IMG/VR virus record: IMGVR_UViG_3300037067_011375
Span: 62,001-126,000 of that record
From: an uncultured virus (IMG/VR IMGVR_UViG_3300037067_011375)
Taxonomy: Duplodnaviria; Heunggongvirae; Uroviricota; Caudoviricetes
Length of the DNA stretch: 64,000 nt
Strand: one strand, 5' to 3'
Part shown: one piece after another, positions 1 to 64,000 of the stretch
Layout of the letters: each line of letters opens with the position of its first letter
How positions within the stretch are numbered: position 1 is the first letter of the stretch
Translations under genes and position numbers: made by a program
Notes under the pieces: model-generated
Databases searched by the model: none
Seen by the model: the letters and a program-made list of their open reading frames with translations, nothing else
What the model was told of the DNA's origin: nothing

Positions 1-1
1 C

Positions 2-658
2 CGGTTCCGTGAACATGCAACTTGTATACTTCCTTTTTCCGCCGCAACCCATGACGCTACTAATAATCGAACTTTAGACGTTAGTGGGAAAGGTAATCAC
101 TTTCGATTTGGCGACGGTTCCCTGGTAACAACTTTCCCAACGAAGTTAGCGACCAGGGGATATAGTTTTGATGCGGGTGGTTCTTTGCAGCGTTTGAATG
201 ACTTTGGCATCAATGGAAGCGACTTTACTGTTTGCATGTTGTACAAAAAAAATACGGATGTAACTGCATATGAATGGTACAACAGAAATATACTTGGTAC
301 AACTGGTTTAGGGCAATATTATGCCGCGGCATCTTATAGAACATTACACAACAACGGGTCCGCGTCAGACATCATTAGTGGCGTATCATATTCAAGCAGC
401 CTTAGATTTTGGACTACAGCTTATGTAGCATCGACATCCAAGGCAGATATATATCTAAATGCAAAATTTGTGGAACAATCCCCAGCGCTTCAAGTAGCCA
501 ACGGGTATGGGTATGGGTTTCTTCTTGGTAATAGTACTGACCATGCGTCTGGTTTGAATGGTTCCATCTTCTATTTTTCCCTATACCCATTCGCGCTTAC
601 GCCACTTCAGATAAAAGCTGAATATCAGTATGCTGTTTCCGGAATAAACAAGGTATAG
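2..658 (+). CDS. LamG/concanavalin-like domain protein, 5'-truncated by the window edge (putative virion adhesin)
   Basis: The frame is open from position 2 (RFREHATCILPF...TLDVSGKGNH...). The C-terminus 'LNGSIFYFSLYPFALTPLQIKAEY' is typical of LamG-like domains. Confidence 0.6.
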   Translation, partial: RFREHATCILPFSAATHDATNNRTLDVSGKGNHFRFGDGSLVTTFPTKLATRGYSFDAGGSLQRLNDFGINGSDFTVCMLYKKNTDVTAYEWYNRNILGTTGLGQYYAAASYRTLHNNGSASDIISGVSYSSSLRFWTTAYVASTSKADIYLNAKFVEQSPALQVANGYGYGFLLGNSTDHASGLNGSIFYFSLYPFALTPLQIKAEYQYAVSGINKV

Positions 659-660
659 AA

Positions 661-768
661 ATGAATACCCTAATCAAAAGTGTAGGTTTCTTTGGTTCAC
701 TACGTTCACGGGTATCTTCGGCCGCCGAAAAAAATTTTCGGGCGGCTAAGAAAAAGGTAGCAGCATAA
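661..768 (+). CDS. Small basic hypothetical protein (35 aa)
   Basis: ATG 3 nt after the upstream stop; MNTLIKSVGFFGSLRSRVSSAAEKNFRAAKKKVAA*. Confidence 0.3.
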   Translation: MNTLIKSVGFFGSLRSRVSSAAEKNFRAAKKKVAA

Positions 769-809
769 TGGTCTTGTTGGTGTGTAAAACGATTGTCTGA
801 GGCCGCACC

Positions 810-1469
810 ATGGAAACCAGCACCGTCAAATCCGGCATCTACCAGATTGTCAACAAGGTAAACGGCAAGGTTTATGTCGGGAGTGCCGTTAATATCAACG
901 AACGCTGGTACGAACATAGGCGTACTCTAAATAAGGGCACGCATGCAAACGTGTACCTTCAGCGCTCTTGGTGTGAACACGGAGCGGATGCTTTTGTGTT
1001 TGAAATAGTTGAAATAGTTGCAGATGCGCAAGATTTAATTGCACGGGAACAATTTTGGTTGGATCGACAGTGTGTGGTAAGCCACGGATACAATATTTGC
1101 CGTATTGCTGGGTCCACGCTGGGTAAGGCACACTCGGAAGAAACAAAAAACAAAATAAGCACTGCGTTAACAGGTAAGTCGCTTCCTTCGGAGACACGCG
1201 CCAAGATTAGCGCCGCGAAGAAAGGACATAAGTTTGGTCCTATGTCTGAGGAGCATAAAGCACGCATAAGCACATCCAAAAAAGGGAAACCAGTAGCCAC
1301 CAAAGAACAGCACGCTACACTAGCAAACAGATTCATAGAACTGAATAAGGCGCGCATTGGTGTTCCTTTGTCCGAAGAGCACAGGGCTAAGATAAAAAAC
1401 AGCGTCACTGTTGCGCGAGCACTTCGGTCGGCGGGGCAAATCCTTACCACCGATAAAAGCGAGGAATGA
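810..1469 (+). CDS. GIY-YIG homing endonuclease with NUMOD3 repeats
   Basis: 'SGIYQIVNKVNGKVYVGSA...RWYEH' followed by repeated 'HSEETKNKIS / SEEHKARIS / LSEEHRAKI' motifs. Confidence 0.92.
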   Translation: METSTVKSGIYQIVNKVNGKVYVGSAVNINERWYEHRRTLNKGTHANVYLQRSWCEHGADAFVFEIVEIVADAQDLIAREQFWLDRQCVVSHGYNICRIAGSTLGKAHSEETKNKISTALTGKSLPSETRAKISAAKKGHKFGPMSEEHKARISTSKKGKPVATKEQHATLANRFIELNKARIGVPLSEEHRAKIKNSVTVARALRSAGQILTTDKSEE

Positions 1470-3445
1470 TTATGTCGATCCTTGATGACCTCGTCCGTGC
1501 TGGCCAACTTGCGCTCTACTGGGACTTCCGCTCCGGAACTTTCTTAGACTACAGTGGACACGGTTTCAACGGCACGGTCGGCGGTTCAATGGGTTCGCCG
1601 CGCCCCTGGTTGGACGCCAGGCCCAGTGGATACTGCACGAGCGCTGCGGCACTCCCGGCCGACAATTATTCTGGCTGCATCCTATTGGGTCAGCGCCATT
1701 ACACTCCAGCGGCGGCCCAGTATTGCATCTGGATTGACGCGACCCACTACGCTGTATTTGGAACCGGAGGATTGTTCTCGGTTTATGGTGCCGGTACCAT
1801 CAGGAACTCGGCCTCGGTCGTAGGGGCCACTTGCGTCGGTTGGAATCAGGTGGCCGGAACCACCGGAGCAATTTATCGGGATGGCAGTTTGCTGGGCGCT
1901 TTTTCGGGAAACCTGGACGCAGTGTCGTTGGCGGCTGGAACTAAGTATTTCTTCAACGCCAGTGGTGGCGCTTCGCCCTTGGCCTATGGGATCAAGGCCC
2001 TGGTCATTACCTCAACGGTGTTGTCTGCAACGCAGCATAGTCAATTGGTGGCTGACTTGGCGACACGGGATAGATCTTGGACAACCCGCACACACTCTAT
2101 TCGGCAGGCTGACTGTAGTGTTGACCCTAATACCCCCGGTTTAGTTGCCGCTTGGGATACTATTGAAAACGGTATACTGATCGATATTATCGGTGGGAAA
2201 AATGGAACCCAAGTCGGTTCACCGGTATCAGCAAGTAAACCTTATGGTCGCGCAATTAAATTTGGTTATGAATCTGGGTTTACGTTCAACCCAGCTATGG
2301 GGGTTACGGGTCCATTCAGTATTTCATTTATTGCTGAACCGACTGAATACACAAATGCTGCCAACCATTTTATTATTCATGGGGCTTCTAGTGGTGGGAA
2401 CCAAATCATTCTATTCAAAAGTGGTTCTGTATGCAAACTATCCTTTAGCGCTTCTATTGGTGGTACGGTAAGAAGTTTGAACGCAACATCTTATGATTGG
2501 TATACTGGACAGTGCAGACACATTGTTTGCTGCTATGATGGTCAATATCTACGGATTTATCAAAATGGCAATCTTGATGCTACTTCACCTGAATATCTTG
2601 GGGCAACCACATTTTTTTCCGGTGCCGGAACTGGTGTAGTCGGATATAGGTCCGGTGTTTCCGGAAACGATTACACAGGGTGCATAAAAGGTGTACAGGT
2701 TTACAATACCGCTAAGACAGCCGAACAGGTTAGGGGGCTGTACGAAAAATCGGGGCTAAAAGAAATTCAAGAAACATCTTCTTTCGGAGTACCTGTATCA
2801 ACAGCAAGTAGGGGTGGTATAACCGGTTCCTATTTAGAAAATACCCGATGGGCTTTCGGTTCTACCACCCCGAGATACACTATCGACGTTGCTTCGATAT
2901 CAGGGGAAGCCTGCAAGATGCTGGTTTGCGGGACCGCGGGACCGCTTTACAAACGAACCCCCAGCCAGTTCACAGACCAGCAAGCCGGCTACGGTTCTTG
3001 GGAATGGACCTGGATTAAGTCAGCCGCGGGCAGCATGGACGTCATGGTGGTCGCGAGTGACAAAACCGCCCCCGGGACCGCTGGCAACAACGGCTATTTC
3101 GTCCGGGTCGACGCCAACGAAAAAGTCTGGCTGTACAAAGCGGCTGGCGTGACCCTGACGCCGTTGCTCTCGACCGGCAACGATTATGTTGTCGCGGGAA
3201 CCGCCTATACGTTCCGGTTGACCAGGACATTTGCGGGTGTGTGGACCCTTTGGATCCGGGGCCTCGCGGCCAGTCCAGGTTGGACCTTGGTTTCCAACGC
3301 GGGAGGTGGAACCAATCCCACGGCTGCGGAGAACACGTATACATCTAGCCTGTATAGCATCATCGACATTGACGCGACCGACCGGGTTTCCGTCGGGGCG
3401 CAGTCCGGCAACTATTCGATGGTTTGGCGACCTTTCGTTTTTTAA
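1466..3445 (+). CDS. Multi-LamG domain protein (putative tail fibre/adhesin)
   Basis: 'LYWDF..GTFLDYSGHGFNGT', 'GLVAAWD', 'HIVCCYDGQYLRIYQNG' and 'GCIKGVQVYNTAKTAEQV..LY' are LamG signatures. Confidence 0.75.
   Translation: MIMSILDDLVRAGQLALYWDFRSGTFLDYSGHGFNGTVGGSMGSPRPWLDARPSGYCTSAAALPADNYSGCILLGQRHYTPAAAQYCIWIDATHYAVFGTGGLFSVYGAGTIRNSASVVGATCVGWNQVAGTTGAIYRDGSLLGAFSGNLDAVSLAAGTKYFFNASGGASPLAYGIKALVITSTVLSATQHSQLVADLATRDRSWTTRTHSIRQADCSVDPNTPGLVAAWDTIENGILIDIIGGKNGTQVGSPVSASKPYGRAIKFGYESGFTFNPAMGVTGPFSISFIAEPTEYTNAANHFIIHGASSGGNQIILFKSGSVCKLSFSASIGGTVRSLNATSYDWYTGQCRHIVCCYDGQYLRIYQNGNLDATSPEYLGATTFFSGAGTGVVGYRSGVSGNDYTGCIKGVQVYNTAKTAEQVRGLYEKSGLKEIQETSSFGVPVSTASRGGITGSYLENTRWAFGSTTPRYTIDVASISGEACKMLVCGTAGPLYKRTPSQFTDQQAGYGSWEWTWIKSAAGSMDVMVVASDKTAPGTAGNNGYFVRVDANEKVWLYKAAGVTLTPLLSTGNDYVVAGTAYTFRLTRTFAGVWTLWIRGLAASPGWTLVSNAGGGTNPTAAENTYTSSLYSIIDIDATDRVSVGAQSGNYSMVWRPFVF
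3385..3414 (+). repeat. Direct repeat, copy 1 (copy 2 at 6788-6817)
   Basis: GGTTTCCGTCGGGGCGCAGTCCGGCAACTA vs GGTTTCCATCGGGGCGCAGTCCGGCAACTA, 29/30 identical. Confidence 0.9.
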
Positions 3446-3457
3446 CCAGGAGACCTC

Positions 3458-4213
3458 ATGGCCACCACGGTTTTGAATCTCACGAGTGCTGACCTTATCC
3501 TGCCGCTCCCCGTGAACCAACGGGTGCCGGCCGGTGGGTCACTTTATCTCCCGTACGTCGAATACGATGTCCTGACCAACGATCCTCGGTTCGCCGACAT
3601 GATCGCCAGGGCGATCATCCGGCTGGACAGCCAGGATAACCGCGTCGACACTTTGGAGGTCAAGGCCGAACCTGTAGGCCTGGATTACCTTGAGATTGCC
3701 GACTCTGAAGCCGATTGGGCCAAAAAGAAAGCCACGTTGGCCAGTCTGATTGATATGATCCCCGTGGCCACGATCACGACGCCCGGACTCATGAGTGCCC
3801 TGGACAAAACCCATCTTGAGGAGTTACTCGCCATGCTCGATACCCCTGCGGTTCAAGTTGCCGACTACGCCACCACGACCAGTGATCTGACCCCCACGGT
3901 CGTGACCGATGGTTTCCCGCTACCGATCACTGGGTTCAAAGAAACGATTGTGTTCGCCGCGACCATCATGGCCGCCGGGGCCGCGACCATCACGGGGATC
4001 GTCTGGCTCTGGCAGGCCCTCGCGACCGTACCGGCGTGGTATCCGCTCCGGTCCATCACGCTGGGCAACGAGGCCGTCGTCGTGGCCGACACTGACCAAC
4101 TGGTTGGAAGCGTTGCGGAGATCACGTGGCCCAGGGGAGTCACCAGGGTAACATGGCAGACGATTTCGGAAACCGGGACGCCTTCGGACCGCAACATCAC
4201 GATCACGGCGTAG
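3458..4213 (+). CDS. Hypothetical virion-associated protein
   Basis: RBS AGGAG. Contains 'ATITTPGLMSALDKTHL', a motif common in phage fibre proteins. Confidence 0.55.
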   Translation: MATTVLNLTSADLILPLPVNQRVPAGGSLYLPYVEYDVLTNDPRFADMIARAIIRLDSQDNRVDTLEVKAEPVGLDYLEIADSEADWAKKKATLASLIDMIPVATITTPGLMSALDKTHLEELLAMLDTPAVQVADYATTTSDLTPTVVTDGFPLPITGFKETIVFAATIMAAGAATITGIVWLWQALATVPAWYPLRSITLGNEAVVVADTDQLVGSVAEITWPRGVTRVTWQTISETGTPSDRNITITA

Positions 4214-4215
4214 CC

Positions 4216-6699
4216 ATGGACATCCGACGCAAACAGACCCTGTGGGGCGCGGTGGCTGGCGGGGTCGTGGCGACCACTGTCGCGCTCGTGCTCATCCTTG
4301 GCGGTCCGCCCTCGCTGATCCCGCACCGGGACTCCACGGGTGCCCGCTCCCTCCTTTGGCTCTACGCCCCTCGCGACATGGGCCGCCTCCCCGCCCGTGC
4401 CTCGTGGTGTACCCTCGGCCGCTCGGCTGAGCACTGCTGGCTCATGGACCAACCCAGCGGCACGCTCACCGACACTGGCTCGGCCGCCACCAAGTGGCAT
4501 ATGACCGCCGGGGCGGGTACCCGCCGAAGCGTGGCAACGGGTGTTCCTGTGGCCACGTCGGCCACTACCTGGGATGCCACGAGCGAGCTTGGCGTGGGCA
4601 CGGATCAGGTGTCCGGCGCCGGGCTAAGTCGCGCCACCACCACCACTGACGCGAGCAACGTGCTGTCCGTGTCCTTTGCTTTCTCGGCCCCCCATGCCGG
4701 ACCTGGATACACCGGTCAACACCTCATCTATCACCAGGGCACTACCAGTGGATTTGAGGTATACATCACCACATCTGGGTCGTCTGCCACGATCACGGCA
4801 TATCTGGATGGCGGAGCCCCGACGAAATACCTGAACAGCATCGCCGCTCCTATCAGCGACGGGGCCCCGCATTGTGTTACAGTTGTCATTGACGCGCGAA
4901 CACTGAACGCTTTCCGGGTATACGTTGATGGGCTGGATTACACGCCAGAAGAGCACAATGCAACATCGGTTGTATCGTTCGCGCCAAATGGCACTCCAAC
5001 GTTCTACTTGTATCGTAACGGGAATGGCTTGTACTCCCTGGCCGGCGTGGGTGGTAGGGCTCGCTACGATGTCGCCGCTCTCACCTACGACCAGCATCGC
5101 TCGATCTGCGGCACCGCGTGGGATGCGCCAGAGGGAGGAGATACCAAGATCGCTCCAGGCGATGACTACTACGCCCAGACCGTTGCGGCTGCGCGCTGCT
5201 ACGCATCAAGCGCCACCACCGCGACTTGCGCGCCCACAGCGGCCCCGTGGTATGCCTGGGACCGCTCTACGTCGAGCACTCGATGGCCGGTAGAGCCCGC
5301 CAGAACCAATCGGCTCAAGTGGTCCATGGGCGCATCGTGCGCCCGCTGGACATGTTCGACGGCCACCATGGCCAACACGGTTTCGCCAGCCGGTACCAAC
5401 TGGGCAACGGCGATCACCATGGGTGGAGGATACGCGCAGACCGAGCAGGCGAGCGCGTACACCGCCGCGGCTCCGCTCTATCATCGGGTGTGGATGAAAG
5501 CCAGCAGTGGCACCATCGACGCCAGCAACGTGGGGGGGGAAGGCCACTGGACCATCGACGGCACCACGCTCGGAGGCGTCTGGACCGAGCTCTACACCGG
5601 CCACCCGGCCGTGACTGAGATCCAACCCTGGAAGGCCACGGGGGCCGGGGCGGTCGTTTACCGCGTGAGCGGAGCCAACGTGTCGATCTGGGGGGCCACG
5701 CTCACCGAGGTTGCGGGCCTGTCCGTGATCCCCACTGCCGCTGCGGCGCAGTCCACTGCCGCTCCGCGTTGGTCCGTTGACGATATCGCCGATTCGTACT
5801 ACCCGGCCGGGTCCGCGGTGACGCAGTCGCTCACCACGCTGTCTGGTACGTGCCTGGCCGAGAGCGGTACAGATATTCTGCTGTCTGGATCCTCGACCTG
5901 CACCGGGTATTGGAGCGAGCTCAAGATCGTGGGCAAGCCAGCCGCGTCGGATGGCACCTACGGCACCAGCGGGCGCGTAGAGCTGTACGTGCTGGCAGGG
6001 CAGAGCAACGCGGAGGGACGCGAGGCCATCGCCAACCTGGACGCAACACTGCTAGGCGTTCCAGCGGGAGTGGACTACTTCCACAATGCTTCCGCGCAAT
6101 CAACGACGCTGACCAATTACGCCGATTTTTCGACCGCGATCTTGTTCGGTACGTATCGGTTTGGCGCCGCGCCCATGCTGGCAAATCGGTTGGCGGCGCA
6201 GCGGCCAAAGAAGCGTGTGGTGATCGCCCATATGGGCCTTGGCGGAACCTCACTCTACGCCGCCTGGCAGCCCTACGACTGGGATGCTGTGCGCGGAGCC
6301 GTTATTGGCGAGGCAGCAGGGGTATATCAGTGGTCCACGGTGACCAGTCGAATCAGATCCGCTATCGGCCGCCGCAAAGCGCGATTCGTCGCCGCATACT
6401 GGATGCAGGGCGAGCAGGATTGCCTATCGGATGTCGCAGCAGCGGACTACGCCACAGGGCTGGCCCTGCTGCAGTCCGCGCTGGCCGCTGAGTATGGAGC
6501 GCCAGAGCGATTCGTGATTGCACGGGTACGCTGCGAGGCCGGCGACACTGGCCGCGCCGTGGTGCGTGCCGCTCAGGAGTCGTTCCCTTACTGGTTCAAT
6601 GTGGACGATTTGCCGCTGCTCGACACCGTCCATTTCAACGAGGCCGGATACTACACACTCGGGATTCGGTTTGCCGGGTACTACAACCCGAACCCGTAG
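4216..6699 (+). CDS. N-terminally anchored LamG plus SASA/SGNH (sialate O-acetylesterase/CE6-like) esterase
   Basis: Hydrophobic N-terminus, central LamG-like region, and C-terminal 'LAGQSN', 'GGTSL', 'WMQGEQD' and 'DTVHF' SGNH blocks. Start moved to ATG 4216. Confidence 0.8.
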   Translation: MDIRRKQTLWGAVAGGVVATTVALVLILGGPPSLIPHRDSTGARSLLWLYAPRDMGRLPARASWCTLGRSAEHCWLMDQPSGTLTDTGSAATKWHMTAGAGTRRSVATGVPVATSATTWDATSELGVGTDQVSGAGLSRATTTTDASNVLSVSFAFSAPHAGPGYTGQHLIYHQGTTSGFEVYITTSGSSATITAYLDGGAPTKYLNSIAAPISDGAPHCVTVVIDARTLNAFRVYVDGLDYTPEEHNATSVVSFAPNGTPTFYLYRNGNGLYSLAGVGGRARYDVAALTYDQHRSICGTAWDAPEGGDTKIAPGDDYYAQTVAAARCYASSATTATCAPTAAPWYAWDRSTSSTRWPVEPARTNRLKWSMGASCARWTCSTATMANTVSPAGTNWATAITMGGGYAQTEQASAYTAAAPLYHRVWMKASSGTIDASNVGGEGHWTIDGTTLGGVWTELYTGHPAVTEIQPWKATGAGAVVYRVSGANVSIWGATLTEVAGLSVIPTAAAAQSTAAPRWSVDDIADSYYPAGSAVTQSLTTLSGTCLAESGTDILLSGSSTCTGYWSELKIVGKPAASDGTYGTSGRVELYVLAGQSNAEGREAIANLDATLLGVPAGVDYFHNASAQSTTLTNYADFSTAILFGTYRFGAAPMLANRLAAQRPKKRVVIAHMGLGGTSLYAAWQPYDWDAVRGAVIGEAAGVYQWSTVTSRIRSAIGRRKARFVAAYWMQGEQDCLSDVAAADYATGLALLQSALAAEYGAPERFVIARVRCEAGDTGRAVVRAAQESFPYWFNVDDLPLLDTVHFNEAGYYTLGIRFAGYYNPNP

Positions 6700-6706
6700 G
6701 AGCATC

Positions 6707-6845
6707 ATGGGACAAACACTTCAGATCATCGTTGGGATCCTCTCTCCTGCAGGTCGCCCTGGCCTCGGCCGTCGATGCCGGCGACATGGTTTCCATCGGG
6801 GCGCAGTCCGGCAACTACGCGATGATCTGGAAGCCCTGGGTGTAG
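6707..6845 (+). pseudogene. Frameshifted remnant ending in a copy of the C-terminus of the 1466..3445 LamG protein
   Basis: MGQTLQIIVGILS, then a frame change in a CT run to LQVALASAVDAGDMVSIGAQSGNYAMIWKPWV*; compare DATDRVSVGAQSGNYSMVWRPFVF*. Confidence 0.55.
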
Positions 6846-6847
6846 CG

Positions 6848-7078
6848 ATGGAACCACAAGACAATAATGGTTTCTGGATTGGCTGTTTGGCGTCCGCGTT
6901 CAACCAACATTTATCCACCAGGTTTATCCGGTTGGCCCAACGACCAAGTGGCCCAGTTGCCCCCGTGGATCCACGGCACCTTGACGCCATCATGGTCCGG
7001 GCTCAGGCACGGGGTCGATCTGTTCAGCAATATTTGGCCGAGAGGGCCTGGATTAATTCTCGGCAACTGTACCGCTGA
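6848..7078 (+). CDS. Hypothetical protein
   Basis: ATG directly after the preceding stop; MEPQDNNGFWIG...; tight packing. Confidence 0.45.
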   Translation: MEPQDNNGFWIGCLASAFNQHLSTRFIRLAQRPSGPVAPVDPRHLDAIMVRAQARGRSVQQYLAERAWINSRQLYR

Positions 7079-7088
7079 CCCCTGCACC

Positions 7089-7184
7089 ATGACTGATTGC
7101 GAAACCAACTGGCTGGCTTTCATCTGCACCATCTGGGGCGCCATCGTGTACCACTGGATCATTGCGCCGCCCCACGACGAATAA
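7089..7184 (+). CDS. Small membrane peptide (31 aa)
   Basis: MTDCETNWLAFICTIWGAIVYHWIIAPPHDE; one hydrophobic helix. Confidence 0.4.
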   Translation: MTDCETNWLAFICTIWGAIVYHWIIAPPHDE

Positions 7185-7188
7185 CGCC

Positions 7189-7296
7189 ATGTCGTACTGT
7201 CCAGATCCAGATGACCGTGGTCGTTTATGTGTAGCGGTTTGCTTGCTGGTTTTACTTATTGTCTGGTGGCTCTGGTGTTCAGCACCCACGAGGTAG
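7189..7296 (+). CDS. Small membrane peptide (35 aa)
   Basis: MSYCPDPDDRGRLCVAVCLLVLLIVWWLWCSAPTR; one TM helix; fills the gap between its neighbours. Confidence 0.45.
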   Translation: MSYCPDPDDRGRLCVAVCLLVLLIVWWLWCSAPTR

Positions 7297-7299
7297 CAG

Positions 7300-8049
7300 A
7301 TGTTCCGCACGGCTATCGCGATCGACGATCAACTTGACCAGTTGGTCCAGGCGTTTCAAGAGACCGAACAGACCCCCGGGGACACCCCGGCGATGTGGAA
7401 CCTGGTCAGCAAGGTCAACGGCCTGGTGGGGCCTGCTGGGCGTAATCTCCGGCATTTTGTGGAACTGGAAGGCCGGTGGCTGGCTTTTCCGACTTGTCGA
7501 CGGGCTCGCGGTTTTATCCAGTGGGACCCAGGAGCAAAAAAATGGCGTCTTCGACAAGGAAGCGGCCGCCTGGTTATGCGCGACCTTGAACCTGCCGTAG
7601 CATTTCTGGTCATGGCGGTCGAGTGTGCCGTGGCCGGGATACCAGAGACCCAGGCCGACCTGTTTCTTGATGCCCTTTATGCCCAAGGGACCGCGAGCCC
7701 CGCGGCCAATGAGGTCGTGTTGTTCGATCAGGCGTTAGTGTCGATGGAGCAGGTGGGCGACGCTGCCGTGAAGTTGCGGTATTTATGGCTAGACCCTCGG
7801 GCGCGCGGCCAGGGGCTTGGCCATCGTGTCCTGAGTCTAATCGAGCGGTTGGCCGACCAGTATTGCTGCGACGTTTGGCTCATGGCCCAGTCGTTCAGGA
7901 TTCCGGACCAATATAGCCGCGACCTCGACACCGATCCCGGTGAGAATCTCGTCGAGACCGACCAGTTGGTCCGGTTGTACCGGGCCCACGGGTTCCAGGG
8001 CCCTGCCCGCCACATGCTCCGAGAGCCTAGGTGTAGAACCAGGGCTTGA
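7300..8049 (+). CDS. GNAT-family acetyltransferase (C-terminal domain)
   Basis: 'LWLDPRARGQGLGHRVL' acetyl-CoA motif A and 'LVRLYRAHGF' motif B. Confidence 0.8.
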   Translation: MFRTAIAIDDQLDQLVQAFQETEQTPGDTPAMWNLVSKVNGLVGPAGRNLRHFVELEGRWLAFPTCRRARGFIQWDPGAKKWRLRQGSGRLVMRDLEPAVAFLVMAVECAVAGIPETQADLFLDALYAQGTASPAANEVVLFDQALVSMEQVGDAAVKLRYLWLDPRARGQGLGHRVLSLIERLADQYCCDVWLMAQSFRIPDQYSRDLDTDPGENLVETDQLVRLYRAHGFQGPARHMLREPRCRTRA

Positions 8050-8094
8050 CTTCTCGGTCTTCATCGTTAGATTTTGCTAGCGTAGCGTTTCCTG

Positions 8095-8137
8095 GAGGCC
8101 CTTGGTGATGAACACCACCAAGGGCCTCGCTATTTTT
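8095..8137 (+). terminator. Intrinsic terminator-like hairpin
   Basis: 13-bp perfect stem GAGGCCCTTGGTG/CACCAAGGGCCTC followed by GCTATTTTT. Confidence 0.65.
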
Positions 8138-8224
8138 GGCCCACCTGCCCCTTTCGGTTGAAACCAGTGGGTTTCCCGCATCAATCAGGTAAAACTGTTG
8201 TCCGGGGCCAATTTGCTGCTGGCC

Positions 8225-8242
8225 CACGCTAATCTATAGCAG
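8225..8242 (+). promoter_or_regulatory. Phage-specific promoter motif copy (CACGCTAATCTATAGCAG)
   Basis: One of five intergenic copies of YACGTTAATCTWTAGTAG, each oriented toward a gene start. Confidence 0.7.
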
Positions 8243-8275
8243 CGAGGCCAATCCTCGGCCCCCAAGGAAACCAAC

Positions 8276-9817
8276 ATGATCTGGACCCCCAAGGTTTATG
8301 AAGAAGCCACCGCGGCCCTCCAGGCCAGCAACTCGGTCACGCGGGTGTGCCAGGACCTCTCGGCCCGGTGGGGCGAACTGATTTCCCCCAAGGCCCTGGA
8401 CTGTGCGTTCCGGCGCGGCAAACTGAAGCAGCCGGCCCAATGGCTCAGTGGCCCTGCTGGCCAGCCGGCCGTCCACTGGACCAACAAGGTGGCCAAGCAG
8501 TGCGCCCAGGTGATCCGGCGGCACGGCACCGTCGTGCAGGCCTGCGAGGAAATCTCTACCCTGTTGGGCCGGACCGTCACGCCCTCGGGGCTCCAGAAGG
8601 TATTCTTGTCCGCAGGGCTGAAGCCTCCCGGCACCTACGTGGACAAGAAGCTCCGCAAGGTGGCGCTGAGCCAGCAGTCAGCCAGGGCTGCCCAGTACAA
8701 CCACAAGGCAGCGTTCAACGGGGCCGCCAAGGCCACTGGGCCAGCGGGGCCGGTGTCCAGAGGTGCCGTTGCTGGCCCTGGGCCCAGAGGATACGAACAG
8801 ACCTACCAGGTTGGGGAGGAAGGGCAGGACGAGCGACAAGACAGCCAGTTCAACCAGAAATTTCTTACGCTGGTTCAGAAGCAAATCAGAACGATCAATG
8901 AGCTAGCTGACCAGATGGACGTACCGCCCAAGGTGATCCGGCAGACCATAGCGTCGTTACAACAACAGGGCTATGGGGTAACGCTTGAGCGAGACCAGAT
9001 TGTTGGTTTTAGTGCGGAGGTTGTCCATGAAGTAAAAGACGCTCAGGAACTTACCGCACAACCTGGAACTGACGGCACCTACTGTTTTGGTGCCGTGGCC
9101 GACACGCATTTCGGGTCCAAATACTGTGATGAGGAAGCATTTGTCCAGTATGTGGAATACGCGTATTCGCTCGGTGTTCGTCACATTTTGCACGCCGGGG
9201 ACATTTTAACCGGTCTGCTGAACCATCATGGCATGAGTTTTGAGGTCAAAACACTTGGCTTTGACAACCAGGTAGAACTTGCTCTGTCGGTTATGCCTCA
9301 AAAACCAGGACTATCTTATTTTGGGATTTGCGGGAATCATGAGCTAAATTCCTGGACAAAGTCAATCTCTATGTCACCGGGGGCCGCTCTGGTTCGGCGG
9401 GCACGCGAAATGGGGAGAAACGATATTCATCATGTTGGCGACGTCCAGGGTAGGGTAGTGTTCGGCAAGGGTGAACAGTCCATCAAGGTAGAGTTGGCTC
9501 ACCCGAAGGTGAGCGGTAGCACGTACGCGATCTCTTATCCGGTGCAAAAGTGGGTTGAACGCATGCCTGGTGGTGCAAAACCGCATATCCTTTTGTCAGG
9601 TCATCTCCACCAATTCAGTGTACTTAACGTGAGAAACGTTGTCTGCGTGCAGCCCGGCTGCTTCGAGCATTCTACCCCGTACACCCGCGAGATGGGCCTG
9701 CACCCTGCTGTTGGGGGTGTAGTCATCTGGGCCAAGCGGGATGGTCTGAACCTGTGGTTCCGGAACGAGTGGGTTGCGACCCGGACCAAGCCGGTGGACT
9801 GGACCCAAATCGAGTGA
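8276..9817 (+). CDS. Calcineurin-like metallophosphoesterase with N-terminal HTH-like domains
   Basis: DTHFG, HAGD, GNHE, H and SGHLH metal motifs; a duplicated N-terminal helical repeat and a central wHTH-like segment. Confidence 0.85.
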   Translation: MIWTPKVYEEATAALQASNSVTRVCQDLSARWGELISPKALDCAFRRGKLKQPAQWLSGPAGQPAVHWTNKVAKQCAQVIRRHGTVVQACEEISTLLGRTVTPSGLQKVFLSAGLKPPGTYVDKKLRKVALSQQSARAAQYNHKAAFNGAAKATGPAGPVSRGAVAGPGPRGYEQTYQVGEEGQDERQDSQFNQKFLTLVQKQIRTINELADQMDVPPKVIRQTIASLQQQGYGVTLERDQIVGFSAEVVHEVKDAQELTAQPGTDGTYCFGAVADTHFGSKYCDEEAFVQYVEYAYSLGVRHILHAGDILTGLLNHHGMSFEVKTLGFDNQVELALSVMPQKPGLSYFGICGNHELNSWTKSISMSPGAALVRRAREMGRNDIHHVGDVQGRVVFGKGEQSIKVELAHPKVSGSTYAISYPVQKWVERMPGGAKPHILLSGHLHQFSVLNVRNVVCVQPGCFEHSTPYTREMGLHPAVGGVVIWAKRDGLNLWFRNEWVATRTKPVDWTQIE

Positions 9818-11686
9818 TCAATCTTCTGGTGTGACTCTGCTTTTCCTGCTCAATATCGCGCTCATGTAAGGCAAGCTCACGTTAAACTGGTGTGCCAGCA
9901 TTTTAATCGTGTGCATACCGGCAGCGTATAGTCGCCGCGCTTCCTCTACATTCTGGTTGGTCATCTTGCTATTGATTGACTTCTCTCCTCGAGCATCCGT
10001 GCCGTGGCGGCGACGATCCAGAGAGTTTTCGCTGGGAGACCCGTAACATAGATTCTCGATCCTGTTGTCCCCGGGGTTTCCGTTTAGATGTCGCACACAG
10101 TATCCTGGCGGGCACGGTTCACCAGAGAACGCCAGGGTAACCAGTCTATGGATTTGCCATTGTGTCATGGTACTCTTGCCTACCTCGGGGTTTGGTTTGC
10201 ACAGCATCACCATGAGCCTGCCCATGTTGTGCCCTGGTTTCAACACGCGAGTTTTCTGTGTCCTGGTCATGTCGCCGTTCAAGTCTCTGGTGAGCCGGGT
10301 TAAACTTCTGACCTGTCCAGCATTACTCACCTGATAGTACCCCTCAAATCCAGGTACGTCTAACCACCGTTCCACCTCGTCAGGTTGGTAAGCCCACCGA
10401 GCCCACACCGGAGTAAAATCAATCGTGCAAGGAGGTAGTTTTTCCTTCTTGCCCGGTACAACCGGTGCGTCAGCATCCAGGTAGGCCCAACTGTCTCGCC
10501 TGATAATCCTCCCTACCATCTCACGGCAGATGCCATGTTGGGCCGCGATGGCGGACTGACTCCTGCCTCCTTCCGCATACTGCTCCCGTATTTCTCTCAC
10601 GGTGTCTTCGGTGATTTTACTCATGCCATTACGCTCGCCACCATTATCTGTTCCATGACTTTTACGGTCAACAGAGTTTTCTTCGCGGGTGCCATAGCGT
10701 AGGTTGGTTAGGGCGTTATTTTCTGGGTTGCCATCCAGGTGGCGTATTTCTTGTTTCGGAGGACACGCACCCGTGAAGGCCAGCATCACCAGTACATGGA
10801 CCAGGTAGTGCTCCCCTCGCCTGGTGGGTTCCCCGCCACACCCGCCAGCCAAGGACACGAATAAATGCCCAGACGCACTTTTTACTGGGCGCAACAGCAC
10901 TCCTTGCCGTTTATACGTGCGCGCGTTCTTCTGAACCAATAGTCGGTCTACGCTCCTCACTCGGCCGAGGTTGGACACCAGATAGGCAGAAAATCCTGGT
11001 ACCTCTCGCCATTCTTCCCCGGGTAAATCTTTTTCATACAGGGTTCGCTTCTGCTGCGGTGTTACTGGTTTTTCGTAAGGTGCCTGTACGTCTGTTCGTT
11101 TCCACACCTGATATTTCACGATCCGACGCACAGTAGATGTGCCCACACCGTATTTTGCGGCCAACTCTGCGAAAGTATACTTGCCGTTTGCGTGTAGTTC
11201 GCGCATTTCGTCCACTTGGTCACCAGTCAACGCCGTCACGCCTGTGCGTGGGCCTCGTGGCCTGACGTCCAATTCTTTTTGCCGTGTGGTGTACTCCTCA
11301 TGCGTTGCCCAACTTAGGTTTTCCAGGCTGTTGTTTTCTGCTCTACCATCAAAATGTAGGCATTTTTGTCCGTCTTCTGGTGTCCCAACGAAAGTTGTTA
11401 AAACCAAATCCGATACCATTCTACCCTGCATTTTGCTTCCGTCCATTGGGCACAGCACTACTCTAGCGTGGCCAGACGCACCGTAGGACGGCTTTATGAC
11501 ATGCCCGCGTACATGCCGTTTAAGCCGGCCATTTCGGAATATTTTACGGTCAAGACTCCTGACCCGTCCCCAGTCCGACACTTGGTATCCAGGGAAACTT
11601 GGGACATCCCGCCAGCGTTCTACTGCTTCGGAAGCACCGGGTTCAAGACCTGCAAACAAATCGTTTTGCTCAGATTCGTGCGTCAT
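9818..11686 (-). CDS. Triple NUMOD4-HNH endonuclease
   Basis: Three copies of 'W..VPG..GYQVS..GRVRS' + 'HLDG..NN...NL.(W/Y)GT' + HTH. The likely start is ATG 11686. Confidence 0.9.
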   Translation of the reverse strand: MTHESEQNDLFAGLEPGASEAVERWRDVPSFPGYQVSDWGRVRSLDRKIFRNGRLKRHVRGHVIKPSYGASGHARVVLCPMDGSKMQGRMVSDLVLTTFVGTPEDGQKCLHFDGRAENNSLENLSWATHEEYTTRQKELDVRPRGPRTGVTALTGDQVDEMRELHANGKYTFAELAAKYGVGTSTVRRIVKYQVWKRTDVQAPYEKPVTPQQKRTLYEKDLPGEEWREVPGFSAYLVSNLGRVRSVDRLLVQKNARTYKRQGVLLRPVKSASGHLFVSLAGGCGGEPTRRGEHYLVHVLVMLAFTGACPPKQEIRHLDGNPENNALTNLRYGTREENSVDRKSHGTDNGGERNGMSKITEDTVREIREQYAEGGRSQSAIAAQHGICREMVGRIIRRDSWAYLDADAPVVPGKKEKLPPCTIDFTPVWARWAYQPDEVERWLDVPGFEGYYQVSNAGQVRSLTRLTRDLNGDMTRTQKTRVLKPGHNMGRLMVMLCKPNPEVGKSTMTQWQIHRLVTLAFSGEPCPPGYCVRHLNGNPGDNRIENLCYGSPSENSLDRRRHGTDARGEKSINSKMTNQNVEEARRLYAAGMHTIKMLAHQFNVSLPYMSAILSRKSRVTPED

Positions 11687-11687
11687 G

Positions 11688-11909
11688 CTACTGGTCCTTT
11701 CGGGTTGGCTGCGTAGCCAACCAAGCCAAAACAGGCCCACGGAGTCCTGGGTCCGGTGCTGCAGCCCCGTGGCGCCAGCGGTTGATGGTAGAGCGGTTGA
11801 CCCCCAGGGCTGCGGCGACCTCATGGTCTTGCAGTCCTACCCGAGCGACCTCGGCCACGAAGATCCCGTGGAACTCTTGGGCCCCGTAACGTAAGAACAT
11901 TTCTGCCAT
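11688..11909 (-). CDS. Small XRE-like HTH protein
   Basis: 'GLQDHEVAAALGVNRSTINRWRHG'. Confidence 0.75.
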   Translation of the reverse strand: MAEMFLRYGAQEFHGIFVAEVARVGLQDHEVAAALGVNRSTINRWRHGAAAPDPGLRGPVLAWLATQPTRKDQ

Positions 11910-11987
11910 GATGGTTCCTGGTGTGCTATCTGCACACTATCGTTTTACCTACCAGCACCCCACCCACCAAAATTATTTTTCTTTTCC

Positions 11988-12016
11988 TTGACACCTGCCC
12001 ACCTGTTCGGTATCCT
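11988..12016 (+). promoter_or_regulatory. sigma70-like promoter
   Basis: TTGACA-17-TATCCT, with an AT-rich upstream tract. Confidence 0.65.
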
Positions 12017-12049
12017 ATGGCCTGTCACTAGCCCTAGGAGCCCATACCT

Positions 12050-12961
12050 ATGTCTGAACCCAGTGGCGACCAGCCGGTCGCGCTCCCTGTCGTTCCTGAA
12101 GCCGGCCTAACCGTCCTGATGAACCGGTTCATTGTCTCGCAAGTTCGCCAACGTCTCAGATTCGTTTGGGGCAACGACGCCGGTTGGTCCCGCGAAGACC
12201 TCTGCCACGAGTTGCAACGCAAGGCCCTGGAGGCATCCCGCACCGCGGATGCCAGGGGGTACAGCGAGCGGCACCGCAGCAACTCCATGAGGATCGCGGT
12301 CCAGAACTACTGCTCCAACTTGGCCCAAAGAAATTCAGGGGAAACCCGCGGGAAGCTCCGGAGGACCAGGGTGGCCGACGACTCCCGGGCGGCCTGGTTG
12401 GTCGACACCCGGGCCAGCAAGGTGGTCCCGATCGAGATCTCGCTGAAACAGCAGCACCGTCGAGGCCGGTATGTCCTGGTCCGGACCCAGGACGGCAATC
12501 AATGGTACCGGCACCTCTCCCGGATCCACGACAGCGAGGCTGACGCCAACCAAGCCTTGGCCCAGTGGCTGCAGCGAGGCCAAGGGCGCCGCAAGGTCGT
12601 GATTGACCTGGCCCCGGACCACGATGACTTTGGCCTCGTGGCCATCTCGATCGACGCACCCCGCCGGGCCCCCGATGGGGACCAAGACGGTAGTCTCCAC
12701 GATTCCATCGCGAAGCCCCCGCGGCACCGGCTAGACATCTCGTTCCAGCAGGTTCACCAACCGCGAGTCCGCCAGTGCCTTGACCTCCTGCTCCACTACC
12801 CTGACGACCCGCTGTTCTGCCAGTTTTGCCGGGCCCGCGGGGAAGACCCCGCTGCCCTGGGGGACGCGACCCTGATGCGCCGCGCCATGGAGTTCTGCGG
12901 CACTGACCTCAAGGAAATGCGCGGTGCCTTGGCCCAGGTGTACCGAGAGATCAAAAAGTGA
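12050..12961 (+). CDS. Putative divergent RNA polymerase sigma factor-like protein
   Basis: 'SREDLCHEL...IAVQNYCSNLAQR' resembles sigma region 2; 'ISIDAP..DGDQDGSLHDSIA' resembles the region-3 SLD motif. Confidence 0.45.
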   Translation: MSEPSGDQPVALPVVPEAGLTVLMNRFIVSQVRQRLRFVWGNDAGWSREDLCHELQRKALEASRTADARGYSERHRSNSMRIAVQNYCSNLAQRNSGETRGKLRRTRVADDSRAAWLVDTRASKVVPIEISLKQQHRRGRYVLVRTQDGNQWYRHLSRIHDSEADANQALAQWLQRGQGRRKVVIDLAPDHDDFGLVAISIDAPRRAPDGDQDGSLHDSIAKPPRHRLDISFQQVHQPRVRQCLDLLLHYPDDPLFCQFCRARGEDPAALGDATLMRRAMEFCGTDLKEMRGALAQVYREIKK

Positions 12962-13551
12962 GGTACCTGGTCTATCGGGTAGCCTGCACAAAAGCCAAAG
13001 GTCAGGTTCCGGAGGTCCAAGGGATCGGGACCCTGACGTTTGATATCGTGGAAGGTTCGGGGCGGTCATCGGCCGACCTGGGGTACTGCATCGACACCCC
13101 TGGCAACATGGTCGAGTGGTTTGCCCAGCGGACCGGGGCCCATGGGGACCGATTGATCGGGTGGCACTCGAGAGAAATGCAAGCGGTGCTGTCGGTAGCC
13201 CTGATCAATGGGATCGACTTTGGCCATTATTTCCAGCGGCACCAACACGTCCTGGGTGAACGGCACCAGCAACTTCACGGATGGCTCCAACAGCACTGTG
13301 GGGGCGGTACCTTGGCCCAGCAGTACAGCGCGCTGAAAATCAAGCCCGCTCCTAACCTCGCCACGCGACTCTCGCTGGACTGCCTTGTTCTGGCGGCCTT
13401 GTGGATTAAAATCCAGGTCGTCATGGGGGTGCTTGACATTCGTGGCCGAGCCAGTACCATGGATCTCGTGGGTTCAGCATTTCGCTGCAGTGACGCTGGC
13501 CCCGCTGTGCTGAGACAAGTAGAACGAGCAAGCAAAATCATCGCGAAATAG
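12958..13551 (+). CDS. Hypothetical protein, possibly a degenerate 3'-5' exonuclease fold
   Basis: 'LIGWHS...VLSVALINGIDF' echoes PolB-type exonuclease domains, but catalytic acidic residues are not evident. Confidence 0.35.
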   Translation: MRYLVYRVACTKAKGQVPEVQGIGTLTFDIVEGSGRSSADLGYCIDTPGNMVEWFAQRTGAHGDRLIGWHSREMQAVLSVALINGIDFGHYFQRHQHVLGERHQQLHGWLQQHCGGGTLAQQYSALKIKPAPNLATRLSLDCLVLAALWIKIQVVMGVLDIRGRASTMDLVGSAFRCSDAGPAVLRQVERASKIIAK

Positions 13552-13558
13552 GTGTTGT

Positions 13559-14101
13559 ATGGCCCAGCAGTATTTAGTTGAAATCTCGCCTGGATGCTAC
13601 GAAGTGGTGGACAAGCGCCCAACCACCAGGAAGCCACAACTTAATCGCCCTCCACGGCCTTCCAAAGCCGCCGTTCCCCCGTGGCCCTGGCGGTTCTGTC
13701 CCGAGGACAATTTGATCCTAGACCAGCACGGTGATGTCGTGGCCCGCGATGTTGAAGTCGTCAGTGAGTCCAGGCACAACAACCAAATTCATCTACGGTT
13801 TATGAACCATGGATCCCTTTGGGTCGGCAAGACAATTCGGGGCGGGATCCAAGCGCGACCTTCCAGGATTGCCCCGAGGCCCAGATGTACAAAATGTGGT
13901 GCGGAAATTATCCAGACCAACGTTTCGGAAATTTGCCGTCATTGCCACGACGCCGCCGCAGAAACCCGGCCCAAAGTCCAGTGCACTGGGTGTGGCAAGC
14001 CACTCAGCAAGGCGACGTTGTCGGGGTTGTGTCGGGCCTGCTGGTTGACCCGAGGGGAAACTCGGGAAACCCGCGAGCAGTTCAACCCCTGGCTCAGGTA
14101 A
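13559..14101 (+). CDS. Zinc-finger protein
   Basis: Four CxxC pairs in the C-terminal half. Confidence 0.65.
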   Translation: MAQQYLVEISPGCYEVVDKRPTTRKPQLNRPPRPSKAAVPPWPWRFCPEDNLILDQHGDVVARDVEVVSESRHNNQIHLRFMNHGSLWVGKTIRGGIQARPSRIAPRPRCTKCGAEIIQTNVSEICRHCHDAAAETRPKVQCTGCGKPLSKATLSGLCRACWLTRGETRETREQFNPWLR

Positions 14102-14140
14102 TTTTCTACTTCGTTCCTTATCTTGGCGATTTCCCGCCTG

Positions 14141-14158
14141 TACGTTAATGTTTAGTAG
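14141..14158 (+). promoter_or_regulatory. Phage-specific promoter motif copy (TACGTTAATGTTTAGTAG)
   Basis: Intergenic copy upstream of 14211. Confidence 0.7.
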
Positions 14159-14210
14159 CAATCCAGGTGGGCCATGGTGCCCATTGTCCTTTTCTACCCC
14201 GAGGTTTAAA

Positions 14211-15212
14211 ATGCCCTGTAGCAAGTGTCGTGAGCAGAAGTCTAAGTCCCGCGTAGCCGTCCCGAGCAATCTTGGCACCATGGATGCCCTGTACCAGGAA
14301 TACGCCGCCCTCATGACCCCGGCGGAGCCCTGCCGGTCCCCCGAGGCTCTATCAGAGGAATTCAAGCGGCGGGGCCACCAGGACCCTCGGGCCGAGGGTG
14401 ACCAGTTTCTGGAGGAAATCTTCAGTGACGACTGGGCTGCCTGCAAGGTTCAGCAGAAGGCTGCGGCGGTTGAACTTGATGTCAAGACCGCCGGGTTCGA
14501 TTCGCCCGAATCCATCGTGGACGAGTTGATCCTCTGGATCGACAACACCGAGCCGCTGTACCGCCAGAAGCTCCTGTGCTACAAGAATCTGGTCGGCAAG
14601 GTTGACCGCAAGGTTTACGACGCCGTCAAGGCGGTCAAGTTGATGCTGTACTGCGTGGACGCCGCCGCCCAGAGCTACGTCAAGGAATTCGGGACCCCTG
14701 AGGACCATCAGGGCGGCACCACTTGGCACGACGTGTTTCCCAAGAACATCAGGATCGAAGCCGCCAAGGAGTTGGTTCGCCAGTTTGCCCAGGATATGAA
14801 GTCGGGCGAGCAGTACCTGCAGGATTTCCACGCGAAGAAATACCAGCCGAAGCCCGAGGCCAAGGCTGCGCCCAAGTCCGCAGCCGTGACCAAGCAGGCG
14901 GGTGGCCCGGCCGCCCTGGACAACCTGGAACTGTGGAGTTGGATCGACAGCGAGACCCCGGAGTTTGGCCAGTTCCTCATGCAGTTGCTGGCGTCGGTGC
15001 CGGGCGGCGACGAGGCCGAGGGCATGGGCTATGAGCCATTCCCCTTCTTGGGCTGGCAAGAGTGGTCCATGATCGCCGAAATGATGCAGGCGGTCGAGGG
15101 TGCTATGGATGTAGAGTATTTGGTGCAAAAACTCATGGGTCCTGATCCTGATGACCGCGATGCAGAAATCCCTGAAGTTCCCGCCGAAGACCTCGCTGAT
15201 AAGTTCAAGTAG
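14211..15212 (+). CDS. Hypothetical phage protein
   Basis: GAGG RBS before ATG 14211; acidic; central 'ELILWIDNTEPLYRQ...YVKEFG' domain. Confidence 0.6.
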   Translation: MPCSKCREQKSKSRVAVPSNLGTMDALYQEYAALMTPAEPCRSPEALSEEFKRRGHQDPRAEGDQFLEEIFSDDWAACKVQQKAAAVELDVKTAGFDSPESIVDELILWIDNTEPLYRQKLLCYKNLVGKVDRKVYDAVKAVKLMLYCVDAAAQSYVKEFGTPEDHQGGTTWHDVFPKNIRIEAAKELVRQFAQDMKSGEQYLQDFHAKKYQPKPEAKAAPKSAAVTKQAGGPAALDNLELWSWIDSETPEFGQFLMQLLASVPGGDEAEGMGYEPFPFLGWQEWSMIAEMMQAVEGAMDVEYLVQKLMGPDPDDRDAEIPEVPAEDLADKFK

Positions 15213-15228
15213 GCGTTCTTAGCCCAGC

Positions 15229-16224
15229 ATGTCCAACCCGACCCCTCGCCCCACCCCCCAGTTTATCCGGATTGACCCCTTGGCCGAGTCGGCCTTGTCG
15301 GGCCTGGGGAACCGTGATGTCACGAGGTACTTGGAACTGGCCAAGTTGATTGTCCATCGGTACCTGGAGGAGTGTATCCGCCCTGACGGCCAGTTTCGGC
15401 AGTTTTTCGACCGGTTCGCCAATTTCTCCCACGGCTTCGTGGTCAACCAAAATCTGGACCAAGATCCTGATAAGCGTCATATCCAGATTGCCAGGTTTTT
15501 CGAGGACCTCAAGGAATCGCCCGCCCAGATTTTCATCCAGACGACTGGCCACGAATATCAGCCGGTCGGGCCCGGCGGCATTACCGATGGCTGGAATACC
15601 CGAGATGGTCTCGGCACCCAGGTGGTCCAGGTCACCGACGTGGTGAAAATCCCGGTGCAAATCACTTGCGCGGCCCTGTCGCAGCAAGAAATCGACGACC
15701 TCGCCGCCCTGATGGCCGCGACGTTCGGACAGTTTCAGAAATGGACCTGCAACTACATCTTGCGGGCGCAACCGACCGAAACGTCCCGGTCCCAATGGGA
15801 ACTTCGGCTACCGCCTCGGTACCGCATCGCCAACATGCGGCACGACAAACTCCACGATGATCCCCGCCAGCAGGTCTGGTCGGTCCAGTGCGACCTGGAT
15901 TGCGTCCTGGAAAACTCCGTGTTGCTCAGTTACCGGGCCCGGCCATCAATGCAGTTGGACGAAACCCCCGAGACATTCGAGGTCCAGGTCCCCACGGTTT
16001 TGCTGGTCCGACAAAACTTTTCGGTCCCCTTGAACTACTACCCGCCCCGCTGTGCCATTTATTCCACTGACCCCCGGGTCGCGACGGTTGACCGGGACGA
16101 GACTTCCCTTACGATCCGGCCCCGACGGCCCGGCACCTTCACCCTGATGGCCACGACGGAAGACGGGGATCAACAGGGGTGCCGCATTTTGCTCCAGCAG
16201 GTCATCACGGTTCGGGCCCGTTGA
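15229..16224 (+). CDS. Putative tail completion/terminator-like structural protein with a C-terminal Ig-like domain
   Basis: Immediately upstream of the sheath gene; C-terminal 'YSTDPRVATVD...GTFTLMAT' is a Big2-like motif. Confidence 0.5.
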   Translation: MSNPTPRPTPQFIRIDPLAESALSGLGNRDVTRYLELAKLIVHRYLEECIRPDGQFRQFFDRFANFSHGFVVNQNLDQDPDKRHIQIARFFEDLKESPAQIFIQTTGHEYQPVGPGGITDGWNTRDGLGTQVVQVTDVVKIPVQITCAALSQQEIDDLAALMAATFGQFQKWTCNYILRAQPTETSRSQWELRLPPRYRIANMRHDKLHDDPRQQVWSVQCDLDCVLENSVLLSYRARPSMQLDETPETFEVQVPTVLLVRQNFSVPLNYYPPRCAIYSTDPRVATVDRDETSLTIRPRRPGTFTLMATTEDGDQQGCRILLQQVITVRAR

Positions 16225-16255
16225 TTCCATAAATCCACCTGGGGCGACATTCCAG

Positions 16256-16273
16256 CACGTTACTTTATAGTAG
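16256..16273 (+). promoter_or_regulatory. Phage-specific promoter motif copy (CACGTTACTTTATAGTAG)
   Basis: Intergenic copy upstream of the tail sheath gene. Confidence 0.7.
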
Positions 16274-16355
16274 CGGCACAGATCTGGTGCTGCTGGTGCA
16301 CTGATCAATTTTTCCGGGCCTTGGCCCCGTTGCTTTTACTACCAGGAGAATCGTC

Positions 16356-19300
16356 ATGGCGATTGCTGACCTCCGCTTGACCACCAGCCGGTACACTGTG
16401 CCCGGTACCATCATTGATTTTGTCCCGCAGCCCCAGGCCGGGACTCCCCAGGGAACCCCGCGGTATCCCTGTATCGTGGGGCGCGGCCATCGTCTTGCGC
16501 GGGAAACGTCCATCCCGCACATCCGGGCCCGGGTGTACGGCGAGCAACTGGCGTTCTCCACGACTGCCCCGTATGTGGCTTCCTTGGACCACAACGCTGC
16601 CCCGGACCAGACCTTGGCTCAACTGTACAGCCAGTCAGGCCAGCCGGTTGATGCCGATAAATGGCGGTTTCTCGTGGACGTCGCGACCGGGACCCTGTAC
16701 AACCGGGTCCAGGTCGACGCCACCGCCTACGACCACACCGCCACGTACTACATCGAGTACCAGTCGATCGACCGGGACGTCCAGGACGACCTGCAGTTTG
16801 ACGATCTTCGCGAAATGCTCCTGGTGGGTGATTCTGGTGGCCAGAACCAGTACGTGGAATACGAGGATTACCGAGTGGTCACGGGGCTCACGGGCTCGGC
16901 CACGGACCCCGATGCCCTGACCCCCGGGACTGCCAACACGCACCTGACCGGTACGGTTTCAGCTCTCGTGAAGACCGGGGCCGTGGGCACTGGGCTCGTG
17001 ACCTTCACGGCCGGCAATAGTTACACCGGGGCCTACAATCGCCGGTACCGCCTTACGGTCAGTGGTGCAAATCAATTTGACCTGACCATCACGAATCTTT
17101 CGGGTGGAAACGCCCAAGTGCCCAATGTCCCGGCCAACGCGGCCAACGCGTCTACTTTCGTACTCGTGGGTGGCGGCCCTACTTGGACGAGTGTGCAGAT
17201 TACTGGAAATCCTGCAATCTACACGGTTACACCGCTCCCTAACTACGTTGAGGACGACGGACTTCGTTTGACTTTTGACCTCAACGGCGGTGCGTTCGGG
17301 GTCACTGACTACTACGAGTGGACCGCGTATGCCCCAGGCAAGATCGAGTTCTGTTCGGCCCACGACAACGACAACCAGTACAGCACGGTCAACGATCCGG
17401 TGGAACTGGGGATTTTCAGTGCTGACCCGGCCGTCGCGGCCACCCAGGCATCTGGTGGTGTCGTGACGATCCACTCCGACACCGATTACGTCGGGGATTT
17501 CGACCGTAGTTACTTCATCCAGTGCACCGCACAAGGCGGTGGCCCTGCTCCTGTGGCCCGGACCGCCACGATCTACTGGAACGGCTACGGCGAACTGCCC
17601 TACACCAACAGTGGTGTCGTTACCGTCACGGAAGGCGGTAATGCCAGTGACGTCCTGCTGGAAAACGGTGTTCATCTCGTTTTCAATTTCGGGACGGCCC
17701 ACGCGTCCATCGACACGACCAACACGATCACGACCCCCGACGCCACCACGTTGTCCAGTGCCATTACCCTGGCCAACATGATCCGGACGCAGTTCAATGC
17801 CCACGATTTCGACGCTGGTCCCGTGTGGCACTTTGGTGGTCCTGGGACTCACCAAATCACGGCTGCGGTCGCGACCGATCTTGCGACTCTCCGGACCCTT
17901 TGCCTGGATATCCAGACTAAATACGCGGCCCACCTGGCCGACCTGACCGAGCATGTCCTGGCCGACACTATCTGGTCGCTGGATTCCGACCTGACTGTTT
18001 CGGCAACCTCGACCCTTGCGGCCGTGATCGCCTGGGCCAACGACGTCAAGGCCAAGTACAACCGACACCGGCAGGCCAACGGGTTCGCCGGGACGGTCCC
18101 GCAGTCCGACACCTGGCGGGTAGACGCCAAGGCCGCGCGCCGTAACTTCACCGCCAAGGACGACCGCAATGTGACGGTCACGGTCAACACGTTTGTCCCG
18201 GCCACGACGTTCCCGATCTCTTACACGTCGTCAACGCTCGAGGGTGGATCGGGTACCGTGACGATCACGGATTATTCCGACCCCTGGGTGGACCTGCCCG
18301 ATTCGATCCGCCTGATGGTCCGGAACCTTTCTACCACCGAAAGCTACACGGCCAACAACACCTTCACGTTCTCGACGGTTTGCTACGACACGGTCGACTG
18401 GACTTTGGTGTCGCGTTCGTCCGAGACCATCGCGGAAGACGACATCGTGTTGGACACCCTCGGGAACGTCACGGGCACGCCCCTCAACTATTACCTTGAC
18501 CTCCAGTACACCCCCGAGCAGGTTTTGCGCGTCAAGCGGGCCGACACCGGCGTGGCGGTATCGTACACCTGGATCACGGGTACCCCATATGTCGCGTTCT
18601 TGACGGACCCGGCCACCGACATCACGGTGGACTACGAGCATCGTGGCGACGAGCCGGATCCTGGGATGTCGTATTACGTGTCGGCCAATCGGCTTCGTGG
18701 TCTGGACGAGTACGATACGCCCCGTCGGTTCCTGTCTCCCGACGAATCCCGTGCAGCCCTTTATCCCGCCACTACCGACAACCACCTCTGGATGGCGTCG
18801 GAAATCATGTGGAACGCGGCCCCGTTCGGCATTTATGTCGTTCAGGCCCGGGCTCTTTCGGGTGATAACCATTTCGTCGCCGCAGACTACAAGCGGGCCA
18901 TTGACGCCACCGAGGTGACCAGCGAGATCAGCGACGTCACGGTGCTGTCTCCGGCTGGCTCCTGGGGGCTCGTCACGGCCTATGCGAAAAACTCTTGCGA
19001 GAAGATGAACAGCCCGTTCGAGGCCAAGGAGCGGTTGCTCTTCTGCGGGGCTCCCGTGGGGACCGCGATTGGCGACGAGTCTACTGCCGACACCCTCGTG
19101 TACTACGCGCGGCGTTCTTTGCAGTGCCCGCCGTCTGGCAAAGCCAAGGGTAACATCATCCTGCTGGGCAATACCACGGCGACCCGTAGTTTCCAACTGG
19201 AAGACGGGTCCAGCACGACCGTTACGCTGGATGGTTCGTTCGTCGCGGCCCACACGGCCGCCCTGGTGGCGTCGTTCCCGAACCCGACCGACACGATTCT

Positions 19301-19817
19301 GCACCGTGCCTGCGTGGCGTTCGACACGATCGACACCCCCAACGAGAAGGAAGCCCTGCTCCTCGGGACCGCGTCGATCACGTGGCTCGAGGCCCTGGGG
19401 ACCGGGACTTACCGGTACGCCGAGTCCGTGACGGTTGATACGACCGAAAAGGCGCTCAACGAGATTTCGGCCCGGACCCAGGCACACTTTGTCGTCCGGT
19501 ACATCCGAAATCGCATGAATGATGCCATGATCGCGTTGGTGCCGCCGAGCCCCCTGGCCGGCGTGGCCCTGCTGGCCGGTTACCTGACTCAGTTGCTCAG
19601 TGCCCTGGTGTCGGCCCAGATCATCGCGCCGTACGGGTCGGAGCAGAATCCTCCGGTCCAGCGGGATGTGTCGTCAGAAGATTACCGAGTCCTGGTTGAC
19701 GAGACTGACCGGACCCTGTACCACTTCAAGTTTTTCTTCAACGGGCGCTACCCGATCAAGCGGCTCTTCGGTCTTTACTCGATTGACACGAAGTTCTGGG
19801 CTGCTTCGGCGGCGTAA
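16356..19817 (+). CDS. Tail sheath protein (large, with inserted domains)
   Basis: N-terminal 'YTVPGT...PCIVG'; C-terminal sheath core with 'DGSFVAA', 'EISAR' and 'YPIKRL'; followed by tube and tape measure genes. Confidence 0.8.
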   Translation: MAIADLRLTTSRYTVPGTIIDFVPQPQAGTPQGTPRYPCIVGRGHRLARETSIPHIRARVYGEQLAFSTTAPYVASLDHNAAPDQTLAQLYSQSGQPVDADKWRFLVDVATGTLYNRVQVDATAYDHTATYYIEYQSIDRDVQDDLQFDDLREMLLVGDSGGQNQYVEYEDYRVVTGLTGSATDPDALTPGTANTHLTGTVSALVKTGAVGTGLVTFTAGNSYTGAYNRRYRLTVSGANQFDLTITNLSGGNAQVPNVPANAANASTFVLVGGGPTWTSVQITGNPAIYTVTPLPNYVEDDGLRLTFDLNGGAFGVTDYYEWTAYAPGKIEFCSAHDNDNQYSTVNDPVELGIFSADPAVAATQASGGVVTIHSDTDYVGDFDRSYFIQCTAQGGGPAPVARTATIYWNGYGELPYTNSGVVTVTEGGNASDVLLENGVHLVFNFGTAHASIDTTNTITTPDATTLSSAITLANMIRTQFNAHDFDAGPVWHFGGPGTHQITAAVATDLATLRTLCLDIQTKYAAHLADLTEHVLADTIWSLDSDLTVSATSTLAAVIAWANDVKAKYNRHRQANGFAGTVPQSDTWRVDAKAARRNFTAKDDRNVTVTVNTFVPATTFPISYTSSTLEGGSGTVTITDYSDPWVDLPDSIRLMVRNLSTTESYTANNTFTFSTVCYDTVDWTLVSRSSETIAEDDIVLDTLGNVTGTPLNYYLDLQYTPEQVLRVKRADTGVAVSYTWITGTPYVAFLTDPATDITVDYEHRGDEPDPGMSYYVSANRLRGLDEYDTPRRFLSPDESRAALYPATTDNHLWMASEIMWNAAPFGIYVVQARALSGDNHFVAADYKRAIDATEVTSEISDVTVLSPAGSWGLVTAYAKNSCEKMNSPFEAKERLLFCGAPVGTAIGDESTADTLVYYARRSLQCPPSGKAKGNIILLGNTTATRSFQLEDGSSTTVTLDGSFVAAHTAALVASFPNPTDTILHRACVAFDTIDTPNEKEALLLGTASITWLEALGTGTYRYAESVTVDTTEKALNEISARTQAHFVVRYIRNRMNDAMIALVPPSPLAGVALLAGYLTQLLSALVSAQIIAPYGSEQNPPVQRDVSSEDYRVLVDETDRTLYHFKFFFNGRYPIKRLFGLYSIDTKFWAASAA

Positions 19818-19833
19818 ACAGGAAACCAGGATT

Positions 19834-19894
19834 GCCGGCGACAACGATTATTCATAAATTGCTTGTCGGAACTATCGTTGCTCGCCGGCCTTTT
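19834..19894 (+). terminator. Long hairpin after the sheath gene (terminator/attenuator-like)
   Basis: GCCGGCGACAACGAT...ATCGTTGCTCGCCGGC followed by CTTTT. Confidence 0.5.
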
Positions 19895-19898
19895 CACC

Positions 19899-20318
19899 AT
19901 GATCCTTGAGTCCAAAGCCCAGTACGACGGAGCCAACGACATCGTCCATGTCGTGTCGTGGATCCTGTTGGACGACTCGACTCCCGCGACCCCGGCGCTG
20001 TCGAGCGGGACAGTCCAGTTGCTCCAAGGCAATGAAACTGAGTTCACGCTGGATTTTGACCGCCGGGACGTCATGTTGATCCCCCAGGACGACGGCGTCA
20101 CCTTCACCGATATTGGCCAGTTCTACTGCTTCGTGATGCACCCGGCTCAACAGCGAAACTTGACCGCCCGGGTTACCGCTACCCTGGCCGATGGGTCAAC
20201 AGCCACGGTTGTAATGCCGGTGGAGTACAATCGAGAAAACCAACGGGCTGCCACGCTCAATCCAATGATTAGCGGGCGGGAAAATCCGCAGTTTCCCCAG
20301 GACCCAAATAAGCCGTAG
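19899..20318 (+). CDS. Hypothetical structural protein
   Basis: ORF in the tail cluster with beta-rich composition. Confidence 0.55.
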   Translation: MILESKAQYDGANDIVHVVSWILLDDSTPATPALSSGTVQLLQGNETEFTLDFDRRDVMLIPQDDGVTFTDIGQFYCFVMHPAQQRNLTARVTATLADGSTATVVMPVEYNRENQRAATLNPMISGRENPQFPQDPNKP

Positions 20319-20330
20319 AAAGACTCCACG

Positions 20331-20762
20331 ATGCTGTACCCCATCAGAGCAGATTGGCCCGTAAGTGTCCCGGCTGGTGACGACTACACCTTCACGGTCG
20401 AGACTACCGCGTTGGCGAACACCAGGGCGATCTACCACCCGGTACTCCGGTGCTACAATTTTTCGTCAGGTTCTTTGGACCTGACGATTTCCCACACCCT
20501 GGACCTGGGGTCTGGTGATGACCCGCTCCATAACGGGACCTTCACGATGGTGGTGGTGCAGGACACCATTCCGACCAGTTCTTACCTGGACTACGATTTT
20601 GGTGGGATCCATTTGGCCACCGACACGACCCTGACGATTTACCACAACGTCACGGTCGCGAACGCCGGGGCTGCAGATCGCATTTTTCACGCGGTACTGT
20701 TCGGCGAGGTCGAGACCGCTACCCAGTTGCCGGCGTCGGCGCCAATCGTCCGGAACGCCTAA
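20331..20762 (+). CDS. Hypothetical structural protein
   Basis: ORF in the tail cluster. Confidence 0.55.
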   Translation: MLYPIRADWPVSVPAGDDYTFTVETTALANTRAIYHPVLRCYNFSSGSLDLTISHTLDLGSGDDPLHNGTFTMVVVQDTIPTSSYLDYDFGGIHLATDTTLTIYHNVTVANAGAADRIFHAVLFGEVETATQLPASAPIVRNA

Positions 20763-20778
20763 CGCTCAGGAGCTTTAA

Positions 20779-21315
20779 ATGGCACAGAATCTTGATTACA
20801 CGTTTGCCGCGAATCCTTTCGGCGTCCAGACCCCGCCGCTTGATTACACCCACCAGCACGCCAATATGACCAAAACGTACCATGGGATCGCCATGGCGTT
20901 TAATGGTCGGGTGGTTGGTCGTCTGCAGTCGTGGAGTACCGCCGGGGCCAAGAAGCGCGGCGCCAAGGCTGTGTACGAACTGAACAACAAGACGTTCGGA
21001 CGGCCGGTTGACACGATCCCAGGGATTGCCACGGGCTACGCGATCACGGCCTCGGCCATGGAGATGTGGGGCAGAGAAATTGAATTTGTTGCAGGCTCAA
21101 CCACGCGATTTGTTGACCTAATCAGCCAGACGGCTCCCTTTACCGCCGATGAGTTCTGGTACAAGGGGTCAGGGCTCTACGAGACTTGGTCGTACCTGGG
21201 TTGCTGGCTCACCGATATGGACCAGGACGCCTGGACCGCCGAGGGTGACGCGACCTACAAGAGCAACGTGAACTTCGCCTACACGGCTCGAGTTTACACC
21301 AGGCACACAGCCTAA
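20779..21315 (+). CDS. Tail tube protein
   Basis: 178 aa, downstream of the sheath; 'VGRLQSW', 'VYEL', 'YLGCWLTD' and a final beta strand fit contractile tube proteins. Confidence 0.75.
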   Translation: MAQNLDYTFAANPFGVQTPPLDYTHQHANMTKTYHGIAMAFNGRVVGRLQSWSTAGAKKRGAKAVYELNNKTFGRPVDTIPGIATGYAITASAMEMWGREIEFVAGSTTRFVDLISQTAPFTADEFWYKGSGLYETWSYLGCWLTDMDQDAWTAEGDATYKSNVNFAYTARVYTRHTA

Positions 21316-21361
21316 ATTTTTGCAGATTTTTTGTTTCTGTTTTGCCATCGTTCGGTAAAAC

Positions 21362-22622
21362 CTGCTACTTTCCTTGTGAACACAGGTGCCCACGGTGAAA
21401 TTCCTGTTTCAGCGACGGCAGTTTCACCAACCTCGAAAGATTGGTCAGCGCTCCCATCTCGGCAGGCGTTGATTCGGGTGTAGCCCACCCTATTTGTTTC
21501 AGATTTATGGCAGCGTTGTGATCCCGGTCGCAGGTGAAACCACACTCAGGACAACAGAACGTCCTGACATTAAGGCCCAGTTTTTCCACCACGTGGCCAC
21601 ATTGGCTGCACCGCTTTGACGAAGGGAACCAACGGTCCGCCACCACGACCTTGGTTCCATACAGTGGGGCTTTGTACTCCAGTTGACGCCGCAGTTCGCC
21701 CCAACCTTCATCATGGATTGCCCTGGCCAATTTGTGGTTCTTGACCATGCCCTTCACATACAAATCCTCGATCACGACCGTTTGGTTTTCGCGGCAGATC
21801 CGAGTAGTTGTTTTGTGAAGAAAATCGTTCCTGCTCCAGGCGATTTTGCGGTGAAGCCGGGCCAACGCCATCTGGGCTTTCTTGCTGTTCCTGGATCCCT
21901 TCTGTTTACGGCTGAACCGCCGTTGTTTCCTCTTCAGTTTCTCTTGGGCTTTTCTCAGGGCCTTGGGCCCCTGGATCTGTTCTCCGGTTGACAACGTTGC
22001 GGTAGTCTTGATCCCAAGGTCAACCCCGATGGTGCCATCCGCTACCCTGGCTCGCTCAGAATGCTCGACATCAATCTGTACAGACAAAAACCAAGCGTCA
22101 GCAACACGTTTGACCACCGCCCCCATGATCTTGCCGACGAAGCGTAATGGCTCGCGAGTCTTTACCCAGCCCAACACCGGGATCCTGACGCGGGTGCCAT
22201 CCAGGCTGAATTTATCGTTGGCCATGTAAAACGAGTCATGTTGACCCTTCCGCTTGAGTTTAGGATACTGTGACACACCTTTATGCAATCTGGTGAATGC
22301 GTTTTGCACATTATGAAACGGTTGCGCGGTGCAGTCACGATGAACGTCATATGTCCATGGAAACTGTTCTCCACGAATGGTATTAAAGCTTGCGCGTAGT
22401 TTTCTACCACTGGGTTTTTCACCTGCTTGATGCAGTCTGGTCCACTCGGCCAGCGCCCAGTTGTAGGTGAAACGGGCCACCCCGCAGGCCCGAGCAAAAT
22501 ATTGCTCCTGCTTGACGGTGGGGACTAAGCGTATGGAGTGCGCCAAGATCATGAACTAGTATTTTACCCTTGTCTAAAGATTTAATATTAAAAATAAAAG
22601 CAGCGACACAGAGCGGTAAAAC
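21362..22622 (-). mobile_element. Non-autonomous tnpB-only element (IS607/IS1341-like), ends approximate
   Basis: tnpB lies opposite to the operon with an AT-rich left end; CGGTAAAAC occurs at both junctions (21353-21361, 22614-22622). Confidence 0.7.
21365..22552 (-). CDS. tnpB: RNA-guided endonuclease TnpB
   Basis: N-terminal HTH_OrfB, RuvC 'GVDLG' and 'IEDL', zinc ribbon CSQCG/CPECG, 'DRDHNAAIN'. Confidence 0.95.
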   Translation of the reverse strand: MILAHSIRLVPTVKQEQYFARACGVARFTYNWALAEWTRLHQAGEKPSGRKLRASFNTIRGEQFPWTYDVHRDCTAQPFHNVQNAFTRLHKGVSQYPKLKRKGQHDSFYMANDKFSLDGTRVRIPVLGWVKTREPLRFVGKIMGAVVKRVADAWFLSVQIDVEHSERARVADGTIGVDLGIKTTATLSTGEQIQGPKALRKAQEKLKRKQRRFSRKQKGSRNSKKAQMALARLHRKIAWSRNDFLHKTTTRICRENQTVVIEDLYVKGMVKNHKLARAIHDEGWGELRRQLEYKAPLYGTKVVVADRWFPSSKRCSQCGHVVEKLGLNVRTFCCPECGFTCDRDHNAAINLKQIGWATPESTPAEMGALTNLSRLVKLPSLKQEFHRGHLCSQGK

Positions 22623-22686
22623 ACTCTTGCTGAACCAAGATTTTTCAGTGACCTCTACGGATGTCACAGAAACAGCAGGTGTCGCC

Positions 22687-23514
22687 ATGCCCACGTTTCG
22701 CCGGATCGATCAACAAGGTGAACGTGCGGCCCAGTTGCTCCGCTTGGCCACCCGCCTGATTCTTCGATCCCTTCCATCGCCTTCCAGCACCACGGTCGAT
22801 AATGTGGTCCGCACCCTGGTGAAAGCCTATGGAGTGATGCCGTTGCAACGGATCTCCATGGCCAAGGAAGCGATTGAAAAGGCCCAGGTGACCAGAAGGG
22901 CCGAAACCCTCCGGGCAGTCCACGTGATGCTCGAGCAGGTCCTCCAGGATCTCGGGCAGTACCGGGTCCAGCCCACCGTGGTGCCACAAGAGCCAGACGT
23001 ACTGGCCAGTTGGCTCCAGGCCGTTGGGGACAAGGGTTGGCGTGTCGCCGTCAAGGCCCCGGAGGAACCGGACGACTTGGCCGACGGGTTTGAACTGTCG
23101 GCCCAGTACCTTGATTCCATCGTGGTGAAGGTGTCGGCCCTGCTGGCCCAAGATCAGCAGTATGGAACGGTAGAGTTGCCCTGTATCCTGATGCAGGGCT
23201 ACGCGATCCCGAAACAGACACTCCAGGATTGGTCCGCGGCACCCAAGCGGTTGAACATCACGATCGTGTACGGCCAGTACATTGCGGTCCAGCCGGTCAA
23301 GTGTATCGGGGTCCACGCCGATTTATTGGAAATGCGCGGTGGCGGTTTGGCACTTTCCCGCGTCAACGACATCGCTGCTGTTAGCAACGTCACGGCCGCG
23401 GATGTAGTGCCGGCTCCCCGGCGCGTTGGCAACCATTATTACTGCCCGGTGTTTGACGCCCGTGACGAGCAACGGCGGCATTTCATGCAGTGGCACCCGC
23501 TGGTCCAGCGGTAA
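22687..23514 (+). CDS. Hypothetical protein in the tail cluster
   Basis: Long ORF; start moved to ATG 22687 because the upstream extension lies inside the IS end. Confidence 0.6.
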   Translation: MPTFRRIDQQGERAAQLLRLATRLILRSLPSPSSTTVDNVVRTLVKAYGVMPLQRISMAKEAIEKAQVTRRAETLRAVHVMLEQVLQDLGQYRVQPTVVPQEPDVLASWLQAVGDKGWRVAVKAPEEPDDLADGFELSAQYLDSIVVKVSALLAQDQQYGTVELPCILMQGYAIPKQTLQDWSAAPKRLNITIVYGQYIAVQPVKCIGVHADLLEMRGGGLALSRVNDIAAVSNVTAADVVPAPRRVGNHYYCPVFDARDEQRRHFMQWHPLVQR

Positions 23515-23522
23515 AGGAAACC

Positions 23523-24590
23523 ATGGCTCAGAAAACTGGTATCAGGCTCCCGATCAATCCGCCGCTCAATAACCCGGCTCCGGTGCCCCAGCAGGACCCG
23601 GGGCAACTGGATGAGCGGCGACTCCGGCAAGTGTCGGTGGCCGACTTGGTTAACCAACACACCCAAGCGACCGGAACCGATTTGTTCGGGCAGTCAAATG
23701 ACCCGGACCATATCGCTCAGGATTTTCAACAGGACGTCGCGGCGATCCAGCCCGACGCCACGACCATCATGGGGGACCCCACTGCTCCGCCGCCCACTGG
23801 CCCCGCTGTTACCCCAGGGGTTGCCCCGGAGCCCAGTGCCCCGGCCCCACAGGATCGTGACGACGCCGCCACCATGCTGAACCTCCTGTCCGACGAGATC
23901 GTCCGGGCCAGGCGGGCGGGCAACGAAGAAATCGCCCAGCAGCTCCACGACGTGTTCATGCGGCTCAACAACGATGCCGCGACGCTACAGCGGGTCCACC
24001 GGGTTAAACAGGTCAACCCCGTGTTGGCCAAGCTCAAGGCCAACCTGGGGCTGGAGAAAATCCAGCCGGTGGAAGTCCCCTGGGCTGAGTTCACTTGGCG
24101 GTTTGCCGCGATCCCCGCGGCTCTGGACCGTTGGGTCGCCATGATGGCGGCGTCGGTTGGCGTGGACTACTGGTCGGTCTTGAAATTAGCGGCGGGGCTC
24201 GTCGCGATCGACAAGGAACCCCTGTGGAAGGTGTTCAACATTGACCTGTCGGCTGACTACAAAAACGAGAAGGACGGCACTACCACAACGATCCCCCGGT
24301 ACATCAAGCTCTGTGGTGTCTGCGGGGCCGACGTGCACCTGGAGGAAATGCTGGACCAGTGTCCTGCTTGTGGAGCCTTGCTGGACCCCTACGACGTGCC
24401 CCTTGGCCTCAGGGCCAAGTACGCGGAGGCAGCATACGGATTTTTCCAGGATTCCTTTGGCCCTTACGAAAATCTACAGGACCTTTTTGTCCTGACCCAG
24501 GCGGCGATGCCGGACCGCTATAATCAGCGGGCCGACCTCTACCCTTTTCTCAGACTGTCGAGGCAGCCGAACGACTCGACCCCCACCTGA
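23523..24590 (+). CDS. Tail assembly chaperone (gpG-like, with zinc ribbon)
   Basis: Lies before the tape measure gene; CGVC/CPAC; ends just after the slippery site C CCT TTT. Confidence 0.7.
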   Translation: MAQKTGIRLPINPPLNNPAPVPQQDPGQLDERRLRQVSVADLVNQHTQATGTDLFGQSNDPDHIAQDFQQDVAAIQPDATTIMGDPTAPPPTGPAVTPGVAPEPSAPAPQDRDDAATMLNLLSDEIVRARRAGNEEIAQQLHDVFMRLNNDAATLQRVHRVKQVNPVLAKLKANLGLEKIQPVEVPWAEFTWRFAAIPAALDRWVAMMAASVGVDYWSVLKLAAGLVAIDKEPLWKVFNIDLSADYKNEKDGTTTTIPRYIKLCGVCGADVHLEEMLDQCPACGALLDPYDVPLGLRAKYAEAAYGFFQDSFGPYENLQDLFVLTQAAMPDRYNQRADLYPFLRLSRQPNDSTPT

Positions 24591-25042
24591 AAATCTGGCG
24601 GCGGGTTTGTGGGCGATTGAGGTTGTCACCGCTCAACCCTGAGGCGCAGCAGCTGTACCACAACCACACGGCCTTGATGTGGTGTGATCACCAGATGGCC
24701 CAGGACCAGAGCGACGAATTTGACCGGCTCGGTACCTTGTTGGGGACCCGGTGGACCAAAGACCAGGTCGCCACGATGTTCCAAAAGGGCAAGGGGAAAG
24801 CCACGCCCGACACCGTCATGATCCCCCTGGCCTTCATCGTGCAGCCGGAATTCCAGGAGGCCCTGAAGTCTATCTGGGGCACCTCGCTGCACAAACCCCG
24901 GTGGGTCGGGGACACCTCCGAGGTTGTGGAAGCCTCAACCTTGCCGAAGGAACAGTTCCTGGCCATGACGGCCGCGTCGAGCATCGCGGCCAAGGTCCAG
25001 CAGCTCAGGATGCAGCGTAACAACACCCCTGGCTCAAAATAA
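24542..25042 (+). CDS. -1 frameshift extension of the tail assembly chaperone (gpGT-like)
   Basis: The -1 frame is open from the slippery heptamer (24542-24548) to TAA 25042, with no good independent start or RBS. Confidence 0.75.
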   Translation, partial: PFSQTVEAAERLDPHLKIWRRVCGRLRLSPLNPEAQQLYHNHTALMWCDHQMAQDQSDEFDRLGTLLGTRWTKDQVATMFQKGKGKATPDTVMIPLAFIVQPEFQEALKSIWGTSLHKPRWVGDTSEVVEASTLPKEQFLAMTAASSIAAKVQQLRMQRNNTPGSK

Positions 25043-25054
25043 AGGGTAGACATT

Positions 25055-27856
25055 ATGGCGAACAATCTTCCGGGCGGACCTCCTGTAAGTCCTGGTGGAC
25101 CTGCTGCCGCGGTTCCAGCGAACCCCCTGGTCCAGACGCCCACGACCACCGTTCCGGTCAACACCGCAGCAATCAACACCAACACGGCCGCGATCCAACA
25201 GAACACCGGGGCGATCAACGAGAACGCCGATGCCACGGGCCGCTGGACACGACTCCAGGAGGACCAACGCAAGACGTTCCGTGATTTCCTGAAAGAGGAA
25301 GTCGAAGGGATGCGCCAGGCTGCCGCGGCAGCCGGGGATTATCGACGGTACATCTCGGAAGTCACGGGGGCATTTAGCGGGATGGCGGCCAAGATGAAGG
25401 AGCAGACCTCCCTCTCGACCATCTACAACAATGCCCTGGGTCAACTATCCGAGGGAACCAAGTCCTATACAGCATCCCTCCAAGCCAACACCGGGGCCAT
25501 CGGGGACGCTACCCAGCAGTCAACGGCGTTTGTCACGGGGCTCCAGGCCGCCCAGGCGCAGTCACACGAGTTGGCCGCGCGCTACAACATGGACGCCGGG
25601 GCAATCGCGAAAGCCGGGGAGACCGCGACCCAGATGTTCGCGACTCAGTTGGGGGCCATCGGGGATGTATCGGGAGGGATCAAAAGTCTGCAAAAAGAGT
25701 CGGTCATCTTCTCGCGGTTTTTCGGCACCGACATGACCGCCGTGATGCAGCACTGGCAGGAGCGCATGGAGCACTCCAACATGACCCTCACGGAGGCCAA
25801 GGACGAGACTGCCCTGCTGGCCAAGGTGGCGGACCAGTATGCAATTTCGCTGGGTAAACTGGGCGACAAAATGCTCCAGACGGCCCAACTGGGTAAAAAA
25901 GAATTCCTCGAGATGGCCAAGCAGATCAATCAGGAGTTTCGCCTGGGGGTCCCGAATGTCGTGGCCTACACGGCCGCGATGGCCAAGATGTCGTTGGAGG
26001 CAGCGAAAAAGGGTTCCACCAAGATCGAGCAGGCGACGACCAGCCAGGGTCTCTTGAAACTCATGAACGAGATGACGTCCACGGAAGGCCAGTGGGGCGT
26101 CATGGCGTTCAACGCGGCACAAAAATCCTGGCAGCAGTTCAACACGGCCCCCGAGACCATGTCGAAAGAGGCGCGGTCTCGCCTGGAAGGTCGCAGGGGC
26201 CAGATTGAGGCGGCGTCGGGTAGCACGGTCGTGCAGGCCGGGCTCATCACCGAGGCCATGAAGGGTACGTCTGACCTGGCCATCAGCGCTCTCAAGAGCA
26301 TGAAGGAAAAGGCTGGCGGCGACCAGGTGGCCCTGACCGCGATGCTGCGGCCCATCGTCGGGTCCATGACGGCCGCTGCGGACATTGCCGAAGGGCTGAA
26401 CACCGGGTCAATCGAAGAGGTATTTGAGAAACACAAGGAAGCCCTGATGGGCGAGGCCGAAAAACAAAAGACCGCTACCGAAAAGCTCGTGACTGCTGGG
26501 GCCAAGACCAATTCCACGCTGCATTCCATGGCCAAGGACATCAACTCAATCTACCACTGGATGATCGGGATGGCGGTCGGAAGCCCAGTCATGACGGCGC
26601 TCAGCACTGTAATTGGGGGTGCGGTCATGAATAAGGTATTGGGCAGCACCATTGCGGCGCTTGGGCCCAAAATCTTGGCCACAGCGGCACCGACCGCATT
26701 GTCTACCGTAGCCCCAGCGGCGTTGTCCACCGGGGTGTCAGCTGCTGGCGGTGCTGCGGCCATCAAGACCGCGTTGGCTGGCGGTGCCGCAGCCGCTAAA
26801 GCCACTGCGCTCGCAGTGGCGCCGGCAGTTTTGCCGACTCTCTTGGTAGCTGCGGCAGCCTACAGTGGATACAAATATCTTGGGGCCAAAGACGAAGCTA
26901 AAAAACTAAGTAAAGGTGGCCGGAAAGTCGATACTTGGGACGTACTGGCCAACCAGATCAATAATGTTTTGGGTGGTGGTGGTGGGTGGCACGCCCGTGA
27001 ATTCGTCTCGTCAATGACGTTCAAGGAACTGGCCGCCCAGAAAAAGAAAATAGCGCAGATGGAGAAGGAGATCAAAGATAAGGAAACCAACGGCAAAGCC
27101 CTGACCGAGGCAGAAAAACAGGAAATTATCCTTAAAAAGCGAAAGTTGGAAGCCGAGAAAGCCAAGATCGCCGCGATCGTGGCCGAGGAGAAAAAGATCA
27201 AACCCTTCACCGACAAGGAACTGGCCGAGCGCCAGCTCGCGGTCATTAAACACGTAGCCGGCCGGGTTGCCTCGGGGGCCAACGTTGGGGGCCGAGGGGC
27301 AATGGGCAGCGCGATGCTCGGGATGGCCGAAGACTCGGCCAGTATGGCCAAGGAGTTGGTCGGGAGTCTGGGCCTGGGGGTTGGCAGCATGGACGCGGGT
27401 GAAACCCTCGCGGGATTTTTGCACGGTGGCTCCCCCGAAGCCGCGGCCTTGATGAAAAAGTTGCAGGCCAAGAGGATTTCTCAGGAGTCATTTGAGTCCG
27501 AAGTTGACGATAAGTTGAAGCGGAAGCAACTGGAATACGCTGGGGTCGACACCACTGGAATGAACAGGATGAAAATGTACGAGGAGTGGGGTAAAAAGAT
27601 CACCTATGGGACTTCGGTCACGGGCCTGACCCCTGAAATACGAGAAGCAATGTCTCGTGGGTCTGAGAAACGTTATGGGGGCACCGGGATCACCGGGGTG
27701 GACCCGTCCAGTGACCTCAGCGAGGTCAGGAAGAATCCCGACGGATCAGTTGATTTGGTTACGACCATGAAGGTAACGAGCAAACTTTCAGCAGCTGGTG
27801 CTGGAATCATCAATGCGGTCGGCGCCTGGGCCAATAGTGGCGGCGTCGCTGGCTAA
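25055..27856 (+). CDS. Tape measure protein
   Basis: 933 aa, Ala/Gly/Met/Lys-rich and helical, with hydrophobic stretches; follows the chaperone genes. Confidence 0.8.
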   Translation: MANNLPGGPPVSPGGPAAAVPANPLVQTPTTTVPVNTAAINTNTAAIQQNTGAINENADATGRWTRLQEDQRKTFRDFLKEEVEGMRQAAAAAGDYRRYISEVTGAFSGMAAKMKEQTSLSTIYNNALGQLSEGTKSYTASLQANTGAIGDATQQSTAFVTGLQAAQAQSHELAARYNMDAGAIAKAGETATQMFATQLGAIGDVSGGIKSLQKESVIFSRFFGTDMTAVMQHWQERMEHSNMTLTEAKDETALLAKVADQYAISLGKLGDKMLQTAQLGKKEFLEMAKQINQEFRLGVPNVVAYTAAMAKMSLEAAKKGSTKIEQATTSQGLLKLMNEMTSTEGQWGVMAFNAAQKSWQQFNTAPETMSKEARSRLEGRRGQIEAASGSTVVQAGLITEAMKGTSDLAISALKSMKEKAGGDQVALTAMLRPIVGSMTAAADIAEGLNTGSIEEVFEKHKEALMGEAEKQKTATEKLVTAGAKTNSTLHSMAKDINSIYHWMIGMAVGSPVMTALSTVIGGAVMNKVLGSTIAALGPKILATAAPTALSTVAPAALSTGVSAAGGAAAIKTALAGGAAAAKATALAVAPAVLPTLLVAAAAYSGYKYLGAKDEAKKLSKGGRKVDTWDVLANQINNVLGGGGGWHAREFVSSMTFKELAAQKKKIAQMEKEIKDKETNGKALTEAEKQEIILKKRKLEAEKAKIAAIVAEEKKIKPFTDKELAERQLAVIKHVAGRVASGANVGGRGAMGSAMLGMAEDSASMAKELVGSLGLGVGSMDAGETLAGFLHGGSPEAAALMKKLQAKRISQESFESEVDDKLKRKQLEYAGVDTTGMNRMKMYEEWGKKITYGTSVTGLTPEIREAMSRGSEKRYGGTGITGVDPSSDLSEVRKNPDGSVDLVTTMKVTSKLSAAGAGIINAVGAWANSGGVAG

Positions 27857-27870
27857 CCAAGGAGATCAAA

Positions 27871-28098
27871 ATGTCCAAGAAGCTTCAACAGTCAATTCAG
27901 AGCGGTGTCGTGAAAGTGCGGAACTGCACCGCAGGGGTCGTGGCCATCACGATCGCGACTCCAGCGGGCACCCCGGTGGTCCTGCACCTGACCGCCAATA
28001 CCACGATGGAGTTGGCCCCCAAGCACACCACCGCCGAAATGGTCCAGCATGGAAATCTTGGGGACCTGATCAACCGGGGTCACGTCGCGGTGGTCTAA
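27871..28098 (+). CDS. Small hypothetical protein
   Basis: AAGGAG RBS; 75 aa. Confidence 0.6.
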   Translation: MSKKLQQSIQSGVVKVRNCTAGVVAITIATPAGTPVVLHLTANTTMELAPKHTTAEMVQHGNLGDLINRGHVAVV

Positions 28099-28100
28099 CG

Positions 28101-28610
28101 ATGGCCTGCTGCTGTATCCATGACGACCGGGAAGTCGCAGAAGACCTCCTTGTTGTCCACCACGTTGAACCCCAAGGGTTCGGCGGATTGGACGTGCCGG
28201 AAAATCGAGTTTTCCTGTGCGATTATTGCCACGGGGTACTGCACCGAGCTGAACAGAAAATGGCCCATGGGAAACAGGGCCATGCCGTCGACATGGTTCA
28301 GCGGTATCTACCGAACCAGCCGGGGCGACAGCAACGGATGCTCCGGCTGATCAACATCGCGGTCACGGCCCGGCAAAATCAGCAACACAGCGGCGAGGTC
28401 CCCGAGGCCGGTGAAACCGCCGAGACCATCGTGATGTCGTTGGAAATACCCCGTTGGCTCCACCACCGGCTCAAAACCTTGGCCCTGGGGAAAATGGGGC
28501 TCTACCGCTACTGCGCTACCATCCTGGAACACCACGCCAACGCGGCGGTGTCGGGCCGCCCTGTTGATCCTCCTGCCCCTAAATCCATCCAGCTGATCAA
28601 GCCTCGCTAA
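28101..28610 (+). CDS. HNH endonuclease with C-terminal RHH-like segment
   Basis: 'HHVEPQGFGG...NRVFLCDYCH..LH'; start ATG 28101. Confidence 0.8.
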   Translation: MACCCIHDDREVAEDLLVVHHVEPQGFGGLDVPENRVFLCDYCHGVLHRAEQKMAHGKQGHAVDMVQRYLPNQPGRQQRMLRLINIAVTARQNQQHSGEVPEAGETAETIVMSLEIPRWLHHRLKTLALGKMGLYRYCATILEHHANAAVSGRPVDPPAPKSIQLIKPR

Positions 28611-28616
28611 CAACGA

Positions 28617-29195
28617 TTAAAGACAAGGTAGCAACTCTGGGTCAGTCCACGGATTATTTATTTCCGTGACCAGGCGGGTGAGTTCTGCCCGGTACAACTT
28701 CAGGTTAGGGGTGACCAAAATGTAGTGGGGGCCTTGGATCACGGCCCTGACGTTGCAGACGCACGGGCAGGCGTCGGTAGGGTACTCGACATACTCGCAT
28801 TCAGGCGGGACCACCAAGCCCTTGGACCGGCAGGCCACAGGGTTCACGACCGACGGGATCAGTTGTTCGCCCGAGCAAACAGAGGTGTACCAGGTATCGG
28901 GTACCACCACGACAAAACCGTCGCGATTAATCCCAGGCCAGCCAACTTCCCCGAGGCACTGCTCCAGCAGGTTGGTCTCGAGATCAACTTCAAACAGAAA
29001 CTCATCGTCGGCAGGGAGGTCTTCTCGGATCACCGAGATGCCGCCCGGTGTCTTCTGAGCCAGAGAATCGTCAGGACGGTAGTGCGTGACGTCCAAAAAC
29101 AGGTCAAAATTGTAGTGGTCGTTGGGGCAAGATAGCAAAATCACTATTAAAACCACCATGCCCAAACGCCAAGGTAACCGGGTAGTCCGGGTCAT
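28617..29195 (-). CDS. Cys-rich exported protein or lipoprotein
   Basis: Signal-like N-terminus 'VVLIVILLSC'; GAGGTG RBS. Confidence 0.6.
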   Translation of the reverse strand: MTRTTRLPWRLGMVVLIVILLSCPNDHYNFDLFLDVTHYRPDDSLAQKTPGGISVIREDLPADDEFLFEVDLETNLLEQCLGEVGWPGINRDGFVVVVPDTWYTSVCSGEQLIPSVVNPVACRSKGLVVPPECEYVEYPTDACPCVCNVRAVIQGPHYILVTPNLKLYRAELTRLVTEINNPWTDPELLPCL

Positions 29196-29211
29196 TACAA
29201 CACCTCACCTT

Positions 29212-29229
29212 CTACTATAGATTAACGCA
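29212..29229 (-). promoter_or_regulatory. Phage-specific promoter motif copy (TGCGTTAATCTATAGTAG, minus strand)
   Basis: Oriented toward the minus-strand gene starting at 29195. Confidence 0.7.
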
Positions 29230-29253
29230 AGGTCATTATTTTCACGATCTTGC

Positions 29254-29281
29254 TTGACGTTGTCGTTCCACGCGGTAAAAT
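29254..29281 (+). promoter_or_regulatory. sigma70-like promoter
   Basis: TTGACG-16-TAAAAT. Confidence 0.55.
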
Positions 29282-29315
29282 GGCTGTAGACCATGATGGT
29301 CATGAGGCAAGCATA

Positions 29316-29660
29316 ATGTCCGCTGCTCCTGGTAATGGTGTCACGACTCTTTCGGTACGGCTTCCCGACGCTGTGCTGGACAAAATTCGCGTCCTGATCG
29401 CCGCCCACGGTGAAACCGCCACGTCCTTTATAGAACGGTCGGTCGGCCGACTGGTCGAGGAGGTCAAGACCGGCAATCTAGATGTCAGGCGACCTCTGAA
29501 AGCCTGGTGGGACCGGAGTCACCGGACCATGTGGACCGTCCGGATCCCCACGGGACTAAAAAAGGAATCCGAGACCCTAAAGCACCGGATTGCGTCCAGC
29601 ATGACCAACTGGATCATGCTGGCGGCGATCCGTGAGCTGGAGGAGACCCAGGACGAGTAG
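29316..29660 (+). CDS. Tandem ribbon-helix-helix DNA-binding protein
   Basis: Two RHH-like units, 'TLSVRLPDAVLDKI...' and 'MWTVRIPTGLKKE...'. Confidence 0.6.
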   Translation: MSAAPGNGVTTLSVRLPDAVLDKIRVLIAAHGETATSFIERSVGRLVEEVKTGNLDVRRPLKAWWDRSHRTMWTVRIPTGLKKESETLKHRIASSMTNWIMLAAIRELEETQDE

Positions 29661-29667
29661 AAAAAGG

Positions 29668-29696
29668 TTGACAAGGTAAACCAACCGAGGTACAAC
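29668..29696 (+). promoter_or_regulatory. sigma70-like promoter (leaderless transcript likely)
   Basis: TTGACA-17-TACAAC; ATG 6 nt downstream. Confidence 0.6.
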
Positions 29697-29702
29697 ACAG
29701 GA

Positions 29703-29891
29703 ATGGCACTGCAGGTTTCACCGGAACAGCCCAGAACTGTCTGCAGTTGGTGTCGGTGTGTCCTGGACGGTCGCGGGCCTGTTCAACCCGAAGAGGTCGC
29801 AACCCTAAGCCACGGGATTTGCCGCCCGTGCGAAGCAAGATACTTCGGCAATCTACCACAGGAGTCACAAAATGAATCTACAGGATTTTAA
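29703..29891 (+). CDS. Small zinc-binding protein
   Basis: 'VCSWC...SHGICRPC'. Confidence 0.65.
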   Translation: MALQVSPEQPRTVCSWCRCVLDGRGPVQPEEVATLSHGICRPCEARYFGNLPQESQNESTGF

Positions 29892-30972
29892 CCGTGATCT
29901 TGGCAAGTTGACCGACCGCACCGCTGACCCCACCGAGGCGGTCCAGCGGGTGCTCGCGTCATTCGCGGCCGACGCGATGGGCCGCAACCCAGACGTCGAC
30001 GACGACGGCGAGACCGCAATGGATTTTGTCAGTTTCATGATGGTGTTGCTTCAGAGCGACGCCGTCATCAATCTCCCGACGTACCGGCGCCGGCGGGTCG
30101 CGACCGTCAATCCCGACGAGATCGTGGTGTCGGCGGCCAACCGGCACGGCCGCGTCCTGGGGCTTACGTCAAACCAGCACGTCTGGTCCATGGGGGTCAA
30201 CATCAACGACGCCAACGTCATGACCGCCACGACCGTTGGGGCATCCAGGACTTTCCTGTTCCAGGACATCACGGGTGAGTGGTACGACGAGTGGAGCGGA
30301 ATCGACTTCCGGACCGACAACTTCCCCGAGAAGCTCCGGACCGCGTTCGCGGCCAGTGAGATCAAGTTCACCGAGATGGTGTCGAGAAACCGCGGGGCTG
30401 GTGTCTACGGGCGCCGTTTCATCCTGGCCAAGGCGGCGATCACCCGGCTGGCTGACCGCGACAAATTCCTCAAGGCCGAGGCCAAGCGGTTGGCTCCCCC
30501 GGTGGACCCCATGGCACCCAAGGCTCCGTGGTCAGGGTCCAAGAAGGTCGGGACTGGCGAGAAGGTCAAGGTCTGGGCGTTCAACTGCTTCGTGGATACC
30601 TCGCTGACCGGCGACTACACCCCGATGGGGTCGCTCGAGGAGGTCCAGCGGGAACGCCACCGACTCCGCCAGAACATCCAGACCCTCCGGTTTTGCACCA
30701 GGGCCACGGAGTTCGGGTTCTGGAAGGACCACATCGGTACCACCATCGGGCACGAGGACGCTGATCTGCTCGGTTGGCTCAAGGGCGGCGACCCCACTGC
30801 CCTGAAGGTACCGGCTTGGTGTCCGGGCGAGTGGACCACGGGGGTCAAGGCCCCTGGGGCCAAAACATTCTTCGCAGCTCTGCGGCGTCCCGATGCCCCC
30901 ACGGTTCGGTGGCGGGCTTGGCGCCAGACCGAGGAAGTCGCAGCCCCCATGGACGACAGCACCGGCGAGTAA
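29872..30972 (+). CDS. Hypothetical early protein
   Basis: AGGAG RBS; strong GC3 codon bias. Confidence 0.7.
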   Translation: MNLQDFNRDLGKLTDRTADPTEAVQRVLASFAADAMGRNPDVDDDGETAMDFVSFMMVLLQSDAVINLPTYRRRRVATVNPDEIVVSAANRHGRVLGLTSNQHVWSMGVNINDANVMTATTVGASRTFLFQDITGEWYDEWSGIDFRTDNFPEKLRTAFAASEIKFTEMVSRNRGAGVYGRRFILAKAAITRLADRDKFLKAEAKRLAPPVDPMAPKAPWSGSKKVGTGEKVKVWAFNCFVDTSLTGDYTPMGSLEEVQRERHRLRQNIQTLRFCTRATEFGFWKDHIGTTIGHEDADLLGWLKGGDPTALKVPAWCPGEWTTGVKAPGAKTFFAALRRPDAPTVRWRAWRQTEEVAAPMDDSTGE

Positions 30973-31009
30973 CTCCTAAACCAACACGCAGTCCAGTGAA
31001 AGGAAAATC

Positions 31010-31927
31010 ATGACGACCAAGTACCCCACCAAGCACGATGTCCGCGAGCACCATGGCAATCTTTACCGTGCGGCCAAGCAATGGCTGGAGCAGCCCGACA
31101 GCTGGTCCCCCGACTGGACCGACGACTGGGTCGCGGCTGCTGCTTTCCTGAACCAGCAGCCCGACGGCCGGATGTTCCATGAGACCCCCTGGACCCCCAA
31201 GGGGGTCATGGGGTTGTTCTCCCAATACCGGTTTGACGACCATGGTAATGTGGTCCCGACCCCCAGGGCTCCGCGACAGTCCCGCAAGCCCCTGGGGTTC
31301 CGGCGGACTGCCACGGGTTACCGTCGGTACCTGAAGCCCGGGACCAGTCAGTACCGCAAGGTCATGGCTTCGGTGGTCCAGGCATTCCAGTGCGGTGGCA
31401 CCGCTGCCGAAGCAGCCAAGATTCTGGAGACCAGTGACGCCAACCACCTCAAGAACTACCGGCAGGGCCGCCCCTGGACTGCCCCGGTGGTCACGAGCCT
31501 GATGTACCGACTGCGTCATGGCAATCCCGGTCTGCATGATCGCCTGGTCACCGAGATCCCGACCAATGTGGTACATAGGGATCCCAAGACCAAGAAGGAG
31601 CAGGTGGTCAACACGACCAAGCTGTTCGACACCCTGGCCAAGGAGTTTGCGCCGCCTGATGCACCTGTGATCGACGCGTTCACGACGCCCAAGCAGGAGT
31701 TTGCCTTCTACGCACCGTCACCGACGGCCAAGCAGGAGCCCAGCAAGCCCAAGGGCCGCGTCATGAAAATCCAGATCCGCGAGGCCGGTGACCTTCTCCA
31801 AGTGTTCCGGACCCATAGTGGTACCTTGGTCCTGACGGTCAAGTCCACCGACCAGCCAGGTGCCCTGATGTCCGCGGTCGACCAGTTCTGCCAGGGCCTC
31901 GGCGTCACGATCCCTAAGGTGCTGTAG
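31010..31927 (+). CDS. Hypothetical protein (possible DNA-binding)
   Basis: AAGGA RBS; HTH-like 'TAAEAAKIL'. Confidence 0.65.
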   Translation: MTTKYPTKHDVREHHGNLYRAAKQWLEQPDSWSPDWTDDWVAAAAFLNQQPDGRMFHETPWTPKGVMGLFSQYRFDDHGNVVPTPRAPRQSRKPLGFRRTATGYRRYLKPGTSQYRKVMASVVQAFQCGGTAAEAAKILETSDANHLKNYRQGRPWTAPVVTSLMYRLRHGNPGLHDRLVTEIPTNVVHRDPKTKKEQVVNTTKLFDTLAKEFAPPDAPVIDAFTTPKQEFAFYAPSPTAKQEPSKPKGRVMKIQIREAGDLLQVFRTHSGTLVLTVKSTDQPGALMSAVDQFCQGLGVTIPKVL

Positions 31928-32043
31928 TGAAATCTCCTTGGCCCACTTGGCTGTCCAGGACTTCCCAGCGCCTGATCTACGTGCTCTGGGTCATCGTGGT
32001 GATCGCTGGAATCGTGATCCTTGTTCTTCGCGGCACCTGGTAG
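31927..32043 (+). CDS. Small membrane protein (38 aa)
   Basis: GTG overlapping the upstream stop; 'LIYVLWVIVVIAGIVILVL'. Confidence 0.5.
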   Translation: MKSPWPTWLSRTSQRLIYVLWVIVVIAGIVILVLRGTW

Positions 32044-32175
32044 CGCTTGCTCACTCCCCAAGACATTGCCCAGCGGATTCAGCAGCATGACCTGAACAGA
32101 GCCCGCCGCAAGTCGCGGGGCTTCAGCCCCGGCGAATAGGCGCGGCTTTTCTTCGGCTTCAGCCAGAAATAGGTC

Positions 32176-32204
32176 TTGACAGCACTGTCTACAGGCACTA
32201 TAGT
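32176..32204 (+). promoter_or_regulatory. sigma70 promoter inside the IS left end, overlapped by GTCTAC/GTAGAC boxes
   Basis: TTGACA-17-TATAGT; the inverted pair CTGTCTACA/TGTAGACAG spans the -10 element. Confidence 0.75.
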
Positions 32205-32245
32205 GTAGACAGGACGGTAGACACAAAGGAGAAATAAATGAGAAC
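32205..32245 (+). repeat. ~41-bp gene-leader repeat, copy 1
   Basis: GTAGACAGGACGGTAGACACAAAGGAGAAATAAATGAGAAC. Confidence 0.9.
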
Positions 32246-32618
32246 TTTATACGTCGTGCTTGGTTTTGCTGCGCTAACGTTTGTGGGTTGTGGTAAGAGT
32301 CCTGAGGCGAGAAGGGAAGAGCTGATTAGTCTAGTAGAACGTAAGGTCCAGCATGACCTGCCCTATGAAGACCACAGCACCAGAATTGTTCATGCAAAAA
32401 TTAGCGATCCTTACCTATGTGTCTATGTAAATGCAGCAGGAGATCCGCTAGCCAGATACGCAAGCAGCTTTGCTCAAGAACAGGACGTATTGGGCGCGGC
32501 AAAGCAAGTTGGCCTTACTACGATCGTGATCCACAACGGTCTTAGATCTAATGAAATCGACACGGTAACCGGAACGTCTCAGATGCGTACTGATGCTCTA
32601 CCCAGCGGATGCAAGTAG
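32238..32618 (+). CDS. Putative lipoprotein (IS passenger 1)
   Basis: MRTLYVVLGFAALTFVGC lipobox; AAGGAG RBS. Confidence 0.75.
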   Translation: MRTLYVVLGFAALTFVGCGKSPEARREELISLVERKVQHDLPYEDHSTRIVHAKISDPYLCVYVNAAGDPLARYASSFAQEQDVLGAAKQVGLTTIVIHNGLRSNEIDTVTGTSQMRTDALPSGCK

Positions 32619-32655
32619 ACAGGACAGTAGACATAAAGGAGGAATAAATGAGAAC
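32615..32655 (+). repeat. ~41-bp gene-leader repeat, copy 2
   Basis: GTAGACAGGACAGTAGACATAAAGGAGGAATAAATGAGAAC; 3 mismatches to copy 1; supplies the TAG stop of passenger 1. Confidence 0.9.
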
Positions 32656-33244
32656 ATTAGGTTTTACCTTGTTTTGTCTGTGCTGCCTATCTTGTAAACA
32701 GGAGAGTCAATCTGCCGAGAAAGCGGAAACTGCTGATGCTGTTGCTCCGACGTGGCAGGAACAAGAAGCACAACGGGATCAGCAAAATCCGCTTGCTTCC
32801 GCGGCCTCGATCTACCGTGAGCTAGTTGACGCCTACGCGGTGTTGTCTGGCAAGGAAGAGTGCGTGCCCTGCACGCAACTGGTGCAACAGGAGCGTCGTG
32901 CTCAGCAAGTTCAACGCGGCGGCACTGACGAGCACCGACGCACAGCTTACAGCATCAAGAGTGCGGCCATCAAAGAATGTTGGGGGCATTTTGACGGTTA
33001 TGAAACCACACGGTTCGATCGCTACCACGAGCGCGTAGGGCGTTTTTCACCAGGTCAACACCAGGTTCTTTATCGACTCTTACAGAAGGGTTTGGTGCTA
33101 TTACGGCCATGTCGAGCTAAATTATGCCATTTGGCCAAAGACAATATTAGGCGCGAGGCTGAAGGTAAATGTAATGCACTGGGCGTAGTGCTGCTCGCCG
33201 TAGAAAAGGCGCTCAAGCAAGCCGGTGCATTCAAAGAGGAATAG
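32648..33244 (+). CDS. Putative lipoprotein (IS passenger 2)
   Basis: MRTLGFTLFCLCCLSC lipobox; AAGGAGG RBS. Confidence 0.75.
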   Translation: MRTLGFTLFCLCCLSCKQESQSAEKAETADAVAPTWQEQEAQRDQQNPLASAASIYRELVDAYAVLSGKEECVPCTQLVQQERRAQQVQRGGTDEHRRTAYSIKSAAIKECWGHFDGYETTRFDRYHERVGRFSPGQHQVLYRLLQKGLVLLRPCRAKLCHLAKDNIRREAEGKCNALGVVLLAVEKALKQAGAFKEE

Positions 33245-33258
33245 GGCCGGTACTCGCC

Positions 33259-33660
33259 ATGGCTAACGCGATGGAATACCAGCGAGACGAGCACCGGGTC
33301 CACTTGATCGTGTACCACTTGATCTGGGTGCCCCGACGCCGTAAAGCCGTGTTGATCGGTGCCGTCGCCCAGGACTGCAAGGCACTGATCGAGCGTAAGT
33401 GCGCGGAGCAGGGCTGGACCATCCTGGAGTTGGCCATTGACCCCGACCACATTCACCTTTTCGTGCGGGCCTGGCCTACCGTGTCGGCCGCCGAGATTAT
33501 ACAGAAGTGCAAGGGGTTGACTAGCCACGAGCTTAGAAAGCGACATCCCCAGCTCTTGAAACTGCCGTCACTGTGGACCAGGTCCTACTTTGCCTCCACG
33601 GCCGGTAATGTGTCGAGCGAAACCATCCAACGGTATATCGCGGCTCAGCGTAAATTCTGA
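33259..33660 (+). CDS. tnpA: IS200/IS605 Y1 (HUH) transposase
   Basis: 'YHLIWVPRRRK', HUH motif 'DHIHLF', 'LWTRSYF', catalytic Tyr in 'IQRYI'. Confidence 0.95.
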   Translation: MANAMEYQRDEHRVHLIVYHLIWVPRRRKAVLIGAVAQDCKALIERKCAEQGWTILELAIDPDHIHLFVRAWPTVSAAEIIQKCKGLTSHELRKRHPQLLKLPSLWTRSYFASTAGNVSSETIQRYIAAQRKF

Positions 33661-34808
33661 TGTTAAAGACCTTCCGCTACCGTCTCTACCCCAGCAAGGC
33701 CCAGGCCAAACGCCTGGCCTCGACGCTGGAGACGTGCCGCCGGGTCTACAACGACTGCTTGGCCGAGCGGAAAGTGGCCTACGAGACCGAAGGCAAGACC
33801 ATCGGGAAGTTCGAGCAGCTCCGTCACGTCAAGGAGATCAAAGCGACCAACCCCTATGCCAAAGGAGTCCACAGCCACGTCCTCCAGGTCACGATCTCGG
33901 ACCTGGATAAAGCGTTCCAAGCATTTTTCCGTAGGGTCAAGCAGGGCGAAAAGCCCGGCTACCCTAGGTTCAAGGGGCGGGATCGTTTTGACTCGTTCGG
34001 GCTGAAAGAACTGGGCAACGGATTTAAGGTGGACGGCCGACGGCTGAAGATCTCTGGTGTCGGAAGGATCGCGGTCAGGTGGCACCGGGAACTGGAAGGC
34101 AAGGTCAAGACTATCCGGTTGGTCCGGGCCGCGGGCCATTGGTTTGCATGTTTCTCCTGTGAGGTTGCTGTGCAGCCACCGCTGCCCGCGACGGGCAAGA
34201 GCGTTGGGCTTGACGTTGGTATCGAGAGCATCTTGACCACCAGCGATGGCGACAAGGTAGAGAACCCTAGGTGGTACCGTGGCGACCAAGCCAAGCTCAG
34301 GGTGGTGCAACGTAGGGTGTCCAGACGAAAGAAAGGGAGCAGGCGTCGGCGTAAAGCCATCAAGATGCTCCAACGGCACCACGAAAGAACCAAAAATCGG
34401 CGAAAGGATTTTTTGGACAAGTTGGCTTGCACGTTGATCACAACTAACGACGTCATCGCGATCGAAGACTTGCAGGTCACCAATATGGTCAGGAACCACC
34501 ACCTGGCCAAGAGCATCATGGACGCATCCTGGGGCTATCTGCGGCAACGACTTGAAGCCAAAGCGGCAGAAGCTGGACGGCAAGTCATCGCGGTACCCCC
34601 GGCCTACACGTCCAAATCTTGCTCGGGTTGTGGCGCTATTTTTGAGGATCTGAAATTAAGCACCAGATGGGTCAAGTGCTGCTGTGGTTTGTCTCTGGAC
34701 CGCGACCACAACGCTGCCGTCAACATTCTTAGGAGGGGACACCTCCTTCGGGAGTCAACGTGGGCCGCTCAAGAGCCGTGCGTATCCCGAGAAGCCGCTG
34801 GGCTTTAG
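33660..34808 (+). CDS. tnpB: RNA-guided endonuclease TnpB
   Basis: 'FRYRLYP', 'GLDVG', 'IEDL', 'TSKSCSGCG', 'DRDHNAAVN'. Confidence 0.95.
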   Translation: MLKTFRYRLYPSKAQAKRLASTLETCRRVYNDCLAERKVAYETEGKTIGKFEQLRHVKEIKATNPYAKGVHSHVLQVTISDLDKAFQAFFRRVKQGEKPGYPRFKGRDRFDSFGLKELGNGFKVDGRRLKISGVGRIAVRWHRELEGKVKTIRLVRAAGHWFACFSCEVAVQPPLPATGKSVGLDVGIESILTTSDGDKVENPRWYRGDQAKLRVVQRRVSRRKKGSRRRRKAIKMLQRHHERTKNRRKDFLDKLACTLITTNDVIAIEDLQVTNMVRNHHLAKSIMDASWGYLRQRLEAKAAEAGRQVIAVPPAYTSKSCSGCGAIFEDLKLSTRWVKCCCGLSLDRDHNAAVNILRRGHLLRESTWAAQEPCVSREAAGL

Positions 34809-35231
34809 CCCATGCGGAGTGTCACCGAGAGTACCAAACCACTATCATGTGGGCGTTGCTTGACGCGGTCGCGGACGCACATCAGTATGCCGATGTCCAG
34901 TTGGTCGAGACCCCCTGGACCCTCGTGGCCGACGTCGTGGCCTACGGAGTTCAAGGTAAATCCCCTGCCCTGACGACAGCGGCAATTCAATGTCTGGAGC
35001 AGGGATTCGCCGCCGTGGGCACCAAGGCCAGTATTTTATACGACTTGGCTGGTGACGGCAGCACCTGTTGTGTCGTGGATCCAGAAGTTCATGACCCCGA
35101 AAAGGTCGTGGCCAGGATGAAAGCCCCGGTGGTCAGGTATCAAGGCCGGATTTTTATTCGCCGTTAGTCCACGAAACTAAAACAGAATCCTGGGGCACGG
35201 CAAAATAAATCCATTTTTCTGTAAAAAAGAG

Positions 35232-35260
35232 TTGACGTTGTCAATCAAATGACCTATATA
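35232..35260 (+). promoter_or_regulatory. sigma70-like promoter
   Basis: TTGACG-17-TATATA with an A/T-rich UP region. Confidence 0.65.
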
Positions 35261-35317
35261 TTGCTTGTAGGCAGCGACAACCAACGGCCCCAAGGGGCCT
35301 GAACCAGGAGAACGAAA

Positions 35318-36130
35318 ATGCCCAGCAAGAAGATCGATGGTATCACCCGCAACGATTTCTTCTACGTGGAGACCAAGTTCGTCCGGGTGGAGCCCGGGTT
35401 CAACGGAAGGATCACCACGACCGACAACGGAGTCGCCCCCGACGACGACCTCGCCGACCTGGAGTCGATCCGGGAGCACGGGGTCCTGGTGCCGCTCATG
35501 GTGCGGCCCGACCCCGAGGGGATCACCAAGTACGTGGTGATCGAGGGGCACCGGCGGCTCGCCAAGGTGCTGCTGCTGAACGCGAACGGCTGCGACATCC
35601 GGGTGCCCGTCATCGTCGAGCACGTCAACGAGCAGGACGCCGCCGCCATGATGGCGATGGCGGGGCTCCAGCGCAAGAACTTCTCGTTCGCCGAGGAGGT
35701 CAACATCGTCCGGAAGTTCGCCCGGTGGGGCCTGTCCCCGGCCGAGACGGCCAAGAAGATCGGGATGCCGGTGGAGTGGGTGCGGCAGCACCTCGCGGTT
35801 TCCGCCGCCCCCGAGTCCGTCCTGGCGGCCGTGGCCTCCGGGGCCATGCCGGCCGACGTGGCGGTCAAGATCGCGAACCTCTCGGCCCGGGATGTCAAGA
35901 AGGTCGTGGACGCGGCCCAGAAGGGCCGGGGCTGCGCCCGCAAGGCCTCAGAGAAGGTGACCGGCAAGGCCGCGCGGCCCGGCAAGAAGGTGGTGGTGTC
36001 CATGAAGACCCTGCTGGCCGAGACCAAGCGGAACCGGAGCCCCCGGGTGAACCGCTGGATCGAGACCTGCCTGGACTTCGCGGCCGGGATGGTCCCGGCC
36101 GACGACCTGGCCGACATGCTCCGTCGCTAG
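35318..36130 (+). CDS. ParB/Spo0J-like protein
   Basis: 'SIREHGVLVPLMVR...VIEGHRRL' ParB-N box followed by an HTH ('SPAETAKKIGMPVEWVRQHL'). Confidence 0.85.
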   Translation: MPSKKIDGITRNDFFYVETKFVRVEPGFNGRITTTDNGVAPDDDLADLESIREHGVLVPLMVRPDPEGITKYVVIEGHRRLAKVLLLNANGCDIRVPVIVEHVNEQDAAAMMAMAGLQRKNFSFAEEVNIVRKFARWGLSPAETAKKIGMPVEWVRQHLAVSAAPESVLAAVASGAMPADVAVKIANLSARDVKKVVDAAQKGRGCARKASEKVTGKAARPGKKVVVSMKTLLAETKRNRSPRVNRWIETCLDFAAGMVPADDLADMLRR

Positions 36131-36180
36131 TCCTTCCTTTCCGCTGCTTCCCCTTTCGCCTTTTTCTTTCCAAAGACCTC

Positions 36181-36209
36181 TTGACAAGTATTGCACTGCG
36201 CGGTACACA
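36181..36209 (+). promoter_or_regulatory. sigma70-like promoter for the RHH-tnpB operon
   Basis: TTGACA-17-TACACA; ATG 6 nt downstream. Confidence 0.55.
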
Positions 36210-36215
36210 ATAGGT

Positions 36216-36359
36216 ATGAAGACTGCTACCAGCTTCCGCCTGTCCAAGCGGGCCCATGAAATCTTGGCCATCCTGGCTGAACAGAAGGGCGTCAGCAGGA
36301 CCGCCATCATAGAGATCGCGTTGCGTGAATTGATCACACGGGAAAAGTCCAGTGGGTAG
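36216..36359 (+). CDS. CopG-like ribbon-helix-helix protein (47 aa, absent from the ORF track)
   Basis: MKTATSFRLSKRAHEILAILAEQKGVSRTAIIEIALRELITREKSSG*; overlaps the tnpB start. Confidence 0.8.
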   Translation: MKTATSFRLSKRAHEILAILAEQKGVSRTAIIEIALRELITREKSSG

Positions 36360-37872
36360 AGCCACAACCCCCACGTTCATCGCGGAGTTTCCCTTGGTCA
36401 CGACTCCTGATCAGGAGCGTGAACTTGCCATCAGGATGGAGATGGCCCGGCAGATCTACAACGCTGCCTTGGAAGAATCCCTCAGGATCCTGGATCTCAT
36501 GCGGGAGTCTCGGGCGTGGAAGCAGGCACGGAAGTTGAAGGGGAAAGATAGGACCGCGGCGTTCAAAGCAGCGGTTCAATCTTTTGGGTTCAACATCGGC
36601 ACAATCTATTTGTTTACGAAAACCTGCCGTAAGTCTTGCTGTATTCAAGACCATGTGGGAGCGGTGGAGGCACAAACCCTGAGTGACCGAGCGTTCAGCG
36701 CAGTTCAGCGCTATGGTTTCGGGAAGCAGGGTAGACCACGGTTCAAGGGTTACGGTAGACTTCATAGTGTTGAGGGAAAGAGCAACAAATGTGCCATTAT
36801 GTTGCGGGGCAACCAAATCCTGTGGATAGGGTTGACCCTGTCCTTAATGCTGGACCCCAAGTCAAACGAATGGCAAACCCAGGCGCTGGCCTGCAGGACC
36901 AAGTATTGCCGCATTGTTCGTCGGCGCATCAAAGGTCAGGATCGTTGGTTCTGCCAGTTGGTACAAGAAGGGCGTCCTCCCCAGGTTCATCAGGTAGGTG
37001 AAGGTTCCGTGGGGCTGGACATCGGGCCCAGCACGATCGCTGTTGTCAGCGACTCCGCCGCTAAAGTCCAGCAGTTTTGCCCGACGGTTCAAGAACCTTG
37101 GGCCGAGACCAGGGTGATCCAGCGGGCTCTGCGTAGAAGCAGAAAGGCTACAAATCCTAATCGGTACAACTCAGACGGCACGTATCAACGAGGACGCGGC
37201 CACTGGACCAAATCCACGCGGTATCGGAAATTACAGGTCAGATTGGTAGAACAGCAGCGAAAACTCTCTGCAGAGCGGCGTAGGGCACACGGCCAACTCT
37301 GCAACGAGATCTTGGCCCAAGGAAAGGAACTCAAAACCGAAAACATAAGCTATTTGGCTTTTCAAAAGAATTTTGGCCGAAGCATGAAAGTCCGGGCTCC
37401 TGGGATGTTCATGGCGCTGCTGACCCGCAAAGCCGAAAATGCTGGCGGGTCCATCACGTTGATCACGCCCAGGACCACAAAGTTGTCCCAGTACGACCAC
37501 ACTGTGGATCGGTACATCAAGAAACCATTGTCCCAAAGGATCCATTGCTTTGGCGACGGTGTTACTAAACCGGTTCAACGTGATCTTTACAGTGCTTTTC
37601 TGGCCAAACATTGTTCCAAGGATAACTTGGATGTCCGTCAGGTCCAACTGGCCTGGCCGGCTGCGAAACCGCTGCTGCGACGGGCGACATCCAAGTGGAA
37701 AGAATCTGCGAGCAGGAAGGCTTCGGCCATTCCTCACGATCATGATCGTCAGAGCGGATCGTCCGTCAAAGCCGACCCAGACCACGACGAGGCCCGGGAT
37801 GTTGTAGTGAGGACACCAGACTCACGAGAGCCCGGGAGAGCTGCGGTTAGGAAAGCAGAATCTCATGTTTAG
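36352..37872 (+). CDS. tnpB: Long (506 aa) TnpB-family nuclease lacking the canonical zinc-ribbon cysteines
   Basis: 'GRPRFKG', RuvC 'GLDIG', 'KTEN', 'QRDLYSA'; an RE-like hairpin at 37862-37879. Confidence 0.85.
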   Translation: MGRATTPTFIAEFPLVTTPDQERELAIRMEMARQIYNAALEESLRILDLMRESRAWKQARKLKGKDRTAAFKAAVQSFGFNIGTIYLFTKTCRKSCCIQDHVGAVEAQTLSDRAFSAVQRYGFGKQGRPRFKGYGRLHSVEGKSNKCAIMLRGNQILWIGLTLSLMLDPKSNEWQTQALACRTKYCRIVRRRIKGQDRWFCQLVQEGRPPQVHQVGEGSVGLDIGPSTIAVVSDSAAKVQQFCPTVQEPWAETRVIQRALRRSRKATNPNRYNSDGTYQRGRGHWTKSTRYRKLQVRLVEQQRKLSAERRRAHGQLCNEILAQGKELKTENISYLAFQKNFGRSMKVRAPGMFMALLTRKAENAGGSITLITPRTTKLSQYDHTVDRYIKKPLSQRIHCFGDGVTKPVQRDLYSAFLAKHCSKDNLDVRQVQLAWPAAKPLLRRATSKWKESASRKASAIPHDHDRQSGSSVKADPDHDEARDVVVRTPDSREPGRAAVRKAESHV

Positions 37873-38036
37873 GCATGGGAAGGTCTGGCTAAAGGAAGTC
37901 GAGCGTCATCTTTTCAGAAGCCAAAAAGGCCAAGGCCGACGCGACCGTCCTGGCTAACCTAGCCCTGGTGCTCGCGGAAGCCGAACAGCACTTGGCCGAC
38001 GCTTCCGTGATGGAGCCGGCCGAGTAAAATAAAGTA

Positions 38037-38065
38037 TTGACAAGGTCAATACCCTGTACTATAAA
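38037..38065 (+). promoter_or_regulatory. sigma70 early promoter
   Basis: TTGACA-17-TATAAA followed by a GAGGAG RBS. Confidence 0.75.
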
Positions 38066-38086
38066 GACTGTAGAGGAGACAGCGTC

Positions 38087-38701
38087 ATGACCACGAAAAT
38101 CAAGACCACCAGGCACCCTGACGGATTCACCGCCTACGAGATCGCTGGCCTGATGGAGATGGCCCAGCGGTACCTGTACCTCCGGGAAAACCTGAGCCGT
38201 ACCCACGACATGATGGTCTCGGCCGACAGCATGGTGGCCAAGGGCCTGGACCTCCCCGAAGCCCTGAAGCCCGAGCGACTGCTCAAGGGCATCGCATACT
38301 ACATCAGCACGGCGTTCAACCCGGATCGCTGTCTGTGCAGTTGCAAGGGTATGTACTTCTGCGACCTGTCTGCTGGCCACCCTGGTCCCCACAAGGATGA
38401 TACCTTCCAGTGGGACCACGATTATGATGCAGGCGTCGCCGGCGAGATCAAGGAGTTGGAGGTCCTGGACCACGACGAAATCCAGCGGGAAATCGGCATC
38501 AGGGTCATCTACGACTCGGTGGACCACCACCACGAAGCCCGTCGGTTCAAGACCATGAAGGCGGCCCAGCGGTTTGCCCACCGGTGGGTCGGGACCACGC
38601 CGGAAATCGGCACTGATTATGCTGTGAGCCCCGACGGTATCGGGCGCATCACCTGCGAGGGATGCGACGTCTACACGTTGTTTCCCGACGTGGCGAGGTA
38701 G
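38087..38701 (+). CDS. Hypothetical early protein
   Basis: First gene after the promoter; good RBS. Confidence 0.7.
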   Translation: MTTKIKTTRHPDGFTAYEIAGLMEMAQRYLYLRENLSRTHDMMVSADSMVAKGLDLPEALKPERLLKGIAYYISTAFNPDRCLCSCKGMYFCDLSAGHPGPHKDDTFQWDHDYDAGVAGEIKELEVLDHDEIQREIGIRVIYDSVDHHHEARRFKTMKAAQRFAHRWVGTTPEIGTDYAVSPDGIGRITCEGCDVYTLFPDVAR

Positions 38702-38705
38702 TGTC

Positions 38706-38960
38706 ATGAACAAGACCAAGGTCAAGATCGAGAAGGCCCTGGTGGACGCAAAATTCATCAAGGTGGAGCCGGACTTCTGGGCGCTGTTCCCTTACGGGCC
38801 GGACACCCGACCGTGGACCCGCCGAGACGTCAGGGAGTCCAGCGCCATCGCGGCCGAGTACCACGCGGGCGAATGGAAGGTCATCCGGGGGCTCCAGAGC
38901 GTCGCGATCAACAAACCACAAGATGTCCAGGTAGCCGTGGACCTTCTGTGCGGAAAGTAG
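38706..38960 (+). CDS. Hypothetical protein
   Basis: Tightly packed ORF with GAGG RBS. Confidence 0.6.
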   Translation: MNKTKVKIEKALVDAKFIKVEPDFWALFPYGPDTRPWTRRDVRESSAIAAEYHAGEWKVIRGLQSVAINKPQDVQVAVDLLCGK

Positions 38961-38968
38961 GAAGTGCC

Positions 38969-39196
38969 GTGAGCAAACCCACACGACATTACCATCGGAT
39001 TTTCAAGGAAGCGGAAGTCACGGCCTACTACGTGCCCCCGCCCTTGGAAGCACACTGTTATGTTCAAATTTGCAGATGCGGGGCATGGCGTTGCCGCTGG
39101 CAGCCCGCCTTAAAGGATGATGGTCGGGTATGGGTTTCAAAGGACGAGCAGGACCCGTTTGTTCAGACCGCCATCAATAGTCTTCTAGGAAAGTGA
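38969..39196 (+). CDS. Hypothetical protein
   Basis: GTG start after AGGAAG; contains CRCG. Confidence 0.5.
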   Translation: MSKPTRHYHRIFKEAEVTAYYVPPPLEAHCYVQICRCGAWRCRWQPALKDDGRVWVSKDEQDPFVQTAINSLLGK

Positions 39197-39203
39197 GGAC
39201 GCT

Positions 39204-39884
39204 ATGTACGAGTGGCAATACTGCGCCGTCGACACCAACGCCCAGAAGTATTTCCCGTGGACCAGCCAGCGCCGCCAGGCCATCCGGGACTTGCTGGACT
39301 GGGTCTGGGACCAGCCCAATCGCGTCCGTGGCGAGCGCGTCGCCCACATCGCCGTGAAGGACTGCTACGTGGAACGTCGCTGGACCGACCAGGGCGACCC
39401 CGAGGGAGATCCGGAGGGTAGCGTCGGAGAAGCCATGTGGTACGCCCAGTACCACGGGTGGGTGGACCGACAGGGTCGTTGGGTGGACCCTCAGGACCCT
39501 CCTGGCCACAAGGACTCGCTCTGGCTGGACGACGGTAGAGCCCCGAGCGAGTGGGAGCGTGGGCTTTCGTGTAGCCAGGAAGACCGTGACGCCAGCGAGT
39601 GGGTCTGGGTCATGACCATCGACGAGGCCAAGACAGCTTTGCAGTCCGGCCGCTACCGTTACGTGTCCTTGGACTGGTCGCTGGAGTCCACGGATCCTGA
39701 CCACACCGGTACCGACCTGGCCAAGTGGATCCTCCAGGAAGCGGAGGCTGGGCGACTACCACGTCTCAAGTGGTACGTGCATTCGGGTCTCTCGTCTGGT
39801 CGGGCAGAAATGCGCCCGTACCTGAAGGCCGCGGACCAGAGTTGGGCGGCCCGAGAAAAGGTGCAAAATCATGACGCCAAGTGA
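39204..39884 (+). CDS. Protein with a C-terminal cyclic-phosphate-processing receiver-like domain
   Basis: 'LWLDD.R.P', 'VSLDWSL...TGTDLAKW', 'VHSG..GRAEM'. Confidence 0.65.
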   Translation: MYEWQYCAVDTNAQKYFPWTSQRRQAIRDLLDWVWDQPNRVRGERVAHIAVKDCYVERRWTDQGDPEGDPEGSVGEAMWYAQYHGWVDRQGRWVDPQDPPGHKDSLWLDDGRAPSEWERGLSCSQEDRDASEWVWVMTIDEAKTALQSGRYRYVSLDWSLESTDPDHTGTDLAKWILQEAEAGRLPRLKWYVHSGLSSGRAEMRPYLKAADQSWAAREKVQNHDAK

Positions 39885-40146
39885 AGCCATTGCCAAGATG
39901 TTCCAGATCCACATGAAGGCCGAGGATGACCTCCGGGCTGTCCTGGACCAGTACAACGCCGAGCACAGAACCATCATTCCGGTGGAACGGCTCTGCTACG
40001 ACGCCATGGTGGAGAACCAGCTGGGTCATACCACCGACATCATTCCCAGGAGTGTGTTCTGCCATTACTACTCGGCGGTCGAGTGGGCGGCCAACTGTCA
40101 CTATTACCGGGCCAAGGACCTTGAAGCCCAGGGTAAGGGGAAGTAG
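39871..40146 (+). CDS. Hypothetical protein
   Basis: Overlapping, tightly packed ORF. Confidence 0.55.
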   Translation: MTPSEAIAKMFQIHMKAEDDLRAVLDQYNAEHRTIIPVERLCYDAMVENQLGHTTDIIPRSVFCHYYSAVEWAANCHYYRAKDLEAQGKGK

Positions 40147-40147
40147 T

Positions 40148-40546
40148 ATGACCGCCATCAGGACCAGGACCATGAGAAAGCGCTGTATGCTGTGCACAGC
40201 CCAACACGAGGGCGAGATCGGGGATCCTTACTGCCCCGAGTGCGGGCTGCTGTGTCGTGGTTTCGAGGCCCTGGCCCACCAGGACCCTGGGGCTGCACTG
40301 GACTGGCTCGCCACCATGGAACACTGTTACGGGCTGGCCCAGCAGTGCAGGGAACTCCCGCCTTGCCAGCCAGAACTCACGGCGCTGTTTGACGGACTGC
40401 TCCATCGTGGTCTGGCCAGCACGGGCCCCATGAAGGACTTCATCGAGGCGTACTGCCAGTACCTTCAGGACGGCGAACACCTGCTGTCCGAGGAACAGAA
40501 GCAGGACCGTGCCCATGACAGGGTCGTGGCCCTGTTCGGGGGCTGA
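40148..40546 (+). CDS. Hypothetical zinc-finger protein
   Basis: CMLC...CPEC. Confidence 0.55.
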   Translation: MTAIRTRTMRKRCMLCTAQHEGEIGDPYCPECGLLCRGFEALAHQDPGAALDWLATMEHCYGLAQQCRELPPCQPELTALFDGLLHRGLASTGPMKDFIEAYCQYLQDGEHLLSEEQKQDRAHDRVVALFGG

Positions 40547-40548
40547 TC

Positions 40549-40995
40549 GTGGTGACGATCCGGCATTATCAGGACCACTGGGCCCTGCAGGGGCGAGAGA
40601 ATACCCGCAATCTATGGGACGGGGACGTTGCCCCGGACCCGCGGCTTCCCAGGGCGGCCCAGCGTTTCTGGCGCCAGGTGCATTTTCCACCGCGGTGTAA
40701 CGGTGGTGTCGTGGCTCGTGACCATAGTGAAATCATAGGGATTTGCCGGTACGAAATCGTCAGTGACGCCCCCCGTTGTCGTGGCCAGGTGATCTTAGAG
40801 ATGGCGGGCACCTGGATAGCTCGCCAATATCGTCGAGATGGTCTCGCCACCCGAATGTGGCGCTTGATTTTTCGGAAACTTCCGAAAGACACCAAAGTGC
40901 ACTGCGTGGTTGCCACGTGGAGCGGCGCCCGCTTCGTGACCCGTTTAGCCCAGCAGTACCCCCATCTGCATTTTCAGGTTTCTCACGGTTATTGA
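40549..40995 (+). CDS. GNAT-like acetyltransferase
   Basis: 'GTWIARQYRRDGLATRMW' motif A. Confidence 0.6.
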   Translation: MVTIRHYQDHWALQGRENTRNLWDGDVAPDPRLPRAAQRFWRQVHFPPRCNGGVVARDHSEIIGICRYEIVSDAPRCRGQVILEMAGTWIARQYRRDGLATRMWRLIFRKLPKDTKVHCVVATWSGARFVTRLAQQYPHLHFQVSHGY

Positions 40996-41015
40996 CCCCT
41001 CCGCCCATTTCTCCC

Positions 41016-41033
41016 CACGTTAATCTTTAGTGG
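41016..41033 (+). promoter_or_regulatory. Phage-specific promoter motif copy (CACGTTAATCTTTAGTGG)
   Basis: Intergenic copy at the head of the 41-56 kb structural/lysis block. Confidence 0.7.
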
Positions 41034-41078
41034 AATCCTAGTCCAGCCGGATCAACGGCGTGGGAAATGGTGTAGCCT

Positions 41079-42623
41079 ATGTCTATTGCGCAGTTTTCGC
41101 AATTTCGCGATTTTCTCGCGTTGGTCGTCCAGGACACTGATGTCGTGCGGAAAAATCAGGTCCTCCAGGACTCCACCTACATGGAGACCTTGCTGGCCCG
41201 GATCGAGGCCCTGACCCCCGACATTACCCTGAAGTCCACGTACGCCGACGCGATTTCTCAAATGGGCGTCGTGAAGGTTGACGATTCAGCCCGAACGATC
41301 AATTTCGTGCCCCTGGGGTTCGAGACCAAACTGTCTCGCTACCGCGAGGGCGTCGCCACGGCCCCGAATTACCTGTGGGCCAGGACCACGACTTCTGCTG
41401 ATCGGGTCCGCTACCTCTTGGCCGACTGGTCCGACACGGTCACGGGTAATGGGGTCCTGCTGCTCAACGAGCAGTTGGAAGTGTTGCGCCGATTCCCGCA
41501 TTTTGGCTCCTTGCCCGCGACCCCTGATTTCCAATACGAAGAAGCTTCTTGCGCCATCACCTTTACGGTCGGGGACGCTGAATATATCGCGATTGCGTGC
41601 AACAGCCACCACATCGTCCAGATTTACGCCTGGGCGGCCCCGTACGGCCATGTCGCGACCATCGGGACCATCGACACCCCTGGGGCCAACGCCACGACCC
41701 TGACGAGTCCCACTAGCTTGGCGTTCAACTCCGCGACCTCCATGCTGTACATCGGGTGCCCCACGGGCCAGCCGGCCGGCGCAACCGCAGCCAACGGATT
41801 TGTGGCCGCGTGGGACCTGACTATTCCTGGTACCCCGGTGTTTTCCGCGATCCCCTGGTTCTACAGCGGCACCGGTTCCCTGCTGGACTCCCAGGTCCAC
41901 ACGCCTACAAGTCTGTACCACGACGGTACCTACTTGTGGATCGTCAATGGTAATGATTCGACCGTCGGGGCATTTTCCACCACGGGAAATCTCCCGCCTT
42001 GCCAACGGTTCCTTGAAGCCCAGGGACCAGGATACCAACTGCGGTCGCCCCGACAAGTCTGGGTCCAGGCAATTTCTGGTGGCTACGGTCGCGTCTACGT
42101 GGCCAACTCGGCCACCGGGGTCATCGACGAGTTCGACGGCGTAACTTTCGAGCACCTCCACAGCTACGGGATCCGGGCCAGTGAAGATGGGCTCAATGCC
42201 TACACGCGACTGTCCCCCTATACCTATGGTGCCCTGGGGCAACCCGTGGGGGTTGCTTGGGACCAAGTGGTGATTGGCGACCAGACCACCAATGTCCTGG
42301 TCGTGGCCGATGCGGCCAACGGACGGCTTCACCGATTTAACCTCGACGCCTACCAAACCGACAATTTCGTGAATTTCGCAGAAGTGGAGTTTGGGGTTCC
42401 TGTGGAGTTGACCGGTTGGAGTTTGGACGGAACCGTCCCGATCAATCTCGTGAAAGTATACTACAGGACCGCCGCCACCCAACAGTTTCGTGAGTTGTCC
42501 CAGGATGCCACGACCCCAGCGGCCAAGACATTCCAGTTCCGGGTTCAGTTCCACCTGGACACCGAACAGTTCGTCGCGGCCTGGTGGTTCAAAAATCTCA
42601 CGATTTCTGGGAAACAGGTTTAA
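41079..42623 (+). CDS. Beta-propeller (NHL-like) virion protein
   Basis: Repeated 'PTSLA', 'PRQVWV..VYVANS' and 'PVGVA..VVADAANGRL' blades. Confidence 0.65.
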   Translation: MSIAQFSQFRDFLALVVQDTDVVRKNQVLQDSTYMETLLARIEALTPDITLKSTYADAISQMGVVKVDDSARTINFVPLGFETKLSRYREGVATAPNYLWARTTTSADRVRYLLADWSDTVTGNGVLLLNEQLEVLRRFPHFGSLPATPDFQYEEASCAITFTVGDAEYIAIACNSHHIVQIYAWAAPYGHVATIGTIDTPGANATTLTSPTSLAFNSATSMLYIGCPTGQPAGATAANGFVAAWDLTIPGTPVFSAIPWFYSGTGSLLDSQVHTPTSLYHDGTYLWIVNGNDSTVGAFSTTGNLPPCQRFLEAQGPGYQLRSPRQVWVQAISGGYGRVYVANSATGVIDEFDGVTFEHLHSYGIRASEDGLNAYTRLSPYTYGALGQPVGVAWDQVVIGDQTTNVLVVADAANGRLHRFNLDAYQTDNFVNFAEVEFGVPVELTGWSLDGTVPINLVKVYYRTAATQQFRELSQDATTPAAKTFQFRVQFHLDTEQFVAAWWFKNLTISGKQV

Positions 42624-42625
42624 AG

Positions 42626-42895
42626 ATGCTCCAGTACAAACCCCTGGCCCACCCTGACCTGGAAATCGCGGTCGTGACCACCGAAACCGATGGGGTCGTG
42701 ACCGCCTTGACGATTTATTTCCGCACTTTTGTCTCCTTGGTGGACCCCGTCACCTACGCTTCAGACCTGGACCAGGAAATCATTAGTGAGGCTGGCATCG
42801 CTGAATCCGCAGTCCTGAGTGACTTCCACCTGTCCTCCCAGGAAACTCGCGGCACCCAGTACCATTATTGCGTGACCGCCGTGGTCACGGTCTAA
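42626..42895 (+). CDS. Small structural protein, paralogous to the N-terminus of the next gene
   Basis: 'VDPVTYASD..QEIISEAGI...QYHYCVT' vs 'VDPAGYVSG..AEILAKAGL...YQYYLT'. Confidence 0.6.
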   Translation: MLQYKPLAHPDLEIAVVTTETDGVVTALTIYFRTFVSLVDPVTYASDLDQEIISEAGIAESAVLSDFHLSSQETRGTQYHYCVTAVVTV

Positions 42896-42897
42896 CA

Positions 42898-44013
42898 ATG
42901 CCCATCACGATCACGTCGTCGGTCCAGACGGAATTACAGCAGTGGCACTGTTCGGTGGTCCTGACGGCCCAGTCGGCCATCGTGGACCCCGCTGGCTACG
43001 TTTCGGGTTCCGCCACGGTCCAGGCCGAGATTTTGGCCAAGGCTGGGCTGGATGCTGACCTCGTCTACGTGGCCACGACCCTAACGTCGACCGCGACCAT
43101 TGGCTACACCTACCAATACTACCTGACGGTGGTGTTCGGGTCGTCTGCATTGACCGGTGGCGGCCACACCCACGATTGCGACACCGTTGACTACCCGTTG
43201 CAGTGCGGCTACACCGCTGGCCCCACGGTCAACCTGGACGCTACCCTCGGGGCCGTCATTTTCAAACGACCCACCACGCCTGACATCACGATGTTTGCCG
43301 TGCAGGCCGGGACCAATAATCTGTTTCGGGTTGGCCCTGGTACTGAAATTCGGTTCGGTGGTCACTTCGATTTTTATCCTGACGCCACCTACGACGTCGG
43401 GACCGTTGACGCTGGGGTCACGCTTCATCGGCCTCGCGACGTAAGAATCAGTCGGGACCTGTACGCGGGCGGTATTGGTCAGTTCGGCAGCTACGGAAGT
43501 TTTGGTGGTTACGTCCAGGCCACCCATGATCGTTTGGTTGCCCAGGCGGTTAACCCCACGACCGACGCGGCAGTTCGCCACCTGTACGTCAACTCGGTGG
43601 ACAACTCGTTACGCTGGTGGGATGGCACTACTGAACATATTATCGGGGTGGCGTCGGGATCTGACACAGTTGGCCTGTGGAACTGCAGTACCTTGGTGCA
43701 GGAACGCGACATCGTGTTTTGCGATGCAGCTGACCATGTTGATCGTGCATCGGCCGCGACGTTGACTGGCCGGACTGTCGTGGGGATCTGCGCGGCCAAG
43801 TTATCGTCCACGACTGCGTTGATCCGTTATTCCGGCGAAACCACCGGGTACACCGGTCTAATGCCCGGCGCCGCTTATTACGTGGGCGTTGGGGCCGGAA
43901 CCATGCAGCAAGGGATCGGTGGTTTTATCGAAGGCTACACAGTGGTCCGGGTTGGCACCGCCAAGAATACCACCACACTGGTTCAATTCAATGGTGAACC
44001 CCGCGTCTACTAA
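42898..44013 (+). CDS. Virion structural protein (fibre/decoration-like)
   Basis: C-terminal 'VVGIC...G...GLMPGAAYYV...VGTA' beta domain. Confidence 0.55.
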   Translation: MPITITSSVQTELQQWHCSVVLTAQSAIVDPAGYVSGSATVQAEILAKAGLDADLVYVATTLTSTATIGYTYQYYLTVVFGSSALTGGGHTHDCDTVDYPLQCGYTAGPTVNLDATLGAVIFKRPTTPDITMFAVQAGTNNLFRVGPGTEIRFGGHFDFYPDATYDVGTVDAGVTLHRPRDVRISRDLYAGGIGQFGSYGSFGGYVQATHDRLVAQAVNPTTDAAVRHLYVNSVDNSLRWWDGTTEHIIGVASGSDTVGLWNCSTLVQERDIVFCDAADHVDRASAATLTGRTVVGICAAKLSSTTALIRYSGETTGYTGLMPGAAYYVGVGAGTMQQGIGGFIEGYTVVRVGTAKNTTTLVQFNGEPRVY

Positions 44014-44025
44014 ATAGGGATCAGC

Positions 44026-44934
44026 ATGGCATACACGACTTACCGCAGCATTTTGATCTCTGGGGCTACCGCTACAGCCAGGTGTAGGTTGCTCGCCTGG
44101 ACCCTCAAGGATAAGTTGGTCGCACAAGGCTGGGCGGTCCAGGGTTCAAGCGACGGCGTCACTGTCGTGGCTGACTATATGGACGCGGCAGACCGCTGGG
44201 TTACTGCTGTTAGCCTGAATAACTCGGCTTGGATTTGTCTGCAAAATGCCGCCGTTGAAACTGCCGAAATCGTCATCCAGGTAACTGGTGAATCTCTGTA
44301 CTGCTGGCGATCTGATACAGGTGGCTATGGTGCTGGCCAGGGTGCTGGTCTTCTGACTCGTGTGGGAACTTCCGCACCTCCGGCCGATGAGCTTCAGGTC
44401 CACGGGACCAACGTGACGGCTGGTTTGGGGTACGACCACTACACCAACATCGCGGCAGACGACACGTCATTTATTTTGTTTTCCAAGCTCGGGGTCGTAG
44501 CAGGCCAAGCTCTCGCGTGTGTCAAACTCACAGGGTCTAAGGTTGGGGATATCAGACCTTACTGGAGTTACCTGAACTTTCTCGACGCCGCCGAAGTTTG
44601 GGACGTGGCTTCTTTGTCCACTGCCCCAGCAGGTGGTTTTCCGCGATCGTGGCATCCAGCCGGTGGTACCCAAACGTACCGCCTGACTGACCTCTATGCT
44701 GGGGGCTCGTTCATGGGGGCCATGGGGGCGGATCCATACACCGGGAAGTTCCCCATGATCGAGACTTTAGCGGTCTGCACCGATGCGCCCTACCAGCATA
44801 TCCGTGGGGTGGTGACGGGCATTTATCGCACCTCAGGGATCCGGTCTCTGGGCGACCTGTACAACACCGGCGACTACGTGCAGATTGGCAACTATGCGGT
44901 TCCCTGGGGGTCCGTTAGCGACCCATTGGTGTAG
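44026..44934 (+). CDS. Virion structural protein, paralog A
   Basis: Similar along its length to 45050..45994 (GD..PYWSY, WHP..G, H.RG, IG.YAVPW). Confidence 0.6.
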   Translation: MAYTTYRSILISGATATARCRLLAWTLKDKLVAQGWAVQGSSDGVTVVADYMDAADRWVTAVSLNNSAWICLQNAAVETAEIVIQVTGESLYCWRSDTGGYGAGQGAGLLTRVGTSAPPADELQVHGTNVTAGLGYDHYTNIAADDTSFILFSKLGVVAGQALACVKLTGSKVGDIRPYWSYLNFLDAAEVWDVASLSTAPAGGFPRSWHPAGGTQTYRLTDLYAGGSFMGAMGADPYTGKFPMIETLAVCTDAPYQHIRGVVTGIYRTSGIRSLGDLYNTGDYVQIGNYAVPWGSVSDPLV

Positions 44935-44936
44935 CA

Positions 44937-45047
44937 ATGGCCGACTACGACACAATAGATTTGATTCCATTGGCTCCTGACGAGGATGCAGCACCTCTGT
45001 GGGATGCGGTGGATAAGTTTGACACCGGAACCGACGAGGGCGTATAA
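44937..45047 (+). CDS. Small acidic protein (36 aa)
   Basis: MADYDTIDLIPLAPDEDAAPLWDAVDKFDTGTDEGV*; exactly fills the gap. Confidence 0.5.
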   Translation: MADYDTIDLIPLAPDEDAAPLWDAVDKFDTGTDEGV

Positions 45048-45049
45048 CT

Positions 45050-45994
45050 ATGGCAACTTGGGCAACTATCCGCAATACTACATTAACGGGGGCAACCGGC
45101 ACCATCAGGGCCTCCAGGTTTCTGGCGTTCATCGACGAGTATTTGGTCACGACCGCAGGTTGGACGCGAGTCGGGAGTGGAGGCGGAACAGGCAGCGGTC
45201 TTTACCAGTGGGGAGCCGCTAAGGTACTCCCGACGTTCGCGGCTTCCCCAGGTTCCATGGCGACGTTGGCCTGGGGTCTTTACCAGAATGCTTCTGGTGC
45301 CCAGGTTTTATTCCAGTGTTCCACACAGTACTGTCATATGCAAGTAACACCCACGGGCGGTTTCGTTGTTGGTCCGTCTGCTGAGGATATCCTGCCCACC
45401 GCCCCGGCCGACATCATGGTGTTCACGACCTCCACGAGCTACACGAACATCGGGGCCAACGCAGACCAAAAATTCACGTTTGCCTACACGACAGACCACA
45501 ATTCGTTTATTTTTTACGGCAAAGCACCGGGTGGTACCGATAATGTCGCCTACGCGGTCGTCAAGCTCGAAGACTACAAAGCTGGTGACCTCCAACCCTA
45601 CTGGAGCTACTGCAACACGCACAGTGGGGCGGATATGTGGACCGTGACGTTTCTTTCCACCACCGTGACGGCCGACACCTGCTTGGGCTGGCATCCCACC
45701 ACCGGCAAAAAACAATATGGGGTGATCAATCCTACCTGTTTGGGCGGCGGGGTTGATCTGTTTTTGAACATGCCGGTGGACCCAGTAAGCGGTAATCATC
45801 AAAAATTGGAAATGCTTTGTGCTTGCACCATAGCCGGCAGCGTACATCTTCGTGGTAAGGTTCCCGGTCTATACCGAGTGTCCGATGCGTTGGCCACTGG
45901 GGATCGATTGAGCCTATCAGGTGGTGTGTACGAACAAATTGTAATCGGTGACTATGCTGTACCGTGGATGTCCAGCGATTCCATGTCGTGGTAA
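45050..45994 (+). CDS. Virion structural protein, paralog A'
   Basis: Paralog of 44026..44934. Confidence 0.6.
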   Translation: MATWATIRNTTLTGATGTIRASRFLAFIDEYLVTTAGWTRVGSGGGTGSGLYQWGAAKVLPTFAASPGSMATLAWGLYQNASGAQVLFQCSTQYCHMQVTPTGGFVVGPSAEDILPTAPADIMVFTTSTSYTNIGANADQKFTFAYTTDHNSFIFYGKAPGGTDNVAYAVVKLEDYKAGDLQPYWSYCNTHSGADMWTVTFLSTTVTADTCLGWHPTTGKKQYGVINPTCLGGGVDLFLNMPVDPVSGNHQKLEMLCACTIAGSVHLRGKVPGLYRVSDALATGDRLSLSGGVYEQIVIGDYAVPWMSSDSMSW

Positions 45995-46015
45995 TGTAGC
46001 ACCCGTGTCACCGGC

Positions 46016-47251
46016 ATGGCCGACTTTCAATTCACCGATCTAACCTATTGGGATATCCGGAATGCTCTCCCGAGTTTTCCGGCCGAAGTTATCAGTTTCG
46101 GTTTTTACGATTATCCACTGGATCCTTTCGGTGCCGACGCCCTGGCACTCACCTTTCTGGAGGCTCAAATGGCCAATTTTCCCCCGCTGTTTCTTCGCCC
46201 GACCAATGGTTTGCCCGAACGCCTCCTGACCGCTGACGGCGGTCTACAGGTTGACGTGATTGACTGTGCCGCTGCCTCCGCGGGGGTCAAGTTGTTCGAG
46301 ACGGTCACGTCGGCCGGCGGCGGCTCCGTCGAGGTGTTCAAGGCGTTTGAAGGAACCATCACGTTCGGAAAGGTCGGCGGCACCGTCAATTTCATGGGGA
46401 GTGCCCATGTCGCCACGAACTTCGAGGTCCACGACGGTGGCACCGCCCTGCTCAAGGGCCACACGACCTTGGGGCTTTCGATCGCCGATAACTTCACGGT
46501 GGCGGCGAGCCTCTTGGGCAACCTGGTGCTCAAGGCGTCGGCCGGTCACGAGATTTCTTGCACGAGCGGGCAGATCAAGATTTACACGACCACGTCGGGT
46601 GACGTTTGGCTGTCCAGCGCCGCGGTCCTAAAACTTGACGCCGCGACCAATATTGTGGCAACCGCAACCGCTGGGTCCATGTCGTTCACGGCCAACACGA
46701 CCGGTGTCGTGCGGGCCGGCGCCGCCGCCGACTTGACCCTCGGGGCCCGCGGGGTTGACGTGACGCTCAACCAGGCCGGTCAAACCAGCCTGACCGGTTT
46801 CGCCGGGACCGTCACGTCGCTGGTCGGGGCCCTCAATGACCTCCGTGGAGACGTGGGCGATGCTACTCCTTCGGCTTTGTGCGGTGAGGCGGGTGGCATC
46901 ACGCTCGGGGATGTCGTCTGCCTGAAGCACAACGGTGCGGCCGTTAGGTTGTACAAGTGCGACAACACCGACGTAACCCTCAACAAAGCCGTCGGGGTGG
47001 CGCTCAACTCGGCGATTTTGAACGCGTCGTGTCGGTACGCCACGGGTGGCAACGCCATTATCAACTCGATCACGAACGTCCCTGCTGATCAAGAAGGCAA
47101 GTATTTGTTCCTGGCGACTGGCGGTGGTGTGGTTTTGACTGCTCCAACGACCGGCACTACCGTGGTGGTCGGGGTATTGAGCAAGTCGGGCATTGCAGGC
47201 GTGTCTGAAATGATTTTCCAGCCGATGATCCCCATGACGTCCACCCCGTAA
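46016..47251 (+). CDS. Fibre-like structural protein B (second in-frame start at 46169)
   Basis: Gly/Ala/Thr-rich; the internal MANFPPLFLRP start has a GGAGG RBS. Confidence 0.6.
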   Translation: MADFQFTDLTYWDIRNALPSFPAEVISFGFYDYPLDPFGADALALTFLEAQMANFPPLFLRPTNGLPERLLTADGGLQVDVIDCAAASAGVKLFETVTSAGGGSVEVFKAFEGTITFGKVGGTVNFMGSAHVATNFEVHDGGTALLKGHTTLGLSIADNFTVAASLLGNLVLKASAGHEISCTSGQIKIYTTTSGDVWLSSAAVLKLDAATNIVATATAGSMSFTANTTGVVRAGAAADLTLGARGVDVTLNQAGQTSLTGFAGTVTSLVGALNDLRGDVGDATPSALCGEAGGITLGDVVCLKHNGAAVRLYKCDNTDVTLNKAVGVALNSAILNASCRYATGGNAIINSITNVPADQEGKYLFLATGGGVVLTAPTTGTTVVVGVLSKSGIAGVSEMIFQPMIPMTSTP

Positions 47252-47257
47252 TCCACC

Positions 47258-48124
47258 ATGGCTAACTTCCCCCCGCTTTATTTGAACCCAACCGTTGGAC
47301 TTCCTGAACGGCTTCTACCCGCGGACGGCGGCCTTGAGGCCGTGGTGATCGACGTCCCTGTTGCTGCGTCGCCCGTAGACCTATTTGCTTCGGTGACGTC
47401 ACCGGGCGGGTCCGTGTCGATGTTCTCGGGGTTCGCCGGCACCATGGGGGTCGGGGCTGCCAGCAGTACCTTGGCGCTTGCTGGCGGCCTCACCGCAGTA
47501 GGGACCGGCATTTTCGGCTCTACCGTGACGATCGGGAACACCTCGGCTACCCCCACGCTTCAATTGGGTGGCGGTGATGTTTCCAAGTACATTGACGCTG
47601 TCGGAATTGTTGGGCCAGCCGGAACACCGTCGGTTCGCTACAATGCCACGAGCCATCGCTGGCAGGGTACCGATGACGGTGTCGCCTGGGTCAATCTGAT
47701 TAGCAATGGGGCTCCGTTTGCTGACGACGTGTTGTTTGGCCCCGGCCTGGTGCTCAAACGGTATTACGCTGTCGTGCCGCTTTCGCTGGTTGGCCTTGCC
47801 ACCGACCTGGGAATTTCAGCCACGACGGTCTTGTTGAGCGCTGCAATCCGTGTGTCAACCGCCATCACGTTGGCGGGGGCTCCTGGTCCCCCACAGTCTC
47901 TTTCCTTGGGTGACGGTGGCCTGGCCACCAGGTACATTACCGTGACCGACGCGGTAGGGCCCGGCATCGCCCTCAATACCAAAGGCACGTTCAATTTCTT
48001 TATGGCGCCCACGACCGTGCCGAACGCGTCTAACTTGCTCCTGACCCTCGGGGCCGTCGCGACTGCCGGGGAAGTGGAAGTCGAACTCCACTATTTCGAG
48101 CAGACCACTCTTCCCGACGCCTAA
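47258..48124 (+). CDS. Fibre-like structural protein B'
   Basis: N-terminus MANFPPLYLNPTVGLPERLL.ADGGL is shared with the 46169 start. Confidence 0.6.
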   Translation: MANFPPLYLNPTVGLPERLLPADGGLEAVVIDVPVAASPVDLFASVTSPGGSVSMFSGFAGTMGVGAASSTLALAGGLTAVGTGIFGSTVTIGNTSATPTLQLGGGDVSKYIDAVGIVGPAGTPSVRYNATSHRWQGTDDGVAWVNLISNGAPFADDVLFGPGLVLKRYYAVVPLSLVGLATDLGISATTVLLSAAIRVSTAITLAGAPGPPQSLSLGDGGLATRYITVTDAVGPGIALNTKGTFNFFMAPTTVPNASNLLLTLGAVATAGEVEVELHYFEQTTLPDA

Positions 48125-48200
48125 CATTTTTCATTTTCTGGTGTCCCAACTGTGTAAAACACAGCCATACGGTTGTAACCCAACCAAAAAGGAATCGATC

Positions 48201-48884
48201 ATGACCAAGCTCACGCTCCTCTTTTTCCTGATTTCCGCCCCCGTGTTTGCCCAGGTGCCCACCGCACCTCCGGCCATGACACCCCCGATTGCCGCGATGA
48301 CTGCTCCGGCTCCCGCGATGGCGGCAACGACTCCGACCGCGATGGCCCCTGCTGCCATGGCGGTGCCGGTCAAGGTGAACCTGACCCCCATGGCTGCCCC
48401 GGTGGCACCCGCGGCTCCTGCCGAGCCTGTGGCGTCGGATGACCCCTCGGTCCCGAACCTCGAGACCACCGTGGCGGTTCCTGCTACCGTGGCCGACGCG
48501 ACCGCCCCCGTGACCATGTCGGCGACTCCGGTGGGTGGCAACACCCCGGCGGCACCTGCCAAGACTCCGGTCAATTGGGCCGCGATCATCACGGCGATCG
48601 GGATGGTCATCACGGCAACCTTGACGCTGTTGGGTGGCTTCGGTTATCTAGCGTGGACCAAGAATGCCCGGGTCCAGCTGATCCTCAAGGCCACCAAAAA
48701 GGGCACCGAGGCATTCCTCGCGTACGCCGAGAAGTCTCCTGCTGCTTGGGACGACATCATTGCCAAGATTCTCGACAACACCAACGCGGTCCTGCTGGCG
48801 TCCGGCCAGGACCCCATGACCGACGCCGAAAAGACCACGGCCAAGACACTGGCGACCTCGTTCAAGACGGTCGCTGGAAAGTAG
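48201..48884 (+). CDS. Membrane protein with signal peptide, Pro/Ala/Thr linker and TM helix (holin-like?)
   Basis: MTKLTLLFFLISAPVFA; low-complexity linker; TM 'WAAIITAIGMVITATLTLLGGFG'. Confidence 0.5.
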   Translation: MTKLTLLFFLISAPVFAQVPTAPPAMTPPIAAMTAPAPAMAATTPTAMAPAAMAVPVKVNLTPMAAPVAPAAPAEPVASDDPSVPNLETTVAVPATVADATAPVTMSATPVGGNTPAAPAKTPVNWAAIITAIGMVITATLTLLGGFGYLAWTKNARVQLILKATKKGTEAFLAYAEKSPAAWDDIIAKILDNTNAVLLASGQDPMTDAEKTTAKTLATSFKTVAGK

Positions 48885-48892
48885 AAATCAAA

Positions 48893-49252
48893 ATGCCCGA
48901 CACGACCGCCGCGTCACTCGACACCGGGAAATTAGCAGAAGAAATTTCAGCTAAGATCCAAGCCGCCAAAGCACCTGCTTGGAAGACGGTATTATGGTGG
49001 ACCCTGGGGATTGCGGCGGTCGTGTCGCTCATTACCATCTTGATCTTGATGATCAAGAAAAATACCTCAGCACCTGACGCGGTCAACACCATTATGGCAT
49101 TTTCCGAGGACCAGATCCGCCAGGCCGAAGCAGCCAAAAAAGTGGAGGTCGCCAAGGCCGAGGGAGTCGCCGAAACCAAAATCACAGAGATCAAGTCCAT
49201 CATGGAGATTCGTGACGAAAATGAACGTCTACGTCGCCTCATCTCACTCTAG
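48893..49252 (+). CDS. Inner-membrane-anchored helical protein (i-spanin-like)
   Basis: One TM helix followed by a charged coiled coil. Confidence 0.45.
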   Translation: MPDTTAASLDTGKLAEEISAKIQAAKAPAWKTVLWWTLGIAAVVSLITILILMIKKNTSAPDAVNTIMAFSEDQIRQAEAAKKVEVAKAEGVAETKITEIKSIMEIRDENERLRRLISL

Positions 49253-49754
49253 CGTGTCATTTTTCAGCGGCGCTGCCATTGCAGCCACTATCCTGGTGGT
49301 GGCGTGGGGTTGTGGGGCACCCGCTGGCCCCAAGGTCCCGACGTACCAGGAGGCCGAAGCTCAGGCCCAGAAGGACCTGCCCCGACATGTCCCAGCCGAG
49401 ACCACCCTGTTTGACGGTGGCATTGGCGACGCTGGTCTGGACATCCTGTTGCCCAAGGGCACGGCAGCTCCCTTTTCTGGTGCCCTTGTGGGGTCCAAGC
49501 GGTACGCCATCTACAAGGCGGTCCAGATTGACCGTACCCTCCTGATCAAGAAATACCACGCGGAAGCCCTGGCGGCCCGGACCAAAGAAATCATCCTGAC
49601 GGCCACGACCCAGGCACTCAAGGAAACGTCCAAGCGAAGTTGGTGGGAAAGGAATGCTTTGTGGGTCGGGATCGTCACGGGGGTCGTGTTGGGCACTGCC
49701 CTGACGGTCGGACTGGTCTACGGTATTACCGGGGGCGATGGAGTCAAGCAGTGA
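49221..49754 (+). CDS. Lipoprotein with a C-terminal TM helix (spanin-like)
   Basis: Lipobox 'ILVVAWGC'; C-terminal TM 'LWVGIVTGVVLGTALTVGLVYG'; overlaps the upstream gene. Confidence 0.5.
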   Translation: MNVYVASSHSSVSFFSGAAIAATILVVAWGCGAPAGPKVPTYQEAEAQAQKDLPRHVPAETTLFDGGIGDAGLDILLPKGTAAPFSGALVGSKRYAIYKAVQIDRTLLIKKYHAEALAARTKEIILTATTQALKETSKRSWWERNALWVGIVTGVVLGTALTVGLVYGITGGDGVKQ

Positions 49755-49789
49755 CACGCGAATCTTTTCAGCCATTGTTGGCCAACGCG

Positions 49790-49978
49790 ATGGGCAAATG
49801 GACTTTGTGTTGTCGAGGTCAGGGGCGCAAATGCCCCGAAATCCTCGTGCAGGACAACATCCTGAAGATTCGCGACGACGATGGAGCGGTCGTGTCAATG
49901 TCGTTGGACCAGTTCAACGACGTCGTGGCCACGCTGCAAGAAGCCATTCGATTTCGCGCCAAAGTCAGGGGCGTCTGA
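49790..49978 (+). CDS. Small hypothetical protein
   Basis: MGKWTLCCRGQGRKCPEI... Confidence 0.5.
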   Translation: MGKWTLCCRGQGRKCPEILVQDNILKIRDDDGAVVSMSLDQFNDVVATLQEAIRFRAKVRGV

Positions 49979-50364
49979 TGCTATTGTTCGCACTCCTCAC
50001 CTATGGAATCGTGTTTCTCGTGGCCGACGCCCGGATGTTCGGCTGTGACGCGAAACTCTGGAACTCCGGTGGCAACCCCGAGCAGGATTGTCGCGACGTC
50101 GGGATCCTGAAAATCCGCCAATGGTTTCTCCGGCACGATTTCTTTTCCGAACTGCTCGGCTGCTATTTCTGCACCGGCTGCTACGCGGGCCCCGTGGCCC
50201 ACTGGCTCTTAATCTATGGGCTTGGCCCCCAGTATCCCCTGTATCCCCATGGGTCGGCCGGGACCGCCGTGGTCATGACCCTGGTGGCGATGCCGCTCGG
50301 TGGTGTCGTGGCCTTCGGGATTGACTCAATCTTGTTGGCCCTGGAACCCAAGTCCAAGGATTAG
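49978..50364 (+). CDS. DUF1360-like membrane protein
   Basis: TM segments and a CxxC motif in 'FFSELLGCYFCTG'. Confidence 0.6.
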   Translation: MLLFALLTYGIVFLVADARMFGCDAKLWNSGGNPEQDCRDVGILKIRQWFLRHDFFSELLGCYFCTGCYAGPVAHWLLIYGLGPQYPLYPHGSAGTAVVMTLVAMPLGGVVAFGIDSILLALEPKSKD

Positions 50365-50368
50365 TCCA

Positions 50369-52489
50369 GTGCTGATCTCCACCGCCCAGCAGGCCGTGAC
50401 CCGCCAGATGATCGAGGGGACCAACGGGCTCTTGATCCCCAGGGGCTTGGCATACCCGCTGGACCCATTTCTGCTTGGCACGGTACGACATGGTCGCAAG
50501 CTCGGGTTTGAATATGCGATGCTGGTCCCGGATAATCGCTGGCGGCTTGCCGAGGATGCTGTCTACCTGACGGATCGCTTCATCCTGGACGACATTCCCC
50601 AGTGGCTGCGGCCAGGCGACTACATCTCGATCGGGCTGCGCGAAATGCACCGGGTCGTAGACATTTCCGACGAGACCGTCATGTTGGCGACCCGGATCAT
50701 GGCAGACCACGATGCCGGGACCTACGTGTACCACTACTCGTCGATGGCCGAGGTCGAGGGGGCCTACCAGGTTGGCCAGACCAACATCAATGTGGATTTG
50801 CCGGTTGGCTGGTTCTGCGTCCCAGGAGACGTCATTTCCATCCTGTACGCCGCGGGCGACCTTTTCCCGTCGTTCGTCCACTACAACGTCGTGACCGCGA
50901 GTCTCGTGGGGTCCACGTCGGCAACGTCCCAGTGGTTCCTGACGCTAGATCAAGGGCTGCACCGTGCCCTTGCCGACGCGGAAGAAATCCAGCTCCGGGC
51001 TTACCCAGCGTATCAGTCCCGTGCCCTCAAGGTCCCGCAGGCCGGCGTTGCGCTGGTTGGAGTAGTGGGACCCTACCTGTTGGACTGGACATCGGTTCCC
51101 TTTCTGGACGGTCCGGAAGTCTATGAGCACCAGACCGTCCAGTACCTGGACGATACGTTGGTCCCGGTAGAATCCCCGTTTATGATCCAGAAAAACGCCG
51201 CCGTCATGGACGCGCCCATCCGGGCTGACCAGTTTTTCTTCTGGGACCTGGTAGCAGGAGACTTGAATTACGACGACACCCTCGGGAGGGTCTTGGGAAG
51301 CCGCGACGCTGCTGGTTGGTGGTGGATCAAATCCACGATGGCGCCGGCCATGGAAATACCCGTCGTGGCCGCTGCCGGCATGATCATCACGGTGGCACCG
51401 GCCTCTCTGGTCGACAATGACTACTTCCTCTTGACCGACGACCTTGACACCCAAAGGATCGAATACCAGGTAACCGCAGGGTACGTCGCGACTGCCGAAA
51501 CCCCAGCGACCGGTGCCATTACCGTCGGGGCCATCCCGGTGGATAACGACACCCTCGTGGTGGACAACGGGCTCGGCACTGTCGTGATTTTTGAGTTTCA
51601 GGCAACCGGGGCATTTATCTCGGCCAACGCTACTTATCGAATCATCGACGTCCAAGCAGCAGCACTCCCGACCGACGTGGCCGTCGCGATCGAGACTGCC
51701 GTCATGGCGGTCAGGGCCGTCCTGGGGATCTCGGCCGTGAACGTCGGGCCAGTAGTCAACCTGACCCACGATACTGTGACGACCAGGGCCAACGTGCCCT
51801 TGGCTATCACGGGTGCTTGGTTAGGGGCTCCGCTTGCAGGGATGACCGGAGGTTCCCACGCGGTCGAAACCGTTGACGTGTCGTCGGCCTTGATTACCAC
51901 GGCCATCCAGGTGGCAGCCCTGACCGCCGCAGCAGTCAACCGTTCTGGGCTCCACATCACGGCCCACGCTACCGCCACGGCCCCATCGATTGCTCTTGTT
52001 TCCACGGTCCCGGGGCCTGCTGGCAATCAGCCGATCCAGGAGTTTGTCCTGGCCCCTGGGTTCCTGGTGTCCGGGATGTCAGGAGGGTTTGGAGGACGTT
52101 CCTGGTCGTTCACGATTAAATCAGAATCGGCCGCGTTGCTGCGGGTCAGGTTCTACCCGAACGCCTGGCAGGATTTCAACCTCGTGGCCGCGGTCGACAC
52201 TCCTGTGGCGGTCCAGTTGCTCGCGACAGACCAACCGGTAGAACGGATCGACATTTTGGTCGCGAGTGTGCCACCTGCAGTTCCTGGTGGCGAAATCCAG
52301 ATGACCGACTGGGGCGTCAGCCACGCAAGAATCAGGGCTCTACGCCACACCTACGTGGCCCATGTGCAAGGTGGCCGTACTTTCGCCTGCACGGGTATGT
52401 GGGCCAAGCCAGTGTGGCGGTCGCTTGACGATCTCAAACTTCCGATGAACGGCACCGGGGCGCTAAACTCCGGTTTCGCGATGGTGTAG
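50369..52489 (+). CDS. Large virion structural protein (baseplate/tail-associated)
   Basis: Duplicated 'A.G.I.......DND.....D......EF/EY' insert modules; structural gene context. Confidence 0.55.
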   Translation: MLISTAQQAVTRQMIEGTNGLLIPRGLAYPLDPFLLGTVRHGRKLGFEYAMLVPDNRWRLAEDAVYLTDRFILDDIPQWLRPGDYISIGLREMHRVVDISDETVMLATRIMADHDAGTYVYHYSSMAEVEGAYQVGQTNINVDLPVGWFCVPGDVISILYAAGDLFPSFVHYNVVTASLVGSTSATSQWFLTLDQGLHRALADAEEIQLRAYPAYQSRALKVPQAGVALVGVVGPYLLDWTSVPFLDGPEVYEHQTVQYLDDTLVPVESPFMIQKNAAVMDAPIRADQFFFWDLVAGDLNYDDTLGRVLGSRDAAGWWWIKSTMAPAMEIPVVAAAGMIITVAPASLVDNDYFLLTDDLDTQRIEYQVTAGYVATAETPATGAITVGAIPVDNDTLVVDNGLGTVVIFEFQATGAFISANATYRIIDVQAAALPTDVAVAIETAVMAVRAVLGISAVNVGPVVNLTHDTVTTRANVPLAITGAWLGAPLAGMTGGSHAVETVDVSSALITTAIQVAALTAAAVNRSGLHITAHATATAPSIALVSTVPGPAGNQPIQEFVLAPGFLVSGMSGGFGGRSWSFTIKSESAALLRVRFYPNAWQDFNLVAAVDTPVAVQLLATDQPVERIDILVASVPPAVPGGEIQMTDWGVSHARIRALRHTYVAHVQGGRTFACTGMWAKPVWRSLDDLKLPMNGTGALNSGFAMV

Positions 52490-52490
52490 C

Positions 52491-54683
52491 ATGGGTAGCA
52501 TTCCAGCCCTCAATTATACGATCCGCCATTCCCTGGACCGACTCAAGCGGCAGCACCTCTACTACGAGGAGGAAATCCTCAAGACCCGCCAGCTCGTCTT
52601 TGGAATGCCCGGGATCGTCACGACCCCGAGTTACGGGATGGTTTCTGGCACGGATCCGGCCAGCCATGTAACCGGTTCCACTGACCCGTTGGTTGTCTCG
52701 GTCAACTCGGGGGTACCCACGACCGTAGACGTGAACCCCGGGACCCTGGTGTTTCGCTCGGGGGTCTGGATGGACCTCCACACCACAGTCCGACAGATTG
52801 CCTTGGCAGACCCGACCGTCGGGGTCGCCAACGTCGTGTACGTGCAGTACCAGTTGGAAGATGCCCCGTTGTCGCTCAACGACGCCAACCAGTTGGTCGT
52901 GCCCCACACGATGCGGATCGGCGGCACCATTGATACGTCTACCCTGCCCGAATCCATCCTGGTGGCCTGCACGACCGTCACGGGCTACCTGGCGTTCTCG
53001 ACCGCGACCCTTGACGACGTCGTGCCCATCGCGATCATCACGAACCAGCAGACGTCGGGCGGAACCATTGCGATTTCGATTGACCACACCCGAGAATCCT
53101 ACACGTGGAATCGTCCGTGGTTCAGTGTCCAGGACGTGGAACACCGCGGCCATGTGGGCTCCGGGACCGTCACGGACACCAACATCCATGGCGTGGGTGT
53201 GCCAGACCTGACTGTTGGCGATTTTTCCATGATGCAGTTGCTCCTGGACTACGGGATGGTCGTGGCCGATGACCGTGACACCCCGAAGGTTCCTGGATAC
53301 CGCTGCACCGTAGAAATGGCAGCACCCTTCCTTGGACCCGATGACCTCGTTGGAACCGCCACGGGCTACCCTGGCGCCATGTATTACGAACTTCCTGACT
53401 ACCCCGTGGCAGTAGGACAATGCTGGCGAGCCTCCACGCTGGAGGTATTTCCGGCACTTCATGTCGTCGGGACCAACCGGGTGGTATTCCCGTACGAAGC
53501 ACCTCCCGGTGGCGACACCCTCTGGATCAACTACAACAGGGTACCGGCTTGCGAGCCACCGGTCAACGGCACCACGACCTTTCGGTCCAATAATCCGTCA
53601 ACCGGCGAGGTAGTGATTGCAGGCGGTGCAACGTTCACGAGTCTGGTCAACGTTGAAGAAACAATGGGTGACGCCTACCTGTTTCCTCAGCAGTACGACT
53701 TTTTTGTTGACGGCACCGGGGCGCTGCTCAAAACCCCCCAGGTGGTTTTCTGTTGGAAACGTCTGGATGATATCGGGGCTTCAATAGTCCCGACGATCAC
53801 GCAATATGGTCCTGGTCGGATCATGGTGGGGTTGTCGGGTGCTGCCGTGGGTTTCGGCACCATCCAGGTATCTATCGTAGGGATCGACACCACCGGGGCC
53901 ACCATCACGGATGTCTTGACTTTCACGGGTGGCACCTGGACCGACCCCGGTCCGCCTGGCACCACCACGATTGTGCCTGGAGCGTGTCAGGTTACCCCCA
54001 GGGTATTTGCGTCGGTCACGAACATTCAGGTATCCGACATTCCGCCCGGTCATGGTCCCAACGCCGGCATCATGGCCTGGAGCCTCCAGACCCCCACGAG
54101 CAACTATGACAAAATGAAAGACGCGATGCACGTCGCGTCTGCCACTTGGAACGGCTACTCTTTCTCCAACCTGTTGGACCGCAGGATCATATCCACCACT
54201 GTAAAGCCCGAATCCAACGAGATGGACCGCCAGCAGGACGCCTTGGCGTTCATGCTGCACGCCGGTGGTAACTCCACCGTTTACTGCGAAGACCTTCGTA
54301 GGCCCAGATACAACTCGCTTGTGGACCCAGATGATGTCTACGCTGGTGGCCTCAACTCTAACCAGCATTACCCACTGTTCCAAACTGGCAAATGGGCAGT
54401 TGGGTCTGTCGGTAACTACCAGTCAATTGCATTCCCAGTCGACAATACCGTTGCCGGGCTCGCTTGGCGAGTGTCACTACTGCGAGATGCTCGGCGTACA
54501 CCCGTAGGCTGGAATCCCACTCCTCTATTTATCGCGTATTATGGTGGTTTTTGGCATCCTTTTGTCATGACCGTGGTGGCTGGTTTGCCCGATACTTACG
54601 AATGTGTAGTGGGCGGGGTTCCGTCCAGATGTGTCTTGTACCTCCTCAACATCACGGCCAATGGTTACGTTCTCTACGGTTAA
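52491..54683 (+). CDS. Large virion structural protein (baseplate/tail-associated)
   Basis: 730 aa, beta-rich, in the same operon. Confidence 0.55.
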   Translation: MGSIPALNYTIRHSLDRLKRQHLYYEEEILKTRQLVFGMPGIVTTPSYGMVSGTDPASHVTGSTDPLVVSVNSGVPTTVDVNPGTLVFRSGVWMDLHTTVRQIALADPTVGVANVVYVQYQLEDAPLSLNDANQLVVPHTMRIGGTIDTSTLPESILVACTTVTGYLAFSTATLDDVVPIAIITNQQTSGGTIAISIDHTRESYTWNRPWFSVQDVEHRGHVGSGTVTDTNIHGVGVPDLTVGDFSMMQLLLDYGMVVADDRDTPKVPGYRCTVEMAAPFLGPDDLVGTATGYPGAMYYELPDYPVAVGQCWRASTLEVFPALHVVGTNRVVFPYEAPPGGDTLWINYNRVPACEPPVNGTTTFRSNNPSTGEVVIAGGATFTSLVNVEETMGDAYLFPQQYDFFVDGTGALLKTPQVVFCWKRLDDIGASIVPTITQYGPGRIMVGLSGAAVGFGTIQVSIVGIDTTGATITDVLTFTGGTWTDPGPPGTTTIVPGACQVTPRVFASVTNIQVSDIPPGHGPNAGIMAWSLQTPTSNYDKMKDAMHVASATWNGYSFSNLLDRRIISTTVKPESNEMDRQQDALAFMLHAGGNSTVYCEDLRRPRYNSLVDPDDVYAGGLNSNQHYPLFQTGKWAVGSVGNYQSIAFPVDNTVAGLAWRVSLLRDARRTPVGWNPTPLFIAYYGGFWHPFVMTVVAGLPDTYECVVGGVPSRCVLYLLNITANGYVLYG

Positions 54684-54692
54684 GGACTAACG

Positions 54693-55604
54693 ATGTCCAA
54701 ACAGCTACGCTATTGGGATTACGGCCGGGTTTACGATAACCTGGATTTCACCTCTGCCCAGTACACCATCCACCTGGCTGGTCCATACCGCGGCTTTGCC
54801 CTGTCGGCCAGCCTGACCGGGAACCTGGAGATCGCGGCGGGTTCGGGGGTGCTGCATGACGGCTTCGTCTGGTCCGAGGACGATGTCACACCCGTGACGT
54901 TCGTCCCTCAAGTTGCCGCGGCGGTCTGGACCGTGGTCGCGACCCATGTGAATCGCCAGATTTTCGGCGGTGAGCCGGTCCTATACGAGTTGCGCCTGGG
55001 CTATTTCGGTACCGTGGTGGACGGGGCTGTCCTGGGTTGGATCCTGTACCCCGGGGCCAACGCGGTCCTGACCACAGCGATGTGCAGGACGGCCCCGAGC
55101 CTCCTGAGCCAAGCCAACCTGTACGCCTCGATGCTGCCGGACGAACGGTTGCCTCCATTCAACGACCAGAATGGGTGCTTCACCCAGACGGTCGACCCTG
55201 ACGTGACCCTGACGTCCCTGGCGTTCGACGCAGGATTTTTCGTGGTCAACCAGACCGCCGCCCACGCGGTCCCGGGGCCTCCTGGCACCTCCGAGGTCAT
55301 CCAGCATGTCCAGTTCTACGCGGGGACGCGCCCGGCCTTTATCCGGTTGTACCTGGACGTCCCTGGGGCCGCCAGTACCGACGTGACCGTCGAGGTCTAC
55401 GATACCGCCTTGGCCCCGGTGGCCTGTACCGGTGGAGTCATCAGCAACACAGTCGGGTGGGAGGAACACGTCGTCACGGTGGACCCCACGGCCGGGACCT
55501 TCACGGTCGGGATGCCCTGGACCATCCGGGTGACCCAGACGATGGACCCGGGCCTGACCATCAGGATCGCGCGGATCCGCTGCGAGTTCTGGCCCTTCCC
55601 GTAG
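54693..55604 (+). CDS. Virion structural protein
   Basis: AAGGA RBS; beta-rich. Confidence 0.55.
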   Translation: MSKQLRYWDYGRVYDNLDFTSAQYTIHLAGPYRGFALSASLTGNLEIAAGSGVLHDGFVWSEDDVTPVTFVPQVAAAVWTVVATHVNRQIFGGEPVLYELRLGYFGTVVDGAVLGWILYPGANAVLTTAMCRTAPSLLSQANLYASMLPDERLPPFNDQNGCFTQTVDPDVTLTSLAFDAGFFVVNQTAAHAVPGPPGTSEVIQHVQFYAGTRPAFIRLYLDVPGAASTDVTVEVYDTALAPVACTGGVISNTVGWEEHVVTVDPTAGTFTVGMPWTIRVTQTMDPGLTIRIARIRCEFWPFP

Positions 55605-55611
55605 GCGCAAC

Positions 55612-56079
55612 ATGCGAACCTTAGTTAAGTTCTACCAGAATTTCACCGAGACCTCGACCAACCGGCTCGTGACCCGTACCCTGGGTAAGCTCGGGGTTGT
55701 GGACCGCGAATCCTTGGTGGCGGCCCGGACCAAACCCAGTCCCGGAGATTGGTGGTACTGTGACATCGTCCAGGAAGTCTGTGCCGGGGCTGACCGCGGG
55801 GTGTTTGTCCTGCGGCCGGTGTCAAAACTGCCGGTCCTGGAACAAGACGGGTTCTCAACCGTTGATATCCTTCACCTGGTTCCGGGGTTGTACACGAGCC
55901 AGCGGTGTCAGAACGTCATGCTGTTGCACCCCAAGCGTCCTGACCGCCACTGGATTGCCTCGAGCGATCTGCGACGCCACATTGTAGACCGCCATATGCT
56001 CCCGGGGGGCCGCTACGGGATCAACTCGGTCGTGGTGGTGTTTGACGGGGCCGACGACTGGCCCAAGAAGTACTCCTGA
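55612..56079 (+). CDS. Hypothetical protein
   Basis: Tightly packed ORF. Confidence 0.55.
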   Translation: MRTLVKFYQNFTETSTNRLVTRTLGKLGVVDRESLVAARTKPSPGDWWYCDIVQEVCAGADRGVFVLRPVSKLPVLEQDGFSTVDILHLVPGLYTSQRCQNVMLLHPKRPDRHWIASSDLRRHIVDRHMLPGGRYGINSVVVVFDGADDWPKKYS

Positions 56080-56411
56080 TGGGCAGTTGTTGTCGAGGCC
56101 GCGGGGCCACCAGGTCCGCAGGGGCACCCCAGCACCCCGACTGCCGAGACGTGGAGCAGGCCGGGGCCCTCATGATGGTGTATCCCATCTCCACCCCCCA
56201 GGGGATGCGCCTGGTCCTCAAGACGGCCCGGCACGGCCTTGTCGATATCGGGTCATACGCTGTTGCACTTCAATGCGGCGGTTCTACGGTTCAACTGCTC
56301 CGCCGCTACGCCCCAGATCTACAGAAACTCGCCGCTACCCAACCGATCAAGTTCGCCCCGTGGGTCGGGAAGGGTCTTAGCCTGTCCGATGCAGTCGCGA
56401 TGCTCCGATAA
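56079..56411 (+). CDS. Hypothetical protein
   Basis: TGATG overlap with the upstream gene. Confidence 0.5.
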   Translation: MGSCCRGRGATRSAGAPQHPDCRDVEQAGALMMVYPISTPQGMRLVLKTARHGLVDIGSYAVALQCGGSTVQLLRRYAPDLQKLAATQPIKFAPWVGKGLSLSDAVAMLR

Positions 56412-56417
56412 TCCCTC

Positions 56418-56446
56418 TTGACACCATGGCCTTGATCCGGTAAAAC
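56418..56446 (+). promoter_or_regulatory. sigma70-like promoter
   Basis: TTGACA-17-TAAAAC. Confidence 0.6.
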
Positions 56447-56452
56447 CATCTT

Positions 56453-56540
56453 GCGGCCAGGCCCACCATCAAAGTTTCCTTCGGGAGCAGGTGGGCTACG
56501 TCGTCACCCCAAAACCCGCCTTGTGGCGGGTTTTGTGTTT
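56453..56540 (+). ncRNA. Candidate small structured RNA (~85 nt)
   Basis: Lies between a promoter and a terminator with no convincing ORF; stem GGCCCACC/GGTGGGCT capped by a C-UUCG-G tetraloop hairpin. Confidence 0.45.
56510..56540 (+). terminator. Intrinsic (possibly bidirectional) terminator
   Basis: CAAAACCCGCC-TTGT-GGCGGGTTTTG followed by TGTTT. Confidence 0.8.
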
Positions 56541-56584
56541 CTGGCTTTAATATCAGCCAACAAAGCGAAGCCGAAAATAAAATG

Positions 56585-56613
56585 TTGACAAGCGCAAACA
56601 CCTGAGCCATAAT
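56585..56613 (+). promoter_or_regulatory. sigma70 promoter of the DNA-metabolism block
   Basis: TTGACA-17-CATAAT with an A-rich UP element. Confidence 0.7.
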
Positions 56614-56890
56614 ATCCATATGACAACCCAACGATTACTTTTCGTCGATAAGTGGGTTTCTTTTCCCGGTGGCTGTGTGGTGATGCCCTGGCCGAGAAGC
56701 CTTCAACTGTATGGACTTTACTGGCCTACACCGATCTCAGTCATCCGCCTACGCTACCGTGCCGATTAACCAGGGCCGACGGTGCGATGTATGAAGAAGA
56801 AGCGTACGACTGGTGTTGGACAGACGGCAAGTTCCGCTACTTCAGTCATGCTGGCAACGGGCCCGTGTGGCTCCTGCTCGAGTACAAGTG

Positions 56891-57646
56891 ATGGCCAGGT
56901 TGATCTGCATCGGTGACGTCCACGGTCACCTGGACGAACTCAACGCACTCCTGCTTCAGGTGCAGGTACGGCCAGGAGATCGTCTGGTGTTCTTGGGCGA
57001 CCTGGTGGACCGTGGCCCCGACTCCCCCGGGGTGGTTCGACGAGTCCGGGGACTCCTCCACACTTTTCCTGGTTCCACAGCCCTGTTGGGCAACCACGAG
57101 AGTCAACTGGTGCAACTGGCCAAGCGGTCTAATTGCGACCAGTGGATCCACGACCTCACCGATGAGGAGTTCCATTGGCTCACGGGGCTCCCGGTGTTCA
57201 CACGGGACCCTGAGCGCAGCATCCTGATGGTCCACGGGGGTCTCTACCCCAGGTACTTCGCACACTACCCCGCGGGTGTCCCGGTCGATTGGGAAGCAGT
57301 CGCGGCACTGCCCCGCAAACAGCGCGAACGGATCCACCGATTTTGTCGCGTCCGCTACTGCGACCCCGATGGCGATGTCGTAGCCCTTGGAGAAGAAACC
57401 ACCGAGGACCACTTCTGGGCCGACCTGTACGACGGCCGCGAGGGTTTCGTGGTGTTCGGCCACGAGCCCTACCGGGATGCTCCTCGCCGATTTCCCCATG
57501 CCCTCGGGATCGACGGGGTGTTCGAGATTTTGGCGGCCGTGTGGGACCAGGGCCCCGATCCGGTCATCTTCCGGCAGCCGACCATCACGGCCACGACCGC
57601 AGCAGTAGTCCGGATGCTCGCCAACCTGGGGGTCAAGATCAAATGA
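56891..57646 (+). CDS. Ser/Thr phosphatase / ApaH-PrpE-like metallophosphoesterase
   Basis: GDVHG, GDLVDRG, GNHE, VHGG and FGH motifs. Confidence 0.9.
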   Translation: MARLICIGDVHGHLDELNALLLQVQVRPGDRLVFLGDLVDRGPDSPGVVRRVRGLLHTFPGSTALLGNHESQLVQLAKRSNCDQWIHDLTDEEFHWLTGLPVFTRDPERSILMVHGGLYPRYFAHYPAGVPVDWEAVAALPRKQRERIHRFCRVRYCDPDGDVVALGEETTEDHFWADLYDGREGFVVFGHEPYRDAPRRFPHALGIDGVFEILAAVWDQGPDPVIFRQPTITATTAAVVRMLANLGVKIK

Positions 57647-57825
57647 GCCAAGAAATCACCCCGGCCCGCCCGATCGACGCGTATTGCGCGGGGATCCCGG
57701 CGCTCGGCACCACCCTAACCCTGGCTTACCTGGGGTACGGGCTGCCCCAGTTACTCCTCGGGGTCGTGTTGTCCAGCCTCGCGGGCCTTGGGGTCTCGGA
57801 ATTTCTACTGCACTGGCGAGACTGA
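57643..57825 (+). CDS. Small membrane protein
   Basis: ATGA overlap; two hydrophobic helices. Confidence 0.5.
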   Translation: MSQEITPARPIDAYCAGIPALGTTLTLAYLGYGLPQLLLGVVLSSLAGLGVSEFLLHWRD

Positions 57826-57859
57826 CCCACGGCAGCCCGCACCTCGGTAAAACCGAGGT

Positions 57860-60838
57860 ATGCCAACTTCCCGTCTAACTCCCGGTCGTCCCGCCATCTG
57901 CCAAGCCTGCCCGCTCCAAGAATCAGCGGGGCTCACTCGTCACTGCTGTTCCGTCCAGCAGGGTCGTGACACCTCCCTGATGATCATCGGGGACCACCCG
58001 GTTGACCTACAGCCCCATGGGGCTGAGCCCTTCACTGACCCAGCGGGTCAGATGCTCCAGCGGGTCATGGGGCAGGTGACCCAAGGGAACAGTGGCGTCG
58101 CCTACGGGTACTGTGTGCGGTGCCGCCCGATGGACCGGGGCAAGCCTGACAAAACCCGCCCGGCCACCGCCACGGAGGCCAACCACTGCCGGGTCAACGT
58201 CGCGAAAGACCTGGCCCTGCTGAAGCCCAAACAAGTGGTGTTGCTGGGCCTCGGGGCTGCAAAACTCCTGGCTCAACTGCCCGATGGTTCGGCCGTGTCG
58301 GCCAAGGTTCAGTTGGGCGACCTGCGGGGCCGCGACCTCCACTGCACCGCCCACGACGGCACCAAGATCCCCGTGATCGTCACGTACGACCCGGAGTTCA
58401 TCCAGCGGAACCCCACGGTCGCGGCGACGTGGCGCGACGATTTCCTGCGGGCCTGGCTTCGGGGGTCCGGTCGGCTCCCAGACGATTCCCGTGACGGCAA
58501 AGTCTACACCCTCGACACCATTGAGAAGGTTAGGAAGTTTGCCCGGCGGGTCGCGAAACTAAAGCGTGGCGATATTTTGGTCCTGGACTACGAGACCGAG
58601 GGACTCGGCCGCGTGGAAAACAAGATCCTGACCGCTGGTTTTGCATTTGACCCGGACCACGCCTATGTGATCCCGATGCAGCACCAGGAAGCCCCGTGGT
58701 CAGGGCCCGAATACCGAGAAATCGTGGGCTTGATCAAGCAGATCCTGACCAAGCCGGCTCCCTACTGGATCGGGGGCCACAACCTCAAGTTCGAGTTGCA
58801 GGTAACCCGTGGGCAACTGGGTTTTGAGATCGACCTACCCTGCTGCGACACCATGTTGAGGGCCCATGCACTCAATCCCGACTACGGTCGGGTGGATAAA
58901 AAGTCTCAGGGCCACGACGACGATGCTGTTGACCAGATTGTAGACACCACCGGGGACATTCAGGTCGGGGGTTTCGGGCTCAAGAGCCAGTCCAAGGAAT
59001 GCCTGAACTTTCACCACTATGAAGACGAAGATGTGGCCGCTACGGTCGGGCGCCGCAACGAAGCGAAGTTGGCGTTACTGCCGCTCGACAAGGTTATCCG
59101 GTACAACGGGATTGATGGCTTCGTGACCTTCCGGCTGAACCACTACCAAGACGTCATGGCCGAGGCCATGGGGTACCGAAAAAAGTTGACTCGGTTGTGC
59201 CGTGGCATGCACACCAAGGTCTTGGCCGTCCTGGTAGAAATGGAAACCAACGGGATCCGGGTGGACAAAGAATACCTCCGGATGTTGCTCCACGACGATT
59301 CCATCGTGCAGACCCGAATGCAGGAGATTTCCCAGGAGTTTTGTGCCCTGCCCTCGGTCCAGGAGGCCAATCGACGCCTCCTGGCCGACAGGTATGGTGG
59401 CCAGGCTGGCCTGTGGGGCCAAGGGGCTGGTGAATCCTGGGTGTTCTCGATGCGGCAAGCTCTGTCCAAGAAAATTTTGCTGATTGACGTCCTGGAGTTG
59501 GAGCCCCTAAAGCACACGGCCGCCGGGGCGGTGTCAATCGACAAAAAATTCCTGGAGAACTACGCCGGGGTCCCGGAAGTAGACCTTCTGGCCGAGTGGA
59601 CCGCACTCGCAACGATCAAGTCCAGGTATCTCGTCGGGACCAACAAGGTCATGCTGGCAGACCCGGACATGCGGGATGGGCGAGCCAGGGCGCAGTTCCG
59701 GCCAGCCGGCACCATCACGGGGCGGATTTCGGCCGCCGGGATCAACGTCCTGAACGTGCCGAAAAAGGCCGAGGACGGGTCTAAGAAGGCGTCGGCCTCA
59801 CTGATCAAGCGGATGTACATCTGCGATCCTGGTCATGTGATGGTCTGCGGTGACTACTCGCAAGCTGAGGTCCGGTGGCTCGCGGCCCTGACGCAAGACC
59901 CCGATATGCTCAAGGCGTTCGGGGCTGCGTGGGATATGCGGGCCTTGTGTCTCAAGGACCCATCCCCTGAAAATCTCAAGCGGCTGGACGCCGAGGGTGA
60001 CTTCCACAAGCAAACCGCCTCGATGGTGTTCGACGTCCCGATCTCCAAGGTTACGAAGGAGCAGCGAGGCCAGTCGAAAGGCGTGGTCTTTGGCCAAATT
60101 TATGGTCAAGGATTACCGGCACTTGCAGCGATCCTGAAGAAAACCAAGGCCCAGACCGAGGAGTTCATCACGAGGTTCTTCGCGCGCTTCCCCGTGGCCA
60201 AAGACGCCTTGGCCCAGATGGCCCAGGACGGGTTTGAAAATGGGTTTGCCGAGTCCCCGACGGGCCGGCGCAAACAATTCGTCACCAAGATGATCGCGGG
60301 GGACGCCCAGGCTCTACAGTATTGTTCTGGTAAACTACGGTCGCTCCGGGGCCGTGAGGAGCGGGTGGCCCGCAACATGCCGATCCAGGGGATTTCCTCC
60401 GACATGAACCTGACGGCCTGCTACCGGATCATCCAGTATTACCGACGACACAATCTTCCGTGGCGCCTGATCAACTCGGTCTACGACTCCATCATGCTGG
60501 AAGTACCGCGTCAAGATGCCGAGCACTGCGTCGAGGTGGTGCAGTCCATTATGGAACGGGAAGATTTGCTCGCGGGATTTGGGATTGACCCAGGACTCAG
60601 GTTCCTGGCGGAAATGTCCGTCGGGACCCACTGGGGCAACCAGGTGGACATCACGGCAGGCGAGCAGCAGTGGAAGGTGGGGTGCAGGTCCTGCAAAAAG
60701 TCCCGCGAGGAGAAAAAGAAGCCGACCAACCATCGGTGCGAATCATGTGGGTCCACCGACGTATACCTCGAGTTGATCAAGGGGCCACATGATTTGGCGT
60801 TTAAGTGGCTGGATCGCCAACTCAGGGGCAAGGCGTGA
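57860..60838 (+). CDS. Family A DNA polymerase with N-terminal UDG-like domain, 3'-5' exonuclease and C-terminal zinc ribbon
   Basis: Exo 'LDYETEG' and 'GHNLKFE'; motif A 'DYSQAEVR', motif B 'R..SKGVVFG.IYG', motif C 'VYDS'; N-terminal Cys pattern of family-4 UDG. Confidence 0.92.
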   Translation: MPTSRLTPGRPAICQACPLQESAGLTRHCCSVQQGRDTSLMIIGDHPVDLQPHGAEPFTDPAGQMLQRVMGQVTQGNSGVAYGYCVRCRPMDRGKPDKTRPATATEANHCRVNVAKDLALLKPKQVVLLGLGAAKLLAQLPDGSAVSAKVQLGDLRGRDLHCTAHDGTKIPVIVTYDPEFIQRNPTVAATWRDDFLRAWLRGSGRLPDDSRDGKVYTLDTIEKVRKFARRVAKLKRGDILVLDYETEGLGRVENKILTAGFAFDPDHAYVIPMQHQEAPWSGPEYREIVGLIKQILTKPAPYWIGGHNLKFELQVTRGQLGFEIDLPCCDTMLRAHALNPDYGRVDKKSQGHDDDAVDQIVDTTGDIQVGGFGLKSQSKECLNFHHYEDEDVAATVGRRNEAKLALLPLDKVIRYNGIDGFVTFRLNHYQDVMAEAMGYRKKLTRLCRGMHTKVLAVLVEMETNGIRVDKEYLRMLLHDDSIVQTRMQEISQEFCALPSVQEANRRLLADRYGGQAGLWGQGAGESWVFSMRQALSKKILLIDVLELEPLKHTAAGAVSIDKKFLENYAGVPEVDLLAEWTALATIKSRYLVGTNKVMLADPDMRDGRARAQFRPAGTITGRISAAGINVLNVPKKAEDGSKKASASLIKRMYICDPGHVMVCGDYSQAEVRWLAALTQDPDMLKAFGAAWDMRALCLKDPSPENLKRLDAEGDFHKQTASMVFDVPISKVTKEQRGQSKGVVFGQIYGQGLPALAAILKKTKAQTEEFITRFFARFPVAKDALAQMAQDGFENGFAESPTGRRKQFVTKMIAGDAQALQYCSGKLRSLRGREERVARNMPIQGISSDMNLTACYRIIQYYRRHNLPWRLINSVYDSIMLEVPRQDAEHCVEVVQSIMEREDLLAGFGIDPGLRFLAEMSVGTHWGNQVDITAGEQQWKVGCRSCKKSREEKKKPTNHRCESCGSTDVYLELIKGPHDLAFKWLDRQLRGKA

Positions 60839-61056
60839 TCGAGTTACCGGTCAAGGTAGTGGACTGTGCTGTCTGCCATGCCGTGGATCAACTTATCTTG
60901 ACCTTCGAGGCCACTGGGTTCGGAGCACTTTATCGTGTGGTGTGCCCAGGATGTGGCTACTCGGCCCCGCCGAACAAAACCGAAGAAAAAGCCGTGGCCC
61001 GGTGGAACTCGTGCCAGTCCAGCCGCGGTAGGGTAAAACGAAATAAAGAAAAATGA
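60835..61056 (+). CDS. Lar-like (restriction alleviation) zinc-ribbon protein
   Basis: CAVC...VVCPGCG...EEKAVARWN. Confidence 0.7.
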   Translation: MIELPVKVVDCAVCHAVDQLILTFEATGFGALYRVVCPGCGYSAPPNKTEEKAVARWNSCQSSRGRVKRNKEK

Positions 61057-61511
61057 CATGGTTCATCACACCGCAGTTAATGCAGCAGTACCGTCTGGCT
61101 TGCGAGAAATCGCCTTGTTTGCCGGAGCAGGTGGAGGAATCCTCGGCGGACATCTCCTCGGGTGGAAAACAGTCTGCGCCGTCGAAATCACGCCGTACGC
61201 CCGGGAAGTCTTGTTCGCCCGACAGGCCGACGGAACTCTTGAACCCTTCCCCGTCTGGGACGACATCCGTACTTTTGACGGACGCGCTTGGCGAGGCTAT
61301 TGTGACGTGGTTTCGGGAGGATTTCCTTGCCAGGATGTCAGCTCGGCCGGAAAAGGTGCCGGTATTGACGGCGAAAGATCAGGACTCTGGGGCGAGATGG
61401 CGCGGGTCATCGGTGAGGTGCAACCCCGATGGGTCTGGGTGGAAAATAGCCCATTGCTGGTTTCCAGAGGACTTGTCAGAGTCGTCCGTGACCTTACCAC
61501 GCTGGGTATAG
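61053..61511 (+). CDS. Overprinted N-terminal part of the methyltransferase beta subunit
   Basis: ATG overlaps the upstream stop; with one extra G it reads ...TLPRWGIVVRGDVWE... through to 62290. Confidence 0.55.
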   Translation: MTWFITPQLMQQYRLACEKSPCLPEQVEESSADISSGGKQSAPSKSRRTPGKSCSPDRPTELLNPSPSGTTSVLLTDALGEAIVTWFREDFLARMSARPEKVPVLTAKDQDSGARWRGSSVRCNPDGSGWKIAHCWFPEDLSESSVTLPRWV

Positions 61512-62290
61512 TTGTGCGTGGGGACGTGTGGGAGCCTGGCAAGTCAGTGCCCCGCATCGTCGAGATCGATTCTGGCTCATCGGAAATCGTGAGTGCCCAG
61601 AGTAATGTCAGGGTTCCTTGGCCAACCCCCATGGTCACGGATGCTAAAAACAAAGGTGGAAAAGGGCAACTACGCCGTAAGTATCCACCGCTCAATGCCG
61701 TCGTCGGGATTGAGCGGTCCAGCAAGGCTACCGAGGCGTTGGCCTGGCCAACGCCTCAGTCCCGAGACTACAAAGGGGCACCAGGAAAGGGCTGTGTTGA
61801 GCGTGGCGGACACCAGTCAAGTTTACCAATGAAGATTGGGCAAGTCACCGAGGCGTTGGCCTGGCCAACGCCTCGGTCCTGTACCGCCACGGCCGCCACC
61901 ATCACGGAGCAGGCACAACAATGTGCTGCTGACCGTTTCCCTAATCTGGAAACCGTGATGGTCCAGCGGGAACATGGGGCAGTCGGGGGTGCCTTGAATC
62001 CAGCATGGGTGGAGTGGCTCATGAACTGGCCCGTGGGTTGGACCAACCTGAAACCTATCCGGGGATTTAACCGCTGGCGTCGCAAAACCATGGAATCCTC
62101 CTGGTGGGCCCGAGATCCAGCCGACGAACCCGATACCAAGGTGCCGCGCATATCCGTGGGGAAACTGCACCGAGTTGACCGACTCAAGGCCATCGGGAAC
62201 GGTCAAGTGCCCCTCTGCTGTGCCTTGGCATTCCTGACGCTCCAGCGGGAGTTACTGACATTTTTGAAAAATCACCCTTCCGGTCGGTAA
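61058..62290 (+). CDS. C5 DNA cytosine methyltransferase; as sequenced, an alpha/beta chimera created by a 1-nt frameshift at ~61505
   Basis: Motif I 'LFAGAGG', IV 'GGFPCQD', VI 'VEN' and X 'LKAIGNG'; motif VIII 'APHRRDRFW' lies in the -1 frame after 61506. Confidence 0.85.
   Translation: MVHHTAVNAAVPSGLREIALFAGAGGGILGGHLLGWKTVCAVEITPYAREVLFARQADGTLEPFPVWDDIRTFDGRAWRGYCDVVSGGFPCQDVSSAGKGAGIDGERSGLWGEMARVIGEVQPRWVWVENSPLLVSRGLVRVVRDLTTLGIVVRGDVWEPGKSVPRIVEIDSGSSEIVSAQSNVRVPWPTPMVTDAKNKGGKGQLRRKYPPLNAVVGIERSSKATEALAWPTPQSRDYKGAPGKGCVERGGHQSSLPMKIGQVTEALAWPTPRSCTATAATITEQAQQCAADRFPNLETVMVQREHGAVGGALNPAWVEWLMNWPVGWTNLKPIRGFNRWRRKTMESSWWARDPADEPDTKVPRISVGKLHRVDRLKAIGNGQVPLCCALAFLTLQRELLTFLKNHPSGR
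61730..61875 (+). repeat. 28-bp direct repeat encoding 'TEALAWPTP'
   Basis: ACCGAGGCGTTGGCCTGGCCAACGCCTC at 61730 and 61848. Confidence 0.85.
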
Positions 62291-62320
62291 AATACCCCCA
62301 ACTTCCCTCAAAGGACTTCC

Positions 62321-63889
62321 ATGCCTGACCAAAAATGTACCCCTTTTGATGAACAATGGCTTCGGCTCCAACCCTGGCAGGTTTCATTCCTGCTGGCTCC
62401 CTGTCGGTGTAAAGCCCCGGTCAAGATGGTGTGGACCTTGCCCGGAGATTTCCCGGCCATTATCTGCACCACCTGTAACTACGGGATTGTCGGCGACACC
62501 GTCGAACAGGTGGTGCTGCGGCACAACCATGAGCGTGCCGTTGTCTCCGACGTCAAGTCCTCGCATTTCCCCACTGCTGACCTACAACTCCATTACGCCG
62601 TGGACCTCTTGGTCGCGCTGTTGCCCTGTCGAGAAGTCCAGGACGGCATCGATGCCCTGGTCCACCAGGGAAAACTCCCGGCCGACAAACCCTACTGTGT
62701 CCATCGGGCTGGCCCGGCCCATTGTGCTGGGTTGGAAAAAGACTTCGCTGAGTTGAGCGGCACCCTGGCCAACCTGGTCTTGAAGGATGCCAAAGCCGGT
62801 AGCATTCTGAAATCCGGCCAGACCGTGGAGCAGGCCAAAGCACTGGACGACGCAAGTCATAAATACTGGTCTGAGATCAACGAACGGGCCAAAAAGAACG
62901 TTCAAGAGCATCCCGACACCGTAGACTTGGATAATGCGCGGGGGAAAAAAGCCGCCCAAGCCAAACTGGCCAAGATGTCCCGTGAACAGATCTTGGTCGG
63001 GATGTCGCTCAAGGATTTTTATTCCACTGAATGTGGTGCAATCCCGAAAGTCAGCGAGGCCGAATGGAGAGTCCTCATCCAGGACCGTTTGAAGCAACTG
63101 GACGAGCTGGACCGCCGCGTTGCCGAGAAAAAGGCCAAGATGGCCACACCGTCGGGCCTCAAGACCGCCACGGTGAAAAAGCCGACCAAGACGACGGTCA
63201 AGAAGGGCGTGGTGCCGGCACCACCGGCCCGTAAATCCATCCAGGCCAGGGTGCCGTGCATCGCCGACGAGAACGAGAAAATCCAGGCCATGCACCTGCC
63301 GCCCAAGGGGTCGATAATCTTGGTGCTCGGTAGCGACGAGGCAGTTGCCGCCCAGCAGGCTGCCCAGAAGACCAAGGTTCTTGCCGAGCAAGACAAGGCC
63401 AAGGAGCAGGACGACCATGATCCCAAGGCTACCGAGGCACTCCAGACCAAGCTCCGGTCAATCGCGAAGGTTGCACTGCAGCGAAGCGGTAACATCCTGG
63501 TCAAGTCCCAGACCCAAGTGATCCGGGTGCTGTATCGTGAACAGGGTAACCTGTACGAAATCTCAAGCATCCTGGGGAATCCCCACGGATTCGTGGTGCA
63601 GCGGGTCGTGTATGTGGCGGGGGTTTCAAATGTCCCCACTAAACTGCCCGGCCAAGACATGGAAGCGGTCCTGGGGATCGCGACCCCCGGGCCCAACAAC
63701 GAGATGAACAACACCGTCTGGTATGACCGGATTGACCTACGGCCCCGCGACGGTACCGTCGCGGCAGGACCGTCGCTGCATCTTTGCTGTCACAATGTTG
63801 AAGCCCAGGTTTCCGCTGGCCCCACGTTAGCCTCTATCGTTGACACCACCAAGCCGGCTGAGCCGGAGAAAGACCAGTCCAATGCGTAG
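62321..63889 (+). CDS. Hypothetical protein (N-terminal Cys cluster, Lys/Ala-rich middle)
   Basis: AAGGA RBS; 522-aa ORF. Confidence 0.65.
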   Translation: MPDQKCTPFDEQWLRLQPWQVSFLLAPCRCKAPVKMVWTLPGDFPAIICTTCNYGIVGDTVEQVVLRHNHERAVVSDVKSSHFPTADLQLHYAVDLLVALLPCREVQDGIDALVHQGKLPADKPYCVHRAGPAHCAGLEKDFAELSGTLANLVLKDAKAGSILKSGQTVEQAKALDDASHKYWSEINERAKKNVQEHPDTVDLDNARGKKAAQAKLAKMSREQILVGMSLKDFYSTECGAIPKVSEAEWRVLIQDRLKQLDELDRRVAEKKAKMATPSGLKTATVKKPTKTTVKKGVVPAPPARKSIQARVPCIADENEKIQAMHLPPKGSIILVLGSDEAVAAQQAAQKTKVLAEQDKAKEQDDHDPKATEALQTKLRSIAKVALQRSGNILVKSQTQVIRVLYREQGNLYEISSILGNPHGFVVQRVVYVAGVSNVPTKLPGQDMEAVLGIATPGPNNEMNNTVWYDRIDLRPRDGTVAAGPSLHLCCHNVEAQVSAGPTLASIVDTTKPAEPEKDQSNA

Positions 63890-64000
63890 TTTCATTATCG
63901 TCAGTGCTCTGTTGCTCGCGAGTTGCATGGATCCCTATACGACGGCCCGCCAGACCATCCTGGTGGCCAAGAATGTCGTGACCGTCGCGGACGCGGGATT
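63882..64000 (+). CDS. Putative lipoprotein, 3'-truncated by the window edge
   Basis: MRSFIIVSALLLASC lipobox. Confidence 0.55.
   Translation, partial: MRSFIIVSALLLASCMDPYTTARQTILVAKNVVTVADAG

Follow-up and report, generated by a model that had tools for sequence, protein, structure and literature searches.

Elements of the IS200/IS605 family are regarded as minimal, i.e. as consisting of tnpA and tnpB only. In IS608 (ISHp608) from Helicobacter pylori, the mechanistic model of the family, the guide GAAT is the partner of TCAA. TTAC, TCAA and AAAG are documented in PMC3201880; of the pairs AAAG/TTAC and GAAT/TCAA, on which the original prediction for the locus described here was built, this bears out all members except GAAT, which is absent from the excerpt of that paper. 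In the excerpt of Altae-Tran et al. (2023; PMC10691335) cargo-bearing TnpB transposons are described as rare, and cargo as previously not known in IS200/IS605 elements. Some IS605 elements encode the accessory repressor Arc (bioRxiv 10.64898/2026.09.24.754181). In T-even phages the free-standing homing endonucleases Seg and Mob cut an allele that lacks the nuclease, and linked DNA is co-converted in co-infection (PMC13565253).

The window analysed here is a 64-kb stretch (64,000 nucleotides) of a large environmental phage. On its + strand it contains an IS200/IS605-family element with a Y1 TnpA and a TnpB, which extends from 32092 to 34825 (2,734 bp) and is located 3' of a TGAC, behind codon 15 of a small gene. 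We consider it highly probable that 32092-34825 is a single IS605-type element which carries foreign DNA between the left-end promoter/5'UTR and tnpA. This DNA, about 1.05 kb in length (roughly 32213-33270), contains two genes, lp1 and lp2. As predicted, the cargo is AT-richer than its surroundings, with a GC content of 0.44-0.49 across 32200-32800 compared to 0.58-0.66 in the phage flanks; because its GC is unlike that of the phage, the cargo is not locally reshuffled phage DNA. For comparison, 19 related tnpA+tnpB elements were used in which both ends were located. Seventeen of the 19 are 1,643-1,828 bp long, and the distance from the left end to tnpA is 24-114 nt in 18 of them; in the window element it is 1,108 nt. 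Of 109 related loci, the other 108 lack the lp genes. Strictly defined, an insertion sequence carries its own mobility genes only. With two extra genes inside its ends the element falls outside this definition, and 'cargo-carrying IS' or 'small transposon' is the better name. At the level of sequence, the excess length compared to relatives, the exact boundaries and the family membership of the ends are established. The element is a real and rare variant in a family which normally has mobility genes only. The features are collected in Table 1.

Table 1. Features of the cargo-carrying element and of the interrupted phage gene (window coordinates).
Feature	Position	Strand	Evidence
5' part of interrupted phage ORF, TTG start + 14 codons ending GAC, LLTPQDIAQRIQQHD	32047..32091	+	
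TGAC, insertion target/left cleavage tetranucleotide, predicted TnpB TAM	32088..32091	+	
Left end	32092..32150	+	DNA fold, hairpin scan, alignment of relatives, nhmmer
Predicted sigma-70-like promoter TTGACA-17-TATAGT, flanked by inverted repeat TGTCTACA/TGTAGACA	32176..32204	+	
45-bp repeat, copy 1: GTAGACA-N5-GTAGACA, AAGGAG Shine-Dalgarno, first 4 lp1 codons	32205..32249	+	
lp1, 126-aa lipoprotein, alpha/beta domain	32238..32618	+	ORF, homologue P0004, AF2
45-bp repeat, copy 2, 91% identical: same 5'UTR + first 4 codons for lp2	32615..32659	+	
lp2, 198-aa exported protein, helical bundle with six invariant Cys	32648..33244	+	ORF, homologues P0002/P0005, AF2
tnpA, Y1 (HUH) transposase	33259..33660	+	Pfam, NCBIfam, ISHp608 match
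tnpB, RNA-guided nuclease	33660..34808	+	Pfam, NCBIfam, ISDra2 match
Conserved structured 3' region, candidate omega-RNA scaffold, overlaps tnpB 3' end and right end	34684..34825	+	
Right end	34776..34825	+	nhmmer RE profile, TCAC boundary, diverging contigs
Flank predicted to be copied by omega-RNA guide (predicted TnpB target when joined to TGAC)	34826..34845	+	ISDra2/IS605 mechanism (excerpt of PMC13565253)
3' part of interrupted phage ORF, 113 codons, REYQTTIMW...	34826..35167	+	

Both ends have subterminal imperfect palindromes and lack terminal inverted repeats, as is characteristic of the family. The left end starts with a variable linker (32092-32099), followed by a conserved CCCGCCG, the guide CAAG (32109-32112; +18 to +21 counted from 32092), the palindrome TCGC-GGGGC-TTCA-GCCCC-G-GCGA (32113-32135) and a conserved TAGGCG..TTT box which runs to 32150. 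The right end consists of the guide GAAG (34791-34794; -35 to -32 counted from 34826), a hairpin shaped like the left one (CCGC-TGGGC-TTTA-GCCCA-T-GCGG, 34795-34817) and AGTGTCAC, with AGTG and then TCAC (34822-34825) behind the palindrome, up to the boundary. Insertion is 3' of a tetranucleotide that matches the left guide, and the right site matches the right guide. Ends, guides, hairpins, TGAC and TCAC all lie where the original prediction had placed them. Folded as single-stranded DNA, the two ends have an identical shape of 4 bp, a 1-nt bulge, 5 bp and a 4-nt loop. Exactly this bulged-hairpin architecture is present twice on the + strand of the window, i.e. at both element ends; the - strand also has two. 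Block shuffles contained a mean of 0.76 such hairpins, both strands together.

The ends fit the architecture conserved among related elements (46 left ends and 36 right ends). Across relatives the hairpin stems covary. nhmmer profiles built from 9 left ends and 14 right ends each had a sole match in the window, at 32100-32150 for the left end (E 3e-10) and at the right end with E 2e-14. The predicted guide/cleavage pairing holds among the relatives. TGAC is found within 28 nt upstream of 44 of the 46 distinct left ends (background 8.2%), at a distance of 15-22 nt from the guide in those loci in which the hairpin register was found. One of the two remaining left ends, L050, has the guide AAAG paired with TTAC, a natural covariation consistent with the IS608 rule (PMC3201880). 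TCAC closes 36 of 37 related right ends, and the flanks differ directly beyond.

Three observations had been named beforehand as arguing against two lipoprotein genes inside the ends of one IS200/IS605 element: relatives with the lp genes at this locus and without tnpA/tnpB, a closer left end just upstream of tnpA, and the lack of an intact homologue of the rejoined phage ORF. None of them was made. The only other virus record with lp1-lp2, a near-identical phage, carries the same loaded element. No second left end is present near tnpA, as there is one left-end and one right-end profile match in 64 kb and the hairpin scan detected no left-end-like hairpin between 32136 and 33259. Lastly, coordinate arithmetic places 32047-32091 in frame with 34826-35167, and a homologue, P0007, is intact. 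Its residues 11-123 are 89% identical to the 3' part, with the alignment starting at the first codon past the right end. Because P0007 is uninterrupted across the site and similarity resumes right after 34825, the whole 2,734 bp behaves as one insert relative to this homologue. The N-terminus of P0007, 10 residues also ending in Asp before REYQ, differs from 32047-32091 in length and sequence. Therefore, of the claim that excision rejoins a phage ORF, the reading frame and the homologue stand, while the start codon of the rejoined ORF is unconfirmed.

Both mobility proteins score above curated cut-offs. TnpA matched Pfam Y1_Tnp (1.7e-34), the NCBIfam equivalog transpos_IS200 (133.9 bits, cut-off 55) and the ISHp608 TnpA of solved structure (2.8e-22). 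In alignments with IS200-type transposases of solved structure, its H-I-H (HUH motif) and C-terminal Tyr fall on their counterparts; translation probably starts natively at the ATG at 33271, which gives the N-terminus MEYQRDEH found in relatives. TnpB has three Pfam domains (OrfB_IS605, TNB and HTH) and scored 324 bits against NCBIfam guided_TnpB (cut-off 100). Among natural solved structures it is closest to ISDra2 TnpB (2.4e-63 over residues 3-360). The RuvC residues D (GLDVGI), E (AIEDL) and D (RDHNAA), which we take to be catalytic, are identical in the best PDB match. By these alignments, the catalytic motifs of TnpA and TnpB are intact. RNAalifold of the candidate omega-RNA region with 18 relatives yielded 27 pairs, 20 of them with compensatory changes; the terminal hairpin is equally needed as DNA by TnpA. 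The region had no match in Rfam. By analogy, the omega-RNA guide would derive from 34826-34845.

The predicted promoter has 11 of 12 consensus matches and, together with the GTAGACAG that follows it, can be aligned to the promoter in front of tnpA in L087, the closest relative. The cargo sits behind this predicted promoter, which in relatives serves tnpA. The lp1 stop codon falls inside the second copy of the 45-bp repeat. Given intergenic gaps of 29 nt (lp1-lp2) and 14 nt (lp2-tnpA), a 1-nt overlap of tnpA and tnpB and the absence of a further + strand promoter match up to the right end, the promoter would drive lp1-lp2-tnpA-tnpB as a single transcription unit. After the cargo, no obvious Shine-Dalgarno sequence precedes tnpA.

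All records of the loaded element share one insertion site in one phage lineage; they comprise two assemblies and contigs in several runs, perhaps all of that phage. Its junctions are bridged by contigs of the runs X3, X4 and X5. An X4 contig joins 32142 to 34788 and thus represents a ~90-nt miniature that has nothing but both ends and is flanked by foreign sequence before 32100 (…TGAC + 9 nt) and beyond 34825. An X6 contig likewise departs right behind 34825. Since the X4 miniature and the window element do not agree in the first 8-9 nt that follow TGAC, the miniature is that of a relative and not exactly that of the window element. No excision circle or donor joint was present among the contigs. 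The same phage is rich in mobile DNA; it has three TnpB genes and two homing endonucleases.

In an active element TnpA would excise the 2.7-kb top strand, with the guide CAAG pairing with TGAC and the guide GAAG with TCAC, and the excised strand would reinsert 3' of another TGAC. TnpB together with an RNA from 34684-34825 plus flank would cut the empty site, TGAC followed by CGAGAG.... Recombination with a loaded copy would then restore the element or, in a co-infection, spread element and cargo. During infection the lipoproteins would end up in the host envelope, where they might, as one guess, exclude other phages. The mobility of the 2.7-kb unit is putative, since neither an empty site at the DNA level nor a second loaded copy was found in the virus records and run contigs searched. 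The complete scheme is that of an active RNA-guided cargo vehicle: TnpA moves the unit between TGAC sites, in mixed infections TnpB cleaves empty alleles in related phages, e.g. that of P0007, lp1-lp2 are copied in by recombination and the lipoproteins benefit the carrier phage or its host, e.g. by blocking the entry of competitors. Taken as a whole we regard this scheme as unlikely. If true, the active loaded element would amount to a minimal, naturally occurring gene drive that is based on an IS605 element and has a payload.

Alternatively, an ordinary IS605-type element of ~1.7 kb may have inserted first and lp1-lp2 may have entered later, e.g. by recombination at GTAGACAG; the loaded form would then never have transposed, maybe because it is too long or poorly expressed. 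This is a serious possibility to which we grant somewhat less than an even chance. IS608 is excised less readily the farther apart its ends are. Single-stranded gaps between Okazaki fragments usually measure 1.5-2 kb (PMC5027513). The single known insertion site and the position of tnpA as third gene of the predicted operon, without a Shine-Dalgarno sequence, would also be in line with a loaded form that is immobile. The duplicated 45-bp 5'UTR starts with the IS's own GTAGACAG and resembles a recombination scar, and words of 12 and 13 nt are common to the left phage flank and lp1. Yet, both ends, the guides, the cleavage sites and the motifs of TnpA and TnpB are all intact, the GC of the cargo is not that of the phage and the data give no date of capture relative to insertion.

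A single element carrying foreign DNA may also be questioned as such. The segment 32092-32150 could be a solo remnant or miniature unrelated to a tnpA-tnpB-right end copy which lost its own left end, with the lp genes as phage morons in between. Miniatures of the same family with left and right end do exist (the X4 contig), and mobile DNA is abundant in this phage. However, the left end runs unbroken into the promoter and the GTAGACAG which precede tnpA in relatives and is, therefore, neither a bare end nor a miniature. Remnants of a right end next to the left end, or of a left end near tnpA, are lacking (one profile match each), P0007 is continuous through the site with similarity resuming exactly after 34825, and cargo and phage differ in GC. 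Such a two-event origin is quite improbable.

A lipoprotein is recognized by a signal peptide ending in a lipobox motif with an invariant Cys; lp1 and lp2 were judged directly by this rule. lp1 has a signal peptide and the lipobox FVGC with Cys18 (MRTLYVVLGFAALTFVG-C), and Cys18 is invariant in its homologue P0004 (LALMG-C). By the lipobox criterion lp1 clearly qualifies as a lipoprotein. The lp2 lipobox is atypical (..CCLS-C); its homologue P0002 has ..LSAA-C, whereas P0005 is devoid of a lipobox. lp2 is a probable lipoprotein. Thus, the prediction of two lipoproteins is upheld for lp1 and in a weakened form for lp2. Neither protein had a match in Pfam, PHROG, PADLOC or NCBIfam, and Foldseek returned nothing at E <= 1e-3. 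The best VIA Z values of 7.0 (lp1) and 8.7 (lp2) are within the usual noise and all Atlas scores were <= 0.83. Sequence and fold searches detected no similarity to described superinfection-exclusion or defence families. Lack of a family, fold or defence-system match and the extreme scarcity of homologues would suit decaying or spurious frames in filler DNA, a reading which is hardly credible given that same-length homologues at 61% (P0004) and 47% (P0002) identity retain the signal-peptide Cys and all mature-region Cys, that a strong AAGGAG Shine-Dalgarno precedes both ORFs, that AF2 models from two-sequence alignments are compact (pLDDT 79 for lp1 and 77 for lp2) and that a 99% variant of lp1 with one substitution is present on another contig. 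lp1 and lp2 represent two protein families so rare that billions of sequences contain only a few members; they are apparently envelope proteins delivered by a mobile element.

The case combines cargo behind the IS's own promoter, ends that can be checked against dozens of relatives, intact tnpA and tnpB and an uninterrupted homologue of the target. As a test system it may show how large a load of additional DNA a peel-and-paste single-strand transposon can bear and whether TnpB homing carries linked genes through a phage population.

With IS608 the element shares a Y1 HUH TnpA with tnpB downstream, subterminal imperfect palindromes and, 5' of the foot of each hairpin, a guide of 4 nt. The left tetranucleotide is 21 nt upstream of the left hairpin compared to 19 nt in IS608, and the right cut is 8 nt past the hairpin foot, compared to TCAA 10 nt 3' of the foot (PMC3201880). 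In contrast to IS608, the tetranucleotides are TGAC/TCAC instead of TTAC/TCAA, the hairpins are GC-rich and the 2.7-kb element has two non-transposition genes between left end and tnpA where IS608 has none. ISDra2 of Deinococcus radiodurans, the TnpB/reRNA prototype, is alike in its TnpB sequence; a TAM identical to the left target motif and a guide from the right flank are expected in common (PMC13565253). Differences are the predicted TAM (TGAC vs TTGAT), an omega-RNA deduced from conserved structure only, the cargo and the residence in a phage. The cargo cases of PMC10691335 and Arc also have extra genes within IS200/IS605/IS607-type units; as far as excerpted, those genes encode for the most part regulators or nucleic-acid enzymes, and a serine recombinase is associated with the named branch. 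Here, two exported envelope proteins are directly behind the IS promoter of a Y1-TnpA element in a phage genome. Miniature IS200/IS605 derivatives, known as palindrome-associated transposable elements (PATEs), resemble the X4 contig, a left and a right end with nothing between. Miniature and window element are opposite extremes of the same end pair, ~90 nt and no genes vs 2.7 kb and four genes. Finally, the Seg and Mob endonucleases illustrate a route by which the cargo might spread between related phages; unlike these, the nuclease of the window element is guided by RNA and belongs to a transposon whose ends are defined.

The original prediction described an IS200/IS605 element with lipoprotein passenger genes inside its ends; all its coordinates were correct when the sequence was read again. 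As single-stranded DNA both ends fold alike (stem segments of 4 bp and 5 bp on either side of a one-base bulge, closed by a loop of 4 nt). A strict scan of the 64 kb for this architecture returned two sites on the plus strand, i.e. the proposed left and right end, and two unrelated ones on the minus strand (shuffle mean 0.76, both strands together). Relatives were gathered by TnpB. This yielded 109 loci, 80 on bacterial or archaeal genome contigs, mostly from Chloroflexota and some from Planctomycetota, and 29 on viral contigs; identity was up to 80% across the loci collected. The right-end consensus of the relatives is GAAG, a bulged hairpin with a TTTA loop and AG(T/C)GTCAC. TCAC terminated 36 of 37 right ends and the flanks diverged directly behind it. 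The left-end consensus starts with TGAC and a variable stretch of 8-14 nt, followed by CCCGCCG, CAAG, a hairpin as in the right end and TAGGCGGGTTT.

In IS608, GAAT is the guide for TCAA. According to the accessible text of PMC3201880, four bases 5' of the hairpin foot of IS608 pair with the cleavage tetranucleotide, and the left cleavage site is the target; TTAC, TCAA and AAAG are named, with spacings of 19 nt and 10 nt. This pairing rule, which had been carried over to the studied element, fits the family. TGAC was present at most 28 nt upstream in 44 of 46 distinct left ends compared with 8.2% of random 28-nt windows, and one of the two exceptions, the related locus L050 (L050:3440-3535), has the guide AAAG together with an upstream TTAC, the IS608 pair. 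Judged by sequence, guide and target have undergone a natural compensatory change here (AAAG/TTAC versus CAAG/TGAC).

Alignments of 9 left ends and of 14 right ends served to build profiles, and each profile matched the window once. A left end closer to tnpA had been sought as a refutation; it was absent, since the single match of the left-end profile leaves no second left end near tnpA. Candidates from a hairpin scan of 31900-35000 were two imperfect look-alikes only, located inside lp2 and tnpB, and were rejected. A 13-nt complementarity prompted a comparison of the left flank with the right end as a possible remnant thereof; pairwise alignment gave no convincing similarity, and the idea was abandoned.

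Features of the element and of the surrounding phage sequence (window coordinates unless indicated)
Feature	Position	Strand	Remarks
Left-end profile match	32100-32150	+	E 3e-10
lp1	32238-32618	+	cargo gene
lp2	32648-33244	+	cargo gene
tnpA	33259-33660	+	passes Pfam and NCBIfam cut-offs
tnpB	33660-34808	+	passes Pfam and NCBIfam cut-offs
Right-end profile match	34776-34825	+	E 2e-14
Second TnpB gene, full-length	21365-22552	-	OrfB_IS605 1.5e-30, TNB, HTH; no adjoining tnpA
Third TNB-domain gene	G000:C1:36201-36404		outside the window
Divergent TnpB-like protein, 506 aa	36352-37872	+	1.5 kb downstream of the element; phrog_506 4.9e-30
Homing-endonuclease-type gene	810-1469	+	GIY-YIG/NUMOD3
Homing-endonuclease-type gene	9818-11824	-	HNH_3, three NUMOD4 motifs, HTH domains

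TnpA aligned with the solved TnpA proteins of ISHp608 and Sulfolobus, with the HUH motif and the C-terminal Tyr conserved. Similarly, TnpB aligned with ISDra2 TnpB and the D/E/D positions were conserved. The 3' region is conserved and structured (27 pairs, 20 of which show compensatory changes); Rfam over 31500-38500 gave no match at E <= 1.

In 35 relatives both ends could be located, and 19 of these relatives contain tnpA and tnpB. Seventeen of the 19 were 1,643-1,828 bp long, lengths which are approximate because an 8-nt offset to TGAC was assumed, and in 18 the gap from the left-end profile to tnpA was 24-114 nt. The studied element has 2,734 bp and a gap of 1,108 nt. In the two long relatives, L044 and L024, the extra ORFs were nested or interrupting and none was located between left end and tnpA: L044 carries a nested reverse ORF of 415 aa (L044:2220-3467, minus strand) that separates tnpA from tnpB, and in L024 a 248-aa ORF without Pfam match interrupts tnpB (L024:4964-5710). 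In a further related locus three small ORFs lie between left end and tnpB (L041:2906-3995), one with a LexA-like DNA-binding HTH (5.8e-5).

Behind the left end a sigma-70-like promoter is present, TTGACA-17-TATAGT, with 11 of 12 consensus matches. Homology with the closest relatives runs from TGAC through left end and promoter to GTAGACAG just past the -10 box and then breaks. Judged by eye, it restarts at ATGGAATACCAG (33271), where tnpA starts in the relatives. The inserted ~1.05 kb between the homology blocks carries lp1 and lp2, which had no relative in the other 108 loci. As originally predicted, these ORFs are AT-richer (GC 0.44-0.49 versus 0.58-0.66 in the phage flanks). A competing history would be that the cargo entered an already resident IS copy and that the loaded form has never moved; we consider this a serious possibility of somewhat less than even chance.

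A 45-bp unit precedes each of lp1 and lp2 and consists of two GTAGACA heptamers, AAGGAG and ATGAGAAC; the copies are 91% identical. Five of the window's 12 GTAGACA heptamers are within 32186-32633, with 3.9 expected in the whole 64 kb. One is inverted within the promoter spacer, the others form two direct-repeat pairs, 12 nt apart, one before each lp gene. At the matching position, around the -10 box of the tnpA promoter, the relatives have a different inverted repeat. The GTAGACA cluster could act as an operator or form a fold-back element. Further, the phage flank and junction (32069-32094) have two words in common with lp1 (32349-32360 and 32601-32613): an exact one of 12 nt, which includes TGAC plus the element's first 3 nt, and one of 13 nt at 92%; the rough chance of the exact word is ~0.003.

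An intact homologue of the interrupted phage ORF, proposed as a check of the original prediction, exists. The ORF downstream of the element had one non-self homologue, P0007 (NCBI, 123 aa). In BLASTP 101 of 113 residues were identical, starting at residue 11 of P0007, the counterpart of the codon directly behind 34825. The N-terminus of P0007 comprises ten residues with Asp as the last; the upstream 15 codons of the window also end with Asp (GAC of TGAC), and the two N-termini differ. P0007 reads through the site and its alignment begins right behind 34825; the gene therefore exists in an uninterrupted form, and the insert has an exact right boundary. A weak promoter-like match (GTGTCA-18-TATCAT, 9/12; 34819-34848, plus strand) spans the right-end junction and is directed into the truncated phage gene.

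Searches for an empty site were negative. A viral-contig scan with the downstream ORF returned only the near-identical record L002 and L003, which matched by chance on the strand opposite to a portal-like gene and was rejected. The only blastn match of 30000-37000 among 50,697 phage records was 74 bp long, was situated within tnpB and came from Thermus phage TSP4. DNA of the P0007 contig was absent from the three genomes with handles and from 401 and 401 genomes sampled from two phyla. The joint 32091>34826 was not found in the assembled contigs of the metagenome runs X3-X6, which drop rare variants and are uninformative on absence.

The evidence from other runs is from assembled contigs only. 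Contigs of X3, X4 and X5 bridged the left junction and one of X5 the right junction, with zero differences. This indicated that the phage carries the element in several samples. In another X4 contig (depth 7.2) 32142 is joined directly to 34788, and the sequence upstream of 32100 (TGAC plus 9 nt) and downstream of 34825 is foreign. It is a miniature of ~90 nt that consists only of one left and one right end of this family and sits elsewhere, between AT-rich foreign flanks. An X6 contig departs from the window sequence exactly behind 34825. Thus, this left and right end travel together, and the right boundary is fixed independently.

The window covers positions 62001-126000 of its source, an IMG/VR virus record of 132,407 bp with a completeness rating of 49%. 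A second virus record (177,603 bp) was 100% identical over 8,318 bp around the element and 99.88% over 8,594 bp. According to their labels, the runs containing the stretch are landfill and groundwater metagenomes. Neighbouring genes are mostly without known function; products that could be named are a family A DNA polymerase, a ParB-like protein, proteins of lectin/esterase type and the two homing endonucleases. A receiver domain of the cREC_REC type (cyclic-phosphate processing; 7.5e-16) is encoded at 39204-39884 on the plus strand. The virus record as a whole has one Y1 tnpA. The second TnpB gene was unmatched by the end profiles and therefore belongs to a different IS lineage. The 506-aa TnpB-like protein scored 82.8 bits with NCBIfam guided_TnpB, under the cut-off of 100, and a PDB sequence search with it gave no match. 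On the minus strand at ~36399-36421 is a bulged 4+5-bp hairpin with the architecture of the element ends. Given two homing-endonuclease-type and three TnpB genes, the phage is heavily colonised by selfish elements.

A signal peptide and the lipobox FVG-C are present in the lp1 product (126 aa). The sole homologue of lp1, P0004, is 61% identical and of equal length, has LMG-C and retains both Cys of the mature region. The lp2 product (198 aa) carries a hydrophobic segment at its N-terminus that ends with LS-C; together with P0002 (47% identical) and P0005 it makes up the full set of three representatives among 1.84 billion. In their mature parts lp2 and P0002 have six invariant Cys, a sequence feature which suggests an oxidising, extracytoplasmic location. 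A metagenome scan with the lp2 alignment returned the window's own contig only, among the matches listed, and viral-contig scans with P0002, P0004 and P0005 either were empty or led back to the same phage. AF2 models lp1 as an alpha/beta domain (pLDDT 79) and lp2 as a helical bundle (pLDDT 77). Pfam, PHROGs, PADLOC and NCBIfam had no match for either; the folds gave nothing at E <= 1e-3 in Foldseek against PDB, middling Z only VIA-wide and Atlas values <= 0.83. A weak likeness of lp1 to type II secretion pilotins came up repeatedly (Foldseek ranks 21 and 30, VIA Z 5.0, Atlas 0.82), below every threshold.

Judging from the gene layout, a single transcript from the left-end promoter would cover all four genes. 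A plus-strand scan inside the element before the right end gave no other promoter match, and the plus-strand matches resembling terminators, from the promoter to the tnpB end, were all inside tnpB. By analogy to IS608 and ISDra2, as far as described in the available portions of PMC3201880, PMC13565253 and PMC10055086, TnpA would excise the top strand between the cuts behind TGAC and behind TCAC as a circle and reinsert it 3' of TGAC. TnpB with an RNA whose last part copies the sequence from 34826 onwards would cut the joint of TGAC and flank, either post-excision or in an unoccupied allele. Recombination would then restore or copy the element together with its two passenger genes.

The observation was confirmed, and its reading as a cargo-carrying IS605-type element is supported by the ends, the excess length and P0007. 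By every sequence feature tested the element belongs to the IS200/IS605 family; because the strict definition of an IS excludes passenger genes it is outside that definition. Cargo in this family was previously unknown and is rare according to the accessible text of PMC10691335, and the available part of bioRxiv 10.64898/2026.09.24.754181 describes an Arc-type regulator as an accessory gene of some IS605 elements. These two were all that the literature search, as far as the sources were accessible, returned on cargo in the family; it met no envelope-lipoprotein cargo behind an IS promoter in a phage-borne Y1-TnpA element. Rare cargo or accessory genes are therefore already known in the family, envelope lipoproteins as such cargo were not met in the texts searched, and from an IS in the strict sense the studied element differs by its passenger genes lp1 and lp2.

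Follow-up and report, generated by a model that had tools for sequence, protein, structure and literature searches.

The phage DNA analysed here, a stretch of 64,000 nt referred to below as the window, comes from a virus record of 132 kb whose CheckV completeness is 49%. On sequence criteria, an IS200/IS605 insertion sequence (IS) spans about 32092-34825 and lies in an intergenic spot of the phage genome. The only genes within 32092-34825 are two cargo genes, lipo1 and lipo2, followed by tnpA and tnpB, and each cargo gene begins within a copy of the same leader. The features of the locus, with the evidence for each, are as follows:

32087..32091, + strand: target ATGAC, directly after which the IS starts; (A/T)TGAC stands directly before the left ends of relatives
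32092..32175, + strand: IS left end (LE), made up of a compound hairpin that includes an imperfect palindrome (32113-32135, with TTCA as its loop), a T-run, and another, small hairpin, GGCTTCAGCC, at 32155-32164; nhmmer LE profile and reading of the sequence
32176..32204, + strand: predicted sigma-70-type promoter TTGACA-17-TATAGT with an inverted box, TGTCTAC, at 32186-32192 in its spacer; 11/12 consensus matches
32205..32249, + strand: leader copy 1, with two GTAGACA boxes, AAGGAGA and ATGAGAAC; relatives have the same layout before tnpA
32238..32618, + strand: cargo gene 1 (lipo1), 126 aa, predicted signal peptide (ending FVGC) before an alpha+beta domain that belongs to no known family; ORF, model pLDDT 81.5
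32615..32659, + strand: leader copy 2, with two GTAGACA boxes, AAGGAGG and ATGAGAAC, its first TAG being the lipo1 stop; repeat search
32648..33244, + strand: cargo gene 2 (lipo2), 198 aa, predicted signal peptide with Cys and, after it, a Cys-rich, all-helical domain that belongs to no known family; ORF, model pLDDT 77.2
33259..33660, + strand: tnpA, Y1 HUH transposase; PF01797, with relatives beginning MEYQRDEH
33660..34808, + strand: tnpB, RNA-guided nuclease family gene; Pfam and PHROG matches
34795..34825, + strand: IS right end (RE), an imperfect palindrome CCGCTGGGC-TTTA-GCCCATGCGG with the final bases AGTGTCAC; relatives' ends, LE profile and metagenome contigs

Boundaries of the element and its cargo genes

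The product of tnpA was identified as a Y1 HUH transposase by its matches to PF01797 (E 1.7e-34) and phrog_2577 (E 1.3e-41), and its true start is probably the ATG at 33271, judged from the starts of its relatives (MEYQRDEH). The tnpB product carries the domains PF12323, PF01385 and PF07282 (OrfB_IS605 and zinc-ribbon) and matches phrog_506 (E 9e-118), and TnpB relatives at 87-88% identity were found in metagenomes. Subterminal imperfect palindromes are present at both ends on the same strand and terminal inverted repeats are absent.

As the gap between lipo2 and tnpA is only 14 nt, the left end of the IS had to lie either inside lipo2 or upstream of both cargo genes. TnpB and TnpA relatives were taken from genome_contigs and viral_contigs for comparison of the sequence 5' of tnpA, and an nhmmer LE profile was built from the left ends of 23 relatives, with the final 45 nt before tnpA excluded. 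The profile matched 32077-32174 (E 3.2e-16) as well as the right-end hairpin at 34792-34818 (E 0.003), and gave no match directly upstream of tnpA. With a match upstream of lipo1 and none near tnpA, the profile puts both cargo genes within the IS, in the interval from its left-end promoter to tnpA. The LE profile and the promoter search thus bear out a preliminary description of the locus, made from the sequence alone, which had placed both genes inside a transposon and behind a left-end promoter. At the other end, the sequence ...GCGGAGTGTCAC closes at 34825, and relatives likewise finish in GGAGTGTCAC (GTCAC-type). Contigs of related copies from four metagenome runs depart from the window sequence exactly after 34825 and before 32099/32100; the copies that define these breakpoints are relatives with other flanks rather than this exact cargo-bearing element, and other metagenome contigs confirm both phage-IS junctions. 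Short repeats were also seen near the IS junction (CAGCATGACCTG at 32083 and 32349; CCCAGCGGAT(T/G)CA at 32069 and 32601) and were judged to be chance or unexplained.

Both cargo ORFs begin with MRTL, and we take their products to be probable lipoproteins, reading the Cys at the end of each signal peptide as a lipobox. Their G+C content is 0.47 (32200-32800), as against 0.55-0.60 for tnpA/tnpB and about 0.62 for the upstream phage genes. The preliminary description held that the two proteins look unrelated beyond their signal peptides and called for a structural comparison. The best BLASTP E value between the two is 3.3, and their AlphaFold models differ in fold, with lipo1 alpha+beta and lipo2 all-alpha, so that its view of the proteins was upheld on both counts. 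Neither protein has a Pfam or PHROG match, Foldseek searches of the two models against the PDB returned nothing at E<=0.001, and no Atlas cluster scored above 0.83, a level that shuffled proteins often reach. A weak resemblance to type II secretion pilotins (Atlas 0.82; 6i2v, TM 0.37-0.41) was observed and is a lead only.

Homologues of the cargo proteins are few. The only homologue of lipo1 is P0002 (61% identity, 1 contig), whereas lipo2 has P0004 (47% identity, 4 contigs) and P0125 (5 contigs), and the lipo2 family comprises three members, window protein included, among 1.84 billion representatives. The homologues of each protein do not match the other cargo protein. As relatives of lipo2 occur on nine contigs and the relative of lipo1 on one, the pair is not an invariant unit. 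P0004 is absent from viral_contigs, the lipo1 alignment matched genome_contigs at the level of the signal peptide only, and a metagenome search with the lipo2 alignment found, among the matches listed, the near-identical phage contig only. Of at least 120 TnpB matches listed, none is on a contig with the length of those that carry P0002 (4,726) or P0004 (12,882), a weak indication that these homologues are not on a contig with a close TnpB. The homologues start with MKTF (P0002) and MKIL (P0004), against MRTL in both window genes, which fits first codons that were homogenised along with the leader. The C-terminus of P0002, ...SGCK, is the same as that of lipo1 and leaves room for an older, conserved lipo1-leader junction.

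The duplicated leader and the phased promoter boxes

A search of the window with a degenerate 41-mer describing the leader gave exactly two matches, both free of mismatches (32205-32245 and 32615-32655), whereas two matches were reached in 0/100 dinucleotide shuffles. The two copies are identical at 38 of the 41 positions, extend to 45 nt at 91% identity and are spaced 410 nt apart. Each is composed of GTAGACA, 5 nt and a further GTAGACA (a 12-nt period), then AAGGAG(A/G)AATAA, with the Shine-Dalgarno sequence AAGGAG(A/G), and then ATGAGAAC. The copies differ at three positions, each time by a transition and each time outside the 7-nt boxes. Pattern search and ORFs thus agree with the preliminary description, which had reported before both genes a repeat, identical at 38/41 positions, that holds two GTAGACA boxes, the ribosome-binding site and the first codons, both proteins starting MRTL. 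Its further statement, that the first TAG of the repeat is also the stop codon of the upstream gene, is correct for copy 2 (the stop of 32238-32618) and does not apply to copy 1, which has no upstream gene. A metagenome contig corresponding to 32525-32738 spans lipo1, leader copy 2 and lipo2 without any difference. Outside the IS, the window has 7 GTAGACA sites; with about 3.9 expected over its full length, an enrichment is not clear. The leader RNA had no Rfam match at E<=1, its folding was no different from that of shuffled sequences (z-scores +0.84 and -1.40, not significant), and no hairpin was found in it.

Copy 1 starts directly after the promoter -10 and, judged by its layout, is in the native tnpA-leader position of the IS. 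Copy 2 would duplicate the promoter-distal part of this region, beginning at box 1 and reaching as far as the third or fourth codon, and would supply the ribosome site of lipo2. The promoter at 32176-32204 is the only promoter-like site on the + strand between LE and tnpA, and no terminator-like site was found on the + strand between 32238 and 33258. A third box, the inverted TGTCTAC in the promoter spacer, was absent from the preliminary description. Together with box 1 it forms a 9/9 inverted repeat (32185-32193 / 32204-32212) that flanks the -10.

The relatives of the element share a fixed order of features. The target (A/T)TGAC stands first and is followed by a compound hairpin (CCCGCCGCAAG...TAGGCGGG) with a T-run after it, and then by a small hairpin (GGCTTTAGCC), the -35, a 7-nt box in the spacer, the -10 and the same box in inverted copy. 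In many of them another box comes 12 nt later, ahead of the Shine-Dalgarno sequence and the MEYQRDEH start of tnpA. Positions 32087-32237 of the window follow exactly this order. In 10 of 23 leaders, the inverted repeat around a -10-like hexamer was equalled by <=2/40 shuffles. Of 45 leader segments, 18 contain a 7-mer that recurs at an offset of 12 nt (>=6/7), among them the two window copies and the one of the relative L132 described below; repeats at other offsets from 8 to 16 occurred in 1-5 segments, and 200 shuffles gave a mean of 1.8 and a maximum of 6. The box sequence varies among relatives (ATCAACA, ATCGACA, ATCTACA, GTAGACA), yet the arms remain complementary, and in at least one relative, L056, the polarity of the arms is reversed with complementarity preserved. 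Boxes overlap the -35 in some relatives. Several relatives have the tnpA start directly after box 1, an arrangement that suggests a leaderless message, and others have a two-box leader with a Shine-Dalgarno sequence, as in the window. To judge from its symmetry and 12-nt phasing around the promoter, the array looks like an operator, but its co-varying arms fit a single-strand hairpin just as well.

In the collections searched, the leader itself was found with this element only. Its two-box core occurs twice only in the 132-kb record, and in viral_contigs the leader was found in only one further contig; this contig matches the window at 99.8-99.95% identity over 6-20 kb and, within the IS, without any difference. 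The eight single matches in genome_contigs, from unrelated taxa, correspond to the calculated chance level (18 specified bases, 596 Gb). The space between LE and tnpA, in turn, leaves no room for a gene in 43 of 44 related elements. These 44 are made up of 22 and 8 elements (L106 was dropped, being on the same contig as L062), 13 viral ones and the group L131-L134 counted once; nine distant TnpA relatives (30-50% identity) stand outside the count. The exception is the L131-L134 group, four 100%-identical contigs of one phage (L132 hereafter), with a tnpA-only element of the same LE type in which a 98-aa ORF (phrog_16123, E 2e-8) and a 59-aa ORF lie between a two-box leader (TATACT ATCTACA GTTAC ATCAACA AGGAG...ATG) and tnpA. 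The second of these ORFs is preceded by an ordinary intergenic region without a leader copy. As a second cargo-bearing element, L132 shows, as far as sequence can, that the LE-to-tnpA slot is used repeatedly; because it carries cargo without a duplication of the leader, cargo expression does not in general depend on such a duplicate. Three distant matches to an LE-like regular expression (L053, L056 and L069) were considered as cargo arrays and rejected, having unrelated genes or another transposase at that place.

Origin of the second leader copy

We consider the element to be a rare cargo-carrying IS605 variant in which the tnpA leader has been duplicated and two foreign genes for exported proteins have been acquired through ordinary recombination, and give this reading a probability of roughly 0.7. 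The left-end promoter would direct a single transcript, lipo1-lipo2-tnpA-tnpB, starting near 32211. Copy 1 would give lipo1 its ribosome-binding site and start, and copy 2 would do likewise for lipo2, each cargo gene being translated through the strong Shine-Dalgarno sequence of its own leader copy. As tnpA, which lies 14-26 nt after lipo2, is preceded at best by a distant purine-rich stretch, it is probably translated at a low level or by coupling. For copy 2, the most likely origin is homologous or illegitimate recombination, or gene conversion, involving two 5' ends that both carried a leader, rather than a site-specific capture. In one route, a segment consisting of leader and lipo1 would have entered a leader-lipo2-tnpA element by a single crossover of the Campbell type; in another, two IS variants would have undergone an unequal exchange. 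Copy 2 may have been kept for its translation signals and possibly also for shared regulation through the boxes. It retains box 1, which in copy 1 lies at or before the predicted start site, so that selection for translation alone would not account for the full length of the duplication.

The boxes could be operators for a repressor encoded by the IS, the phage or the host, with copy 2 as a second operator that permits joint control, for example by looping. This tentative proposal, which is compatible with an origin by recombination, is possible and no better than that. The boxes are palindromic around the -10, boxes with a 12-nt period recur in many relatives and in some lie over the -35, and both boxes are intact in copy 2, where the three differences all fall outside the box 7-mers. 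Moreover, motifs in opposite orientation that lie over the -35 and -10 of IS605 promoters are bound by Arc ribbon-helix-helix repressors, as stated in the accessible part of a preprint (10.64898/2026.09.24.754181). However, no arc-like or other regulator gene lies within 32092-34825, and the reversal of arm polarity in L056 with complementarity kept fits base pairing as well as protein binding. The box sequence also differs among relatives (TCAACA, TCGACA, TCTACA, TAGACA), which argues against a common host factor. A ribbon-helix-helix match (RHH_1, E 5e-5) was seen at 36216-36359, outside the IS, 1.4 kb downstream and before a second TnpB-like gene; no GTAGACA box was found in the promoter of this ribbon-helix-helix gene.

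A more inclusive scheme would combine a recurrent cargo slot, with at least two independent phage-borne uses, phased palindromic boxes as a putative operator for transposase and cargo alike, and the duplicated half-array as a portable expression adaptor through which genes are added by leader-to-leader recombination. Taken as a whole, we regard this scheme as doubtful.

The preliminary description had offered the repeat as a recombination or capture site by which the IS would stack promoterless cassettes behind its left-end promoter in the manner of a miniature integron. We now find this improbable. Two unrelated genes do begin with the same leader, the cargo genes are lower in G+C than the IS, their homologues are unlinked (9 contigs with lipo2 relatives, 1 with the lipo1 relative), and the slot between leader and tnpA is also filled in a second, independent element. 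However, the repeat corresponds to the IS's own tnpA leader and lacks the structure of a recombinase-type site. The element encodes no integrase, and its sole recombinase is the Y1 TnpA. The known substrates of Y1 TnpA are hairpins, and the leader has neither a hairpin nor a significant fold. A database search for the repeat, named beforehand in the preliminary description as the test that could refute a cassette array, returned only this gene pair, so that a general cassette array fails on this test: the repeat occurs here and as an identical copy on the near-identical phage contig, the eight genome_contigs matches being at chance level. Furthermore, 43 of the 44 related elements have no cargo, and the other cargo-bearing one has no repeated leader. 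Single-cassette deletions, for which the preliminary description had proposed a check of the reads, were not seen either: in four metagenome runs (Logan contigs, 2-5x), a depth at which rare forms could escape, there was no single-cassette joint, no leader-leader joint and no empty-site joint. In favour of a cassette array there is also, immediately ahead of tnpA, a third stretch with a weak likeness to the leader (AAAGAGGAATA, 33233-33243); it encodes an acidic C-terminal tail, K-E-E-stop, and relatives too have short acidic tails, so that the likeness may be fortuitous. This stretch was also considered as a third leader copy and cassette boundary that truncates lipo2, and was rejected, as P0125 likewise has no more than a few acidic residues between KQAG and its end, which gives truncation no support.

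The alternative put forward in the preliminary description was that a single lipoprotein gene had been duplicated in tandem along with its leader, the mature part having then diverged or been replaced. It would account for a direct repeat with 410-nt spacing and for the MRTL start and signal-peptide character that the proteins share, and is nevertheless very improbable given the BLASTP E value of 3.3, the different predicted folds (alpha+beta against all-alpha), the lengths of 126 and 198 aa, and the separate homologues (61% and 47% identity), none of which matches the other protein. That the 45-nt unit is itself a small mobile element landing before start codons is scarcely credible, as there are only two copies, both in one IS, without a hairpin or LE/RE signature, and copy 1 is continuous with the promoter and box layout that relatives have before tnpA.

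Relation to known elements

The element shares with IS200/IS605 elements a Y1 TnpA together with TnpB, subterminal imperfect palindromes, the absence of terminal inverted repeats and insertion beside a short specific sequence; it differs from them in the two cargo genes between left-end promoter and tnpA and in the tnpA leader duplicated before the second. IS200 of Salmonella has a terminator hairpin at its left end and a structured tnpA 5' UTR. The window element likewise has a terminator-like hairpin with a T-run at its left end and then a tightly organised tnpA leader, but its palindrome surrounds the -10 rather than the ribosome site and its leader is predicted to be unstructured.

Integron arrays resemble the arrangement in the window in having a common promoter at one end and promoterless, unrelated genes in the same orientation, each bounded by a repeat. 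In contrast to such arrays, the window element has no IntI integrase, no attI and no folded attC-like site, and its leader is without an internal palindrome. The repeat here is on the 5' side of each gene, with the ribosome site and start codon inside it, there are two genes only, and no variation in content between arrays was found, the leader occurring only with this gene pair and 43/44 relatives being empty. Phage morons are extra genes with their own promoter that are inserted between phage genes. The cargo is similar to these in consisting of lower-G+C genes for predicted exported proteins with a strong promoter of their own inside a phage genome; it differs in that promoter and vehicle belong to the IS, so that the extra genes could move with it.

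According to the available portion of a 2023 survey (PMC10691335), cargo had not been known in IS200 and IS605 before and was found on rare occasions only. A duplicated tnpA leader before cargo genes was not found in a literature search of limited coverage. The accessible part of a preprint (bioRxiv 10.64898/2026.09.24.754181) describes Arc-regulated IS605 elements that have an accessory gene inside the element and repeated, oppositely oriented promoter motifs. On that partial account, the window element has in common with them an accessory gene within the element and oppositely oriented motifs over promoter hexamers, present here as the 9/9 inverted repeat around the -10; it differs in having no arc gene and in that its accessory genes encode predicted exported proteins and not regulators.

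While IS200/IS605 elements are regarded as minimal transposons, an intact-looking copy in a large phage here carries two orphan genes for exported proteins under its own strong predicted promoter, and a second phage-borne relative has other small genes at the same position. This would be one way for very small single-strand transposons to shuttle accessory genes, predicted to be expressed, into phages, with the leader of the transposase reusable as a ready-made translation start for foreign genes. The conserved, phased box array at the tnpA promoter of this IS branch may correspond to the Arc operators that were described recently. In our judgement, this array and the cargo slot that recurs in phage-borne copies most merit further attention.

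Promoter boxes and the genes downstream of the IS

In the branch of IS200/IS605 elements to which the IS belongs, the tnpA promoter was found to be surrounded by 7-nt boxes with a 12-nt period, as seen in the leaders of the relatives L021-L135 and at 32173-32223 in the window. The 12-nt repeat was present in 18 of the 45 leader segments, other offsets accounting for 1-5. The array is roughly symmetric about the -10 and overlaps the -35 in some relatives, an example of which reads as follows:

TGTTGAC-N5-TGTNGAT ... -10 ... ATCNACA

No arc gene was present in the elements of this boxed branch. The following features lie downstream of the IS in the window:

35318-36130: ParB-like gene, between the IS and the pair below
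36216-37872: ribbon-helix-helix ORF and a second TnpB-like gene (PF01402 and phrog_506 matches)

The TnpB-like gene (506 aa; phrog_506, E 5e-30) is overlapped at its start by the ribbon-helix-helix ORF (47 aa; PF01402, E 5e-5, a value above the cut-off), the pair being located 1.4 kb downstream of the IS. This pair has the appearance of an IS605-type element with 'arc + tnpB' content, like those described in a 2026 preprint on Arc ribbon-helix-helix repressors at IS605 promoters (bioRxiv 10.64898/2026.09.24.754181).

Junction, cargo ends and a variable patch

An exact 12-mer, CAGCATGACCTG, covering the target ATGAC and the first bases of the IS (32083-32094), recurs at 32349-32360 inside the cargo gene lipo1, and a 12/13 match links 32069-32081 with 32601-32613, also inside lipo1. 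The first-named stretch of each pair (32083-32094 and 32069-32081) belongs to the 26 nt bordering the IS junction on its left; with estimated chance expectations of ~0.05 and ~0.5, respectively, these matches are possibly coincidental.

At the other end of the cargo, AAAGAGGAATA (33233-33243) matches the Shine-Dalgarno part of the leader at 10/11 positions. It forms the final codons and stop of lipo2, 15 nt upstream of tnpA, and could be a remnant of the leader or merely an acidic C-terminal tail, found in relatives too. Since the TnpA proteins of relatives begin MEYQRDEH, translation of tnpA probably begins at 33271 and not at the earlier ATG, 33259. In the metagenome run X5, a related copy has a sequence that parts from that of the window immediately upstream of 33261.

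Comparison of the window with the near-identical second phage contig, L016, revealed 10 differences in an otherwise identical 20.6-kb stretch, all within the 36 nt at 30507-30542, inside the ORF 29872-30972, which constitute a local hypervariable patch.

Cargo genes in a related phage element

A tnpA-only IS200-type element at 3290-4468 of the IMG/VR contig L132 has a left-end type and two-box leader alike to those of the IS. Between this leader and tnpA lie two small ORFs of 98 aa (phrog_16123, E 2e-8) and 59 aa, the stop of the second overlapping the tnpA start (TAATG). The element is also present in L131, L133 and L134, all representing one phage, and is a second, independent cargo-bearing member, phage-borne like the IS in the window.

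What the first reader, a model, noticed from the sequence alone, without database searches (positions are those of the whole stretch)
61053..62290. Overprinted two-subunit C5 methyltransferase with both frames swapped by one missing G
Seen: two ORFs start 5 nt apart and overlap for about 450 nt. Adding one G to GGG at 61504-06 repairs both at once. Alpha (from 61058) continues LGYSCAWGRVGAWQVSAPHRRDRFWLIG...* (stop 61603-05), restoring motif VIII. Beta (from 61053) continues LPRWGIVVRGDVWE...WPTP...LKAIGNG to 62290. Known: M.EcoHK31I is a heterodimer whose beta chain is encoded in an alternative frame of alpha. Inference: the 410-aa ORF is a chimera lacking motif VIII. The cause could be a sequencing error, an inactivating mutation, or a slippage switch that controls both subunits.
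Basis: partly seen in the sequence, partly recalled or inferred. Interest (0 to 1): 0.7.

Follow-up and report, generated by a model that had tools for sequence, protein, structure and literature searches.

The report
Frameshifted two-frame phage cytosine methylase
A large phage writes the two halves of its DNA cytosine methylase in two overlapping reading frames of one stretch of DNA, and this copy has lost one G that a nearly identical phage still has, which scrambles both halves at once.

Summary
A virus record 99.987% identical over all 132,407 bases has GGGG where the window has GGG at 61504-61506.

With G4 the locus gives two chains:
- Alpha, 182 aa, carries motifs I, IV, VI and VIII.
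- Beta, 412 aa, is read in the +1 frame from an ATG 5 nt upstream of alpha's. It carries three WPTP modules and motifs IX and X.

With G3 the 410-aa ORF is a chimera without motif VIII, beta's start frame stops after 152 codons, and motif VIII is left without a start.

G4 is the family state. Thirty of 38 related viral loci keep the same +1 two-frame layout, and 12 of 15 have G4 at this site. G3 is probably a real allele. Contigs assembled by Logan from two runs in different studies show G3, and one run shows G4.

The layout resembles M.AquI in how the motifs are divided and M.EcoHK31I in its overprinting. Nothing supports a reversible switch, and nothing excludes it. Earlier notes of this scan describe the same two-frame family on other DNA. 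What this window adds is the natural G3/G4 allele pair.

The parts
60805..61056 (+). Upstream 83-aa zinc-finger ORF. Its TGA stop (61054-61056) overlaps beta's ATG as ATGA.
   Evidence: One search gives the ORF. One search gives only a weak, sub-threshold Pfam Lar_restr_allev match (E 0.0074, 17 bits against a cut-off of 28.6). One search shows the stop overlapping the start.
61053..61055 (+). Start codon of beta, the first ATG of the twin start ATGACATGG.
   Evidence: P0003 and P0009 start here. The same twin start, ATG[AT]CATGG, occurs in 8 loci. Over the first 12 codons the beta reading is more conserved than the alpha-frame reading (0.59 against 0.31).
61058..61060 (+). First in-frame ATG of alpha. 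Homology to other alpha chains begins at TTG 61100, a possible alternative start.
   Evidence: Which codon alpha actually uses was not determined.
61053..61511 (+). Window allele: beta's overprinted N-part, cut off after 152 codons (..LPRWV*).
   Evidence: Compare P0003 (..LPRWGIVVRGDVWE..).
61058..62290 (+). Window allele: 410-aa chimera, made of alpha aa 1-150 (motifs I, IV, VI) joined to beta's C-part (WPTP modules, IX, X). It has no motif VIII.
   Evidence: It is the only one of the 120 best database hits with I, IV, VI, IX and X but no VIII.
61504..61506 (+). G run: G3 here, G4 in the near-identical phage. It encodes alpha Leu-Gly150 (CTG GGG) and beta Trp-Gly (TGG GGT).
   Evidence: G4 in 12 of 15 distinct split loci. 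In one search, alpha Gly150 is GGG in 15 of 15.
61507..61605 (+). Orphaned tail of alpha with motif VIII (PHRRDR at 61552-61569) and stop TAA at 61603-61605. In the window it is joined to no start codon.
   Evidence: In one search PHRRDR aligns with PQKRER, residues 160-165 of M.HhaI.
61118..61453 (+). Alpha motifs I (FAGAGGG, 61118-61138), IV (GFPCQD, 61319-61336) and VI (ENSP, 61442-61453). The same bases encode beta aa 22-134 in the +1 frame.
61619..61873 (+). Three WPTP modules of beta's variable (target-recognition-like) region, at 61619-61630, 61745-61756 and 61862-61873.
61994..62212 (+). Beta motif IX (LNPAWVEWLMNWPVGWT, 61994-62044) and motif X (LKAIGNGQVP, 62183-62212).
61733..61874 (.). 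Two identical 12+1+12 palindromes (61733-61757 and 61850-61874). The middle base of the second (61862) is T here and A in the relative, which changes Trp to Arg in the third WPTP.

Best explanation
This locus is a phage DNA cytosine-5 methyltransferase built from two chains. Both are read from the same DNA in two frames, from start codons 5 nt apart.

In the intact state (G4, seen in the near-identical phage):
- Alpha (182 aa) carries the cofactor-binding and catalytic motifs I, IV, VI and VIII.
- Beta (412 aa, +1 frame) has a 150-aa N-part overprinted on alpha, then three WPTP modules and motifs IX and X.
- The two chains are inferred to assemble into one enzyme, as in M.AquI and M.EcoHK31I. 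That enzyme would methylate phage DNA.

The window carries a one-base deletion in a G4 run that the dual coding itself keeps in place (alpha Leu-Gly, beta Trp-Gly). The deletion has three effects:
- It fuses alpha's first 150 residues to beta's C-part.
- It orphans motif VIII.
- It truncates the frame that starts at beta's ATG.

This allele is therefore most likely a null.

Shown here: the two alleles, the frames, the motifs, and the family-wide layout. Inferred: that the two chains bind, that the G4 form is active, and that the G3 form is inactive.
For: 1. The natural G4 allele.
- L004/G001 differs from the whole 132,407-base record by 11 mismatches and 5 gap openings. One of the gaps is G3 against G4 at window 61503-61506.
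- The protein database holds beta exactly as predicted: P0003, 412 aa.

2. Motif VIII lies in alpha's G4 frame.
- PF00145 rises from 75 bits (aa 17-137) to 102 bits (aa 17-179, profile 3-163).
- Alpha aligns to M.HhaI residues 10-170, with PHRRDR on PQKRER.
- Alpha is colinear with single-chain homologues.

3. The layout is that of the family.
- In 30 of 38 viral loci the N-half and C-half lie in frames f and f+1. Alpha lies inside the beta ORF, and the overlap from beta's ATG to alpha's stop is 449-1445 nt (554 in L004).
- Beta's ATG lies at +4 from alpha's start in 13 loci and at -23 to -47 in 11 loci.
- Twenty-three of 25 distinct split loci have no +1 stop over alpha codons 2-160. The mean expected under synonymous-codon permutation is 2.3. 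Fisher's combined P is 7e-13, but the loci are not independent.

4. Beta's frame is under its own selection.
- Some fourfold-degenerate alpha sites are fixed: Ala54 GCC in 15 of 15, Val128 GTG in 13 of 13, Gly150 GGG in 15 of 15. These give the conserved beta residues Pro56-Asp57, Trp130 and Gly152.
- In 8 loci with the twin start ATG[AT]CATGG, the first 12 codons are 0.59 identical in beta's frame against 0.31 in alpha's. The best-kept base is beta's codon position 2, which is alpha's wobble position.

5. G3 is seen beyond the record itself. Logan's contigs give G3 for X1 (depth 8, possibly the source sample) and for X3 (a different study, depth 2.5). They give G4 for X2 (depth 17).

6. A cultured phage, PP083311.1, has the same twin-start pair. 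Only the beta frame is annotated there, as a hypothetical protein.
Against: - For this phage alone, the open +1 frame over alpha is not unusual (P 0.24).
- Three of 4 single-frame controls also have no +1 stop there.
- A crude global test found no extra constraint on alpha's fourfold sites in the overlap. Median third-position identity was 0.53 in the overlap against 0.65 in non-overlapping beta. The overlap was higher in only 15 of 73 pairs.
- Only assembled contigs could be laid, not raw reads. X1 may be the window's own source, and X3 is shallow.
- The window also has the shorter run at the only other homopolymer difference (C3 against C4 at 56685). That would also fit a slight under-calling of runs in this assembly.
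- No activity, binding or methylation data exist for either allele.
Confidence: 0.72

Rival explanations
1. The missing G is an assembly or sequencing error. On this reading the phage in the window's sample really has G4 and an intact two-chain enzyme.
For: The difference lies in a homopolymer. The only other single-base indel between the two records (window 56685, C3 against C4) is also one base shorter in the window, and there the longer allele gives the longer ORF with an ATG start.
Against: Logan's separate contig of run X1 (depth 8) has G3. So does a contig of X3, a run from another study and year. Runs of 3-4 bases are not error-prone on short-read platforms; this point is general knowledge, and the platform of these runs is not on record.
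Confidence: 0.1
2. The G run is a contingency switch. It would slip reversibly between G4 (enzyme on) and G3 (enzyme off) within phage populations, for example to cope with hosts that restrict unmethylated DNA and hosts that restrict methylated DNA.
For: Both lengths exist in phages that are otherwise 99.987% identical. Two of the 8 difference events between them fall inside this 1,238-nt gene (Poisson P 0.0027). The G4 run is kept at this site in 12 of 15 split relatives. G3 occurs with both A and T at 61862.
Against: Known phase-variable tracts are much longer than 3-4 bases (recalled, not tested here). No run showed both lengths, although contigs drop minor variants. The G4 run is fully explained by the two proteins' conserved residues. 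None of the other 119 best database hits is a chimera of this kind.
Confidence: 0.13
3. Beta is not really overprinted. On this reading it starts at an internal codon near alpha's end, as in M.AquI, and the long open +1 frame upstream is a by-product of alpha's sequence. The G deletion would then simply break alpha and fuse it to beta.
For: The open frame in this phage alone is not significant (P 0.24), and 3 of 4 single-frame controls are also open. The global synonymous-site test was negative. The first 42 residues of M.EcoHK31I beta are dispensable in vitro, and internal methionines can start it (passages of PMC2836561). The AlphaFold model of beta alone is of low confidence throughout (mean pLDDT 40.7).
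Against: Twenty-three of 25 split loci are stop-free from an ATG within 4-47 nt of alpha's start. Alpha synonymous sites are fixed where they preserve beta residues as far upstream as beta Pro56. Beta's first 12 codons are conserved in beta's frame and not in alpha's. PHROG 1008 matches beta from residue 85.
Confidence: 0.15
4. The G3 allele is rescued at translation. A -1 slip of tRNA-Gly from GGU (61505-61507) back onto GGG (61504-61506) would yield alpha exactly as encoded by G4.
For: The sequence CTG GGT ATA allows such a re-pairing. This is inference only.
Against: There is no canonical slippery heptamer and no stimulatory structure was looked for. Beta would not be restored by the same slip. 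Nothing here was tested.
Confidence: 0.03

Closest known systems
M.AquI (two-polypeptide C5 methyltransferase, CYCGRG)
   Same: The motifs are divided the same way. [quoted passage not shown] The other chain has the rest of the variable region and IX-X (passages of PMC3404938). Here alpha has I-VIII and beta has the WPTP modules, IX and X.
   Different: Here beta's ORF starts 5 nt before alpha's and contains the whole of alpha in the +1 frame, a 554-nt overlap in the G4 allele. That the M.AquI genes overlap only slightly is recalled. The original paper (PMC208427) is not held. No sequence comparison with M.AquI was made.
M.EcoHK31I (alpha/beta C5 methyltransferase, YGGCCR)
   Same: Two chains are both needed, and one is encoded in another frame of the other's gene (passages of PMC2836561). 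Many relatives of this locus have exactly that division. Ninety-six of the 120 best hits are chains with I-VIII and X but no IX. Motif X lies in alpha's frame in L010, L025, L026, L031 and L035 and in phage PP083311.1.
   Different: In this phage motif X lies in beta's frame, and alpha is nested in beta rather than beta in alpha. Lee et al. 1995 (PMC306636) is not held.
Monomeric C5 methyltransferases such as M.HhaI
   Same: Alpha (G4) aligns to M.HhaI residues 10-170 with motifs I-VIII, including the Gln161/Arg163/Arg165 segment, which here reads His-Arg-Arg-Asp-Arg. Single-chain relatives P0006, P0008 and P0010 carry all the motifs in one frame.
   Different: The gene here is split into two chains in two frames. 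The window allele lacks the motif VIII segment in any expressed frame.
Phase-variable methyltransferase genes with repeat tracts (phasevarions)
   Same: A change in the length of a homopolymer inside a methyltransferase gene decides whether the enzyme is made.
   Different: The tract is only 3-4 bases. No variation within a sample was seen. One indel affects two proteins at once. The comparison rests on recall and no such system was examined here.

Membership tests
C-5 cytosine DNA methyltransferase (Pfam PF00145) | Motifs I (FxGxG), IV (PCQ) and VI (ENV/ENS) in the N-terminal half | tested here: met
   PF00145 E 9.2e-21 over aa 17-137.
C-5 cytosine DNA methyltransferase (Pfam PF00145) | Motif VIII (QxRxR-type) in frame with motifs I-VI | tested here: not met
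   The window ORF leaves the family alignment at aa 150. The feature is met in the G4 allele of L004, with PF00145 matching aa 17-179 at 102 bits and PHRRDR aligned on M.HhaI 160-165.
C-5 cytosine DNA methyltransferase (Pfam PF00145) | Motifs IX and X in the C-terminal part | tested here: met
   LNPAWVEWLMNWPVGWT and LKAIGNGQVP align with single-chain homologues. Naming these two segments as motifs IX and X rests on that alignment and on recall. Pfam itself did not match this part.
M.AquI-type two-chain enzyme | One chain has I-VIII and the other has IX-X | tested here: met
   This holds for the G4 allele, but not for the window allele, which is a chimera.
M.EcoHK31I-type two-chain enzyme | Alpha carries I-VIII and X, and beta carries only IX | tested here: not met
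   Motif X is in beta's frame here. The feature is met in relatives.
M.EcoHK31I-type two-chain enzyme | One chain is encoded in another reading frame within the other's gene | tested here: met
   Alpha (61058 to 61605 in G4 numbering) lies wholly inside beta's ORF in the +1 frame. The nesting is the reverse of that described for M.EcoHK31I.
Two-chain C5 methyltransferases in general | Both chains are required for methylation and bind each other | not testable with these tools
No bench data exist.
Phase-variable (contingency) locus | Tract length varies within one population and reverts | tested here: inconclusive
   Of the three runs that cover the site, each shows one length (G3, G4, G3). These are contigs only, which drop minor variants.

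The most novel reading that the evidence does not exclude
The G4 run is forced into the gene by the need to encode alpha Leu-Gly and beta Trp-Gly at once. It may act as a built-in, reversible on/off site for the whole two-chain methylase. One slipped base would disable both chains together, and phage populations would keep both states to survive hosts that restrict unmethylated DNA and hosts that restrict methylated DNA.
Probability: 0.13. Interest if true: 0.75.

Novelty: new variant of a known kind. Interest (0 to 1): 0.6.

Why it matters
Three points follow from this locus.

1. It is a natural experiment. Two phage genomes that are otherwise almost the same carry the intact form and the frameshifted form of one methylase. 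The target sequence and the need for each chain could be read directly from methylation-aware sequencing of the two populations.

2. It shows a cost of long same-strand gene overlaps. One indel damages two proteins at once, and it fell at a homopolymer that the double coding itself holds in place.

3. The layout is alpha nested in beta, with twin start codons 4-5 nt apart, in 24 of the 30 split viral loci and in a cultured Pseudomonas phage. Gene callers report only one of the two chains. They often report the chain without any Pfam match, so such methylases are under-annotated. In the held library I found only M.AquI and M.EcoHK31I as natural two-chain C5 methylases (searches, judged from their listings, plus passages of two papers). 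Most subscription journals are not held.

Tried and rejected
- Complex prediction for alpha, beta's C-part and beta's N-part was not available. Nothing was folded.
- AlphaFold of beta alone with a 16-row alignment gave mean pLDDT 40.7, which is uninformative.
- AlphaFold of the 410-aa chimera with a 55-row alignment gave mean pLDDT 56.6. It was confident for about aa 11-160 and low after that. The C-half alignment is shallow, so this says little about function.
- A global test of third-position identity at fourfold sites gave 0.53 in the overlap against 0.65 in non-overlapping beta. The overlap was higher in only 15 of 73 pairs. There is no global extra constraint, and the control region is small and motif-rich, so the test is inconclusive.
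- A pattern scan for either allele of this site in metagenome contigs and viral contigs found only the G4 record. The window's own record is left out by design.
- No RNA holder was listed among the sequencing runs.
- Run X4 does not cover the G run.
- DNA of the diverged relative P0009 could not be fetched. It is not in viral contigs, so its alpha frame is only inferred from its beta sequence. Its Pro-Trp-Gly requires TGGGG.
- The papers by Lee et al. 1995 and Karreman and de Waard 1990 are not held.
- The promoter and terminator scan of 60500-62600 showed nothing telling.
- I first took the conservation of beta's N-terminus MSWxxS as evidence of selection on beta, then rejected it for the ATGAATGAG class. 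There it is simply the +1 reading of alpha's conserved MNELALF. The argument was kept only for the ATG[AT]CATGG class, where alpha's frame is not conserved.
Full report
**What is in the window**

One search lists two same-strand ORFs: 61053-61511 (152 aa) and 61058-62290 (410 aa). Their ATGs are 5 nt apart in the string ATGACATGG. The upstream 83-aa zinc-finger ORF ends with a TGA that overlaps the first ATG.

Pfam PF00145 (C-5 cytosine methylase) matches the 410-aa ORF only at aa 17-137, profile positions 3-117 of 324. From 61507 the third frame reads YSCAWGRVGAWQVSAPHRRDRFWLIGNRECPE and stops at 61603-61605. Taken alone, those 32 residues match PF00145 positions 135-163. That is the expected place, but the match is weak (E 0.18).

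Single-chain homologues P0006, P0008 and P0010 are colinear with this third frame. They read ..LGYDARWCVLGADDVGAPHRRKRIW.., then WPTP, then NPxWVEWLMGWPxGWT, then LKAIGNGQVP. The 410-aa ORF departs from them between aa 150 and about 188.

**The predicted repair exists in nature**

The protein search returned P0003 (412 aa, no Pfam domain). Its DNA is L004 in virus record G001 (177,603 bases). That record has CTGGGGTAT where the window has CTGGGTAT.

The two records align over the window record's full 132,407 bases at 99.987% identity, with 11 mismatches and 5 gap openings. I group the differences into 8 events:
- four isolated substitutions outside this gene;
- a 36-nt cluster of changes at window 30507-30542;
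- a C3/C4 indel at 56685;
- the G3/G4 indel;
- T/A at 61862.

Two of the 8 events fall in this 1,238-nt gene (Poisson P 0.0027).

With G4, alpha (L004:3006-3551, 182 aa) scores 102 bits on PF00145 over aa 17-179. It aligns to M.HhaI residues 10-170, with PHRRDR on PQKRER. That the two arginines of this segment are needed for catalysis is established knowledge of M.HhaI, recalled and not tested here.

**Which allele is the original**

A diverged relative, P0009 (533 aa), is 74% identical to P0003 over the overprinted part. It has the same beta layout, and its Pro-Trp-Gly requires TGGGG.

I ran tblastn with the single-chain P0008 against 38 viral loci found with P0003 and P0009:
- In 30 loci the N-half, including motif VIII, lies in frame f and the C-half in frame f+1.
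- L024 is cut at its end but shows the same shift, and L030 is uninformative.
- Six loci are single-frame: L023, L034 and L038-L041.

At the homologous site, 12 of 15 distinct split loci have xTG GGG T (G4). The other 3 have G3 with another base in its place and the frames unchanged. None of 4 single-frame loci has G4. G4 is therefore the family state and the window's G3 is derived. Among the 120 best database hits, P0002 is the only protein with motifs I, IV, VI, IX and X but no VIII (regex misses checked).

**Is G3 real?**

Only Logan contigs could be laid, not raw reads.
- X1 (groundwater, 2022, possibly the window's source, depth 8) has G3.
- X2 (landfill, 2019, possibly G001's source, depth 17) has G4.
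- X3 (groundwater, 2018, another study, depth 2.5) has a 182-nt contig across 61489-61670 without a gap, so it has G3.
- X4 does not cover the site.

G3 is thus seen in 2 of the 3 covering runs. One of them may not be independent of the window, and the other is shallow. A pattern scan of the metagenome and viral collections found no further copy.

One point favours the error reading. The only other homopolymer difference (56685) is also one base shorter in the window, and the longer allele gives the longer ORF with an ATG start. I put a real deletion at about 0.85 and an artefact at about 0.1.

**Is beta really overprinted on alpha?**

Evidence for:
- Beta's frame is open from an ATG at +4 (13 loci, ATGAATGAG) or at -23 to -47 (11 loci) relative to alpha's start. 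Alpha lies wholly inside it.
- Over alpha codons 2-160, 23 of 25 distinct split loci have no +1 stop. Permuting synonymous codons within each gene gives a mean of 2.3 stops. Fisher's combined P is 7e-13, but the loci are related and not independent.
- Three fourfold-degenerate alpha sites are fixed, against typical top-base shares of 0.4-0.7: Ala54 GCC in 15 of 15, Val128 GTG in 13 of 13, Gly150 GGG in 15 of 15. Each preserves a conserved beta residue: Pro56-Asp57, Trp130 and Gly152. The alternative codons at Ala54 and Gly150 would not create stops.
- In the 8 loci with the window's kind of twin start (ATG[AT]CATGG), beta's first 12 residues (M[TS]W[LFI][IF]S.AL) are 0.59 identical, against 0.31 for the alpha-frame reading. 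The best-kept base is beta's second codon position, which is alpha's wobble (0.79 against 0.57 and 0.54).
- PHROG 1008 ('DNA methyltransferase') matches beta from residue 85.

Evidence against:
- For L004 alone the open frame has P 0.24.
- Three of 4 single-frame controls are also stop-free.
- A global comparison of fourfold-site identity found no excess in the overlap (0.53 against 0.65; the overlap was higher in 15 of 73 pairs).
- The beta model is of low confidence.

In the ATGAATGAG class, the conserved MSW... N-terminus is simply the +1 reading of alpha's MNELA. I do not count it as evidence.

**How it most likely works**

In the G4 state one message carries two starts within 5 nt, next to the upstream gene's stop. 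Ribosomes make alpha (motifs I-VIII) and beta (overprinted N-part, WPTP modules, IX, X). The two chains assemble into one methylase. Assembly is inferred from M.AquI and M.EcoHK31I, where both chains are needed (passages of PMC3404938 and PMC2836561).

In the window's G3 state, alpha's start leads into beta's C-part, beta's start ends after 152 codons, and motif VIII has no start. The expected result is loss of methylation.

**Comparison with known systems**

The division of motifs is that of M.AquI. The use of a second frame of the same DNA is that of M.EcoHK31I. Many relatives match M.EcoHK31I fully:
- 96 of the 120 best hits are chains with I-VIII and X but no IX.
- Motif X lies in alpha's frame in L010, L025, L026, L031 and L035.
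- In the cultured Pseudomonas phage PP083311.1, alpha (239 aa) and beta (242 aa) start 4 nt apart. Only beta is annotated, as a hypothetical protein.

This phage differs in having X in beta and alpha nested in beta.

Searches of the held library turned up only M.AquI and M.EcoHK31I as natural two-chain C5 enzymes (judged from listings, plus passages of two papers). The two original papers are not held.

Earlier notes of this scan describe the same two-frame family in at least 16 other genomes. They also describe the palindromes of the near-identical relative. I checked the layout, the twin starts and the palindrome flip myself.

**Verdict**

The locus is a new variant of the known two-chain C5 methylases, caught as a natural pair of intact and frameshifted alleles. 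A reversible switch is possible but unsupported, at about 0.13.

Noticed in passing
window 61733-61757 and 61850-61874: There are two identical perfect 12+1+12 palindromes (GAGGCGTTGGCC T GGCCAACGCCTC) inside beta's WPTP modules. The middle base of the second (61862) is T here and A in the relative, in X2, in X3 and in X4. That change turns Trp into Arg in the third WPTP. Run X1 holds both forms as short alternative contigs. A T/A change at the centre is what inversion of the palindrome would give.
   Followed up: partly
window 30507-30542: The two 99.987% identical phages differ at about 10 positions within 36 nt here, by substitutions and small indels that keep the length. The site lies inside ORF 29872-30972 (366 aa, no Pfam match). 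It looks like a local hypervariable or gene-converted patch.
   Followed up: partly
window 56685: This is the second homopolymer difference, C3 here and C4 in the relative. It changes the 5' end of a small ORF: 79 aa from GTG at 56652 here, and 90 aa from an ATG in the relative.
   Followed up: partly
window 57860-60838: The 992-aa family A DNA polymerase has an N-terminal uracil-DNA-glycosylase-superfamily domain (aa 37-189) and a weak zinc-ribbon-like C-terminus (HypA-like, E 0.0027).
   Followed up: no
window 60805-61056 and 62321-62520: The small ORF before the methylase and the N-terminus of the 522-aa ORF after it both carry CxxC...CxxC zinc-finger-like segments. The first has a weak Lar (restriction alleviation) match below Pfam's cut-off. 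The second has no family match.
   Followed up: no
L055 1138-1870 (PP083311.1, Pseudomonas phage VB_PaD_phPA-G): The GenBank annotation gives only the beta frame (1142-1870), as a hypothetical protein. The alpha chain with all the catalytic motifs (1138-1857) is not annotated.
   Followed up: yes
L004-L035, start regions: Two conserved twin-start designs recur: ATGAATGAG (alpha ATG, then beta ATG 4 nt later) and ATG[AT]CATGG (beta ATG, then alpha-frame ATG 5 nt later). They often abut or overlap the stop codon of the upstream gene.
   Followed up: partly
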